Below are positions 1 through 64,000 of a stretch of DNA of 64,000 nt, piece after piece. A model generated the notes under the pieces. The model was not told where the DNA came from, ran no database searches, and worked only from the letters and a program-made list of their open reading frames with translations. This stretch comes from Camelus dromedarius (Eukaryota): assembly GCF_036321535.1 (NCBI RefSeq), contig NC_087454.1, positions 18,166,001-18,230,000 on the forward strand, written 5' to 3'. Position 1 is the stretch's first letter; each line of letters begins with the position of its first letter. The position numbers and the translations under genes were made by a program.

Positions 1-682
1 CGACTTGGTAATGAAGTAGCTTTGAGAATTTTTGTCATCTGACTAAGAGAAAGGTGTTTCAGGGATATGGTTATGAAGTTCACAGTCATTTCTATATATA
101 GGTTAGTTGCTGTAAGCCCTCCTGGTGTAGCAATGGCTTCTAGGAACACTCTAACTTCTGGCTCTGCTGACTTACCAGCATCATGACAGAAGGTGCAGGG
201 CCAGAATGTGAAGATGTCTGATGATGCCAATCACCTGAAGTATGTGGACAGTGGATAGTTATTACACAGCTGTTCAAGCCTCAAAATGGATACACAATCA
301 CTGTAAGGACTCCAATTAATGAAGGAGTATATTTTCAGAGACTTAAACAAGAATTCAGAAAACAAATGAATAGAAATAATTTTTTCAAAAAATTGATAAA
401 GCCAACTGAAATCTGAAAGATGTTTTGCAATGTTCAAATAAAACAAGTGAGAAATTATAGACCCCTGACTTGTACATACAAAGAATAACTTTCATTGCCA
501 TTTATGGATTTCTTTGTTAAAAAACAACTCAGGAAAAACTTTAAGGAAAATTAATAAAATACAGAAAAAGAATAATAAGTATGAATGAAGAAATTATTCA
601 AATTGCATTTTCTCCCATATCTTATAAGAAACAGTAATTCATTAAGTGGAATAGATAAAATCTGAATAATGTCAGGGAGGGA

Positions 683-997
683 GAATTTTTTCTCTGCCTT
701 CTAGGTTCTTCTGACTGCTTTAAGAATTAAATTGACATGAGACAGATTAACAGGAGAAAATCAAACAGAAGTTTAATAACATGTATACGTGGGAGAGATC
801 CAGGGAAATTGAGTGACTGACCAAAATGGTCAACACTCTCACTTTAAATATCATCTTCATTTAAAAACAAAAAGGATGTTGGGGGTAGTGGTTTGAGACT
901 TCAAAGGGAAGGAAGGCAATTCACACGGAGGTGGAGAAGCAAAAGGCAAGGTGCTCCATGTTGCGCTCCACCTCTCAGAATGAAACCCTGTAGTAAG
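683..997. mobile_element. Probable ERV1-class LTR fragment
   Basis: Stretch ggagaaaatcaaacagaagtttaataacatgtat resembles laurasiatherian ERV1 LTRs; recognised from memory only. Confidence 0.35.
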
Positions 998-1337
998 TGT
1001 GATCATCAGGATAATGGCCCCCAAAGGGGTCCACACCCTAATCCTCAGAATATGTTACCTTACATGGTAAAAGGGACTTTGCAAATGTGATTAAGTAAGG
1101 ATCTTGAGATGGGGAGATCATCCTGGATTACCTGGGCAGAGCCAGTGTAATCACCAGGGTCCTGTAATAGGGAGGCAGAAGAGTCCAAGTTAGAAAAACA
1201 GATTGGAAAATGTTATGCTACTGACTTTAAAGATGGAAGATGAACCATGAGCCAAGGAATGCAGATGGCTTCTAGAAGCTAGAAAAGGCAAGAAAACATT
1301 CTATCCTGAAGCTTCTGGAAAGAATGCAACCCTGATG
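998..1337 (+). mobile_element. MaLR LTR (MLT1D-like), 3' truncated
   Basis: Typical MLT1 text: ataatggccccaaag, gttaccttacatggtaaaagggactttgcaaatgtgattaag, gagccaaggaatgcag, tctagaagctagaaaaggcaag. Confidence 0.8.
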
Positions 1338-1934
1338 ATTGAGGAGTCAGGCTCAAGGCCAAAGTCATTTGTATAATTTTTCAGGCCTGATTAAAGGCAG
1401 TCACAAACCTGGCAGGCCTCATGGTGCAAAGCTGCTCTCCTCACACACTTGGTGCACACCTAATACGCTGCAGTCATTGGAAGGAGCTGCATCCTAGGAC
1501 TCAGCGCTCCCTACCATCCCTACGCAATCCCCCATCCTCACTGCCCAAGCCATCTTCGGGAAGGAATGACTAAGTAAGGAAAATGGAAAGGTAGTACACC
1601 TTAAATTATTGCTTAAAAAGAGTACCTTACATAAAGTCCTACTTTCTGAATTTTCTTGAGAAATATAAATTATACATGGTAGGTATACCATCTATACCTA
1701 ATAGGTAGCCAGTGTCATGAACTTCTGGTTTATCTCTTTAGTTTCTGGTTTATCATTACTGTATTTCCTTTTGCACAAAACAGCAGGTATATGGATATTT
1801 TATTATATCCCCTTCTTTCTTATATGAAAGATAACATACAATAGACACTCTTTGAGCTTTGCTTTTTTCAGTTAACAATATAACCTGGAACACTCAATAT
1901 TAATTCATACAGATTTTATTTTAAAAAAATTTAA

Positions 1935-3125
1935 ACCTTTTTATTTTGGGAAAAATATAGATTTACAGGAAGTTGCAAAAATAGTAATACAGAGAGGTCA
2001 TGTGTACCAAATGTTCCACTGGGAACATTTCAAGTAACTGTAGTACAATGTCAAAAGCAAGAAACTGACGTTAGTACAATTCACAGATCTTTTCCAGATT
2101 TCACCAGTGTCAGTGTGTGTGTGTGTGTGTGTGTGTGTGTAGTTCTGTGCATTTGTGAAACCACCTCCACAATCAAGATACACATTTGTTCCACTACTAC
2201 AAATACCTCTTATTTATGTTACCCCTTTATAATCACACCCATCTCTTTCTCCCCTCAATCCCCATCCCTGACTCCTGGCAACCACTAATCTGTTCACTAT
2301 CTCCATAATCTTGTCATTTTGAGTATGTTATATAAATGGAATCAAATAGTATGCAACCTTTTGAAATTTTTTTTCACTCAGCTTAATTCCGGTGACATCC
2401 ATCTAAACTGTTGCATGTATCAGTAATTCATTCCTTTTTATTGTCAAATAGTAATCATGGTATATATGCAGCTTAGTTTGCTTAACCATTTACCCACCAA
2501 AGAACATTTAGGTTAGTTCTACATTTTGGCTATTGCAAATAGAACTGTTATAAACCACAAGTTTTGTGTGAGTGTAAGTTTTCATTTTTCTGGGATAAAT
2601 GTCCAGAGGTGCAATAGCTGGGTCATATGGTAAGTATATGTTTAATTTCTTAAGAAGCTATTTTCCAGAGTGGAAACTAACAACAATATATGAGTCCAGT
2701 TTCTCTGCATTCTTGTCAGCATTTGGTGTTAACACTATTTTTAATTTTAGCTCTCTTAGTTAAATATATGGTGATATCTCATAATAATTTTAGTTTGTAT
2801 TTCCCAAATGGTTAATGATGTTGAACACATTTCTGTGCACTTATTAGCCATCAATATTTCTTCTGTGGTGAAATGTCAGTTATGTCTTTTGCCCATTTTC
2901 TAATTGCATTATTTGTTTTTATTGTTGAGTACTGAGAGTTCTTTATGCATTCTAATTATGAGTCTTTTGTCTGATATATGGTTTGCAGATATTTTCTTCT
3001 AGTCTAGAGCTGGTCTTTTATACTCTTAACAGATTCTTACACAAAGCAAATGTTTTTCATTTTGATGAAGTCCAATTTATAGATTTTTTTCTTTTATGAA
3101 TCATGCTTTCGGTATTATGTCTAAG
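1935..3125 (-). mobile_element. Old L1 (L1MC-like) 3' region, antisense
   Basis: Characteristic antisense L1M text (atagatttacaggaagttgcaaaaatag, gctgggtcatatggtaagtatatg, ttttgatgaagtccaattta). Confidence 0.75.
2113..2140. repeat. (TG)n microsatellite
   Basis: Direct dinucleotide run. Confidence 0.95.
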
Positions 3126-3702
3126 AAAATAAACATAATACCTTTATGTAGTCTTATTTTTCAGTTTATCCTTCTTAGAGTTTACTGAAATTCTTTAGTA
3201 TGTTAGATGATGTTTCTAATTAGTTTTAGAAAATTCTTAGCCATTATCTTCCATATTTTGTTTCTGCTCCATTCTTTCTCACTTCTCCTGACACCCTAAT
3301 TATTTATATCTTAAACTACTTGTGTATGACCTGTATGTCATTATGTTCATAATTTGTTTCCTTTCTTTTTTCTTTCTTGGTGTTACTCTTTTTTTTCTAC
3401 TGCCAGTCACTATTCCTATGTTATGCTGTTAAACTCAAAGCGAGTTTTTAATTTGTTACTTTACTTTTTACTTCTAGAATGTGCATTCTATTATTTTTAT
3501 GTTTTAAGTCTCTAGTGAAATTCTCATGAGTTTGTCTTTTTTGTCTCTGTTTTCCTTTAACAAACTAATCATAGCTATGTTCAAATATTTGTCTACTAAT
3601 TGCAGAATTTAAATTATCTAGGGGTCCCATTCTATGGCCTTTAAAAAAAAGTCTTGATTACTGGTCATATGGCATTGCTTCTTTCTATGTGTAGTAATTT
3701 TT

Positions 3703-3834
3703 GTCTGTTTGTTTGGGGGTAGGCAATTAGGTTTGTATTTATTTATTTATTTATATGGAGGTACTGGGGATTGGACCCAGGACCTCATGCATGCTAAGCG
3801 TACACTCTACCACTGAGCAATACCCACCCCCTTC
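3703..3834 (-). mobile_element. tRNA-derived SINE of camelid type with a 16-bp TSD
   Basis: Minus strand reads ggggtgggtattgctcagtggtagag...gaggtcctgggtccaatccccagtacctcc then (AAAT)n, with Pol III A- and B-box-like motifs. TSD atgtgtagtaattttt at 3687-3702 and 3835-3850. Confidence 0.9.
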
Positions 3835-5314
3835 ATGTGTAGTAATTTTTTATTGTACACTTGACTTTGTATGAATGGACAACAGAGCGCAAGATGACAT
3901 TATTTTCAACCAAGGGGTTTCTTCAAGATACCCTTTAAGTAGATCACACAAGGGTTTCTTTTTCTTCCACTTTACTGTCCTCTACTTTTACTTCCATATC
4001 CCTTCACATATAAATCACAATAAACATTTTAGTTCTCTCATTTTGCTAAACCCCTCTAAATTTTTTCATTTCCTCTGTTTTATTCACTTAATTAAGAATT
4101 CTCTCCTAATAATCCATCTTTTAAAGTTAAAAAAAATTAACTGAAATCCAAGATAGAGTTTAAAAAGTGCATTAAGAGTGTGATAGAACTGCAAATAATG
4201 AGCTTCTGGAATTCAGATGAAAGAACAGCCAAATACAACAAAGAGGAATGAGAGTATTTTCCAAGAAGAATATTTCAACGGAGTCTTGATTACTTTAGTA
4301 TTCTTTTTAATAGAATGAATATTCCCTTCTGAGAGAATGTGATAAGCAAGAAGGCACATAGTTAGAAATCACAATTATTAAAGATCTACTTTATGTCAGG
4401 GACAATGCCCAATATTTAATATTTAATATTTCTTACCTTATTTAACTTTTACAAAAGCTCTTCAAGGTAATTTTTCTTCCCAGTGATAGTAAATGAGGCT
4501 TTCTAGGCTTTAAGCCTGCATTGATTGTTTCTCAGCTGGAGTTTGAGCCAATCTATCTTCAAAGGCTATTCTCCCTCCCTTTTACTCCAAATTATTTTCC
4601 AGAGATAATTCAACTTTCCATTATTTATGGAAAATAGTGAGTAGTTGAATGCACTTGGAGTATAAAGAAACAGAAGCTGTTTTAGATAGAGCTGGAAATG
4701 TAAATTTGTCCAGAACCAGCATCAATATTCAGAAATCTATGTATATTTCTCTAGGCAATGAGCCACGTCAGGACTTTCAGTACTGGCAATGCAACACCTG
4801 TATTTTGGAAAGGCTCCTTCTGCAGCGAAGTGAAAGATGACTTTAAGTAGCAAGATTCTAGAGACTAACTAATGAACAGGCTCTTGTAAAAAATCTGGCA
4901 AGAGTTAATGAGGTACTGGGCTAGGGCAAGAGAAGTGGAAATAAAAATGAGGTATGAAAGACATGTTATGGTTAGGCTTAGAAACTTATTGAATATGAGC
5001 ATTCAGGGAAAGAGATAGCTCAGGAAAATTGTAATATTTTAAGACTTAGAGACTGGAAAAATCACAAAGAGGTGAAAATCAAGACAGCAGGTTTGTGAAA
5101 TAAAGTGTAAAGAAGTGATGAATATTTGACATCAAATTTTATGAATACAATCTATAAAATTTGATAAATAATCTGTTATTCACTTCCACAAAAGCTACAA
5201 TGATAACACATTAAATTACAGTAAAAGAGAATTTGTCTGAAGGTAATTGCATTTGATGGAAGAGATGACTGACATAGACTTATAAATGTCATTTCTTATG
5301 AAAATGAATGTATG

Positions 5315-5400
5315 TATATATATATATATGGCTGGGACATTGTGCTGTGCACTTGAAATTGATACATTGTAACTGACTGTCTTTCAACTAAAAAAAAAAA
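5315..5400 (+). mobile_element. Very short L1 3' end with poly-A
   Basis: gctgggacattgtgctgtgcacttgaaattgatacattgtaactgactg followed by an A-run resembles an artiodactyl/camelid L1 3'UTR tail. Confidence 0.6.
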
Positions 5401-6976
5401 GAAATGCAAAATGTTATATCCCTTAGTGATACATAGTATTATTACATTTTGACAAAACAAGAAAAAAAAGTCATCTCTTTCTCTGATAACATTCTATGAT
5501 GTCATATCACAACTGGGAAGTATCTCTTGTTATCACTTGTAACTTTGGATTGTATTATTTTATTTCACAGAAAATTGGTTTCTATAACTATGGTATTTCC
5601 ATCAGTTACAAGTTTAAAGGTATTTGTAATGGGTTAGGGTTGGTGATGGGCAGGTGTGAGGAAAAAGGATAGAAGTGAGATAACAAAAAAATTTTTTTAA
5701 TTGCTTTTCAAGCTTCTTTGACTAACAATTCCACATCCTTCTTTGAGTTAAGTACTCCATGAGGCTCTCATCTCCTTCATTTCTCAGAGGGGCTTATTAT
5801 CTCAGATAGGAAATTCTTGAGAGCATTAAACTCTCTAGGTATTGCTGCCTAGCTTCCATGAGAAAGTATTAGGTTGATATGGTAATATAGGCTAATAACT
5901 TAATGTAAGTATAAGAAGCAACTCTCAAGGGAATGGCTCATCCACTGTGCCAAGAAGTTTGCTGCAATAAAGAATTAATACTGATTACTTTTGATTGCTC
6001 ATCTATGTATTTCAGTACTTGTTGACAGACAAAAGTCATTGTATGCTATTTTTTATAAATTAACGGAAATAACATTATCATTGTTTATAGCTAGTATATT
6101 CCATCTCTACTAATATTATTAGTATATTAAGATTATATTATATGAGAATAATTTTTACATTTAAAGCATAGTACTTGACATGATAATGACCAGATACATT
6201 CTGTTTTTTACTTGACAGAAGTGGTAACTGAAGTTAGTTGGCCATGGGATACTAATAATAATGGTTATTAAAATCTAAAAATATTTTAAATGTACAAAGC
6301 ACATTTATATGTAGTATCTCATGTATAGCAATTAAAATCTCTAGTTGTAGAGGTGAAATGTGAGATTCATCTCCCATAGAAGCCTTTGACAGCTAAATAT
6401 AGAAAACATGCTTTTGAGATGTAGTTGTTTCTGTATTGTTCACCTTACGATTGTAAGAGACAGTCATCTGAAATACCACATATATACTGTTATTTTTTCT
6501 TTTTTTAACTAAAACATGCTCATTTATTTCTAATTACTCAGCTGAAGTCATTTATCAGTAACTTTCTTGAGATAGTTTTAATAATTTTACACCAAATCAA
6601 GCAAATTGAAATGAAATTATTTTAATTTTTTGGCCTGTTTTTGTTTTTGTTTTTGTATTAATTTTAAATGTCAAAATTGATCTCTCTTTTTTCAAGTTAA
6701 ACTTTATTATTTTGGACCCTAAAGTTGCATGGAAAATTAACCTTAAGTAAACAAACAGTAAAGGAATATGAATACTAGTACTTCTCTGCACAGTATGCCC
6801 TAAACAAGTGGTAGATCCTTGCACATGTTTTCATTGATTCTAGGTTCTATTCTGAATTGAGTAGGAGGTGGCCACATTCCATGCCTTAATGCTTATCACC
6901 AACTACTTGTCTTGATGAGACCCAGTGAGGAAGATTTGGTGCTCTCTCTAAGTCTCTCTCTTGGATAAATCTGTCA

Positions 6977-7009
<33 letters not shown>
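6977..7009. repeat. Compound (TG)n(AG)n microsatellite
   Basis: Direct dinucleotide runs. Confidence 0.9.
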
Positions 7010-7010
<1 letters not shown>

Positions 7011-8289
7011 ATAGTTTGTGTATGTGTGTGTCTTTGTGTTGGTAAGAGTGATACTTCCTCTGAGAATATCATATGCTTTCCCAACCCTTGTTAGAGATAA
7101 TCAGTTCAGGGAATTTTTGAAAAAGTTTTACTCCATAGGGGGAGGCAGAGAAAGAAGTATTTAATCCTACATCAGCTCTAAAACCCATATAAAGTTCTTC
7201 CTTTTCACACGTGAATCCTTTGGTCTTTAAGTGTTCCCTGTGCTGAATGTGCACCAGAGATACCCCCCGCTTCCTTCAGCCTGCTCCTTATCTAGCTCTG
7301 TATCTAGGGTGGAAGGGGGTATGTGGATATTTGGGGTCCTCACGTGGTTTAACTATTGTGTGCTCATCAACATTCTCTCTTCATTCAGATTCACCTCTGC
7401 TGGCAACAGTTGCCTCCTTATCTTCTTCCCTTCTCATAGATCTCCTACATGTCATCCTTCTCTTCTACTTGTTTTCACTCTAGTCATCTCACTTGGACTT
7501 CCAAGTGAAAGCCTAAGAAGGAGAAGGAACTGTGGACATGGCATTACTGAGGTTGCAGTCAAATCTGGTAAGTTATTTAGTTCTTTAAAGTTCAGAAAGG
7601 CAAGAATGTAGCCCTCACAAAAGGAAGGCTTGGTAAACAAGAGCAGTGATTAAATATTGATGTGATAATATGAGGAGAAAGGCAGACAATGGATGGATGG
7701 TTTAACCACCAGAAAAACTTTGAATCAGAATGAAAAATTCATTAGAATAATTTTAGTTGAATACTCTCATCCTTTGTGGGACATTTGATTGACTTGAGAA
7801 ACAAGAAAAATAAAATAATTTGGGTTTGTACTCTATAGTTGAAAAACATTCACAAACACACATACAAACAGATACTTACACAGACAGAGGGAAAATTCAG
7901 AGTATGTTAACTGTGGAATGAGACAGTCACTGTCCATCACAGTCACCCTCCATTCCCTTCCAGTAGGGCCAGATGACTCCAGGCTGAGGATCACTCTGTT
8001 TCTGTGCCCAATGTATACAGAATTAACACATCCTGGCAGGCAAATCTTAACTGTATTTCTCATTTTCTGAATAAAAATATGACTTGTTTATCTTTGCTTA
8101 TACTACCATGAAAGCTACCTGCCTTACTCAATTTATAAGTAATAAAATATATTAAAGTTTGTGCAACAAATCAGAATAAATAGTTACAATCTCAGTTTTA
8201 CAACTTTTTTATTTTCTTCATATACAGATTTGTATAATTGTTGTTTTTCTTAACTCTACAGTTAGATTCAAGATTAGTAGAGTCATATC

Positions 8290-8505
8290 TGGAGTAAAAT
8301 TGCTGGAGTCTCAGTCAGTTCCATGTACCAGCTTTGTGATCTGGGGCAGTTTGTTTCATTATTCCCTTGGCCTCAGTGGCTTAATTTGTATGTTGAATAA
8401 TTAAACTGCCGACCTCCTGGGGCTACGTTGAGAATAAAATGAGGTAAACTATGTCAAATGGTCAACATTAGTGCCTAGCTCATGAGATCCATAAATATTA
8501 GTTAC
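8290..8505 (+). mobile_element. MIR SINE
   Basis: MIR core-like text (ctttgtgatctggggcag, ggcctcagt, gagaataaaatgaggtaa, ataaatattagtt). Confidence 0.6.
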
Positions 8506-10233
8506 ATTAATATTTAAATGGTTTGTATTCATATTGTTATTTTATTTTTTCTTTTATATTTTGAGATATTTTAAGATACTTTAAGCATACAGAAACTTAT
8601 AAAGACTAGCAGAAAAAATACACATACTTCACCATCCAGAATTAATAGCTATTCCTTATGGTCATACTTCCTTCTAGCTATTTGTAAAGAAATAAGCCAT
8701 TATAAATACAGAGAAAGTCACAGGTTTTGATCTAGTTTCTTCTCCAGAGACATCCACTATCATCAGTACCTTCTAAGTTCATTTGTACATATATGTTTTT
8801 TCGTAACCATTGTATAATATGTATATATACTTTAAATTTCCATTTTACAAGAGGTGGAGGAAAGCCCTTAATGCTGTCTTGATTATAAGTGTTGGTCCTC
8901 AGTTATCCAATCAGTGGATTGTCTATACACCTAGATATTATCACATCCATTCGTCACCACCATAGAAGCTTGTTGCAGCCTCTAGAGTGATGACTTTGAC
9001 AATCTTAGAATTTCCAATAAGTGTCAGAGTTTTAATGTACAAAATTTTAAAGCTGTTGTTGGGAACACATGCCACAACATGGTTTAGTTATGGCAAAGTA
9101 TTCTCAGAGCAGTAGATTTGAACTTTATTTTGTGCCCCAATGTACCTGAGAGATATAATGCATTCCCTTTTAATAAGAGTCATAATTCTATTAATTCTTA
9201 CTAACTGCTCAGGAAAACATGCAGAAGTGTTAGAATGAAACTTTGCCCTTAGTTAGCTTTACATTAGGCAATACACTCACCCTAAGACATAAAACCACTG
9301 CCAAATAATTGAGAGTACAAAGTATCACAGAAGATATAAAATCACTTAGTTCTATGGGACCATAAGAAGCAGATAAATAAAATAATCAATGTAGGATTCC
9401 AGGAAGTGGAGTTCTTTTTGAAAATAAAATGTGAATAAGAGGCAAAGCAAAGGTATTGAAAGAACTTTGAATATTAGTCCCATTTGGATTGAGTTCTAAT
9501 AGTTGCTTTTTTCTATCTCTTTCATCTTTACAGGAAAGTATTCCCAACTTCAGAAAAGCCACCCAGGAGTATATTACACCTAGGTGATGTGAAACATAAT
9601 TTTATCATAGAGGTTTAGGATAGGGCTGGGTAGAGAGGGAGGGGATATATTAGGATCCTGCTCCAGTAAATAGAACAAATGGAATCAACGGTGTAACTAT
9701 AAACAATAATGAGATCATCATCTCCCTAGGATTTTGCTTATCACTTGAACTCCCTTGAGTCTGGATATGACTCTAGGATTACCGATATTAATGAGAAAAT
9801 ATTTAGAATGAGATTTCACCTAATAGCAAGCCAGGTTCTCTGATCCAGAGACATAAGTCACTATTCCTATCCACTGTTTACATATGATTAGAAGAATTCA
9901 GTGCTTCCCTATTTAGAAAAAAAAAAAAGGAAATGACTTTGAGTGTTCATTTCCTTGTAAAATATAATCGGCTTTGAAAGTAATATTTTACTTCCTGTGA
10001 AACTGAAAACAATGATGCAAAATATTGGGGGAAAAAATCACAGCCAAAGAGCCTGAAAAATTCTCAAATACTCTGCTCTTCAGACCTAATAAAGACTAAC
10101 ACCTATTGAAATTCTGGGTCAAGCATCCAGCATTTCCAAACAAGTTCCCCTTCTACCATTTTACTAGTCATTCTATTTTGAGGGAATATATCTACACGCT
10201 TCACAGATACTCACCTCTCTCCTAACAGGTAAT

Positions 10234-11184
10234 ATGTGGTCACAGGTGATGGAAAAGGACAACACAAGTTCTTTTGAAAGATTCATCCTTGTGGGCTTCT
10301 CTGATCGTCCCCACCTAGAGCTGATCCTCTTTGTGGTTGTCCTCACTTTTTATCTGCTGACTCTTCTTGGCAACATGACCATCATCTTGCTTTCAGTTCT
10401 CGATTCCCGGCTACACACACCAATGTATTTCTTTTTGGCCAACCTCTCATTCCTAGACATGTGTTTCACCACAGGTTCCATCCCTCAGATGCTCTGCAAC
10501 CTTGGTGGTCCAGATAAGACCATCAGCTATCTCCGTTGTGCCATTCAGCTCTACTTCGTCCTGGCTCTGGGAGGAGTGGAGTGTGTCCTCCTGGCTGTCA
10601 TGGCATATGACCGTTATGCTGCAGTCTGCAAACCTCTGCACTACACTGTCATCATGCACCCACGTCTCTGTGGGCAGCTGGCTTCAGTGGCATTTCTCTT
10701 TGGCAATTCTCTCATAATGGCACCCCAGACGTTGATGCTACCTCGCTGCGGGCACAGGCGGGTGGACCACTTTCTCTGTGAGATGCCAGCACTAATTGTC
10801 ATGGCCTGTGTAGATACCATGACCCTTGAGGCATTAGCATTTACCTTGGCAATCTTTATCATCTTGGCACCACTCATCCTCATCCTCATCTCTTATGGTT
10901 ATATTGTACAAGCTGTACTTAGGATCAAGTCAGCTGCTGGACGAAAGAAAGCCTTCAACACCTGTAGCTCCCACCTCATTATTGTCTCTCTCTTCTATGG
11001 TACGATAATATACATGTACCTCCAGCCAGCAAACACTTATTCTCAGGACCAGGGCAAGTTCCTTACTCTTTTCTATACAATTGTCACTCCCAGTGTTAAC
11101 CCCCTGATTTATACACTGAGAAACAAAGATGTTAAAGAGGCCATGAAGAAGGTACTAGGGAAAGAGGGTGCAGAAGTACAGTAA
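10234..11184 (+). CDS. OR2W6: Olfactory receptor, family 2 subfamily W (OR2W6-like), single coding exon; homologous start probably the ATG at 10249
   Basis: 316-aa ORF with OR motifs [58 protein letters not shown] and N-glycosylation site NTS. It closely resembles my recollection of human OR2W6P ([15 protein letters not shown], [38 protein letters not shown]). TM4 is 2 aa shorter than in the paralogues here. Confidence 0.9.
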
Positions 11185-13584
11185 AAAGTCATCAGATTTG
11201 GGGATTGTCTTTTGACCCAACTTCTATACATGTTGTTAGAACTAGCAAATAAAGGAATGTTCTGACATTACAGACTAAAGAGGCACTTACTGAGATGGGG
11301 AATTCAATGGTTTAGCTAAGTTGAGAAAACGCAATATTCCTGAGTTGACAGTCACTTGTACTCCTCTCAAGTCTGTGTAAGTCAAGTATTCATCACTAGG
11401 AGGGCTCCAATCCAGGATCAAACAGTGATCTGTGCTTGCAAAATACTAGCCATGAATGTAGACACGAGGCATTTTGTACCTATTCTAGCTTCCATCACAA
11501 TGATTTGTACTTAATAGCTCCTCAACATATATGAAAAGAATGAACTTAACAAGTGGTGAAGAAAAATACTTATTTTATCTAGGAAGTTCAAATGAGCTTT
11601 TATAGTGCCAAATGGCTGAATGAGAGGCAGTATAAATTATTCAGTTTTCTAGCATTTTAGTATCTCCAATAGTATAACTTACATGTGGCTCCTGCATATT
11701 TTGAATTATTTATATAATTCAGTTTAATGGTATTTATGTTTGACTTTCTGAGGCAACAGAGAATAAAGAAAAAAAGATATAAAGCAAGACCACGATGCAT
11801 TTGCTTTATAGAGAAGGAAGAATTTATTGTTCATATTCAATATTTGTTCATACTTTATTAATGACCAAAGAAGACTAAGGGTCTTCTTGCTTAAAATATT
11901 TGAAGATTATTAATCTCTATTTTTTCCACATGTTATCAGGATAAACTTGGATAGAGGTAGAGAAGAATGAGATGAACTCTGGGGAACTGTTGGAATATTT
12001 ATGATTGATTATTCTCTGGATGTTGAATTTTTCACATTTACACTAACGACTACAGTACCTCACTAGTTATAACAATTAAATGATGTGTATTAAATGAATG
12101 AATCTTAAAGGCAGACATGTTTCTTCAGACCTGAAATATTATAAATTGGATGAATCCCATCTCATCACCTAGGAAAACATATATTATGTTGGAATTTCTG
12201 CAAGTGAATAAGTATTCCAAATTTTGGGAGTATTGACTGTATTATCATTAGGAACTGGAGTTAACAATTTCTCATTTAAGCCCTTTCAAAATATTTAAGA
12301 AAGTTTAGGTTAATCCAGAGGCCCCAAAAGAAATACCAAATATCTAATAAATTTTTCTCAAAACATCATTCTCAGACATAATGTGTACATTTTTCCTATT
12401 TTTGAGCACTAACTTTTGAGCTTTGTCCAGATAGATTAGGTTTGCATTTTAGATTAGTTAGGGCTTGTAAGAATGGGTTTGGGGTTTAGTTTTGATTATT
12501 CACATAAGAAGGTAGAAAAATTAGAATATATTGATTCTTCTTAATTTATAAACTAAGTAAAAGGTGATGCTGAGCTGTGATTATGTTTACTGCAGCCCAT
12601 GTACAGAATATGGAGACTTGCAGTTTAGCATTTTTCATCTCTCCCACTAAAAAATGACTTATAGTATGTGTCCTACTGGCATAAAAATATACTATACATT
12701 TCTACATAAATGAAAAGTCCTTTTCAAATCAGTCCCTATTCAATAATGATTACAATATTTTTTAATCTTATCTCTATGCAATTTAGATACATATTACATT
12801 AGAATCAATAATACCTTGGAGTAGGGGCAAGAGATTGAGACAGAGTATAAATCTCCGTGGATATACTGATTTTGGAAGCTCCCTATGGGATTCCCAAAAA
12901 GTTCCTTTCAAAACTTCCCTTTTCCCCCCACAAGGGGTAATTTTCATAGCACTCTTCTCTAAAAAATTTAGAACCACGAATTAGAGGTTATAGGGCATAA
13001 TATGTATCAGATCTCGAGGGGAAAAAAGGTGACTAAGTTCTTAATACCATTATGATGGCTCAGCATCACCATTTACTTAATTTATAGTGTAGTCTGAAAA
13101 GTTTACCTAGTTTACTTACTTATGCTTAGAATAATCAAATATATTCTAACTGTTCTGCCATTTCCTGGGAATAACAGGATATTCTCCATAATGAAAATAG
13201 CAGAAACATTTCATTTTCATCTTCTGTAGATTCTTCCCTTCACTAATCTGTGCTTCTTCCTTATGGACTGACCTTTTACATAGAGCAGATGGAGGTTTGG
13301 GTAGAAATGAGCATCAGGATTCAACCCACTGTTCACAATTCTATTTCTCTTAGCTAAAGTGCTTAAATTTCTTCCAAGAGAAATAAATATCACATACATG
13401 CTTGTGTATGTGTGTGTGTGTTTATACTCACTGTGATTTTAAATTAAAAGCCGTAAGAAGATAGCTCAATAAATGCTTACTAATCAGATTATCAGATCAT
13501 CTTCCATCTTGTTGTCTTGATAGGCGGTACAAAGACCCTGAGGATAAATTAACCTATTTTATATTTTTTCTATATTCACATTTT

Positions 13585-14095
13585 GCTCTCCACATTCACT
13601 CATTCAGCAAATATATATTGTGTCAGGCATTGTTCTGGGAGTACTAGAACAAAATACACAAGAAAATGGCCATTGCATTGTGCCTACATTCCAGTGGATA
13701 AAAGAGAAAATAGACAAATTTTAAAAAGAAAACTTACGATAGTAACATTTATAAGAGTTGTGAAGATAAGTATAACAGGGACACGTTCTAGGAAATATGG
13801 GAGGGCTCCAGTTTTAAATGGAGAAATTCGAGGAAGAGCTTGGAAAATATATTTGAGCAAAGACATGATGGAGATAAGCAAGCAAGGTAGAAATCTGGGG
13901 AAGAGGGCTCCCAGCAGAGGGAGTAGCAAGCACAATATTTAGGTCAGAAAAATGCGAAGGAACTGGAGAAGAGGATTAAGAAGTGTTCGGTGAGTAGGAG
14001 GAAGATCAAAAGCTTCAGTTTTCTTGGAAGAAAAGAGCAAAAAGCGTTTCCAGAAGGAATGAGTGATCAACTTTAAAATGCTGCTAATAGGTCAG
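13585..14095 (-). mobile_element. L2 LINE 3' fragment
   Basis: Begins attcactcattcagcaaatat...tgtcaggcattgttctggg, a typical antisense L2 end. Confidence 0.65.
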
Positions 14096-14609
14096 CTGAA
14101 GTCTATTTCCTGACCTCTTTGAATCTGGTTAGTCTCCTGATTTGCTTTAGCCAATAAAAAGACCAGAGGCTTTGCAAGCGTCCAACTCTTTTTCACAAAC
14201 CTCCAACTTAATTTTGAGAACATGCTCAGGGTAGAAAGCCAGTGAATGAGACCTATGGAATAGAGCCGGGTTGGACCAGTTTTATCAGCTGAGGCTCCAG
14301 CCAACATCAGCAAAATTATCATATCAAATTGCACTGTCCATAGACATGTGAATGAGGTTTGAGATCCAGCTGACCCAGGAACTTAAAAGAACAGTTTCTT
14401 TTTGTATGTCTCAGGGATATTGTGATTATTTCTCACATAGTTACTCTCAAAATAGATAACTGATACAATTTTATAATTCATGAAAATACATATAAAAATT
14501 CTAAATAGTCATTAGCAAGTTTAATATAGTGTTGCACAGAGAGCATGACATATTATAACCATGTGGAGTTTATCATAGGAATAGAGTGGTGTAACATTTG
14601 AAAATCAGT

Positions 14610-15100
14610 GCTATTTATCAATTTTTTTTTAAATTGAAAGGAAAACCTATAGATTCAGTCAAAGCATTTGACAAACTTCAATCCCCATTCATTGTTTCAA
14701 AACCTTAGCAAACTAAGAATAAAATGGGATTTCCTTAAGCTGATAAAGTATACCTACAAGAAACCTCCAGCAAGCATTAAACACTATGGTGAAATACTGA
14801 TTGAAACAAGGATGCTCATTATCACCATTTCTTTTCAGCATTGTACTGATGACCTTAGCTAGTGTAATAAACAAGAAAAAGAAACAAAATGCATACGGAA
14901 TGGAAAGAAAGAAGTATATTTGTCATTTTTTTTGGAATAACATAATTGTGTATATTGAAAATGTCTGTGTAGAAACTATGAAAATAGTTAAGTGAGTTTA
15001 TCAAGGTCACTGGAAAAATAATCGGTAAACAAAAATCAATCATATTTACACCAGCAACAAACAAATAGAAAATGAAATGTGAAGATTTGTGTAAGTCATA
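14610..15100 (+). mobile_element. Degenerate L1 ORF2 (RT) fragment
   Basis: Translations resemble KAFDKLQxPF and QGCSLSPFLFSIVL of L1 ORF2. Confidence 0.75.
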
Positions 15101-18100
15101 ATAGTTCACAGGAATCCATCTAATTCAAGGATGCTCCAGATTTAATATAAGGCTTTACATGCTGAACCTAATGATATCCCATGCCCGTCCATCTTACAAA
15201 GGAAATATAAACTAAGAAAGAGCTTTGGATATCCTGCTTTCATTTACACTTTAAACTGGTTTTTGCCATCTAGACATCATGTTCTCAGCCACCATTAATT
15301 TAAACACAAATATCCACACACATTCGTGGCAGTAGCCCAAGGTCTTCCATTGTTTTCTCTAATATGCTGTTCTTCAAATCCTATATCCCCTGGGCAAGGA
15401 GTTTTGAATTTATTATCTCCAAGTTTAAAATTGCCTCTGACCCCTAGGCCTTCAGATTTTTACTTAGTCTCTCTGGTATTTAATACTTGGTGCTCCCTAA
15501 TGTCCTATTATAGGTCTGTCCCTCTCAGTGCTTAGTTCCTCCTTATATAGGAAGTTCTTCCTGAGATCTAGCCCTGAGGAATTCAATCCACAAGGCTTGT
15601 CACTAAAAGAACTCTGTGGCCGTGCCTGTTCCGTTCTCTCAGAGAGTAATTGTTAGATGGTCAGAAAATAATCCTGTAAATTATAACATTCTGGGAGATC
15701 TTTCCTTACAAAGCAAGACAGAGATATGCCAATAAGCAGCCTTCTGGGAAATGAGGGTAAGAAGGGGAGGGTGGGAAAGTTGGCACTAGCCAAGGAGGAG
15801 AAATTAAATTTAAATGAACCAAAGTGTGTATTTCATACTGTATCTCTGATTTCCTAAAATATTCTGTGAATTTAGGAAAGTTTAACTTCTCTATGTCTCA
15901 GCTTCCACATCAACAAAATTAAGATAAAATGTAGCTATTTTATAGGGCATTGGTGAGGATAGTGAGCACCAATGAGATATTATTACTATTATTATTAAAC
16001 TCTGCAAATTCTTTCCTATTTCCAGGCCTTTGTTAACTGGGCATTATTTCTTAATTTTTCACTTTAAGGACTACTGAAAATTTTGAGTTTACTTATCCTG
16101 GTCTATTCACCAAACTAAAGACTTTATTCATATTTTCTTATTTGTTTGGTCCTCTATTTTATTTTTAAACTACTGTTTTCTTTGTTTAAATAACCTGTTA
16201 TAAGAACTTGTGAAAAAAAAAAAAAAAAGAAAACCTACATTACAAACATCATTTATCCCCTGACTAATCCCATCCTCATGCCCACTCAGAGGTAAGCACT
16301 GTTATTAGTTTGAGAAGTTTTTAAATAGTATACATGATTTTTGGTGGATTAAGTCTTAATTTTTTGTTTTCTTGTTTTACTTGATGCCTTTTCCTTCTTT
16401 CACAAATGCCTCTGTTCTCTTCGGATTGTCCACGTTAAGCATTTAATAAATATCCTTCCTTCTTTTTCTTCATTTTCATAAAATCCTATATAGGCATACA
16501 ATACATAAAATTATATTTAGAGCACTTTAGTCATTATTTTATATAGTTAAGGTCGTGCTATTTAATCTCTCTTGCATCTTCATTTGCTTACTCAGCAATA
16601 TCACAGGAAAATCACTAGAGTAGATTATTATTCAGGCAATTCCCCATTGAGGGAGTAAATTTTTTCTCCAACTTTCACAACTATAAACATTGCTACAATA
16701 AAAATTCTTGCCTTATGTCTTCATATATTGATCATTTTTTTCCATAGGATAGGTTTCCATGCATGATATTGCTAGGTTGATGGATATATGTGTATTTTCA
16801 AGATTTACTGTCCTATTTATTTCTAAAACTCTAGTGACACTTTGAATTTCTACCCATAATTTGAGAGTAGCCTTTTCCCTTCAGTAACATCAGGAATAGG
16901 AGTTACTGCTGGCCACTTAAAGACTGGAACAAAGAACTAAACAAACTTCACCATCTTATAACTGAACAGCTTATGAAGAGATTGTTGAATCTGTATGCTT
17001 CTAATTAGTCCTATTGGAATTAAAAGCTTCTTGGACAGACACACAAATCATCCTATCTCTAATGCTTAGAATAAAGGTATATAGAACACTTTTCTGAAAA
17101 TTATTCTATAAGACATAATGAAATTTGGGTGTTCTGAACACTCATGGACTGTTTATCATCGTATCACTTAGAAAAATTTGACTCAGCTTCCGTTTCTTAA
17201 TTCCATTTATTTGTCTACAATTCTACTTTGCATACATTTGTTATGTCTGTTGAAAATTAAAATTTTAAAGCAGAGCAGTCTTGCTTTCTAACCTTCAGTC
17301 TGCTATGTACTAGCTTGGGAAAACAACCTCTCCAAGCTTAATTCAAATTTCTGCCTGAATTAATCTCTCATGAAATGCAAACAAACTAACAAAACTTCCC
17401 TCCCTGTTCTAAGCCAAATTACAATGTTGTGTGAAAAAATTACTATTATTTATTCTTATGCTCCAGCAGGAATATTGGAGTCCAGTGTAGTATTTAAAAC
17501 TTTTTATACATTAACAGATTCATGGTAATTTCTTGAGGAAATTTAGAAATAAATAATTTTTATGTTTACTGAAAAACAGAAAATTTCAATGTTACAGAAG
17601 ATTAAATTGCTTTCCAAAGCCATCAAGTAACTTGCCCAGTTGTGCAGGTGACTTAGTGGCAAGATAGGAACTACAATTTTTATCATTCTTTTGTATCTTA
17701 ATGCTCTTTCCACAGTAAAAGCTAAAAAGAAGTTTCCAAGACTTTGCTGAAACTCCTCATTATGAATCCTTGAATCTTAGTCATGGAGTGAGAAAACCTG
17801 GTAAGTAGCTGGAGGTGTAATGTCAACCAACATACAGGAAGGCAGGTGGTAATAATTTATATTTATCTAGGCAATATAAATTTAAATATCCTAGTTACAT
17901 ATTTGTCCTGCTTTCCAGAATTCTTATAATCAGTGGCAACTTTTTTTTTTTTGCCAATAAGGTGCCCAATGCTCCCATAATCCAGCCTTTAGGAAACCTC
18001 CATGTTGAGCCTTAATTCAGACTCAGTTTTAAGAATCTATTAAGAGAGAAAAACTACATTTATATAAGATTTGCTTTCTGATGGTATTAAAGTCTAAAAC

Positions 18101-18708
18101 AATGTTGATCCTTATAGTAAAATGCAGAGTATAAGACATTTAAAGTTATTATATAATACATAATAATTTTTGTTAAGAAGAGGTATTATAATACTTGTTT
18201 ACTAAAAATTAGACTGAACAGGAGTAAAGTTAAATATTAAAGTATGATTTGTTCTCTCTTCATTCCCACTCCTCAGAGGTAACAACCTTTAACACTTTTG
18301 CACACTTCCAGGTAATTTTTATACATGTGTGAATACTGACATGTATAATATTACATTGCCTTATGTAAACACATGGAAGCATGCTAAATACACGTTCAGA
18401 AACGTGTTTTTTCCCTTGAAGATTTGAGTATTTTTGCACATTCATATTTATAATCTGAATTTATCTGTATCCTTGTTTTACTGACAGCTACACAGCAACA
18501 GGCATAGCAGAAGCCTTCTTTACCACTCTCTACTGAGAGGTGTAGAATAAGGGAGCAAAATTAAAATACACTTTGAATAATAATTCAAAAATTGCATTCC
18601 TCTTGTTAAATTCACATTTCTATACCAACAAAATAATAATAAAATAATACTGGGTGGCGCTAGTAAGGAAGACAATTTTGGGATGAACTTTGGCAGCTTT
18701 GACTTATA

Positions 18709-19179
18709 CAGTTGGCCCTTCCTGTCTGTGTGTTCTGCATCCATAGATGGAAAGTATTTTTTTTTAAATTCCAGAAAGCTCCAAAAAGCAAATCAATTTT
18801 GCCCTGCAACTATTTACATGGCATTTGCATTGTATTTACAACTGCTTATATAGCATTTACATTGTATTAGGTCTTTTTTTTTTTTAACAGTTTTTATTGA
18901 TTTATAATCATTCTACAATGTGTCAAATTCCAGTGTAGAGCACAATTTTTCAGTTATACATGAACATATATATATTCATTGTCACATTTTTTTCTCTGTG
19001 AGCTACCATAATGTAGTAGGTCTTATAGGTAATCTAGAGATGATTTAAAGTATATGAGAGAATATGTGTAGGTTGTACGTAAATACTTTGCCATTTTATA
19101 TAAGGGACTCAGCATCCTCAGAATTTGGCATCTACAGAGGTCCTGGAATCAGTCCCCTGTGGATATGGAAGAACAACTG
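18709..19179 (-). mobile_element. MER2 (Tigger-family) DNA transposon, interrupted by a young L1 tail
   Basis: TA flanks at both ends (18707-18708, 19180-19181), CAG/CTG termini, and the MER2-type internal ataggtaatctagagatgatttaaagtat. Confidence 0.75.
18875..19010 (-). mobile_element. Young 5'-truncated L1 3' end (~135 bp)
   Basis: Reverse complement of the L1 tail seen at 37230-37350. TSD tgtattaggtctt / tgtagtaggtctt (1 mismatch). Confidence 0.85.
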
Positions 19180-19544
19180 TATTAATACCTCCAGCCAAAC
19201 TAAGGACTCTGAATAGCCTCTGCTTTAAGCATCTCAGAGTTCTTGCATCACTATGATACTTTCATTCACATTGCTGTGTGGCACTATGCCAGGCAATTAC
19301 ATTAAAGATCACATTTATAATTTACATCAGGTAGTCACTACTACCTCTATTGTTGAGGTTGGTGGTTTTGGAGTTGTGGTGGAAATGGGAAGGTAAGTCT
19401 TCAACTCAAAGAGCCATTTTCCATTGTTGACCCTAGGACAATTAAGAATTCTAAGAATTATAAGCAATTTTCCTCTCTGAACATCTCAGAGACCTTGGTT
19501 CACTATAGTTCCTTTCATTTACATTAATGTCACCACACCAGAAA

Positions 19545-19670
19545 GGCAATATTATATTCACTTTATAGATGGGGAACCTGGAGTTCCTAGAATATAAGAA
19601 ATAGTGCCAGTACTCTTGATTTACATAGTAGAAACTTGAACCCAGGCTTGTCTGGTTCCAAATTCCACGT
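19545..19670 (-). mobile_element. MIR fragment
   Basis: tttatagatggggaacctggag and cttgaacccaggcttgtctggttccaaa. Confidence 0.55.
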
Positions 19671-20288
19671 TATTAGTATCTTTTTTTCCCCTCAGTGTCA
19701 GAATACTTTTTATTCATTTACATGCTCATTTTAAAAATCATTTTTGTTTCATATTAGTATCTTTTTATTTTCATTCTATGAGGTCCTAAAAGGCAAAAGA
19801 CATGTTCGTTTGAAATCTGTCTGACAGCTTGCTCGAACCTATCTACAAACATAGTTTTGGGAGTGGTCTAAATACTTTTAATTGTTTCAGATGCTAGAGT
19901 AATCTCCTTGGCACTGAGGAGAAATTAGAATGAAAAAGTAATGTACCAGGAATTGTAACCAAACTTCCTAATAATAGCTATCTAGGTGGAAAGTAGTGCA
20001 AACAAAGATTAGCCAGATGACAAAAGAAAAAAAATCAAAGAACCAATTTTATTAAAGCTGTTTAAACCAGGTATTTATCTTAAATTTTTGGTTTTCATTT
20101 TTGAAGTGCTGATACAGATATAGAAAGACTGAATTTTAGAAATACTTAGATAACTAAGTATTTTTCTTGTTACAACAATATCAGTTCTGTAAATGTCTTC
20201 AAACAGAAAGGAAAGTGATTATAAATAATTGAAATAGTCAATAAATATGTTCATTGACTTCCTGAATTTTTGTTTCAGGAAACCAAGA

Positions 20289-21245
20289 ATGGAAACACTG
20301 GTCACGAATCACATAAATGACAGTATCCCACTGGAGTTTATCCTCTTAGGCTTCTCAGATCAACCATGGCTGGAGTTTCTACTCTTTGTGGTTTTCTTCA
20401 TTTCTTATATCGTGACTATCTTTGGAAATCTGACCATTATTCTAGTGTCACGCCTGGACTCCAGACTCCATACACCCATGTATTTCTTTCTTACCAATCT
20501 GTCACTCCTAGATGTTTGCTACACCACAAGCACAGTTCCACAACTGCTGGTGAATTTATACAGCACCAGGAAGGTAATTAGTTATGCTGGCTGTGTAGCC
20601 CAGCTTTTCGTGTTTCTGGCCTTGGGGGCCACTGAATGTGTTCTGCTGGCTGTCATGTCCTTTGATAGGTTTGTAGCTATTTGCTGGCCTCTCCATTACT
20701 CAGTCATCATGCACCAGAGGCTCTGCCTCCAGTTGGCGGCTGCGTCCTGGGTTACTGGTTTCAGCAACTCAGTGTGGTTATCTGCCCTGACTCTCCAACT
20801 GCCACTCTGTGGCCCTTATGTACTAGATCACTTTCTCTGTGAAGTCCCTGCTCTGCTCAAGTTGTCCTGTGTTGACACAACAGCAAATGAGGCTGAACTA
20901 TTCCTTGTAAGTGTGTTATTCCATCTGGTACCCTTGACACTTATTCTTATATCGTATGCTTTTATTGCTCAAGCAGTGTTGAGAATCCAATCTGCTGAAG
21001 GTAGACAAAAAGCATTTGGAACATGTGGCTCCCATCTGATTGTGGTGTCCCTTTTTTATGGTACAGCTGTCTCCATGTACCTGCAACCACCTTCAACCAA
21101 CTCCAAGGACCGGGGAAAGTTGGTTTCCCTCTTCTATGGAATCATCGCACCCATGCTGAACCCCCTGATATATACACTTAGAAACAAAGAGGTAAAGGAG
21201 GCATTTAAAAGGTTAGTTGCAAGAGTTTTCTCAATCAAGAAATAA
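20289..21245 (+). CDS. OR2B6: Olfactory receptor OR2B6-like; the ORF-track ATG at 20247 is probably intronic, with the first exonic ATG at 20289
   Basis: All OR motifs are present ([48 protein letters not shown]). [29 protein letters not shown] and the C-terminus LVARVFxIKK match recalled human OR2B6. Splice acceptor ttttgtttcAG at 20277-20278. Confidence 0.88.
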
Positions 21246-21246
21246 G

Positions 21247-21639
21247 TGTTACAAAGAAGAAAAACAGGCCCCAAACGGAGTCACTTGTACTAAGCCCATG
21301 AAACCAAACCAGGACTTGATACCTAATGCAATTGCAGTCTTAACCCTCCAGGAATGTTTGCTTAGACAACCTGGAATTTCCTGGTCAGCAGTAAGTGAGG
21401 TAATCTGCCTAATAGGTCCTTCCCTTCCCCTTGGGAGGGCAATCTTGCCTGAAACAATGCATTTTTTCCTAATAATTTCCCTTTTTGCCCCACCTTTCTG
21501 CCTTTAAAAACCTTTCCTTTCTACAGCTATGCAGAGCTCTTTTTTGTTTGCTAGATGGGATGTTGCTTAATTCATGAATTGTTCAATAAAGCTAATTAGA
21601 TGTTTAAAATGTACTCAGTTGAATCTCTGTTATTTAACA
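21247..21639 (+). mobile_element. Solo LTR (ERV1, MER34/MER39-like) starting 1 bp after the OR2B6 stop codon
   Basis: Starts TGTTAC and ends TTTAACA. It has the motif caggccccaaacggagtcacttg, a TATA-like tttaaaaa near 21503, and AATAAA at 21585-21590. Confidence 0.7.
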
Positions 21640-22439
21640 CAATGAATATGCAAGTGATAAGCTCTGTAAACGATTAATGTTTATGTTGCTTACTAACTTC
21701 AAGTTGCCCTATTTTCATCATTCCTACAGAGAACTTTTGTGTTTATCTCCCTCAAATAAAATTTCATTGACAGAAAGCTACATTAGTCTTCTTTTGCCTG
21801 AACATATTTATTGAACAGATATCCACAACTAGCCTTCCAGTTCACCAGAAACTGTGTAATCTGAACCTCTTCAAACTTTACATCAATGTTTGTATAATTT
21901 GGTGTAGCTTAGACCCTTCTAAGAATATGGTAAAGGCCAGAAATCATTTCTCTGGTAATATCATACGTACACACGCACTCAGAAACACACATTTTTTCAC
22001 ACAATTAGAGGAGGTTTACCAAAACCCTAAAAAAATAACAACTTTAAATGAGGTTATCAACTCATGTTTAAAATTTTCAATATCACTTCCATGTCAGCAT
22101 AATAATAAAAACCAGTGATTTTTCTTCTAGATTGTGCTTGGATTTTCCATTCTCTATACTCAGGTTTTCCTCTTCATTGGAAACATCCCTTTTTACTTCC
22201 TTTATAGATCAAATCCTAGGCATTTATTAGGCCTCACTAATTTTCACTTCCTTGAAATTTTTTTCATAATTCTCCCAATTATCAATATTTTCCCTATTTT
22301 CTTAACCCCTAAAACACTTACAGCCTAGATTTTAAAATAGCACATCATATAGTGAGTTCCAATGATTTCCTGTTTCATACACGTTTCTTGCACAACAATA
22401 GTTTCATTACATTTTAATCTCCTTAAGAGAACATAGCAG

Positions 22440-22810
22440 TGACTTAGTCCTGCCCCAAACCCTCCACTGCAATTATTGTAAAGTTTAATCTGTTAATATG
22501 GCTTATAACTCCTTACATGATCACTCCAACCAATGCAAAACTTTCTTCACTTTCATTTGATGCCATGTGAGATTCATCCATTTTGATTCATTTTTTATCC
22601 TGTGGTATACTCCTTAGTATGAATGGACCACAGTGTATTAAGCAGGTCTCCAAATGATACTCATCTAGGTGATTTCCAATTTTCTGCTACCACAAATAAA
22701 GCTGTTATCAACATTGCTATACCTACCTCTTGGGTATATGAGCTAGAATTTTTCTATAGGTGTGGAATTTCTGGGGCATAGTTATATGTAAATCTTCAAA
22801 TTTACTATAT
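22440..22810 (-). mobile_element. Old L1 (L1ME-like) fragment
   Basis: gtgagattcatccatttt, gtgatttccaattttctgcta, ctggggcatagttat. Confidence 0.55.
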
Positions 22811-23089
22811 AGTGCCTGTTTCCATTTATTTGTATTATTTTTATTTATTATGGAACTACATCACATAATTGTCAATAAACTAAAATATTTATTTATGGTA
22901 AATGGAGATGCATGAAGAAGAAATAAGTTATAGTTACCATTTTATATCCTATAGAAAAGTCAATACTGCAAATCATTTGCCCTTAGAGTACTCCATCAAA
23001 AATTTCCTATGCCTTTTATTCAAAATGTTCATTGTAAAAGACAGCAAGTCTTCAACATGATACATTTACTATCTCCTTATAGATGAACT

Positions 23090-23230
23090 GATAAAACTGA
23101 CAATTATTAATTGAGAAAGAACTATATGTTAACACTTTGCTAGGCACTGGGGATACAGCAGTGAATGCAATGCTTAATGGGAAGTGAATATATAGTAGAG
23201 TGGAAAACTAATGAGCAATTAACAAATACA
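23090..23230 (-). mobile_element. L2 3' end fragment
   Basis: gctaggcactggggatacagcagtgaa. Confidence 0.6.
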
Positions 23231-23599
23231 ATAGAATCAAGAACTCAATGTTTATCTCTTTCTCTGTCTTGAATAAGGTGGTAATTTTTGACACAATCTT
23301 GTAAGTTCCTCTTTCTAATCTTCCTTACTTTTCTTATGAAATGCTAAGGACAGATACATAACACTTATTGATGTACCAATTGTCTTTCACAATGCCTGCA
23401 AATATGTTTGATGAATAAAGTTTATTGAATTCCCAGAGTAATTGGCATTAGGAGTTTTTTGGAAATTGCTGCTGAAGATTGAGTAGAGAACAACAAAAAA
23501 GTCACTGATAGAGAATAGCTCTCCTAGATACTCCCACTGAATCCCTGCTCAACAAAATGCCGTCCATAAGCGAGGGAATGATTATTCTAGTTATGTCAG

Positions 23600-24070
23600 G
23601 AAAGTTGAGATTTGATGGTGCGCATGCCATTAACGCGTAAAGCCTCAGGGCTGCTGAGTAGCTCTCAGAGGCAACTGTAAAGCAAAGAGAACATAATGAC
23701 AGGAGCTGAGTCACGCTAGCTCTCCACTGCAATCAGTCCTTTATTGACTGTTTCTCCTCTAAGACAGATAACCCTAGAGATTGCTCCATTTTGTGAGTTA
23801 TAATGAAACTGGCTTGAAACTTTTTAATGGCTGCATGCAGCATGGGGAGAACATGTTAATCAGTTCTGCTCTTCCAAGAGCTGGATCTCTGTGGACACGG
23901 AGAAAACAAGATCGTGGTTATCAATAGTTCAACTCTAATAGCCATTATAATGAGATCTCTAGGGTCTTGTTTTTCCTTCCAACTTGTATTAAAGAGCAGC
24001 AGAAGTTGAAAAATCACTCTTTCTCTTGCTCTAGTTTTAAATGTTACTGATGACCTCATTATGTTCATAT
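23600..24070. promoter_or_regulatory. Candidate OR enhancer or promoter: cluster of homeodomain (TAATGA/G) and O/E (EBF)-like sites
   Basis: AACTTTTTAATGG at 23818-23830. TAATGA at 23694, 23801, 23948 and (minus) 24056. ATCTCTAGGGT occurs twice in opposite orientation (23771-23781 minus, 23955-23965 plus). No repeat family recognised. Confidence 0.55.
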
Positions 24071-26438
24071 AAACACGAAACAATTGCAAAATATTTAAAG
24101 GTGGAAACAATGTACTATTACATACAGTCTTCTTCCAAGCTTACTCACACCGTTACTTTGAAAATGGCAAGAAGAAAATCAAGCTATTTAGTTAAAAAAA
24201 AAAAACTATTTTCTTATACCCTCAGATTTCAAATATTATGAAACTGAAAATTATTTGCAATACAGTAGGAGAAAAATATCTCATTGTTTTGATTTGTATT
24301 TATTTAATTACAAGTGAGACTAAAAATTTTTATAAGTTTGGGGACCATCTGTGTTGCTATTTTATTAAATTTTATCTCATTGTTCTTTGCCCATTTGTAT
24401 TACCCAGACAAGTGTAATCCTTACTTATTTTTAAAAATTTATTTGTTGGAAAAGGCCCTTTGATTACTAAAAATATTTGCTCTTTGTTCCATGTATGTGT
24501 TGTAAATATTTTTCTCTGTTTTACAAACTATTAGTAGGCTTTTTCTAAGAACTTATTGAACCAGTGCAATTTGTTCATTGGCCATAAAACTTGACTCCTA
24601 TATTGCTTTTTACTTTAGTCTTATTTCTATACCTATAAAATGATACAATTTTAAACCCAGATAACATACAAGTTTTGCTTCTGAGATGAGTTTTTTAAGG
24701 GTCAGTCATTAGTTTCAAATAACATTAGTTTGGGGAAAAATGTAAGCTTTAATGTGTCACATCAGTGAGTACGATTAATGTTTATTCTTGTGCCCGTCTT
24801 AGAGGAATCTCTCTAGACCTTAATTCACTGGTTGCAGAGATCATGTTATCATTTTGGAGGTTTTTGGGGGGCAAATTTACCTTCTCCAAAAGGTAATCAG
24901 TGTGGTTTCCACTTTTTGTTTGAATATAATTTAAAGACCATGAATGAATCAAATGCAGTCTATTTATTTTATATTTACTATATTCCAGTAACCTTACCAA
25001 TATAAGTGAAAATAAAAGTTACAAATCAGGTGACAAAGAGAAACATAATATACTTTTGCATTATCATTTTGAAAAATTATATTAAAATAGAAGGAAATTA
25101 GACTTTAAGATTCTTCCCTCAGAAGACAGACTAAATCTCATTTCAATTCAAGGATAAAAGGTGTTCAAAAGCTGTTCATATTTGCACTATGCTGCCAAAC
25201 TTTGGTGTTGCCCCACCAAACACCAGGAATATTTTCTCATAGAAATAAAAGTTCAGAGTTTTAGGATATGGATAACTGTGGCCCCAGACAGAAACCAAGA
25301 AAAGAGATTTGATTCCCAATCATCTGATGTTATTCCAAGATTTCCCCTAAGAGTATACTCCTCTATTCCCTTCTGCAGCCCAGCCAATTACCCAAAGGAG
25401 TATGCAGTTCCTATGATCGCAACAAGAAAACATGTTATGTCAACTTGGAGGCACCATTTTTGATGCTAAGAAGTTAGTCCTTCGTTTTTCAGTCCATCTG
25501 GGTCTATAAGAGCTTCCTAATCTGCACTGGTTATCTTCTGAGGGCTTTAGCTGAGAGCTCCTGAAGCCTCCTGAAGGCTGGGTATTCGGCCAAAATGGCA
25601 GGTAGACAGGGGAGGAATGCTAATGCTATTTTCTATTTCAATTGCCTCTTTTTTCCATAATTTAACTAACCTATGGCAATTATTCCATTTTGTGTTTTCT
25701 CTGAGGTAGTGATACACCATTATTCCATCACTCTAGTCAAATTATAAGAAAAAGGGATTCACATGGCATTTACAACTCTTTTATCTTCAGGAACAAACAA
25801 GACTCTAACACAAGAAAGACGGTTTGGGGCTTGATTGTCATCTCCCTTCTTAACTTAAGATCTCTGTAATCACTTTTATATAGTACCTGGTGCATTAGAC
25901 TCATATCATTCTATTGTTACTTTACCTATAGTAACTGCACAATCTTCTGTAAAATCCCAAGTAACAAATGCCAACCAAAGGGAAAAACATCAGTGTGGGT
26001 TCTCCCTATTAATGTTTTCACTTGGGAATGTTGAAACCAGGTAAGCCTAAATGATTTGAGAAAATTAAGAATATTTTCTTTTCTTTTGGTATACTGTATT
26101 TGGCTTTGGAAAATAAATTTACTATAAGAACTGAGAAGTTGAGACACTTTCACCAAAAAACAAGTTTTTTATTTGAAAATCAAAATATTTGTGACAATTT
26201 ATGTCCTACTCTGCCTTTATTTTTTCCCAGCTTACTAATTGAATATATATTATTAATTGAAGCAGTCTTTGATTCTCTAAATCACACAGCAGTCTACATA
26301 TTTTATAAGATCCATTTAATAATTTTAGTCCTTTTATTTATGCTTAAGTTGTCAAAGAATCAACATGACTAAGGGTTTAAGGTACATTTCCTTTGCACCT
26401 GCTACTCTGCTGTTTTCACGTCTGTCTCCCTTTCACAG

Positions 26439-26514
26439 AGATGCCCATGTGAAATCCCTCAGAAATCAACTGCCTAAAAAATTTTAAAAGAATTCAAAAT
26501 TTTTGTTTTCTTAG
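26439..26514 (+). other. Putative non-coding 5'UTR exon of the OR2W4-like gene
   Basis: Pyrimidine tract plus cAG at 26437-26438 and donor TAG|GTAAGC at 26515. A further strong donor CAG|GTAAGC lies at 26041. Predicted from motifs only. Confidence 0.4.
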
Positions 26515-27959
26515 GTAAGCATGTGTTTGATGTCACAGAATAATTAAATTCCTCATTTTACCCTTCTCTGCATACAGATTTTATAGGAGCTCTTCAGATA
26601 GTATTTTTAAAGAATGCTGGCATACTTCCCTAATATAGGGCATAGTTTGCATGGCAATGACCCAAGTTGATGTTATTATAAATTATGGTAGAAAAAACTA
26701 TGGTAGATATAGGTTTTTGTTTTTCAGGTAGCTAATCAATTCTGGAATTTTAGTAACTATTAATTACACAAAATAAAATTATTTTTCTTCATAATAATAA
26801 AGAAGGAAATGCTGGTATTTTTAACAAGAAACCAGAAGAAAAAGGTGACTTTTTATACTCAAAAAGTAAATATAATTTTTACTTAAATTTTCTTATCAAT
26901 TATAATTATATTTAATTTCATTATTATCCTACTATTCCTTATTCCAAATATAAGTCTGATTTTATGAACCCAGCTCTTTTTATTCTTTTTAGCCATAGTA
27001 GGGTCAATTTTTTAAATTGCTTTATAAAGTTAATCTTTATTTGCTACATTCTCCTTTTTCTCTCCATTCATCCATACTGCCATGCACCTCTCCTCTGCAA
27101 GCTAATCATGTTGTTTTGATGTTTCTAAAAGGCTACCAAAAACAAATTATATCCAAAGTTGCCATTTTATTACTGAACAGAGTATCCTCCCTGACTCTGG
27201 CAATCTAGGCTGCAGAATTATTTTTCTTTCAAAGAAATGAATGATAGAGATCTGAGTTGACAGAATTTCATGAGAATAAGACCTAGGAGTATCTAGTAGA
27301 TACAATTATAACTTAATTCAAAAAGTGTCATTGACATTATGAAGTAAATGCATACTTAATACCACATTAATAAGATTATAATAGTCCAGGTCATGGTAGG
27401 CAATAGTTTCCCTGAACCTTGTGATTTTCAAATCATATCTTGGATACTGAACTCGGCCCTGGTTGTCAGATTTCCAGAAGGTCATTGTCAACATGAGGGT
27501 ATTTGGAAGACATCTACTAGGGTGATAATATGCCTGATTACCTTGTTATACGAAGAATCATCAAAGAAAATTGAATGTCTTGTCCTAAAGAAAATTTATT
27601 TTAAATGTGGTAGCTGCCTTTAATGGCTGTCATATAAAGAGAGATTAGATATGATGTATATTCAATAAAGTTAAAATATTTTGTCTTGTGAATAAGGAGA
27701 AACACTTCTTCTTTAATAAAAAGATGATGATTATCAGTCAGAATCTTCTAACTCTGAAATAATCTGCCTTACATGTTTGAACAAATGATGTACAGCTTAT
27801 ATGGCCGGGCAGACGCTATTCCAATATTGGTTGGGTTGCTAGACTTGATGTCTTATATGTGTCTTTAAAATCCTGATATTCAATGGCTTTCAGAAAACAT
27901 AGATTAAATTTTCTTTATTTTATTCTTACCAGCTGTTCAGATGATGTGAAAGGAAGGCA

Positions 27960-28889
27960 ATGGAAAAATCCAACGACAGCTCAGAGTATGGTTTTATCTT
28001 AGTGGGATTCTCTGATCGTCCCAAACTGGAGATGGTGCTTTTCATAGTAAATTTTACTCTGTATTCAGTGGCTGTGCTGGGAAATTCAACCATAATCCTT
28101 GTATGTATATTAGACCCTCAATTTCATACCCCAATGTACTTCTTTCTGGCAAATCTTTCCTTTCTAGATCTCTGCTTCAGTACTAGTTGTATCCCACAGA
28201 TGCTGGTTAACCTCTGGGGCCCTGATAAGACTATCAGCTATGCAGGCTGTGTCGTCCAGCTTTTCTCTTTCCTTTCTGTTGGAGGAATCGAATGCATCCT
28301 TCTGGCTGTCATGGCATATGACCGCTACGCTGCAGTCTGCAAGCCCTTGCACTACATGGTCATTATGCATCCCCAGCTGTGTTTACGACTGGTGGCTGTG
28401 GCCTGGGGAAGTGGACTAGTCAATGCCATTGTCATGTCCCCACTAACAATGACTCTCTCCAGATGTGGCCAGCGACGAGTTAACCATTTCCTCTGTGAAA
28501 TGCCAGCACTGATCAAGATGGCTTGTGTGGATGCTCGTGCAGTGGAAATGCTGGCCTTTACCTTTGCCATTCTCATTGTCCTACTGCCCCTCACTCTTAT
28601 TCTTGTCTCCTATGGCTACATCGCAGCAGCAGTGCTGAGGATCAAGTCAGCTGCTGGGAGACGGAAGGCCTTCAATACCTGTAGCTCCCACCTTACTGTG
28701 GTCTCCTTGTTCTATGGGAGCATCATCTATATGTATATGCAGCCAGGAAACAGCTCTTCCCAAGACCAAGGCAAGTTTCTCACCCTCTTCTACAACCTGG
28801 TAACTCCCATGTTGAATCCACTCATCTATACCTTAAGGAATAAGGAGGTGAAAGGAGCACTGAAGAAGGTTTTGGGGAGGCAACAATGA
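27960..28889 (+). CDS. OR2W4: Olfactory receptor, OR2W subfamily (OR2W4-like by position), intact 309 aa
   Basis: Complete OR ORF (NDS glycosylation site, [52 protein letters not shown]). OR2W membership rests on similarity to the 10234 ORF; the specific symbol is inferred from recalled human gene order. Confidence 0.85.
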   Translation: MEKSNDSSEYGFILVGFSDRPKLEMVLFIVNFTLYSVAVLGNSTIILVCILDPQFHTPMYFFLANLSFLDLCFSTSCIPQMLVNLWGPDKTISYAGCVVQLFSFLSVGGIECILLAVMAYDRYAAVCKPLHYMVIMHPQLCLRLVAVAWGSGLVNAIVMSPLTMTLSRCGQRRVNHFLCEMPALIKMACVDARAVEMLAFTFAILIVLLPLTLILVSYGYIAAAVLRIKSAAGRRKAFNTCSSHLTVVSLFYGSIIYMYMQPGNSSSQDQGKFLTLFYNLVTPMLNPLIYTLRNKEVKGALKKVLGRQQ

Positions 28890-31800
28890 GCAGCAGAGGT
28901 GTGCTAAGTTGTAAAGTCCTAGGCAAAATATTTTTTTCAAACACTACCATTTATTTTGTGCTTATAATAACTTAAGCCAATGTATCAGATGCTCTTGGAT
29001 CTTTTAAGATGTGGATAAATACACTGAAGTGTACCCAGAGTCAAAGTGAATCAGCTATACCTACACATATTGTTGTATCTTTGCAACATAATACTTAGTG
29101 AAAAGAATTAAGTCCCAGAAGAAAGGTGAAATGACTCTCATATAGATATAAAACAAATATGTGTTAAAGATTTTATTCAACACAGTTAATGAGGGAACCA
29201 GGCAAAGTAATAACCAGTTCAAAAAAAAAAAAAAAAAAGACTCAAAAAGCAGAGATTTACAAGAAGTGAAGGAATGTTTGAAGTAAATGTACAAGTGGAG
29301 GCAAAAATTGCTTCTTCCACTGTGGGAAAGGTAAGTCAAATAGTTTCTACCTGACAGAACTCAATTTGCATGTCATACACAAGAACTATTTTGCTTGGCT
29401 ATCAGTTATCTATAATTTACAATGTTGTAAAATGCCTGCCACAGAATCAGAATCAGATAACCTGGAGAGGTGTCTAGACTCTAGACAATGTATAATTTTC
29501 CACTGAAGTATAAATTTGTCCCTTAAAGCTCAACTATATATCTTACTCATGTTATAAAACTGAGTAGTCTCAAGTTTCTTACACACTTGTAGGTATTTTC
29601 ATCCTGATTTTTTAAATAGCGAAACTTTGGTTTATAGATTCTGTGTAAATGAACCTGAGTCACACAGTAGATAACTGGAATTCAAAACCGGTGTGTACAA
29701 ATCTGAGCCTCTGTTGATAGCCACCTTTGTTACAGAGTGTGTAGTGCATGTCAGGTGACCTTGTTTTCTTGTACAATCCTTTAATCATGCTGAGTATGCT
29801 ATAGATCCTATAAAACTCTCACCATTTAGAAGCTCACTAATTTTTCTTTAACTGTTAATACCACATCATCCCTTCCCACATTGTCCCATGAAAATCCCCT
29901 GTCCGAATCTTTCCCATGCTTCAGTGGTCAGCTCTAACACAATACATTTGTAAAATTATCTGGGACTCTGATTTTAAAATGTTCTGTCACTCCTTTTAAA
30001 CTATCACATTTTTATACAATGAAATAACAGTTCTTCTAGTTAATATATTATATGTTTTATATATTCTTATTGGACTGTAAATTTCTTGATGGTAGAACTA
30101 TTTTTTTTAATCCTTCTTAGCACCATTTCAGGTATTAAGTTGTTGTTAAGATGCCTTATAGACAGTAAGTGATCAATAATAACTCAAGATGATCATTAAT
30201 TTTAATTGATTAATTATATCCAGAAATTATTCCTTCATTTTATTTGATGCACTGTCTAAATCTTTGTTCTTCAAGATTATGATTGAATCTATCACAATAT
30301 TCTGTTTGAGTTTAAACTGCTATCAGATGTTTCATGCTTTTTTTAAATCAATTAAACATAAACTCCATAAAGAGAGAGAAAAAAAAGTCATTAAGGAATC
30401 TCCATGGGTATGAAAAATCAGCCCCAACTTTTGGGGAACAAACTTTTTTTTCCTAAATATCAATCTTAAACTCAAGGAGAATTGCTATGAATTCTGCCAT
30501 GGTCTAGAGGCTGTTTTGACAGTGACAACAAATCAGAATTTTAAACCTCTTCTGTTGACATAAGAAAGGTATTCCTCCCCTCCTCATTCAAATTATTTTC
30601 TTGGATACAATGCCCTCAGAGTCCCCATTTCATTATTCCTTATTTGTTACCCAATTCTCATTGTTAATCAATCATTAAAACAACTGAAAATATTTTTTAA
30701 AGCCTCTATAAATATGAGTGGAATAATATATGTTTGCAAATCATATAAATGCTGGAAAGTTAGAAAATGGCCTTTGTGGAAGGCAGTGGGAATGATTATG
30801 TAATACTGAATTTTACACTGAAAATGGAAATTACTCTTAATGAGTATATGGATGTTTAAGTAGAAAAAATGCTTTAAATGAACATTACTGTTGTCTCTGG
30901 TACAGTTGCATGTACTTTCTCAAGGCACTGAGATTTCAGTTAGGTAACACCTAGAATTCTACTCTTGGGATTACATAGCCCCCCATATCATGTGTTATAT
31001 AGATCTGATGATTTCCAAAATAGCCTTTACTTCTATGCTTCTTTTTCTTTTGTATTTGTTTAAGAAAATGTCAATAGTAACTTAATACCTTAGGAAGGCA
31101 CATTTATTTTGCATATTCTGTATTTTACAGAATATTTGTCTTGAAATAATTTATTGGGTGTATTCTTATGACAGAATCAAAAAAATGTTTATTTCAGTGT
31201 GAGAGGACTAACATCCAGTTAAAATAATTTAGAAAGGTATAACAGAACAAATTTAAACATAGAATGACTATCATACATCTATTGTAAAATAAGTTACATG
31301 GATTGTTGATCTTATATGATCTCCCTTTTACTCCTGGTGTACTCCCTATAGACATGTTCAGGATTTTTCACAGCAATTTATCTACCCTGTCTCTACTGTG
31401 ACAGAAAGAAATTCTCTTGGACATTAGAAGTTTTTACTACCTTTAGACGTGCTAAAAAAAAATGATACACAAATTCAAACTTGTTTCCTCTGAAGTACTT
31501 TGTTGTATTAGGGGATCACTTTTTAAATGATCACTCAAAGGAATGAATCCATAATATGAAAATACCAGTCATCATTGAGGCTTATTAAAAATAATATTTA
31601 TCAATTTGAGGAGGGCTCACAAAACTCCACAAAGACATAGCTATTCACATCCATTCTATGTGAAATTAAATTAAATATCACAATTATAATTGATAAGAAA
31701 ATTTAAATTAAAAGTATATGTACTTCTTAAATATAAAAAGTAACTTCTTTCTTCTGGTTTCTTGTTTGAAATACCAACATTTCCTTCCTTATGATTATGA

Positions 31801-33299
31801 AGAAAAGTCAAAAAAATTTTTTTGTTTTGTGTAACTAACAGTTTCTAAAATTCCAGAATTGACTGGCTAAATGAAACACAAAAATCTATATCTACCACTA
31901 TTTTTTCTACCATAATTTGTAATGCCATCAACTAGTGTCATTGCCATGCAAACTATGCCTTGTATTAGGGAAGTATGGCAGCCTTCTTTAAAAATATTAT
32001 GTAAGAGCTCCTGTAAAAGACCGTACTCTTTGAAAGAAGAGTAAAATGAGGAATTTAATTATTCTATGACATCAAACACATGTTTACCTAAGAAAACAAA
32101 AATGTTGAACTCTTTTTAAATTTTTTAGTCAGGTGATTTCTTAGGGACTTCACATGGGCATCTCTGTGAATGTTCTGGATGGTCACCATCCACCAGAGAA
32201 TGGGCCCACTGAGCTCTGCCATTTCTTTTGACTAATATTGTAGGAAAGGAAAGTGTCTAATTTGTAGGTTTGAAGGTGCTGAAAGACGGAGGCCCGTCTT
32301 AGTCCCCAAGACTGCTTCCTGCTGTAGCTTGCAGTGGCGAAAACAAACTATAGTTATCTTTTTGCGTCAATTTTCTGACAAAGGTGGCCTGTGAAGTCAG
32401 TATCAGTTAAGTCAGAGTGGCTGATAGTGTTGTTCAGAACATCTATGTCTTTACTGATTTCTTGCATATAGTTCTATCAATTGCTGAGAAAGCAACTCAT
32501 ATATATGTTAAAATATTCAACCATGACTGTGGAATTGTCTATGTCTCCCTTTAATTTTGCCAAATTTCGCTAAAAAGAAAAAATGACACAGGTGATGTTT
32601 ATTCTTGTACATTTGAATAAAAATGTCACTTGACATATTTTGGCAAAATAACCTGTAAATTTATTGCATTCAAATGCCGATGAATCTTGATCATGACTGT
32701 AAATTATATATGTTTAAAAATGTAGGATCCTAAATCTTATATAAAAAATTACCCCAACCCTAATTCTTTGAAGATTGATCAAATTAATTGCATAATTACT
32801 CAAAGGAGTAATTATCTATCTATTCCTGGTCACAGTGGGGTAGAACGCCTTTAAGAATGTGAATAAGCAATATAAAGATTTCATGTTTATAACATTTTTC
32901 TGACTTAGAGATCACATTAAGCCCAAAACTGACTTTCAAATCACTGTGAATGATCAGTCCAGATGGTGTAAACTTTATATTTGATTCAAACTTATGATTA
33001 AACTGTCTAATCCTTAAACACCTCAATCCAGTTTCTCATTCGTATGCTCTGATATCTTTTTTATAGGGTGGGTGAAGGTTTTCATGACATTATAAGACAC
33101 CCCAGAAATTATGAAAACTTTTTTACTTATGGATAGACTCCTGTCATTAATTTTCTTATGGTGTATATAATAACTGTTAGCATCCAGATTTAGTCTTAGG
33201 CTTTAGAAAATATCCCTGTCTTTCCCATCTGGTCTTTAACATTTATTTTCCTTCAACAAAGAGTAATAAAAAGAGCATAGATAGTTTAGTTACTTAAAG

Positions 33300-33470
33300 A
33301 TAGAGTTGAATCACAGCTCTGCCATATTTTAAATATTTTATTTAAGCTACTTAACTTCTTTGATTCCTAGGTCATTTAGCTGTAAAATATGAATTATATA
33401 AATCAAATGGGGTTGTTTTGATAGTTATTAATACTATGTTTGCATTAAAGTAATAGTTTGCTTTAACTAC
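33300..33470 (+). mobile_element. MIR fragment
   Basis: gttgaatcacagctctgccat, tacttaacttctttgattcct, tgtaaaat. Confidence 0.55.
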
Positions 33471-35379
33471 TGAAAGGCAAGAACAATTGTGTAGGTATTT
33501 GAAAGCATATATGACTGAGAAGAGTGCCAGTGAGGCAGTCTTATGTGTGGTGGGCAGAGAGGAGGGCAGTGGACTCAGCCATAGACAGGGAGGATGACTG
33601 CAGCCCCACTTATGTATCCTTAGGTTAAGGAAACATACAGCTTCCACCAACTAAACAGAAATAACTCTCAGATTTTGATCTTCCTCCTTAAGTTGTCACA
33701 ACTCTAAATAAACAAATGGTTAAATTGCCCTATAATGGTTTCAGAAAGATTCAAAAGCATTGTCAAATTACTTTTACTTTGAGCTTATATATTTTAAGTC
33801 TATATACTTAAGTCTGTGTATTTAAGTCTATAAATTTTGCTAATGTTATTTGCAATGACTTTAGCTAATTTAATTTTCCTATTTTAATTCTCAACATAAA
33901 AACTCTGTAAACTGAGCCATGATAAGTGCCTCTCATGATACTGACTGACAGCAAATATTCCAACCTGATTATATTATATTAGTTTTAGGGGAACTGCTTT
34001 TGGTAGGTAGAAGGAATATAGTCAGACTAAATTAATCATCAGAAGTCGTTGAGCCCTAAAAACTTTCTGAATTATCTGAGGAATAATAAATATTACTTTT
34101 TTGAGGAACTGTACATTTTTGAGGAAAGTCTTCTTTCTGAAAGCTTATACCACACTATCTTTATTAGTGTAGTATCAGCTCTGTGAAAAAGAATAAAAAT
34201 ACCAGACCTCTGCAAGTCCTCTGGAAGAGACACTCTAGACCCTGCCTTAATTTTCCCTCAGGTTTAACAGAGAATATAGTAACAAATATGAAAGGTGATA
34301 CCATTAATGATCCAGTAATAACCCACCCTAAATGCACCACCACCACAGAACAGCCCTGGGCCACAGACACTTGTCAGTTTGGGCTCAGGAGAGGAGTCCC
34401 AGGAACTTGGGTCCTGGGTGACATCTTCAAGAAAATAAAGGAAACATGACATGAACATTTGGTTACCTCCTGAGTTCTGGAGTCTTAATAAGACTCTAAC
34501 CTACTCAGTTCCTCATTAATTGTTGTGATTACTGCAGAAATACCTCCATTATTTAAGATAGCCCAGTGCCTTTATTTGCTCCCTTCGATAGCCTTCTCTC
34601 TAGTTTATTGTGTCCTTGGTTGTTGAGTTATATATCTATTACCGGGCCCTCTTATTTTGACCACATGGTCCTATTATAATGAAAAATGAGGAATTATAGA
34701 TGTTAAGCTTCCTTTTGTCCAACAAAAAAGGAAATATGTATTATACATGTGTGTGTGTGCATTTGTGTGTAGAATATCTTGAAAATGGGCAGTTGGAGGC
34801 GACATGGAAAGAGGAGTTGTTTGAGTAAATAAGAGGTGGTGGCTCCCTGGGATGTCTTTTCTGCCAACATTGACAAACATACCTTGGGAGTGAGACAAAC
34901 TATCCTTTTACTTCCAATAGTTTATAGACCTCCCTCTCCTCTTAAAGCCTCTAAGGAGTATATTGTGTATATTGTGTTAGTTCATGGTTCCAGAGGGCCT
35001 CTCGACCAATCGCTACTCCCAGGAGTGGGAAACGATGGAAGGGTGGAAGAATGAACTTCAAGGACTTCTGGTTTTCCTTCTTAAACTCAGAAGTGATACA
35101 TAATTTTCATTCTTTTCATCACCCCTAGTTTTTCACCTCATTCATATAACTTCATAAATGTTATCTTCCAAGTTATTAACTGACTTTGAAAAGCCCAAAT
35201 TATTTCATGATTTTAATGTTAATTAAATAATTCAACAAATGTTAATTTATTAGATACTGCTAAAAACACAGTGGAATGCAATTACCATGTTTTCTGCTGT
35301 CTTGGAACCACTAGACCAGTGTGGGAAAAGACAATAAACACAAACCCACACATAAATAATAATTATAATTTGCCATAAC

Positions 35380-35560
35380 AGCAATAGTAATAGTAGCTAT
35401 GATGTATGATCATGAATATACTACATGCCAGGAACTGTTTTAAGCTCTTTATATATGAAACTAGTTAATTCTTACAAAAATATATGATTTAGGTCTTGTT
35501 ATTTTTGTTATTTTTACAGATGAGGAAACTGTGGCATAGAAAGGTTAATTAATCTGATCA
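35380..35560 (-). mobile_element. MIR fragment
   Basis: ttttacagatgaggaaactgtggcatagaaaggtta. Confidence 0.65.
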
Positions 35561-35960
35561 AGGGGAAAAGACACAAATTGCCAATATCAGGTATGAGAGA
35601 TGTGATGTCACTACAGATGCTACAGATTTTTTTAAGATAGTAAAAGAATCATATTATAGAATAGGAAAATTTCTTGAATTACACATACTATCAAAAACTC
35701 ATTCAAGAAGATTCTGAATAGTCCTTATCTGTTAAAGAAATTTATTTTAAAGCTAAACCACCTTAAAAAGCTTCTCACAAAGAAAATTCCAGGACTTTAT
35801 GGTTTCACTGGTGAATTCTACCAAAGTTTAGGTAAGAAATAATACCAATTCTACACAAACTCTTCCAGAAAATTAAAACAGACTTATACTTCTGAATTCA
35901 TTTTTTGAGGCCAGCACTACTCTAACAATAGAACCAGAAAAAGTCATTAGAGGAAAAAAT
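35560..35960 (+). mobile_element. Older L1 ORF2 fragment
   Basis: Degenerate ORF2 text (aaagacacaaattgccaatatcagg, ttcactggtgaattctaccaa, gaggccagcactactcta). Confidence 0.7.
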
Positions 35961-35963
35961 AAA

Positions 35964-36937
35964 ATAATACTCAATGGTGAAAAGTTGAAAGCCTTCCCAC
36001 TAAAATCTGGAACAAGACAAAGATGCCTACTCTTACCACTTCTGTTCAACATATTATTGAAAGTCCCAGCCATAGCAATCAGACAAGAAGAAAAATAAAA
36101 ATAAAAGTGATCCAAATTGGAAGGGAAGAGGTAAAATTGTCACTATATGCGGATGACATGATACTATATATGGAAAACCCTAAAGATGCCACACAAACAC
36201 TAGTAGAGCTGATAAACAAGTCAACAAAGTAGCTGGTTACAAGATTAACATACAGAAATCTATTGTATTTCTTCATACTAACAATGAAATAACAGAAAAG
36301 GAAAGTAAAAAACAATCCCTTTTAAAATTGCTTCAAAAAAATACTTATGAATAAAGTTGACCAATGAAGGGAAAGACNNNNNNNNNNNNNNNNNNNNNNN
36401 NNNNNNNNNNNNNNNNNNNNNNNNNNNNNNNNNNNNNNNNNNNNNNNNNNNNNNNNNNNNNNNNNNNNNNNNNNNNNNNNNNNNNNNNNNNNNNNNNNNN
36501 NNNNNNNNNNNNNNNNNNNNNNNNNNNNNNNNNNNNNNNNNNNNNNNNNNNNNNNNNNNNNNNNNNNNNNNNNNNNNNNNNNNNNNNNNNNNNNNNNNNN
36601 NNNNNNNNNNNNNNNNNNNNNNNNNNNNNNAGAACAAAGCTGAAGGAATAACCCTCCCAGACTTCAGACAATACTACAAAGCTACTGTAAGCAAAACAGC
36701 GTGGTACTGGCACAAAAACAGACATATGGATGAATGGAACAGAATAGAGAGCCCAGAAATAAACCCACACACTTACGGTCAATTAATCTTCAATAAAGGA
36801 GGCAAGAATGTGCAATGGAGAAAAGACAGTCTCTTTAACAAGTAGTGTTGGGAAAGCTGGACAGCCACATGTAAATCAATGAAGTTAGAACACTCCCTCA
36901 CACCATGCACAAAAATAAACTCAAAATGGCTTAAAGA
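35964..36937 (+). mobile_element. Young L1 ORF2 fragment (RT domain onward), spanning the N gap, without poly-A
   Basis: [39 protein letters not shown] (YADD catalytic motif), [46 protein letters not shown]. Confidence 0.92.
36378..36630. other. Assembly gap or masked run (253 N)
   Basis: Direct. Confidence 1.
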
Positions 36938-36946
36938 AATATTGTT

Positions 36947-37366
36947 AACACCATTTGCAGCAACATGGATGCTCCTGGTGAATGTCATTCTAAGTGAAGT
37001 AAGCCAGAAAGAGAAAGAAAAATACCATATGAGATCGCTCATATGTGGAATCTAAAAACAAACAAACAAAGCATAAATACAAACCAGAAACAGAATCATA
37101 GACATAGAATACAAACTTGTGGTTGCCAAGGGGGTGGAGGGTGGGAAGGGATAGACGGGATTTCAAAATTGTAGAATAGATAAACAAGATTATACTGTAT
37201 AGCACAGGGAAATATACACAAGATCTTATGGGAGCGCACAGAGAAAAAAATTTGACAATGACTACATATATGTTCATGTATAACTGAAAAACCATGCTCT
37301 ACACTGTAATTTGACACAACATTGTAAAATGATTATAAATCAATAAAAAAAGTTATATTGTTAAAA
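36947..37366 (+). mobile_element. Young L1 3' end (ORF2 terminus, 3'UTR, A tail) flanked by a 14-bp direct repeat
   Basis: PFAATWM-type ORF2 end, camelid-type 3'UTR, AATAAA plus A-run. aaagaaatattgtt at 36933-36946 and 37367-37380. Confidence 0.9.
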
Positions 37367-37859
37367 AAAGAAATATTGTTCATGTTAATCAAGGACTTCG
37401 CTGATTGATAAAGAGTTGAACAATTCTCTAATTTTTTAATAATCTTTATGTACCTTTTTTAAATTCTTTCAGTCTAATTTTCATTCATTCTAGTTTATTC
37501 CTTTTTCAAGATCATATTAACCAACTGTCTATTTCATGCATGTTTTCAACAGAAAATATTAATTCTATGGATTATTTTTCACTTTTACTTTTACTTCATT
37601 AATTTTGCCATTCTTTCTTTTTTCTTTCATTAAATTTTTCTGTTCTTTTTCTGCCATTTTGAACTGAAACTTCAGTTCCTTTTTTTTTCCCTCTGGCTGG
37701 TTCTTGTCAAAAGGATTTAATGTATAAATTTTCCCCTGAAAGTCCCTTTGGCCCTAGGTAACAGATGTATGTTTATATGTAATAGTTTATCTTTCTACTT
37801 CACATAGATTGTAACTTCAATTTTTATTTTCATGCAAAATTTATTCTAAAGTGTTCTTC

Positions 37860-40060
37860 CAAATTTTTTAGGTTTAGTAGCTGCAATAACTAATTCAACC
37901 TTGGTGAGAGGCGGCCCCTATTGGGCCCATGCATACGTCCCCTCATCTGTAGTTTATGCTTTCCTGGGTGGTCATTAACATTTGATACAAAGATGCATAC
38001 ACTGTGCGGCCATTCTTATAGATTCATTCACATATTTATTCTTCAGACCTCCTTGTCCTCAAATTTCCAATCTTACTCTTTTCAGGTTCTTGATAAACCA
38101 GCCAAATCAATTCAACCCTGCCCAGGAATATAGTAGATACTTACCTCAGACATATTTTCTTAATATGAAGTGTATGACTAGATGGGCTGCCTGAATCTCT
38201 GCCCGTTGGGAAGATCACCACTCACTAGCATCTTGCTGGGATACCCCTGAGTAGGGGTGTATAACAGCAGCAGCCCATTTTTGGCTCTCATCAACATACC
38301 AAGCTGACTTATCTGTTAACCAGATCTGGGTTTCCCTCTTGTTTTAGGTGGCCCTAGTGAACCCTCCATAAGTGTATTGGTATAAGCTGAGAGAAAGGCA
38401 ATGGTGAAACAAAAGTAGATGATATAGGAATGTGGACTACCTATTTGCCCCAGACCACTAGACTCTTTAAAATGTTATTGATATGCTAGAACTCTGAATC
38501 TTGCAGGTTTATCTCCCACCCTCTGGACTACATGTATCCTAAGGAGCAACTAGAGTAGTTGCCACTTCCTTCTCATCAGGCTGATTAACATAATGTCATC
38601 AGCACGGTGAACAGCATATGCTTAAGAATGTCCAGATGACCACAGTCCTGTCAGGCTCTACCATCAATGAGAACAAAGAAGTTAACATAGCCCTAAAGCA
38701 AACTGTGAGTGTATACTGTTATCTATACCAAATGAATGCAAACTGCCTCTGAGAGTCCTCATTTATGGGTATTGATAAGAATGCATTTCTATCAATGAGA
38801 TCAGTGCATAATAACTACCAGAGTGTGTGGATTTGTCCTATTAAAGATATCTGTCACAGCAGCTGCAATGGTGCTACCATTTGGTGAAGGTTTCAGTAAG
38901 CTATTGTCATCCACCACAATCCATCTGATTTTTGCAGGAGCCCTTCCGGTGAATGAACTGGGGATATGATGAAAACCACTATCTCTATACATTTAAGTGT
39001 TTGAGGGTGATACTAATCTGCCACTCCACCTGTGAAGTGCTCTTGATTCTGATACACTATTGTAGCTGAGGCAGTTTAATGGACCTCCATTTAGCCTTTT
39101 GTACCACAATGTGCCTTAGTCAGCAAGCCAAGACACAATGGGAAAGCTTTGTCATCTTCTAAATATATACCTTCCAGATACTCTCACAGACTGGGAATAT
39201 GAACACTGCATGGATCCACGGGCCCAGTGAACTCTGAGATCGATACAATAATGTCTCTCCAAAGATGTCAATAGAATCTGTGAATATGTTACCTTATGTG
39301 ACAAAAGGAACTCGGCAGAAGTGATTAGGGATGTGGAATTTGAGATAGGAAGATTATCCTGAATTATCCAGGCTGGCCCAATCTAATTACACTAGTATCA
39401 AAATCACCCTACTCTAGAGAATCTTTCCCAGTTGTGATCAGAGATAGCTGCAATGACAGGAGAAGAATCAGAAAGATACATGAGAGACACTCAGCCAGAT
39501 GTTAGCTTTGGTGAAGAAAGGGGGCGATAAGCCAAAGAATACAGGCAGTCTCTAGAAGATGGAAAAGGCAAGGAAACAGATTCCCCCTAGAGCTCCAGAA
39601 GGAATGCAGTCCTTCTGATACTTTGATTTTAGCCCAATGAACCTATGCTGTACATCTAACCTATGAAACTCTAAGTTAATAAATTTGTTGTGTTTTAAGC
39701 CACTAAGTTTGTAGTAATCTGTTATAGCCACAATGCAAAACTAGTACAGATCCATTCTGAGATGAACTTAGGCCAGGACTTCATTCATCAACTGGTTCAT
39801 AGGTGGCTCCTTTCTGACAGAGGGTCCATGACGGTATTTGTGTTTGCTGGTATCAAAGTTATCTTGGCCCTCTCTACCCAAAAATCCTTGAAAACTGAAA
39901 ATTCCCACTTTCACAGTACATGGTCATTCTGGTACATAACTGCAGTGACATTCAGGGAGGAACCGGGGAAACTGTTACTGAAGACCAATACAAAGCTTCA
40001 ATTTATATGAATGCTGTGTCCTTCTTCAGTGGGAACTGGTCTCTTTTTAGTTCCATGGTC
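37860..40060 (-). mobile_element. ERVL-class internal region (protease-RT-RNase H-integrase start), heavily decayed and interrupted by an MLT1D LTR
   Basis: Minus-strand translations in pol order resemble ERVL: HGPSVR..EVLA*VHL (protease), KAKWRSIKLP, QKSDGLWWMT, TIAAAVTDI, AFLSIPINEDSQRQFAF, VHRADDIMLI (from VHYIDDIMLI, ~38581-38612), SQRAEIQAAHLVIHF (RNase H), AWAQ*GPPLTK. Confidence 0.85.
39243..39748 (+). mobile_element. MLT1D-like MaLR solo LTR nested in the ERVL
   Basis: gaatatgttaccttatgtgacaaaagg, tctagaagatggaaaaggcaaggaaacagattcccc, ttaagccactaagtttg, aactagtaca end. Confidence 0.85.
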
Positions 40061-40089
40061 TCTTCTTATTCTGGGTACTAGCATATATC

Positions 40090-41340
40090 TGGAAGCTGGG
40101 CAAAGGATGCTGATTTTAAAAAATGAAGGCAATTGCTACTGATCGTTTTATGTCAGAACCCCTTGGAGAAATGGCTGAATCTAGAGCTGTGATAGGGAAC
40201 TATAAGATAAACCTGGATATTTTGTGCTACAGAGCAAGGAAGTGTTCAAAGAATGATGGGGAAATAGCAAGAGGACACAGACATGAGGCTATATAAAATG
40301 CTAATATTAGGGGAAGCTGGGTAAAGGGTACACAAGAATCTTCTCTGTGTATGTTACATCTCTACTATAAATATACATTTTTTTCAAAATAAAATCTTTC
40401 TTTAAAATGGACATAGAAGCTAGGCTGAGGGAGTTCTCACTGAACAAAACTGGAATTATTTGAACATCAAAATGAATAATGATATTAATATATTACAACC
40501 CATTGAATAAATAGGAATCTACATAGGAAGGAAGGAAGAAGATTTTTCCTTGTAGTAGAATGTCAACTAGTAACTGTAGAAAGAATGACAGAATTAGAAA
40601 ATCATACTTATAATTAATTCAGCAAGGAAACATCAATAAGTGCTAAAGTAAGCGGGGGAAATTTACTGAGGAATGGGATATTTACATTTTACCACCTCAC
40701 AAAATACTTCTTAATTACAGTAAGAAAGAGTAGTAACTTTACAGTGCAGAAACCTGCAATACCCTACTTTAATCAAATGATCAAAGTTCTTATCATCTGT
40801 AATGGGCCAAACTGACATCATTTGCCTTCCTAATATGAGCAAATGAGAACACAGCATCAATTCTGTGATTTTTCTGCCAAAGATGTGTAACCTATCTAAT
40901 TATTAAGAAAATACCAGATAAACCCACATTGAGGAATTTGGGTTATTTTATAAAATAACTATTCTGTACTGTCTAAAGGTGTCAAAGTCATGGAAGTCAA
41001 GTAAAGACTGAGGAATTTTTCCAGATTGAAGAAGACTAAAGAGACATGAGAAATAATTACACAATACATGATCCTGGATTGGATCTTTTTCTATAAGCAA
41101 TATTATTGGTACAGCTTTTAAAATTTGAATGGAGTGTGTGAATTAGATGACACTAATATGTAAATGCAAAGTTCATCGTTTTGATAGTCATTTGTGATTA
41201 TATCGAAGAATGACCTTATTTGCCGGAAATTCATTAAGGTATTCGAGGGAGCAAACTGCTCTCAAATGATTCAGGAAATAGTTATTTGTACTAGTCCTAC
41301 AACTCTTCTACAAATTTGAAATCATGACAAAACTAATAAA
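40090..41340 (+). mobile_element. Old L1 (L1MC/MD-like) 3' region
   Basis: attaggggaagctgggtaaagggtacacaagaa, tttacagtgcagaaacctg, gatcctggattggatc, ending in aataaa. Confidence 0.65.
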
Positions 41341-43179
41341 GTTTAAAAAAACTTCTGGCATCTAAAAGAACACTAACTCTTTTAGAGTGGTCTCAGGCCT
41401 GCCTAAGTCTCCTCAGCCTTAAAGACGAGCTCAGGGAGAGCTCTTATCATTTCTCCTTATCCACAATCAAAGCAAGTGCCCCCACCCCCTCCACCCCCAG
41501 ACGCAAAGTCTAAAGGAAGCACAGATGTTAGTTTCCTTACACATGCCCCACTGCTCTTCCTTTTTGGACAGGACAGCAAACCTGTCTAATTGCTTCAGTG
41601 GAATATATATTCCCACAGGCTTCAGAGAAGATAATAAAATATTTTTAGTTCTCCAATCTGAGTTCAGTAACATTTTAAAGTATAAATGGTCTTTATTACT
41701 TCAGAATAGTTCTTTAAGAGTTTGAAGCTCTGATCTCAGACTCCCGGTGTAGGATATGCTGAAGCCTACCATGGGCCTCCGGATGGAAAGCGAACCAATT
41801 TAACAGGAATCAAGTCAAGGGTCAAAGTGTAGGTGTAAACCATACACTTGCTTAGCGAGTGGTTGCCCTTTCACATCGGCCTCCTGGTAGGCTCTATCTG
41901 TGCAAGTTCGGAAGCAAGTTTCAGAGTAAAGTCACAAGCGGGCAAATATCCTCAGGAACAGAGACCACTAACCAGCTTCCAAGGACTCAAACTGATGTTC
42001 AGAAGAAAGAAAAGTAGTGAGAGGAGAAGAATTAGAATAGAAGTAAGTCCTGACATTATTTCCTCATGGATACTTTAAGAGAAGGCAAGTTTTATTTCAA
42101 TTATTTAATTTTTTTCTGATAATAAATTTTTTTCTTACCCTGATCTACTTGTCTCTTAACCATAAAAACATGATTGGCAGTCATACTTAATAGTATTATT
42201 AATGGCTATATTTTCCTTTGACATATCTAGGAAAAAAGAGGGCAGTAGGGACAACTGCATAAGGAAGCAAATACTGGACTAGAGTATAACTTTTAATGTA
42301 GTTGATAATAGATAATCATAGAAGTATAATTCATGTAGACTAATGAAGTACTAAAAATCCATGCTTATGAAATTCTAGATAAATTTCAGATTCGTGGATT
42401 CCAACACAGAACTTCTACCCAAACTTCAGGAATTCTACACATTCACAATTAAGAACTATGAACATAATAACAACTATGAACTGTTTTTAATTATGATGTC
42501 AGAAATGTATACTTATACTAAAACTCATCAGTTTTCTATTTTTTCTGACTATTTAGATAATGCTAATATTCTATTTGTAGATGATCCATGTGTATTGATA
42601 CAACGTATGTGTATAAAACATGTTTCAAAATATTTTTTAGCTTGGAATACTTCAAGAAAACTTGATATATAAAGACAAAATCTTCCAGACATTTGAAAAA
42701 TCTATCAATAATAACTGCTTTATCCCGTTGGATAAGTTTCTATCAGTTTAAGATTTCATTAATTCAAGCTAAAGTGGAATCAGGGTCTTACTTTGATATT
42801 GAGAGTCTACTGATTTTATTGTACGCCACTATTCTTATCTCCAAACAAGGACTAGTAACTGTATCTTCATATCAATCTGTTTTAAGAACAAATTGATGAT
42901 CTTAAACTTCTTAAACAGATTTTAATTTATGTACCTCATGTGATCAGTGACTCTAATCATAAGCAAATGCAAAATAAAATAAACCAATTAGTAAAATACT
43001 TTCCCAAATCTTTAAAACATTCTATGGGTCATATTGTCTTAATTTGTACCTAAATGGATATCATTTTAATTTAAAAAAAAAAAAGATTGAAAATTTCCTA
43101 AAAGTTCTTTTTTTCCCCCAGGTAAGTAAATTTTTATATATTATATTCATCGGAATAATAGTGATTTGATAAGTTGGAA

Positions 43180-44050
43180 AGGATGCAGATGTCCATCTGC
43201 CTAATGGACCTTTTCACTAAGAGGTTCTATAGAAACTTCATATTCACTTGTCCCCCAAATTAAATTGGTTATCACCACCAATTCAAAGGTACCCCCCTTT
43301 CCTTCTGTGTTTCTACTTTATTAAGCAACTGTGCAACCATACAGACATAAACTTGAAGACCCTGCTTCACCATCCTCCCATCTCTCATCTGATAAATCTC
43401 CCAGTGCTGCAGATTCTCTCTAGCATCGCTCGTCCATCTATCTGTAGGCTTCTCTTTACTGCAGCTTTCACAGGGTAGCAGATCACAAACATCTTTCATC
43501 TAGAGATCTGCGCCCATCTCATGGTTGCCTCCCACTTTCCAGTATTGCTCTTGTCTAATTCATAGCAGCCAGAGTAAGTTCTAAAATCCAAACTCAGTCA
43601 TGTAACTCAATGCTACTCTCTTTTTTAACATAAAGACAGAACTCCTTAACATGAACTACTAGACCAAGCATACACTAGCCTTGATTATATCTCCAGTCTG
43701 AGTGAATTTCGTTCCCTCATCACACTGCACAATACCAAGCTATTTCAACTTCTCCCGTGTGACACTCTTTTTCTTGACTCTAGTCCTCTCATGTTAAAGC
43801 TCTTACCCTGAGGTCCTACTTCTTCCAAGAACACATCCCTCATTCCCTGGGTTATAGGTTAGTACCCCATCTATGTCTATACACCTTCCAATCACATTAT
43901 ATGTCACACTCTCTACTATAGTTGCCATATTATTCTCTGAATTCCACTTTGGACTATAATCTCCATGAGGGCAAGGATCATCTATATATTGTTACATTAT
44001 CCCCAGAATTTTGCATGGTGTCAGTTATATGATAGACACTCATGTTTTAT
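43180..44050 (+). mobile_element. L2 fragment
   Basis: cagccagagtaagttctaaaat, gactataatctccatgagggcaaggatca. Confidence 0.6.
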
Positions 44051-45119
44051 TTTTTCCTAGATATACCTCAAGCTTTCATTCTGTACAAGTAGGACACCTA
44101 CAGTTGACTAAACTGCCAAAAGCTTTTGAATAAAGACTAGACTGGAAACCATGAATGAATTATAAATAAGGAGAAGAGTATTAATGAAAAAGAAATTTAA
44201 AAATTAGAAAGACAAGCAATATTAATTTTTACAGATAGTAACAGAAAAAATAAGACTATAAAAGTGCAAATAAGACAAACGGGACTTTGAAACAGACATT
44301 TTCTTCTCCCAAAAATTATAATAAGGCCACTCACTCACTAACTCTATTTAAATGACACAGTGGGCTTCACTGCTCTAGTTCCAGTATACCGCTTTGATGA
44401 AACTGGTGACTGGAGATGAAGAACCACAGATACTGCATGTAAACACAACAAAGCAACCCTCTAAAACCCAGCAGTTCTCGAGCCACATGTGGCCAGGAGC
44501 ACTTACAAGGAATATAACTTCTGTGATAATAATAAATCTTTGGGTATATGATATATTAGGCAGAATAATAAATATCTCACAAATTAACTTCTTTATCTTT
44601 ACCCCAGATAAGGGATATTGTTGCTGTTGTTGTCATCTCACTGGACAGTTAAGGATACTCATGTGAATATAACTTGCCTAAGGTTACATAGCTACAAACC
44701 AGGGCTGAGCCTTACTTCAAATGAAGATTGATCTACCCAAAATGGACTTACCTACTATTCTTTGCTGCCTTTGTAAAAGTGAGAACATGGAGACAGATTA
44801 ACGGTGGGAGAGCATCATCAAGGCAGAGTCATCCATCAGCACATTGCATCCCATGTTCCTAAATTTCAGAACCTATTTCATATCCAAATTTTCGTAGTAG
44901 TTCTTTAAATTTGTCTGGTCTTCTGAGCCTAACAATTTCCCATAGCCTTAACAATCTACATGAGAACTGAAGCTTTGTTGTCCCTGGGTTTGGGATGTAC
45001 CTGGGCATGTCCAGAGTCAGTTTGCCTGACAGACTGAGAAAGTCCTGGTATGTAATTCAACAAACAAATTTAAAGTATACATATGTTTTGCTTGAAGTCT
45101 TTACCAAAATATAAGCATG

Positions 45120-45300
45120 TCGAAAGCTAATTTATTTAACCCCTTAAACAACCCTTTGAATTAGGAACTATTATTATGCCCATTTTACAGGTTATAAAAT
45201 TGGGCACAGAGTGTTTAAGTAAATTGTCCAAGGTCTCTGAGCTACTCAATAGCATTGCTGGGATGTGAAACCATGCTTCAGGGTCTGGGCTGATTACCAG
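45120..45300 (-). mobile_element. MIR fragment
   Basis: cccattttacaggttataaaattgggcacagagtgtttaagtaaattgtccaagg. Confidence 0.6.
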
Positions 45301-45739
45301 ACTGCTGCCTCTTTCTCAATTATCTGTTGGTCACTCAAGTAAAGATATTCAGAAAAAGTTGAATGTGCAGATCTATATTTCAGAATAAAAATCTAAGAGC
45401 TATTTAATTGATAAGCATCAGCATATGAATGGTATTTGAGTCAAGTGTAAAGATGATATCAGAATAATATTTGAAGTAAGTTGGATCTAAAATATGAGAA
45501 GTACTAACATTCAAGATTTGTGCTTGGTAATACGAGTTGTTCTTGATATTGTTATTTTCTTTGTGTGACATACTAGAAGCATTTAATACTTTTGTCCATA
45601 TCAGTTTTGAAATGTTTTCTTGGATTCCATTTCACAATGGAATAGAAGAGACTTAATGGAATAAAAAAGAGAGAAAGAGATCAAGTTAATGAAAATCATT
45701 GTTACAATACAGTTCAATATGGTATCCAATATAATTACA

Positions 45740-45900
45740 CATATAGTTTCATCCTTACAATAATTCTGTGAGATGTATACTTTACCATTTCTATTTCACA
45801 GAAAAGGAAATTGAAAACAGAGCAGTTAAATATCTTGACCAAGGTCATAAGACTGGTAAGGGGAGAGCCATGATTTGGACGATTGTTCCAATATACTACT
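45740..45900 (-). mobile_element. MIR fragment
   Basis: tcatccttacaataattctgtgagat, cacagaaaaggaaattgaa, cttgaccaaggtcata. Confidence 0.6.
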
Positions 45901-47114
45901 GTGAGCTGTATATTTTATGTTTATATTTTTCTAAGTAACTAAATTGTAAATTTTGTTTTAAATGTATTATGTATTTAAATGTAATATGTATTTTAATCAA
46001 AATAATATTTGCAAAAGTTAAAGCAAGAATAAGTACAAAAAGATCTGCCAATAACAGCAAAAATAATTTTATATAGTGTCTTCCAACACCAGTTTGTACA
46101 CTTCAAGGATGAAATTTTTAACTCTTTCTCTTTAAGTTCAATTTATTAATTCTAGGCGTGTACTTATATATTGATTCCTTGATCTACCAATTTTAGTGTC
46201 TGTTGTCGGTGCTTTACCGATACTATCAGTTTATTGTTATTGTCATCCTTCCGTTGATTGTGTAACTTTTACGATATACTCAAACTTCTATACCTTGCTT
46301 CACCACATTTAGAACTACTTTTTGCTTTCCTTCCACTTCTCCTCCTATTGTATACCTCCTGGCTTTTGTCAGCAGTAAACTCATGCTTTGTCAAAATTGA
46401 CCTTAGGTTTCTAACAACTCTAAGCCCAATAACAGGTAAAGAAGAAGCAGATTAGCAAAATTGAGTAAGAGAAAAATCACAGTTCTCCCCATATGTCTGA
46501 GCACATTTCCACCCACCTAACACCTAATGAAAAGTAATGTTCAAGAAGTAAGAAATAAACAAACAAAATAGATTTAAAAAATTTTAAAAACAAGAGTGAC
46601 CAATAGAAGAATGACTAATAGTATCCATGTGTGTATATACACATATGCCACATAATATATTTTCTGGTTGTAATTATTGATTTAAAATATTTAAAATGCA
46701 TCTAGATTTTTTGCATATTTTATCTATTTTTACTCTGTGATTATAGAAAATAAATTATGTCAGATTGTCTAATAATTTCAATTATAATCTTTTCAATCAT
46801 TGTTTTAGGTTGTATTTACAATATCAATTTTTCCCAAAAAGGCTATTTTTAGCATAACTTTGTCAGTAACATTGTTATGTTTGAAGTTATTATTTTTTAC
46901 TTAAAATCCAGCAAACTTTGAACTAATTAATAACTGTTTTTTTAATTTGTTTAAGAAAACTGAATTTTGGTGACATATTCTTAACTTATCCTAAATAGAG
47001 TTCTTTGACATTCTCATTTGATTGGGAACAAATCAGTGATTAAAGGATTCAGAGCACTCAACTGCATCCAACTGGGGTCATAAATAAATACATTATCTTT
47101 CTGTTTTAGCCCCG

Positions 47115-47290
47115 TGGTATTTAGAAACTTGATTTGAGAGTCAGACACGGATCTGAATTCCACACCTACATCTTCCCAGCTGTGTACCCTCAGTAAGTTA
47201 CTAAATGCCTACCTTCAAATTCAGGTGTGAGTATTAAATAAGACACTCCAAGAAAATACTTAGCACAATGCTAGGCAATAAGTAAGGGCT
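47115..47290 (+). mobile_element. MIR fragment
   Basis: gagtcagacacggatctgaattc, cccagctgtgtaccctcagtaagttact. Confidence 0.6.
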
Positions 47291-49817
47291 TAATATCATT
47301 GATAGTCATTATACATTAATTTGTGTGAGTTTTTGATGAATGTCTGTTTCTTCCCCTAGACTACAAATCAATAAAGTAAATTACTATCTTAGAAATCTTT
47401 TGTCTCTGACATACAATACAGAGCTTGGTAAGTAATAGGAGTTTGATAAATATTTGTTGAATATGCAATGATTTATTAATATAAATATTTTCAGTAATCC
47501 TTATTCCTAAGGTCATATCTTGACTTCTCTGATCTAAGGTTGTATCAATATTGGGAGAGGCCTTTTAAAATCACTTAGAATATAACTTCCAGTCAAGTTT
47601 TCTTCTCAGGCCACCTATGCAACTCTAATTAATTTAAACTGAGTAAAACAGTTTAGTCTTTAGTAATAACACTGCTAGTAATTATACTCAAAATGCACTG
47701 TCTTTTTCAGTTCTCTTCTTGATCATGTATAACATAGACCTGTCTTTTCTGGTTTATAATCATAATAACTAACACCTAAAACATAGTTTATGGTGTGCAG
47801 TTCACAAACGTGTAATGGTGTGTAAAGATATCAGTGTGTATGAAATACTGGTGTAGAGCTGGCAATGGAGATGTGATCCCTTCGCTCTCACCTGTCCCTC
47901 CTGGATCTCATATTACACTTATTTGGTGAGAAAAGCTCACTAGTTATAGTAGGAACTAGTTACAGTGACTATTTGAAGTGGTAACTGGTAGAGTCACAAA
48001 GCCCTTTAAGCACCTGAGGGAGAGGTGGCACTGAAAACTGTAAATCACATCAGCCTTGGGAGGTAATGATTTAAAGGGACAATACATAGAGTATTGAGCA
48101 AAAGTCTTTGAGTCAAGCACCATAGTCTGTAGATACAGCACAGGAAACATCTTCATTAATTTGAGGTGCTGAGAAATGTCCTGTTACTGTTACACATAAG
48201 GTCATAAAATCCTCTTAGAGTGTTTTAAACTGTCTGATTTTGGAAGTGCTTTTGACACATTTGAATGAAACTAAAACCTTTACTTCTTCAATTATATAAT
48301 GCAGTCAAAGGGAATCTTTACTTCGAGGAATTACTCACAGGATTTTGAGATTTTTCCTCTACATATCAAAGTTTTTAAAAGCATTCATTTATGACTTTTG
48401 AATGGATACATTGCTTTTAAATATGAAAAATTGATTTACCTGGATTTTTTTCTAATTTGACAATTAGTTCTTTCTTGGAGATTAAAACAGCATATTTTTA
48501 AGGCAACATAATAGTATTCTCTGTCAATGTATTAAAGTTTATAAATCGTATAAATTTATAAATGATATAAATGGAATTATATCATCTACATATTTATAAT
48601 TTTATTATATCATTTTATATAAATATAAGTTTCTATTTATATCGACTATATTTATTTTATAATTTGTCATTTAAAAAGCTGTAAGTCTGCCTTAGTTATA
48701 TCCAGTTAAAAATATAATTATGAACATCATTCATAAAATGAAGAAATTGTTAAAATACAATATTCATTGAAAACTCCATAATTGTGTCTTCATAAAATTT
48801 CAATTTATTGAACATAAAATTTCAGTTTTATGAACTATGTGAGAATATAGTTGGAGGTAGGGAAAATAAGAACTTCATATAAAGGATAAAGTAGAAACAA
48901 GGATCACATCACTTACAAAAGAATTCATATGTTGTTATGGATTCAATTGTTAAGTATAAATTGAAAGGTGGGGCCGTGAATTCCAATAAGTATAAATAAA
49001 ATCAGCCTTTACCTTTATTTGCACTGGTATGCAAAGAGTCACTTTTGAGTTCTATTGATAGACTTTTCTATGATCTCAGTGACAAATGTTTTCACAAATG
49101 CAATAAATGAATAAACATCAAAAAATTAATTAACCTCATAGGTAATATCAAATTTAAACAATATGAGATTTGGGGGGAACCAAACAATTGCCAAAGATTT
49201 AGGGGAAAATATACTTGGTTAGAATGCAGTAAAACAGGTACTTTTATAATCTTTCTAGCAAGACCTTTAAAATATTGGAAATATCCTTAATAACTAACTA
49301 CAGAGAAATGATTAGAAAAATGATGACACAGCTATAGCAATATTATGCAAATATTAATGATTATTTTTTGTAGAACTTTAAAACCAAAGCAAATTTTCAC
49401 AATGTACAATTGTGAAAGCAAATTTAGAATATAAAATGTATAAACACACCATTATTTAGGTTGTGTTAAATTACATATGCTCATAAGAAAAGAGTGAAAA
49501 GAAATAAATCAATATTGCAGTAGTGATTGTTTCTGGGATGTGGGTAATCTTTTCCTATCCTTTACATATGTTTGTGTTTTCTAAATATTGTACAATGATC
49601 TGTAATTTTTTGTATCCAAAACAGAAGACAATAAAAAGAGATATTCTTCCTAAAGTATATAATCTATATCTACACAGAATAGTGAAATTTTATGTATTAT
49701 TTTGCATGATCACTTGGTATAAGCCTCCTGATTCTATGGATTCCTTAGCCTGCTTCATTAAGAACATGGTGCACTCCTATCTGCTTCCCTGCAGGTGTGT
49801 GCTGATTATCCACTGTC

Positions 49818-50736
49818 ATGACCAACCAGAGCTGCCAGGAACAGTTCATCTTGTTGGGTTTCTCAGACAGACCCAGGCTAGAGCAGATCCTCTTTGTGTT
49901 TGTCCTCATCTTCTACCTTGTGACTTTAGTGGGCAATATTGTCATTATCTTGGTTTCCTGCCTGGACCCCTGCCTCCACACACCCATGTACTTCTTCCTC
50001 ACTAACCTGTCCTTCCTAGATCTCTGCTTTACCACCAGTTCGATCCCCCAGCTACTCTTCAACTTAGGCAGCCCAGACAAAACTATCAGTTACACGGGTT
50101 GTGCCATCCGGCTCTTCATGTTCCTGGGACTGGGTGGCACAGAATGTGTTCTCTTGGCAGTCATGGCTTATGACCGCTTCACTGCAATCTGCAAGCCCCT
50201 CCACTAGTCTGTCCTCATGCACCCTCAGCTCTGCTGGAAGTTGGTGTCTGTGGCCTGGGGAGTTGGGCTTCTCAACTCCCTGGTTATGTCTCCAGTGACT
50301 ATGAAGCTGCCATGATGGGGGAGATGTATGGTGAAACATTTTCTATGTGAGATGCCAGCTCTGATAAAAATTGCCTGTGTGAACACAGTGGCTGTGGAGA
50401 GCACTGTTTTCATCTTATCAGTAATAATTGTCCTGGTGCCCCGTCACTTATCCTCATTTCTTACAGCTACATTGCCCTAGCAGTGCTGAGGATTAAGTGG
50501 CCACAGGAAGAAGGAAGGCTTTCAACATGTGTGGGTCCCATCTCACTGTAGTCTCCTTGTTTTATGGGAATATTATCTATATGTATATGCAACCAGGAAA
50601 TAGTTCTTCTCAGGACCAAGGGAAATTCCTTACCCTCTTCTACAACCTGGTGACTCCCATGTTGAACCCTGTCATCTACACACTGAGAAATAAGGATGTA
50701 ATGGGTGCACTGAAGAGGTTTGTGTCCAGAAAGTAA
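49818..50736 (+). pseudogene. OR2W2P: Olfactory receptor pseudogene, OR2W subfamily (OR2W2P-like by position)
   Basis: OR frame from ATG 49818 has TAG at 50205-50207 (PLH*, replacing Y) and TGA at 50313-50315 (likely CGA>TGA). There are -1 frameshifts near 50442 and near 50498. The frame resumes with [14 protein letters not shown]...[15 protein letters not shown] to a stop at 50736. The symbol is inferred from synteny. Confidence 0.88.
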
Positions 50737-51084
50737 GGTGACAGTGACTTTTCCTAATGTTATTTCTTTTACTTAGTTAATAGAAATAAATCATTCTTGA
50801 AGTAAAATGTTTAAATTAATTTAAAAATTCCTACCTACCCAATAAAAACTGCCAGGGATGGAGTTTGAGAATATGTACTATTAAAGCCCCAAATATGATA
50901 CTGATGATTAGCTGGATGATAGGTAAAATTTAATTTTCATAATAATTTGTTTGACATTTCAAATCATCTTTTCTCCTCCTTTTCAAGTTGACCACATCTA
51001 ATTAAAATTCAACAAAACCATGAATCAATATATATAAAAATTTGGACTAGAATATATAATGAATGTGTACAAGTCAATAATAAA

Positions 51085-51790
51085 AAGGCAAGCAATCTAG
51101 TGAAGAGTGAGCACAAAGCTAAAACCAGACATTTCACAAAATAAGATGTATGCATAGCGAAAAACACATGAAAACGTGCTCAGTGTTTTCATCTTCATGT
51201 ATATGCAAATTAACATCACAAAATACCACTTCATAATCACTAAAATGGCTAAATTAAAACAGAAACTCTGATAATACCAAATATTAGTAAAGATGCAGAG
51301 CAACTGGTACCCTCACGTGTCACTTGTGGAATATAGAGTGATACAATTACTCTGAAAAAGTGTTTGGCTATTTTTTAGAAAGTTAAACATACATCCTCTA
51401 TGATAGAGTATTTACACTGCTGTATCTTTTCCTAAGAAAAATGAAAACAAATGTCCAGAAAAAAGGTTTGTGCAAGAGTAGTCTCACAGTGGTTTTGTTC
51501 ATTGTAGCACAAAACTAACAACAATGCAAAAATCTACAATGGAAAAAATGTGATAAGTCACAAAATGTAGTTCCATTCATCAATAAAAATGAACAATCTA
51601 TTGATATATGCAACAGCATGGAAGAACCTCAAAACCTTTCTGTTGTATGAGAGGTCAAACACTAAAGGATGAATACCCTATGATTCTAATTTTATGAATT
51701 TCTAAATCATCAAAAGACTAAGATTATAGAGAGCAGATCAGTGGTTTCATTCAGGGATTTTTACTGGGAAGGGACATGAAGGAATTTTTT
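51085..51790 (+). mobile_element. Old L1 (L1ME-like) ORF2 end and 3'UTR
   Basis: agacatttcacaaaataagat, aaataccacttcataatcactaaaatggctaaaatt, gagcagatcagtggtt. Confidence 0.7.
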
Positions 51791-52319
51791 AGAGTACTTA
51801 TTTCAGAAAACATTGGAATTACATCATTTGTAAGCATGTAATTTCTAAGTAGTATAGAGCTAAAGGAAACATATATCCTTCATTATTTATCTTCATAAAG
51901 AGTTAAAAAATTGACCTACAATAGACTGAATGTGGAGTGCATGCTTTGTAAATGTGTGTATATATGTTTATGTGTGTATAATAATACATTAATATATAAG
52001 ATTTAACAAAAACATAATGCATATGTTATTTAAATCTAAACGCAAGTCAAAGTGTAACATGCTGTGAAGGAATATGAGAAGAAATATTCTTTGGGAAGTA
52101 TCAGATGATTTTTCCAAGACAGGTTGTAAATCCAGAGAGCAACTGATTTCATGCTAAAAATGACACATTGTTGGCCAAGATGCTCCCTTCAAATATACTA
52201 AAACAGAGTTCACATTCCTGTAGATAAATTAATATAGTAACTTTCCAAAGAGAATCTTGCAAGACTGGTTAACAAACAATTTCCAAATGCCTGAAATGTG
52301 GTCTTAAAAATACTTGGTA

Positions 52320-52505
52320 GAATAGGGAAACAAGATTATACTGTATAGCACAGGAAAATATACACAAGATCTTATGGTAGCTTACTGAGAAAAAAAGTCT
52401 CAGTTAATATATATATGTTCATGTATGACTGAAAAATTGTGCTCTACACTGGAATTTGACACAACATTGTAAAATGATTATAAATCAATAAAAAAATTAA
52501 AAAAT
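52320..52505 (+). mobile_element. Young 5'-truncated L1 3' end (186 bp) with a 12-bp TSD
   Basis: Near-identical to 37180-37350. TSD aaatacttggta at 52308-52319 and 52506-52517. Confidence 0.92.
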
Positions 52506-52559
52506 AAATACTTGGTAAGCACTATTTGTAACCTACTAACACAGAATCAGGAGTGGGTT

Positions 52560-54250
52560 CCTGGGAAAGAGATTGACAACTGATAGTAACATCCCATTGA
52601 TCATTAGTATCTCAAATAACCCAGTCATTAGGAATGTCCAGGGTGCTTCATTGAGACTGAAGCCACAGGTACAACAGCTGCAGGGCTCCACTCTCAAAAG
52701 GAGTTAAAACTGTCCTCAGAAATGGTCACCTCATCAGAAGAATCAGCAGTTTTTAAAGATCTCATAGGTTTCATTCAGTTCAGGATGGCTAAAATAAATA
52801 CACCAAACAATGTAAATCAATAGAATAGATTGTTTAAAAAGGAGCAAAACTGTCCAGCCCTACAGTTACCTCCGGGATGCCATCCCCTGATCCCTTTGAT
52901 TCAGGAATCACTCATCTTCACATTTCTGCATTTACACAGATCCCACCTTCCCAGCAAACCACATTCCCAAGATATTTCCATACATGCTGGTTCTTGGAGT
53001 CTGCCAGATTAGGTTTTCAAATACACTACAATAATAAAAAGGCAGGGAAAAGTTGAACTATACTACACACAAGCATCAGATCAGAAGTCACCTGCAAAGG
53101 AAAGGGTTGTAGTTGTAAGATGTTCCTCCCTCCTCTGTGACCCTGGTCAGGAGAGAACCCTGGCAAAAAGTAACTGTTGACTATGAGGGTCTTACAGGTA
53201 TTGCTATAAACTGATTACTGATATAGCAATGTTTTTAGAGGACCTGAGCTGATGATGTTCCCACTGTGCTGTTCTGAGGACAAAAGGCCTGGAAGAATCT
53301 ATGAAGTGCTCCAGGGCATAACTCCAGAGGCTAAACCCAAATGGGATAAAATAATCTATCCAAGCCCAGGGTACAATCACTGCAGCCATTCCACAATTGT
53401 TGGTGAGAATTGAGAAGGAAACAGTCCAAATAATTTTGGTGGCAATTTATACCATCTTGTGATCTGTTATAGACAAAAGCATGGACAGTTTGGGAAGGCA
53501 GAGTGTCTAGATACCATTTGAAAACTGTTCCAGAACAATATTGAACTTGTGGGTTTTGGTATCTTAAATGATTTTTTTAATTGTAGCTGGGGACCAGAGA
53601 CCTTTATTACCTGTGATTTACTCTCCCAAAATATACACATCCAAATGCCATTCAAGTGTTTACTTAAAGGAAATAAATCTGTTTTGCAACAGTGCTTTTG
53701 TGTGTCCTTAAGAGCAGAAAAGCAGTTGCTCAGCCAGAACAATAGGCTCTGTGACTTCACGAGACCTTGAGGGTTTCTGCACCAAAGAACGTTCATTGGA
53801 GGGATTTTAAAGTGACCATTAAGGTATAACTATCAGGATGTTGTTGAACAATAATGGTGAGTGGGAAATTTGTCACCATTGAGGGTGAACAGCATTCCAA
53901 AATTTTTTATACTAGTATGTATTATTATCACTATGATGCCAAAATTTTCCAAGTGTTGGTTTCAAGTGTGAATACTGAGAAGCTATCAGGGACATAGAAA
54001 GACTCCTAACCATGTGTATAATTTGCCAAACCATCATTTCCAGTTGCCAAATGACCTCTCTGTTCTAAGATCACGTGTCATGAGCATTACCAGCTTAGGG
54101 GGCTCCAGGCACAGGAGGATGTAGGTTAGCTGTCAGGATAGGGAACTGAGTGGTAATTTACATCTCCACTCTGAAATACAAGTGTGATTACCTGCACTGG
54201 GGTATGTTTTGGGAAAATCTGCATTTACATAAACACTTCTGTGATTTGTG
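52560..54250 (-). mobile_element. Possible very degenerate retroviral pol remnant
   Basis: Only weak, fragmentary minus-strand similarities in pol order (IPKPT, SEDSF..SPAAVV). No intact catalytic motif. Confidence 0.3.
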
Positions 54251-55804
54251 ACATTGTCAAACCTCTAATCGCCGTGGAAATATACACTGTTCATGACATT
54301 AAATATATACAAAACCAGCATTCCTACCCCAAAATAAATGTACACCACAAACTGAGCTTGAGTGGGTATCTAAGGGACAGACTGTCAGATTAAATTTTTC
54401 TGGGATGTTTATATTTATTATTCACAATTCAGAATTGTATGATAGTTATTCCATAATGAGATGGCTATTTGAAAAGTTTAGGCATATACAATTTTTTTAA
54501 TTAATATGCACTATATTTATTCTTTAACTTTTTTCCCAGTGAATTTGAGTGAGCTTCTACAGAACATGGGGTTTCTTGGAAATAAGGGGCTATTTTTCAT
54601 AGTTTTAGAATATGTCACTGAATTCAAATTATACAGGGCCTTTGCAAGATGTGAGATACAAAGGCCTAGACCAATGGATGCCTCAATCAAAGAATTCATA
54701 AAATAGTAGGAGGAGAGTAATCTAAATACATTTTATCCTTTTTTGGGGAGGGACTTCAGTCTCTGCTGGCAGTGTCGTCTCCCTGTGGTTCCCCTTCCTA
54801 AGCCTGGGAATGCTCTGGGGAGGCAAGGCAGAATGTAGGGAAACTGTGCCCTGCCCTCTGGCCTGGGCAGTGCCAGCAGGGAGGAGGCACTTTGCTGCAT
54901 TTCTGTAGGTAAAATGTACAGAATATGCAACAAAACTTGGGTCATATACTATTCAGATTTCATAATGTCCTCAAAAGACACTTTTTAAAAGCAACTAGGT
55001 GGCTCACAAACTTAAAATAATTAACTTCTATACCTCACATCAGTGTTTCTGCTGCTCTGTACTATATAGCACATGAGCACTATTTGCTGTTTCTTACCAG
55101 CTAAGGGCTACCAAGGTCCCTGGCAGCAGTGCATCAGACCCTTCGCTCAGTGAGTCCTACGTACAGCCTTCTCTGAAATGAATGTTATATAATATGACTG
55201 CCACACTGGTGAGGGTACAGTTGGGCCTTAATATCTCAATGGCTTTATTAAAATTAATGTAGCAACTTTTTCTTTAAAGTTTATTTTATCCACAGTTTCC
55301 ATACCTACTTCGATTAAAAAAACTGATAACAGTCAACCTCAACCCATGTATGTTGTAATAGCGCCAAGATCAAATGCACAAATCAATGATATCCCTCTAG
55401 CAACTCTTAGAAAATGATAAAATGTTAGTATTCCTTACAGTGTTCCTGTGGATTGATGGTATTATTTTGGCTGTGCCTTCATGTTATGGATTCACATCTC
55501 TTTTTTGTAAGTAGAAATAGAATACTGTTCTCAAATAGGATTGCAAATAAGAGAAAAATGTGGAGTTTTTAAAAATAATAAATATAATTAAGATGCTCTA
55601 GAAATACTGAATGACCATCTCTAGAAGTTGGAATGACTCCATTAACTTAGATTTGAACACTCACTTTTGTAAGAGAATGAAGTAAGAAAAAAATCCCAAG
55701 ATAACTATCAGGAAAAATTTTGGATGACACATGGGGGACACACACATACATCTAAAGACCTCAGGCATTCAAAGTCCTTGCATTACACTGTCTTCCACCC
55801 ACCA

Positions 55805-56743
55805 TCATCTGGAGTCAGAGTCCTTCCAAAACACCTTCTTCATTGCTGCCTTCACATCCTTGTTCCGCAGTGTGTATATCAGGGGGTTGATCATGGGGGA
55901 AACGACAGTGTAGAAGAGAGCTATGACCTTGCCCTGATCCTGGGAGTAGTTGTTCCTGGGCTGGGCATAAGCATAGATGGCTGTGCCATAGAACAGGGAG
56001 ACCACGGTCAGGTGGGATCCACATGTCCCAAATGCTTTTCTCTGCCCTGCAGCAGACTTCATTCTTAAGATTGCCCTGGCAATCTGAACATAGGAGAACA
56101 TGATTAATGCCACAGGTATGAAAAGAATGAAGACACTGAGAAAGAAGAGCTCAGACTCATTCCTAGTGGTGTCAACACAGGCAAGCTTGAGCAAAGGAGG
56201 GACCTCACAAAAGAAGTGGTCTAATTCATTTCTGCCACAAAGTGGTAAAAGGAAGATGAGCACTGTCTGCAATAAGGAGTTGGCAAAACCAACGAGCCAT
56301 GAAGCAGAAGCCATCAGGGCACAGAGACAAGGGTGCATGATCACTGTGTAGTGAAGGGGCCTGCAAACAGCTGCATAGCGGTCAAATGCCATTACTGCTA
56401 ACAGAATGCATTCTGTACATCCCAACCCCAGAGAGGTGAACAGCTGAACTACACACCCACCGAAGGAGATAGATTTGTCTGCTCCACTGAGATTAACGAG
56501 GAACTGGGGAACAATGCTGGTAGTGTAACACAGGTCCAGGAAGCTTAGGTTGGAAAGGAAAAAGTACATAGGGGTGTGAAGTTGTGGGTCCACATAGGAC
56601 AATGCAATGATGGTTGAGTTTCCCAGCAAAGTGAAGGTGTAGAAAATCAGAAGAACCACAAAGAGGACTAGCTCCAGTTGAGGCCTGTCAGAGAAACCTA
56701 GCAGGATAAACCCGGTGAAAGAACTTCCATTTTTCTGTTCCAT
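55805..56743 (-). CDS. OR2B8: Olfactory receptor OR2B8-like, intact 312 aa
   Basis: Complete OR ORF. The N-terminus [35 protein letters not shown] and the C-terminus [11 protein letters not shown] match recalled human OR2B8P. Acceptor tttgtcttgacAG on the minus strand at 56765-56764. Confidence 0.9.
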
Positions 56744-57669
56744 CCTTTGTTAGCACGTGGGTCCTGTCAAGACAAAGCATCGAACAATTTTTAAAAGGTA
56801 TCTTTAAAAAGAAAGGGACAGTGGGAGAGGATGTGAATTTATCATGTTAAAAGGCAGGGCCATGGAATTTATATACTATTTGAATAAATAATGTACTTTT
56901 TTTTTTTAAATTGACATGTGTCATAACAATTTAGGCAACATTATCAAAAATAGTAATAATGACACTTAATATAGGGAAATCAAATAGTGGGCCTTGTGTC
57001 TGCATCAGTCAAACATTAAAAAGATCTCTCTCAGATTGGGTGTAATAGGATTTAAGGTGCTATGTGAATATAAGTACATTTTAGAGAAAATGGGGATAGG
57101 AGAAAAAGGGAAGGGCAATCAGAAACAATGAAATATGAAAGAGACTCAGATAGGAGGAAAGGTTATTTTAAATATGAATCCCATAATTCTACACACCTAA
57201 ATTTGCACATATTCCACATGCAATAGAACACTAGATAATCTCTAAAATGCATTTAGTAATAGGAATTTATGACCTAGAATGGACTTATACAAAGGACTAA
57301 ATCATATTCAAAACATCACTAAGAGTGCTGCACATAAACATTTTGAGAGAATTGCCTCTCTACTCCTCTAATATATTATATTTGTCGATGCTACCTTCAT
57401 CTTTTTGTATGGTAATAAAACAATTAAATACTCAGACAGAGCCTGAAAATACCACCAGTAAATTATACTGCTTAATTCTTGCCCTCAAGATGCCTCACCT
57501 TACTATACCAATTTAACAAGAACTCCAAAAATTCATCGGCTATATGTAGTCAGTTGAAGTCAGTAGTCCAAAATCCAGTGACCAGACTTACCTTTTCTTT
57601 CTGTTGATGTTATTTTCACATATTACCAACAACAAGACTGCGTGGTACCTTAAAGGAGGTGGATTATTC

Positions 57670-57850
57670 ACTATCAACAAAAACCACTAGGTATAATAAA
57701 TAAGATACACGGATGTAATATACAGTGTATGGAAGACAGCCAATATTTTATAATAACTTTTTATATGAGTATAATCTCTAAATATATAAAATTACTATGT
57801 TGTATACCTGAAGTTATTATAATAACTCAATTTACCTCAATTAAAAAAAA
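57670..57850 (+). mobile_element. L1 3' end with poly-A
   Basis: attactatgttgtatacctgaag...acctcaattaaaaaaaa. Confidence 0.6.
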
Positions 57851-60800
57851 CTCTTACATGAGATGAAGTTGTACAATCCATTTACTGCTTTACAGAATAA
57901 CGTGTAAATTAACAAAAAAGAACGCTGAATATGATTGCAGGTTGAAAAGTAAACTACCAAGCAAAGTTACTTTGCCAACTAAAACAGAATAAAGAAAGTA
58001 GTTGTCTCTGTACAATTATTTCCTACCCACATAGAGAGCACACTGGGACATAATGAGGACACTAATGCCATATTTTCTCTTCTTATTTTAATTTTTTTCT
58101 TTTACATTCATGAAGATTATTACTGTTTGTAACATTGGATATGGGAAATGTCTAGGTACAAGATGCATTATCCCACTGATTCTCAAGAGTACATTCTGCT
58201 GGCCTGGGTCACACTGCTCCCTTTCTACTTTTCTACTCAGCATCCATTTAACATAAAGTTGTCTACACAACCACCAAAGGCAATCTGCCAAAACAACAAA
58301 TATTTTTGGCTCAAGTTAATGAGAAATTTCCATTTCTTTCCCACCACATTTAAAGAATTGTGTAATTTCCCTGGAAGTCATCATCTATGTCATCAATCAT
58401 AAGCATCAGTTGACTAACTGTAGTAAGAAATATTGATCCATATCAGACAACTACATAAATAATAATGACTGGAAATATTAGACACATTCATCCTAGCATC
58501 AAGAACAAAGAATGGTGTCCTAGAGAACCAGCATGATATGACATGACATAGGAAGTCCTGTTATAATTATATACACATATATATAAATTAATACTTGGAT
58601 ACAAAAACAAATATTGAAAAAAGCTAAGTGAGTGTATGTAGAAAAAATTTTAAACAGCTAATATTTTTAAAATAGATTTTATAAAACAAAGATGACATTC
58701 TGTATAACAATTATCAAAAAATAATGTCATGGAAAATGACATCTCACAAAAACACAATGCTACTATATTGATCAACAGAATGGGCATCAAATGAAAGAGG
58801 TTAAATGCTTAGTACTGACACATATCAGGTGGTAGAAGTGAATAGTTTACAATTACAATAATTGTACGATATTCACATATAATTAAAATTTTAGTGGAAA
58901 AATAAGTATTTTAATAAAATTAATCAATATGTATACCATACATTTTTAACACAGGTGATCTCAACATAATGTCTGTTTTTGAGATATTTCAAATATACAA
59001 CATTCACTGATATTTTTTACATACCAATTCTGCTCTATCCAGTTCCTCAATGAATCCTGAAAAAGTGCTGGCACTTATATTTGGGAAGTTTCTGTAGGAA
59101 TTTCAGTTCCTTTTGCCAGCTGACATATACACAAACCAACTTAGCGTTTTGTTTCAAGAATAACTGCAATGGAAAAATAGTCTAATTTGCCAATTCCTAA
59201 AGCAACACAGAGACTAAGTTCCATTCTGCTCACCTTTATTCATCTTATCCGTGGGTCCTAAGCACTTTCCCTACCTCATTTCCAAGTTACTATCTCTAAT
59301 ATGGTACTGGGGATTAGAACTTGGAAATGTAGAATCAGAAAGCAGCTTGTGTGGAGTGAGTGCAAGCATTGCTTATTCTGAAACTTCCCTTAAGCAAGAA
59401 GATGCTTTCTCATGATGACCTCAGATATCTCCAAATGATATTGAAGATCTGCATTCTGTGCAGGTTGTAAGATGAACAAAGGCAATTCCAAAGTCTCAGT
59501 ATAAATCTCCTGAATACAATGACCTGGCCCTATGACACAGAGATCCCTGTGGGCAACAGGACAAGGTGGTATGAAACTGCTCTGTGATTGGGCTGGCACA
59601 CAGAAACAATCAGCCCTGACTGAATTTCTGGAGAATGTTTGTCCTCTACTGTTAATTAGCTGATATCACCAAGCTGTCCAGAGATTCCAGTCCTCAGGGG
59701 AAAAGAATCTCAAGAAGAATACCAGAGGATACCTAATCTCCTCTTTGTTGTGATTCCATGTATTTGACAGAGGACAGAATATTCCCTAGAATTCACAGTC
59801 ACCTTAGCTCTCATCTTTGAATGACTTAGATGTTTACCAACCACCTAAGATTTTTTTCTCACACTTGGAAAAACAATTTTTACATATAAATATATAACAA
59901 ATAAATAAGAATTCATTCAGCTACTTCATTTTAAATGTAAATATGCAAATGATTTTCAGTCACTGTAATTCATAACCAACTTCTACAGGATCATACAGCT
60001 AATAATTGGGCACATTCTAGTCTTTAAGGTGAATATAATGGGCGGCAACCACTACATTTACTACCAAACATTTACTGTGGCTAAGGAAAAAAAATCAAGT
60101 ACTATATACATTGTTCAGTGTATACCCAAAAGTTTTAATTATTTTCTCAAACAATGAAAGGAGAAACTATTAATTTTTAACAAAACTCACATGGTTTGTT
60201 TAAATTCAACTAGTCTTTGCATTTAAGTTTCACATGATTTTGGCTTACCAAGATAGTTACCATGAACTATATAAATTGCTAATGAAAAATGGAAGGAAGT
60301 CGATGGGTATTATATTTGTAGAAGTCAACTTTGAAAATCAGTTAATTACTTGTAAGCATATATCTTTAATTGACAATATAGGCAACAGCGTTGGAAAGCT
60401 TTGGCACTAAACAGCAAATGCAGCCTCAAAAAAAAAAAACAAAAGCCCCTTTTTCCAGGTGGGACCACATTTTGTTTCACAGAAAGAGGTGATTGCTAGT
60501 TAGCAGTATAAGCTAGCTCAGAGAAAGTCATTTAGCTTTGAAGCATCTTTTATTTCATATGTCATTAGTCAGACAAGCAGAGAAAGCTTCTGTGATTCAT
60601 TTATATTCTATAGACAACTCTTCCCCATATATCCATGAATTCCAGGTTTATTTGTAATATTCAGCCTAGAGACATATCTCTTGAAAACATTCTTAGATTA
60701 GAATATTCTGTTATCTCCCTACTAGTTAAATCCCATCATAATATTTATAAGGAGGTTTAGTAAAGACAAACGCTGCTTACGTTGTCCAGAGGAGGCACAG

Positions 60801-60904
60801 AATCCAGACCGCTATTAATGCTTTTCTTTCCAGTTCACCCTTTGGATAGTAACTTGGCTGTTATCTAGTAATGCTGCCTGCAATTTTCACATTCCTACCT
60901 ACAG

Positions 60905-61420
60905 TGTCCTTCACTAAAGTAGTTCTTGGTCATGTGCCCCAAGAGACATGTACAAGAATGCTCATATCAGCATTGTTTGTATTAATCAAAACCTGAAAAC
61001 AATCCAAATGCCCATCCACACTAAAATTGGTAAACTGTGAACTATTCATACAACAGAAGACTGAACATCAACAAATATAGAGAAAATGCAGCTAAACACA
61101 TCAAAACACTCTTTCTCAAAAAATGTTTAGCAAAAGACGCAACTCACAAAATAAGCAATCTCTCTACATATAGTTCTAAAACGGGTAAAACAAACTGCTA
61201 TTTATGAATGCAAACAGGCATGGTAAAACCGTGGTTATAGGCAAAAATCATAACCAACACGAAAAACAACATGAAAAAGCTGAGTATAACAAAGTTAAGA
61301 TCACAGGGGAGAAAAGGGGACGCGATTAGGTAGAGGCTGTCAGAGGCAGTGTCTAGGTTTGAGTTAAGGAGGGAGATATCATGACTATTCACTTTTTAAT
61401 TGCTCTTTAAATTGAATATG
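60905..61420 (+). mobile_element. Old L1 (L1ME-like) 3' region
   Basis: gacatgtacaagaatgctcatatcagcattgtt, ctgaaaacaatccaaatgcccatc, ggtaaaacaaac. Confidence 0.65.
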
Positions 61421-61429
61421 TTTATACAA

Positions 61430-61560
61430 AGAGACAGAGAAGTCAGACCGAGAGAGGGACAGAGAGACAGAAAGAGAGAGGCAGACTGACAGACAGAAAG
61501 ACAGACAGGGACAGAGACAGAGGCACAGAGAGACAGCCACAGGACATAAGGAACACACAT
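61430..61560. repeat. Purine-rich (GA/GACA)n low-complexity repeat
   Basis: Direct. Confidence 0.85.
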
Positions 61561-63159
61561 AGGACAGTTACACCCACATTACGGCCATGTTATAGGACAG
61601 CATAATAGGACAGGAACACCTCTCCACCAGGTTCCAGGACCCCATCCTCTCTGAACAGCTAGAATAGTGAGGACACACTTTTATTTGAAATGTCTAAATT
61701 GCTATTATTCAGTAAATTAATGCACAGGCTACTTCTGGTCTGTGAGTTATTTTCAGCTGTCTGATTCTCTTCCTTAATACTAGTCCTCTATCTGAGATAA
61801 GTAGGAGTAAACGTGCAAACTTCCTAAGAAATGCAACCATCCCTGTATAGCTACCGTGCTTTTGGAAATCTGTAGGTACCACTGATAAATGGATAAAGAG
61901 CCCAAATGGGGAATGTGGAAAAGAAAGGGCTCAGAAAAACAGAGAATTATCCAGAAGACAAATCTAGAAGGAGAAATAACAGGAACTGAGAGAGACTTTA
62001 GATATATACTGAGACTTGAGTTAAATGGAGAACAAAGACATACACTGAAAGTGAAACAGAAGGAAAATGATACGGAAAACACTAAAATGATGGGAAAAGG
62101 GATTCTCAAAAATCAAAAACCTCAGAATGCATTGAAGTAATTACAAGAGAGATACAATATAGTGCCAGACTACAAAGCAAGCATGTTGTTTACTCTATAT
62201 TGAAAAATAATTCACTTCTTCAAGGGATTTTCACATACATGGTCATCTTACCCAAAAGATGGGACATATGGAATATACACATTTATAGTTCCACCAAAAG
62301 TCAAGCAACAAATCTGCTCACTTTCTATTCCATGTAACAGCCAGTCACTTACCCCTCTCCTGTGCAAGATGTGACTCTGGAGGTTCCAATGTAAGCAGAG
62401 TTTCCATGGACTGGAGATGGACACTCCATTATCTTGTAAGGTTCTTGAAAAAGTCTCCCAATCTATTTCATCTTTGTGGGCATTTTCTGGAACCTAAAGA
62501 AAATCAGGTATAGTCAGTCTTGTAGGGAAATGACTGGGAGCACTATAACCCCAAAACATGTGGAAAGAGCCCAGAGATCACAAGCTACATTTTCATCACC
62601 CACTCCCTCCCACTCCTGAAGTAGGCACTTGAATATACATGCACCTACCCATTTGCATAAAAAGCTTCCAGAACTTGGTTTACTGTATCTTATTTCATTA
62701 TTTCACCAAGGAATGATTAGTATTCCAGTTGATGTATATATATAGGAAAACAAAAAATAATATCAATTTCTTTTTGAACAGAAATGAAAATTCATTTTAC
62801 TTTACTCACTTTGACACTAAATCTTTCATTCTTAACTAGTTAAACTATGTAAATTAATGACAGCTTAAATTTGACAATTATAAACACAAAGCTCACAATC
62901 ACACTGAGGAAAACGTTGAATGTACAGCAAGTTGACTAAAACACTGAGAAAAGTTGATTCCCACCTTTTATAACCATTAGTCTCCACCTAGTGAGAGTGA
63001 GAGCTTATTAGAAGGAATGTTTTAAAGAGCTATTTCATAGTTCTTCTTTATAGAAAGAGCATAACTTTGGACTCTGAATATTTAGCTTCACTCTTAGCCC
63101 CATCACTTAGAAGCTGTGTCAGTTCAAGTAAGATTTTAATCTTCTTGTAATATCTAAAA

Positions 63160-63320
63160 CAGCCAAACTCATAGAAACAGAATAGAATGTAGGTTGACAG
63201 GGGCTGGGAGGTGAGAAAATGGGAGATTTTCATCAAAGAGTACAAAATTCTAGCTATGAATTGTTTAAGTTCTGGGGATGTAATTTTTAAAAATGAATTG
63301 TTTTTTAAATATAAATAAAA
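63160..63320 (+). mobile_element. L1 (L1MA/MB-like) 3' end
   Basis: caaactcatagaaacagaatagaatgtaggttgacaggggctgggagg, aagttctggggatgtaat. Confidence 0.65.
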
Positions 63321-64000
63321 ATTTCTATTCAACAGTTTGAATTGTGAAGTGCTTTAGTTAAATTGTATTTAATTTTTGATAGTTGGTATTCTGTACCTGT
63401 TTCAATTTATTTTGTTAACAACCCATCTTCTGTTGGTGTTTGAGTTAGAGCTCCCTCTTCAGATATCTTTGCCGTCTTCAATTCCTCTGTCTCCTCTTCT
63501 TTCTACCCTCTTCCCTTGTTATATCTCAACTCCTTTCAACATGATTGTTCCTTGCATTTCACTTACCTTGTCACCGAGTCCACCATGAAGAGAATGGTTT
63601 CTATGAATTTCCAAACAACATACTTCATATGTATAGGCAAATATTTACAAAACATTGTGCATGTATGCATAAATCTATGTGTTTGTATGGATAACAAGCC
63701 AATCTTCTATAATGAATACCATATAGTATTCTTTCTCTCCTAGTCACTTTACACCTCAGCCCTACAGAAATATTAAGTACACAGTGAACCTAAAAGTTTT
63801 TAAAATGTTGAGGCATTTTAGACTTACTAAGTTGCTGAGGTTTCCAAGAACATTTATTTTTCAAAAATCAAAGTGAGTGTTTTCATTTGAATCCCTTCTG
63901 AGCTCCAATATCTGCCCTGAACTTTTGTCCAGACATCCCCACTTCATACCATCAAAGATTATAAGAGAAATACAAATACTGTCCCTTGAGAAACTGTAGG

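Follow-up and report, generated by a model that had tools for sequence, protein, structure and literature searches.

The block at positions 23600-24070 probably forms the central part of a cis-regulatory module, conserved and intergenic, in the OR2B/OR2W cluster and represents the camel ortholog of the mouse enhancer candidate Iraklia, of the Greek Island class. It is orthologous to the mouse site, and its motifs are conserved across 10 mammals. Published data show that, in olfactory sensory neurons, the mouse site is occupied by Lhx2 and lies in open chromatin. The camel element is a known kind of OR enhancer candidate, the counterpart of published Iraklia, and not a new kind. Orthology to the Lhx2-bound mouse site and to Iraklia supports the original prediction of a Greek-island or H/P-type enhancer. 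The term 'super-enhancer', used there, is too strong: Monahan 2017 classes the mouse peak as Lhx2-only, and the homeodomain-O/E spacer is one base off canonical. To call it 'the' element controlling OR choice in the cluster, as had been suggested, is likewise excessive, given that the mouse cluster also contains the islands Tils, Halki and Schinousa.

The window, i.e. the whole stretch of DNA analysed, is 64,000 nt long and holds four intact ORs of a camelid class II OR cluster, each with Pfam 7tm_4 (Table 1). The mouse ortholog of the camel OR at 27960 is Olfr1362/MOR256-8 (92% identity); the mouse counterpart of camel OR2B6 is Olfr11, by gene order. The downstream gene had been taken for OR2W4, a name that does not hold: the NCBI name for its relatives is putative OR2W6, and the mouse gene is Olfr1362. 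The block lies 2.4 kb beyond the OR2B6 stop codon and 3.9 kb ahead of the ATG of the third OR. It forms the 3' half of a longer conserved element (~23168-24063), located 1.9-2.8 kb beyond the OR2B6 stop codon and 3.9-4.8 kb ahead of the next ATG. The OR2B6 ORF is 332 aa long, also in Camelus ferus; most orthologs have 312-313 aa. Its first ATG may be 5' of the start codon really used. Positions 36378-36630 are 253 N (gap or masked).

Table 1. Features of the camel OR cluster and of the conserved element (positions in the window).
Feature	Position	Strand	Basis or remark
Intact OR, putative OR2W6 protein cluster	10234-11184	+	Pfam 7tm_4, exact protein look-up
OR2B6 coding sequence, upstream neighbour; candidate target gene	20247-21245	+	7tm_4, exact look-up
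Conserved non-coding element	23168-24063	.	alignment in 9 other mammals; single copy
Ortholog of mouse candidate OR enhancer Iraklia	23401-23957	.	Wu 2024, via L003 (mouse locus) and 10-species alignment
TCCCAGAGTAATTGG, O/E-like half overlapping TAATTG homeodomain core	23431-23445	+	10/10 species, small variation
Ortholog of mouse Lhx2 ChIP-seq peak	23516-24032	.	Monahan 2017 fig1-data1 mapped to camel
NRF1-like TGCGCATGC	23619-23627		read from sequence
O/E-like site CCTCAGGG, camel form CCTCAGGGC	23643-23651	+	sequence and 10-species alignment
AP-1 site TGAGTCA	23707-23713		read from sequence
Degraded canonical Lhx2 site, camel TTTATTGAC	23740-23748	+	8/10 species TTAATTGAC; Bubalus TTAACTGAC
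O/E-like 11-mer ACCCTAGAGAT, i.e. ATCTCTAGGGT on minus strand	23771-23781	-	8/10 match to TCCCNNGGGA
TATAATGAAAC homeodomain-type site	23799-23809	+	among most conserved 12-mers
Extended homeodomain site, AAACTTTTTAAT	23817-23830	+	sequence and 10-species alignment
13-mer AACTTTTTAATGG	23818-23830	+	12/13 match to H/P extended homeodomain sequence AACTTTTTAATGA
O/E-like site, camel ATCTCTGTGGAC	23885-23896	+	7/9 other species TCCCTGTGGA, 9/10 consensus match
TAATGA-GA-TCTCTAGGGT, homeodomain core and O/E-like site, 2-nt spacer, composite-like	23948-23965	+	sole pair of its kind in window
TAATGA-G-ATCTCTAGGGT	23948-23965	+	read from sequence
ATCTCTAGGGT, reverse complement of ACCCTAGAGAT	23955-23965	+	identical inverted second 11-mer
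Invariant 3' module with CCAACTT (23979-85), GAAGTTGAAAAA (24002-13), CTCTAGTTTTAAAT (24029-42)	23979-24042	.	highest invariant 12-mers
TATA-like TATTAAAG	23987-94		inside 3' module
Likely true promoter of downstream OR; invariant AATTACCCAAAGGAG at 25386-25400	25385-25449	+	mapped mouse start site
Downstream OR, putative OR2W6 protein cluster, 309 aa; candidate target gene	27960-28889	+	7tm_4, exact look-up
OR2B8	55805-56743	-	Pfam 7tm_4, exact protein look-up

Mouse coordinates are carried over as mm10 = 21621968 - L003 position, with the ATG at L003 10001. The map is confirmed to the base: the AG that ends at the boundary L003 9376/9377 and the GTAAGA that begins at 8623 coincide with the exon ends published for Olfr1362 (exons 21610978-21612591 and 21613346-21614022, mm10 minus strand; Ibarra-Soria 2014). 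A mature-neuron Lhx2 ChIP-seq peak is listed at chr13:21618522-21618988 with the label 'Lhx2_only_OR' and Lhx2mean 5.98 (Monahan 2017, fig1-data1); its centre maps to camel 23785, within the homeodomain/O/E cluster. Iraklia is mm10 chr13:21618597-21619098, chromatin-accessibility peak 214572 (Wu 2024, Nat Methods, Supplementary Table 3), one of 27 newly identified OR enhancers. Wu 2024 selected these by location in an OR cluster, a mature-neuron accessibility peak, overlapping peaks of both Lhx2 and Ebf, and presence of a composite motif. Overlap with mouse ChIP-seq, accessibility and annotated islands had been proposed as a check on the enhancer reading; the ortholog of the block is an Lhx2 peak, an accessibility peak and a named enhancer candidate, Iraklia. 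Two islands of the 2017 set on mouse chr13, Tils and Halki, were considered as orthologs and rejected: they lie about 267 kb from Olfr1362, beside Olfr1367.

The two sources differ on Ebf at the mouse site, labelled Lhx2-only in Monahan 2017 and counted by Wu 2024 as overlapping both Lhx2 and Ebf peaks. Given the Lhx2-only call, Ebf co-binding therefore rests on the re-intersection of the same ChIP data by Wu 2024. Many of the 27 enhancers of Wu 2024 coincide with 'Lhx2_only_OR' peaks of Monahan 2017 (for example Schinousa, Skiros, Rineia, Ithaca, Spetses, Strongyli and Kalolimnos); by this overlap the two studies disagree on Ebf co-binding from the same data.

The camel element and Iraklia occupy the orthologous place upstream of the Olfr1362 ortholog, with 66% identity over about 850 nt. 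They share the AAACTTTTTAAT site, O/E-like sites of the ACCC..GAGA and TCCCTGTGGA types, and an inverted CAACTT pair. The distance to the ATG is 6.5-7.3 kb in mouse, whereas it is 3.9-4.8 kb in camel. TAATTG (23740) is kept in Iraklia and missing in camel; conversely, the TAATGA half of the homeodomain-O/E pair is lost in Iraklia and kept in camel. The chromatin data for Iraklia come from mouse, whereas the camel element is known from sequence.

The comparison comprises 10 kb either side of the orthologous OR in each mammal. The element aligns at the corresponding place upstream of this OR in Bubalus, Lynx, Ursus, Nycticebus, Aotus, Oryctolagus, Cavia, Mus and Grammomys, i.e. in 9 of 9 mammals whose locus extended far enough (the Cricetulus element lies beyond the 10 kb flank). 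The scope is placental mammals within Boreoeutheria. The mouse conservation anticipated in the original prediction is found, the element being alignable at the orthologous mouse chr13 OR locus. It is the strongest camel-mouse non-coding match of the intergenic region (E=3e-37). Analysed from 23168 onward, with the 5' limit not fixed; the 3' edge is sharp, at 24047-24063. Further camel-mouse alignable non-coding patches are present in the same intergenic region at 22840-22932, 24092-24202 and 24458-24903.

Camel-mouse identity (66% over about 850 nt) is modestly higher than the 62% at fourfold-degenerate sites, for which 102 sites from the adjacent OR coding sequence were used; of the 7 species pairs listed, 5 have a pairwise identity higher than at fourfold sites. 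Of the camel columns, 20% are invariant in 10 species (30% if gapped columns are left out); the fourfold-degenerate sites give 14.7%. Invariance is found at 33 of the 93 positions flagged in the original prediction and at 75 of the 378 unflagged positions (Fisher p=0.0014). As judged from the alignment, the constraint is located in the motifs. The flagged motifs fall into two groups. Conserved are AAACTTTTTAAT, both 11-mers, CCTCAGGG, TAATGA at 23801 and TAATGA-GA-TCTCTAGGG at 23948; about half are camel-only, namely the NRF1-like and AP-1 sites and the homeodomain cores at 23627, 23694 and 24056.

Among individual sites, AAAC.TT.AA of the extended homeodomain site (23817) is retained in 10 of 10 species; across the site, 9.0 of the 10 species on average agree with camel. 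In the 11-mer at 23771, 7 of 11 columns are invariant, among them the CCC..GAGA core. The site at 23643 reads TCYCCAGGGC in most species and is a perfect TCCCCAGGGA in rabbit. TCCCAGAGTAATT at 23431 is conserved and stands outside the block. The TAAT core of the TATAATGAAAC site is altered in Mus, Cavia, Nycticebus and Aotus.

Adjacent Lhx2+Ebf composite sites, with 1 bp between, are borne by Greek Islands, a premise of the original prediction that the literature upholds. An adjacent homeodomain-O/E pair is indeed present in camel at 23948, as predicted; its spacer is 2 nt, whereas that of the canonical composite is 1 nt. Pairs with a 2-nt spacer occur once in the window against 0.10 expected. 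TAATGA-NN-TCYCNNGGG (23948) is retained in 8 of 10 species and degraded in Mus and Grammomys. The 1-nt-spaced composite TAATKR-N-TCYCNNRGR is absent from the window. In gel-shift competition a 2-bp insertion weakens the composite; 8 of 63 accepted islands likewise have no composite with a score over 5. WWAHDRRBHHHHNDRDD, the degenerate composite pattern from the literature, matches at 23947; it was rejected as evidence and discriminates nothing, because 329 matches are found in the window against 282 expected.

The features of the canonical composite are split in camel: the extended homeodomain site (23817) is without an adjoining O/E site, and at 23948 the spacer differs by one nucleotide. 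The composite of Sfaktiria, AACTTTTTAATTGATCTCCAAGGA (reference AACTTTTTAATTGA-TCTCCAAGGA), consists of the same blocks, with a AACTTTTTAAT-type homeodomain site in camel too. Shared with camel in this type of composite is a TAAT core abutting a degenerate TCTC..GG-type Ebf site in the same orientation.

Several observations weaken the enhancer reading. No O/E site with <=1 mismatch to the consensus is found in the camel block; the camel O/E-like sites are all weak (8/10 match to consensus), two of them weakened by TCCC -> TCTC and CCCC -> CCTC (23643, 23887), and the canonical TAATTG (23740), kept in 8 of 10 species, is lost. Against these losses stand three TAATGA/CATTA cores (23627, 23694, 24056) gained in camel and absent in other species. 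From sequence comparison, the losses and gains together look like site turnover.

The same observations bear on an unlikely reading, that of a weak and perhaps decaying site of Lhx2 binding that influences camel OR choice slightly or not at all, i.e. alignable ancestral DNA with motifs partly maintained. The loss of TAATTG and the weakening of two O/E sites would fit decay, whereas the three gained homeodomain cores are turnover-like. The mouse peak belongs to the Lhx2-only class of Monahan 2017, whose singly bound peaks 'barely pass' the threshold; its signal of 5.98, however, ranks about 8th among the 51 Lhx2-only peaks of OR clusters (in about 36 Mb), and Wu 2024 independently lists the site as an accessibility peak and names it as an enhancer. 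The invariant columns cluster with only modest significance (P about 0.03), and identity between camel and mouse is only slightly higher than at fourfold sites; most lineages have nevertheless kept the homeodomain-O/E pair, the AAACTTTTTAAT core and both 11-mers for roughly 90 million years.

The original prediction named the promoter of the downstream OR as an alternative. It is disfavoured, because the mouse Olfr1362 start (mm10 21614022), which Monahan 2017 also takes as the OR promoter, maps not to the block but to camel 25449, about 1.4 kb downstream. By this mapping the block stands about 1.4-2 kb upstream of the likely promoter, at which the invariant AATTACCCAAAGGAG, a homeodomain core abutting O/E-like CCCAAAGGA, is positioned about 50 nt upstream of 25449. 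OR proximal promoters are recognised by a start within about 200 bp downstream of the homeodomain/O/E sites and by splicing of a first exon to the coding one; the mouse transcript model shows neither at the position of the block.

Quite unlikely, too, is a function of the block as an alternative upstream promoter with a first non-coding exon of the downstream OR, or as an enhancer-RNA start site. OR promoters share with the block homeodomain and O/E motifs in the same grammar (Lhx2 and Ebf motifs are enriched there), AT-rich sequence and a TATA-like element; the block is nevertheless separated by about 1.4-2 kb from the downstream position that corresponds to the mapped start. TATA-like TATAAAG occurs about 35 nt past the homeodomain-O/E pair in 6 of 10 species (camel TATTAAAG at 23987), and the most invariant 12-mers of the element stand directly after it, but no conserved GT donor is present at the 3' edge of the block in the 10-species alignment. 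OR transcripts often have complex 5' ends; the RNA-seq model of Olfr1362, however, starts at the equivalent of 25449, where a separate invariant homeodomain site stands about 50 nt 5' of the start, and is without an exon at the position of Iraklia. OR promoters are mostly unbound and closed in bulk mature neurons, whereas the mouse ortholog of the block is bound and open, with Lhx2 and accessibility peaks.

No start site of Olfr1362 is given in Young 2011. The mouse splice donor GT (L003 8623) is AT at the aligned camel position ~26124; camel must therefore use another donor. Metagenome contigs with Olfr1362, considered as spliced transcripts, were rejected, being collinear with the genome. 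RNA-labelled 'reproductive system metagenome' runs contain 0.6-0.86 of the sampled words of 23000-28999 (a mostly intergenic 6 kb); carried-over genomic DNA and pervasive transcription could both explain this signal.

All motifs quoted in the original prediction are present in the block at the positions given for them, the TAATGA/TAATGG homeodomain cores included. Their density exceeds background in part. The block has 7 TAATKR cores where 1.6 are expected, which ranks it in the top 0.1% of same-length segments; its homeodomain core density is the highest in the window. The 11-mer occurs twice against 0.02 expected, a count reached in 0 of 100 shuffles. Not significant are the 13-mer alone (with <=1 mismatch, 1 occurrence in the window against 0.66 expected) and the O/E-like sites with <=2 mismatches (3 in the block against 1.2 expected). 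The joint homeodomain and O/E count of the block is matched nowhere else in the 64 kb. CAACTT is present in 3 copies against 0.36 expected, one of them at 23602-23607. The CpG excess over the flanks, predicted earlier, amounts to a modest rise in observed/expected ratio (0.31 in the block, 0.14 in the window) with just 6 CpGs, not to a CpG island. No tandem repeats are found in the block, and in the Rfam scan no family comes close to its gathering score. One copy of the block is present in the window and one in each of 9 related loci of 21 kb.

Very improbable, and largely refuted already, is an origin of the block in a chance accumulation of short AT-rich motifs or in an interspersed repeat: in the AT-rich window 0.66 occurrences of the 13-mer alone are expected, O/E-like sites with <=2 mismatches are not enriched and about half of the listed motifs are camel-only, but the block is single copy in the window plus 9 x 21 kb related loci, is conserved at the orthologous place in 9 other mammals and coincides with published ChIP and accessibility peaks that jointly cover well under 1% of OR-cluster DNA.

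Assignment of the block to the Greek Island class draws on the following characters. Intergenic in an OR cluster and off start sites, the nearest mapped start being at least 1.4 kb away (25449). Lhx2 occupancy in mature neurons (published data) and open chromatin (accessibility peak 214572, Wu 2024) are found at the mouse ortholog. A composite with Lhx2 and Ebf sites 1 bp apart is absent in camel. Of the characters of the H/P core, the extended homeodomain sequence AACTTTTTAATGA is present with 12/13 matches at 23818-23830, and neighbouring conserved O/E-like sites are present at 23643, 23771, 23885 and 23955, plus 23431.

The 13-mer is common to the H and P elements, as the original prediction assumed (PMC7804114), and the extended homeodomain sequence is shared by H, P and the P3 promoter with camel. 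Neighbouring O/E-like sites, a core of a few hundred bp and mammalian conservation are likewise common to H, P and the camel element. Sequence orthology is not; motif grammar alone is shared. H and P act on nearby ORs, as proven by deletion and transgenes, and far from all islands have been tested for activity (review). H and P are proven enhancers, whereas the camel element is a candidate from sequence and orthology.

As an enhancer of the Iraklia type, the element would be bound in olfactory neurons by Lhx2 (with Ldb1) at the homeodomain sites AAACTTTTTAATGG, TATAATGAAAC and TAATGA at 23948, and in most species also at TAATTG at 23740. Ebf/O-E proteins would bind, more weakly, at four or five degenerate O/E-like sites. 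Such binding is predicted to keep roughly 500 bp open amid OR heterochromatin, and the open element would raise the choice probability of neighbouring ORs, mainly in cis. Candidate targets are the Olfr1362 ortholog at 27960 and OR2B6 at 20247. The element may also join inter-enhancer hubs.

A recently added weak Greek Island, Iraklia, is conserved from mouse to camel at the motif level, which argues for a real regulatory element and not a peak-calling artefact. With orthology as the anchor, OR enhancers can be annotated in non-model mammals. For testing the grammar of OR enhancers the element offers a natural series of changes: artiodactyls have lost TAATTG, murids have lost the homeodomain half of the pair, and the spacer has 2 nt where the canonical composite has 1. 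OR enhancer candidates are recognisable from raw sequence alone. The current understanding of OR choice is unchanged by the camel element.

The part of the element that varies least is of a different kind from the homeodomain and O/E sites: the CAACTT pair followed by CTCTAGTTTTAAAT. CCAACTT (23979-85) has its inverse within GAAGTTGAAAAA, and the inverted pair (camel 23979-85 and 24002-08) has a spacing of 21-23 nt in 10 of 10 mammals. It is conceivable, if rather unlikely, that the pair marks an unrecognised third factor or an architectural feature of OR enhancers, and, in a related way, that the 2-nt homeodomain-O/E pair represents a second functional spacing class. If the latter were so, decay of the pair in murids would explain the weak Ebf signal at Iraklia. 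AACTT also begins the extended homeodomain sequence. In the ~400 nt that Monahan 2017 prints from the Lipsi island (Supplementary file 6), CAACTT is seen by eye three times.
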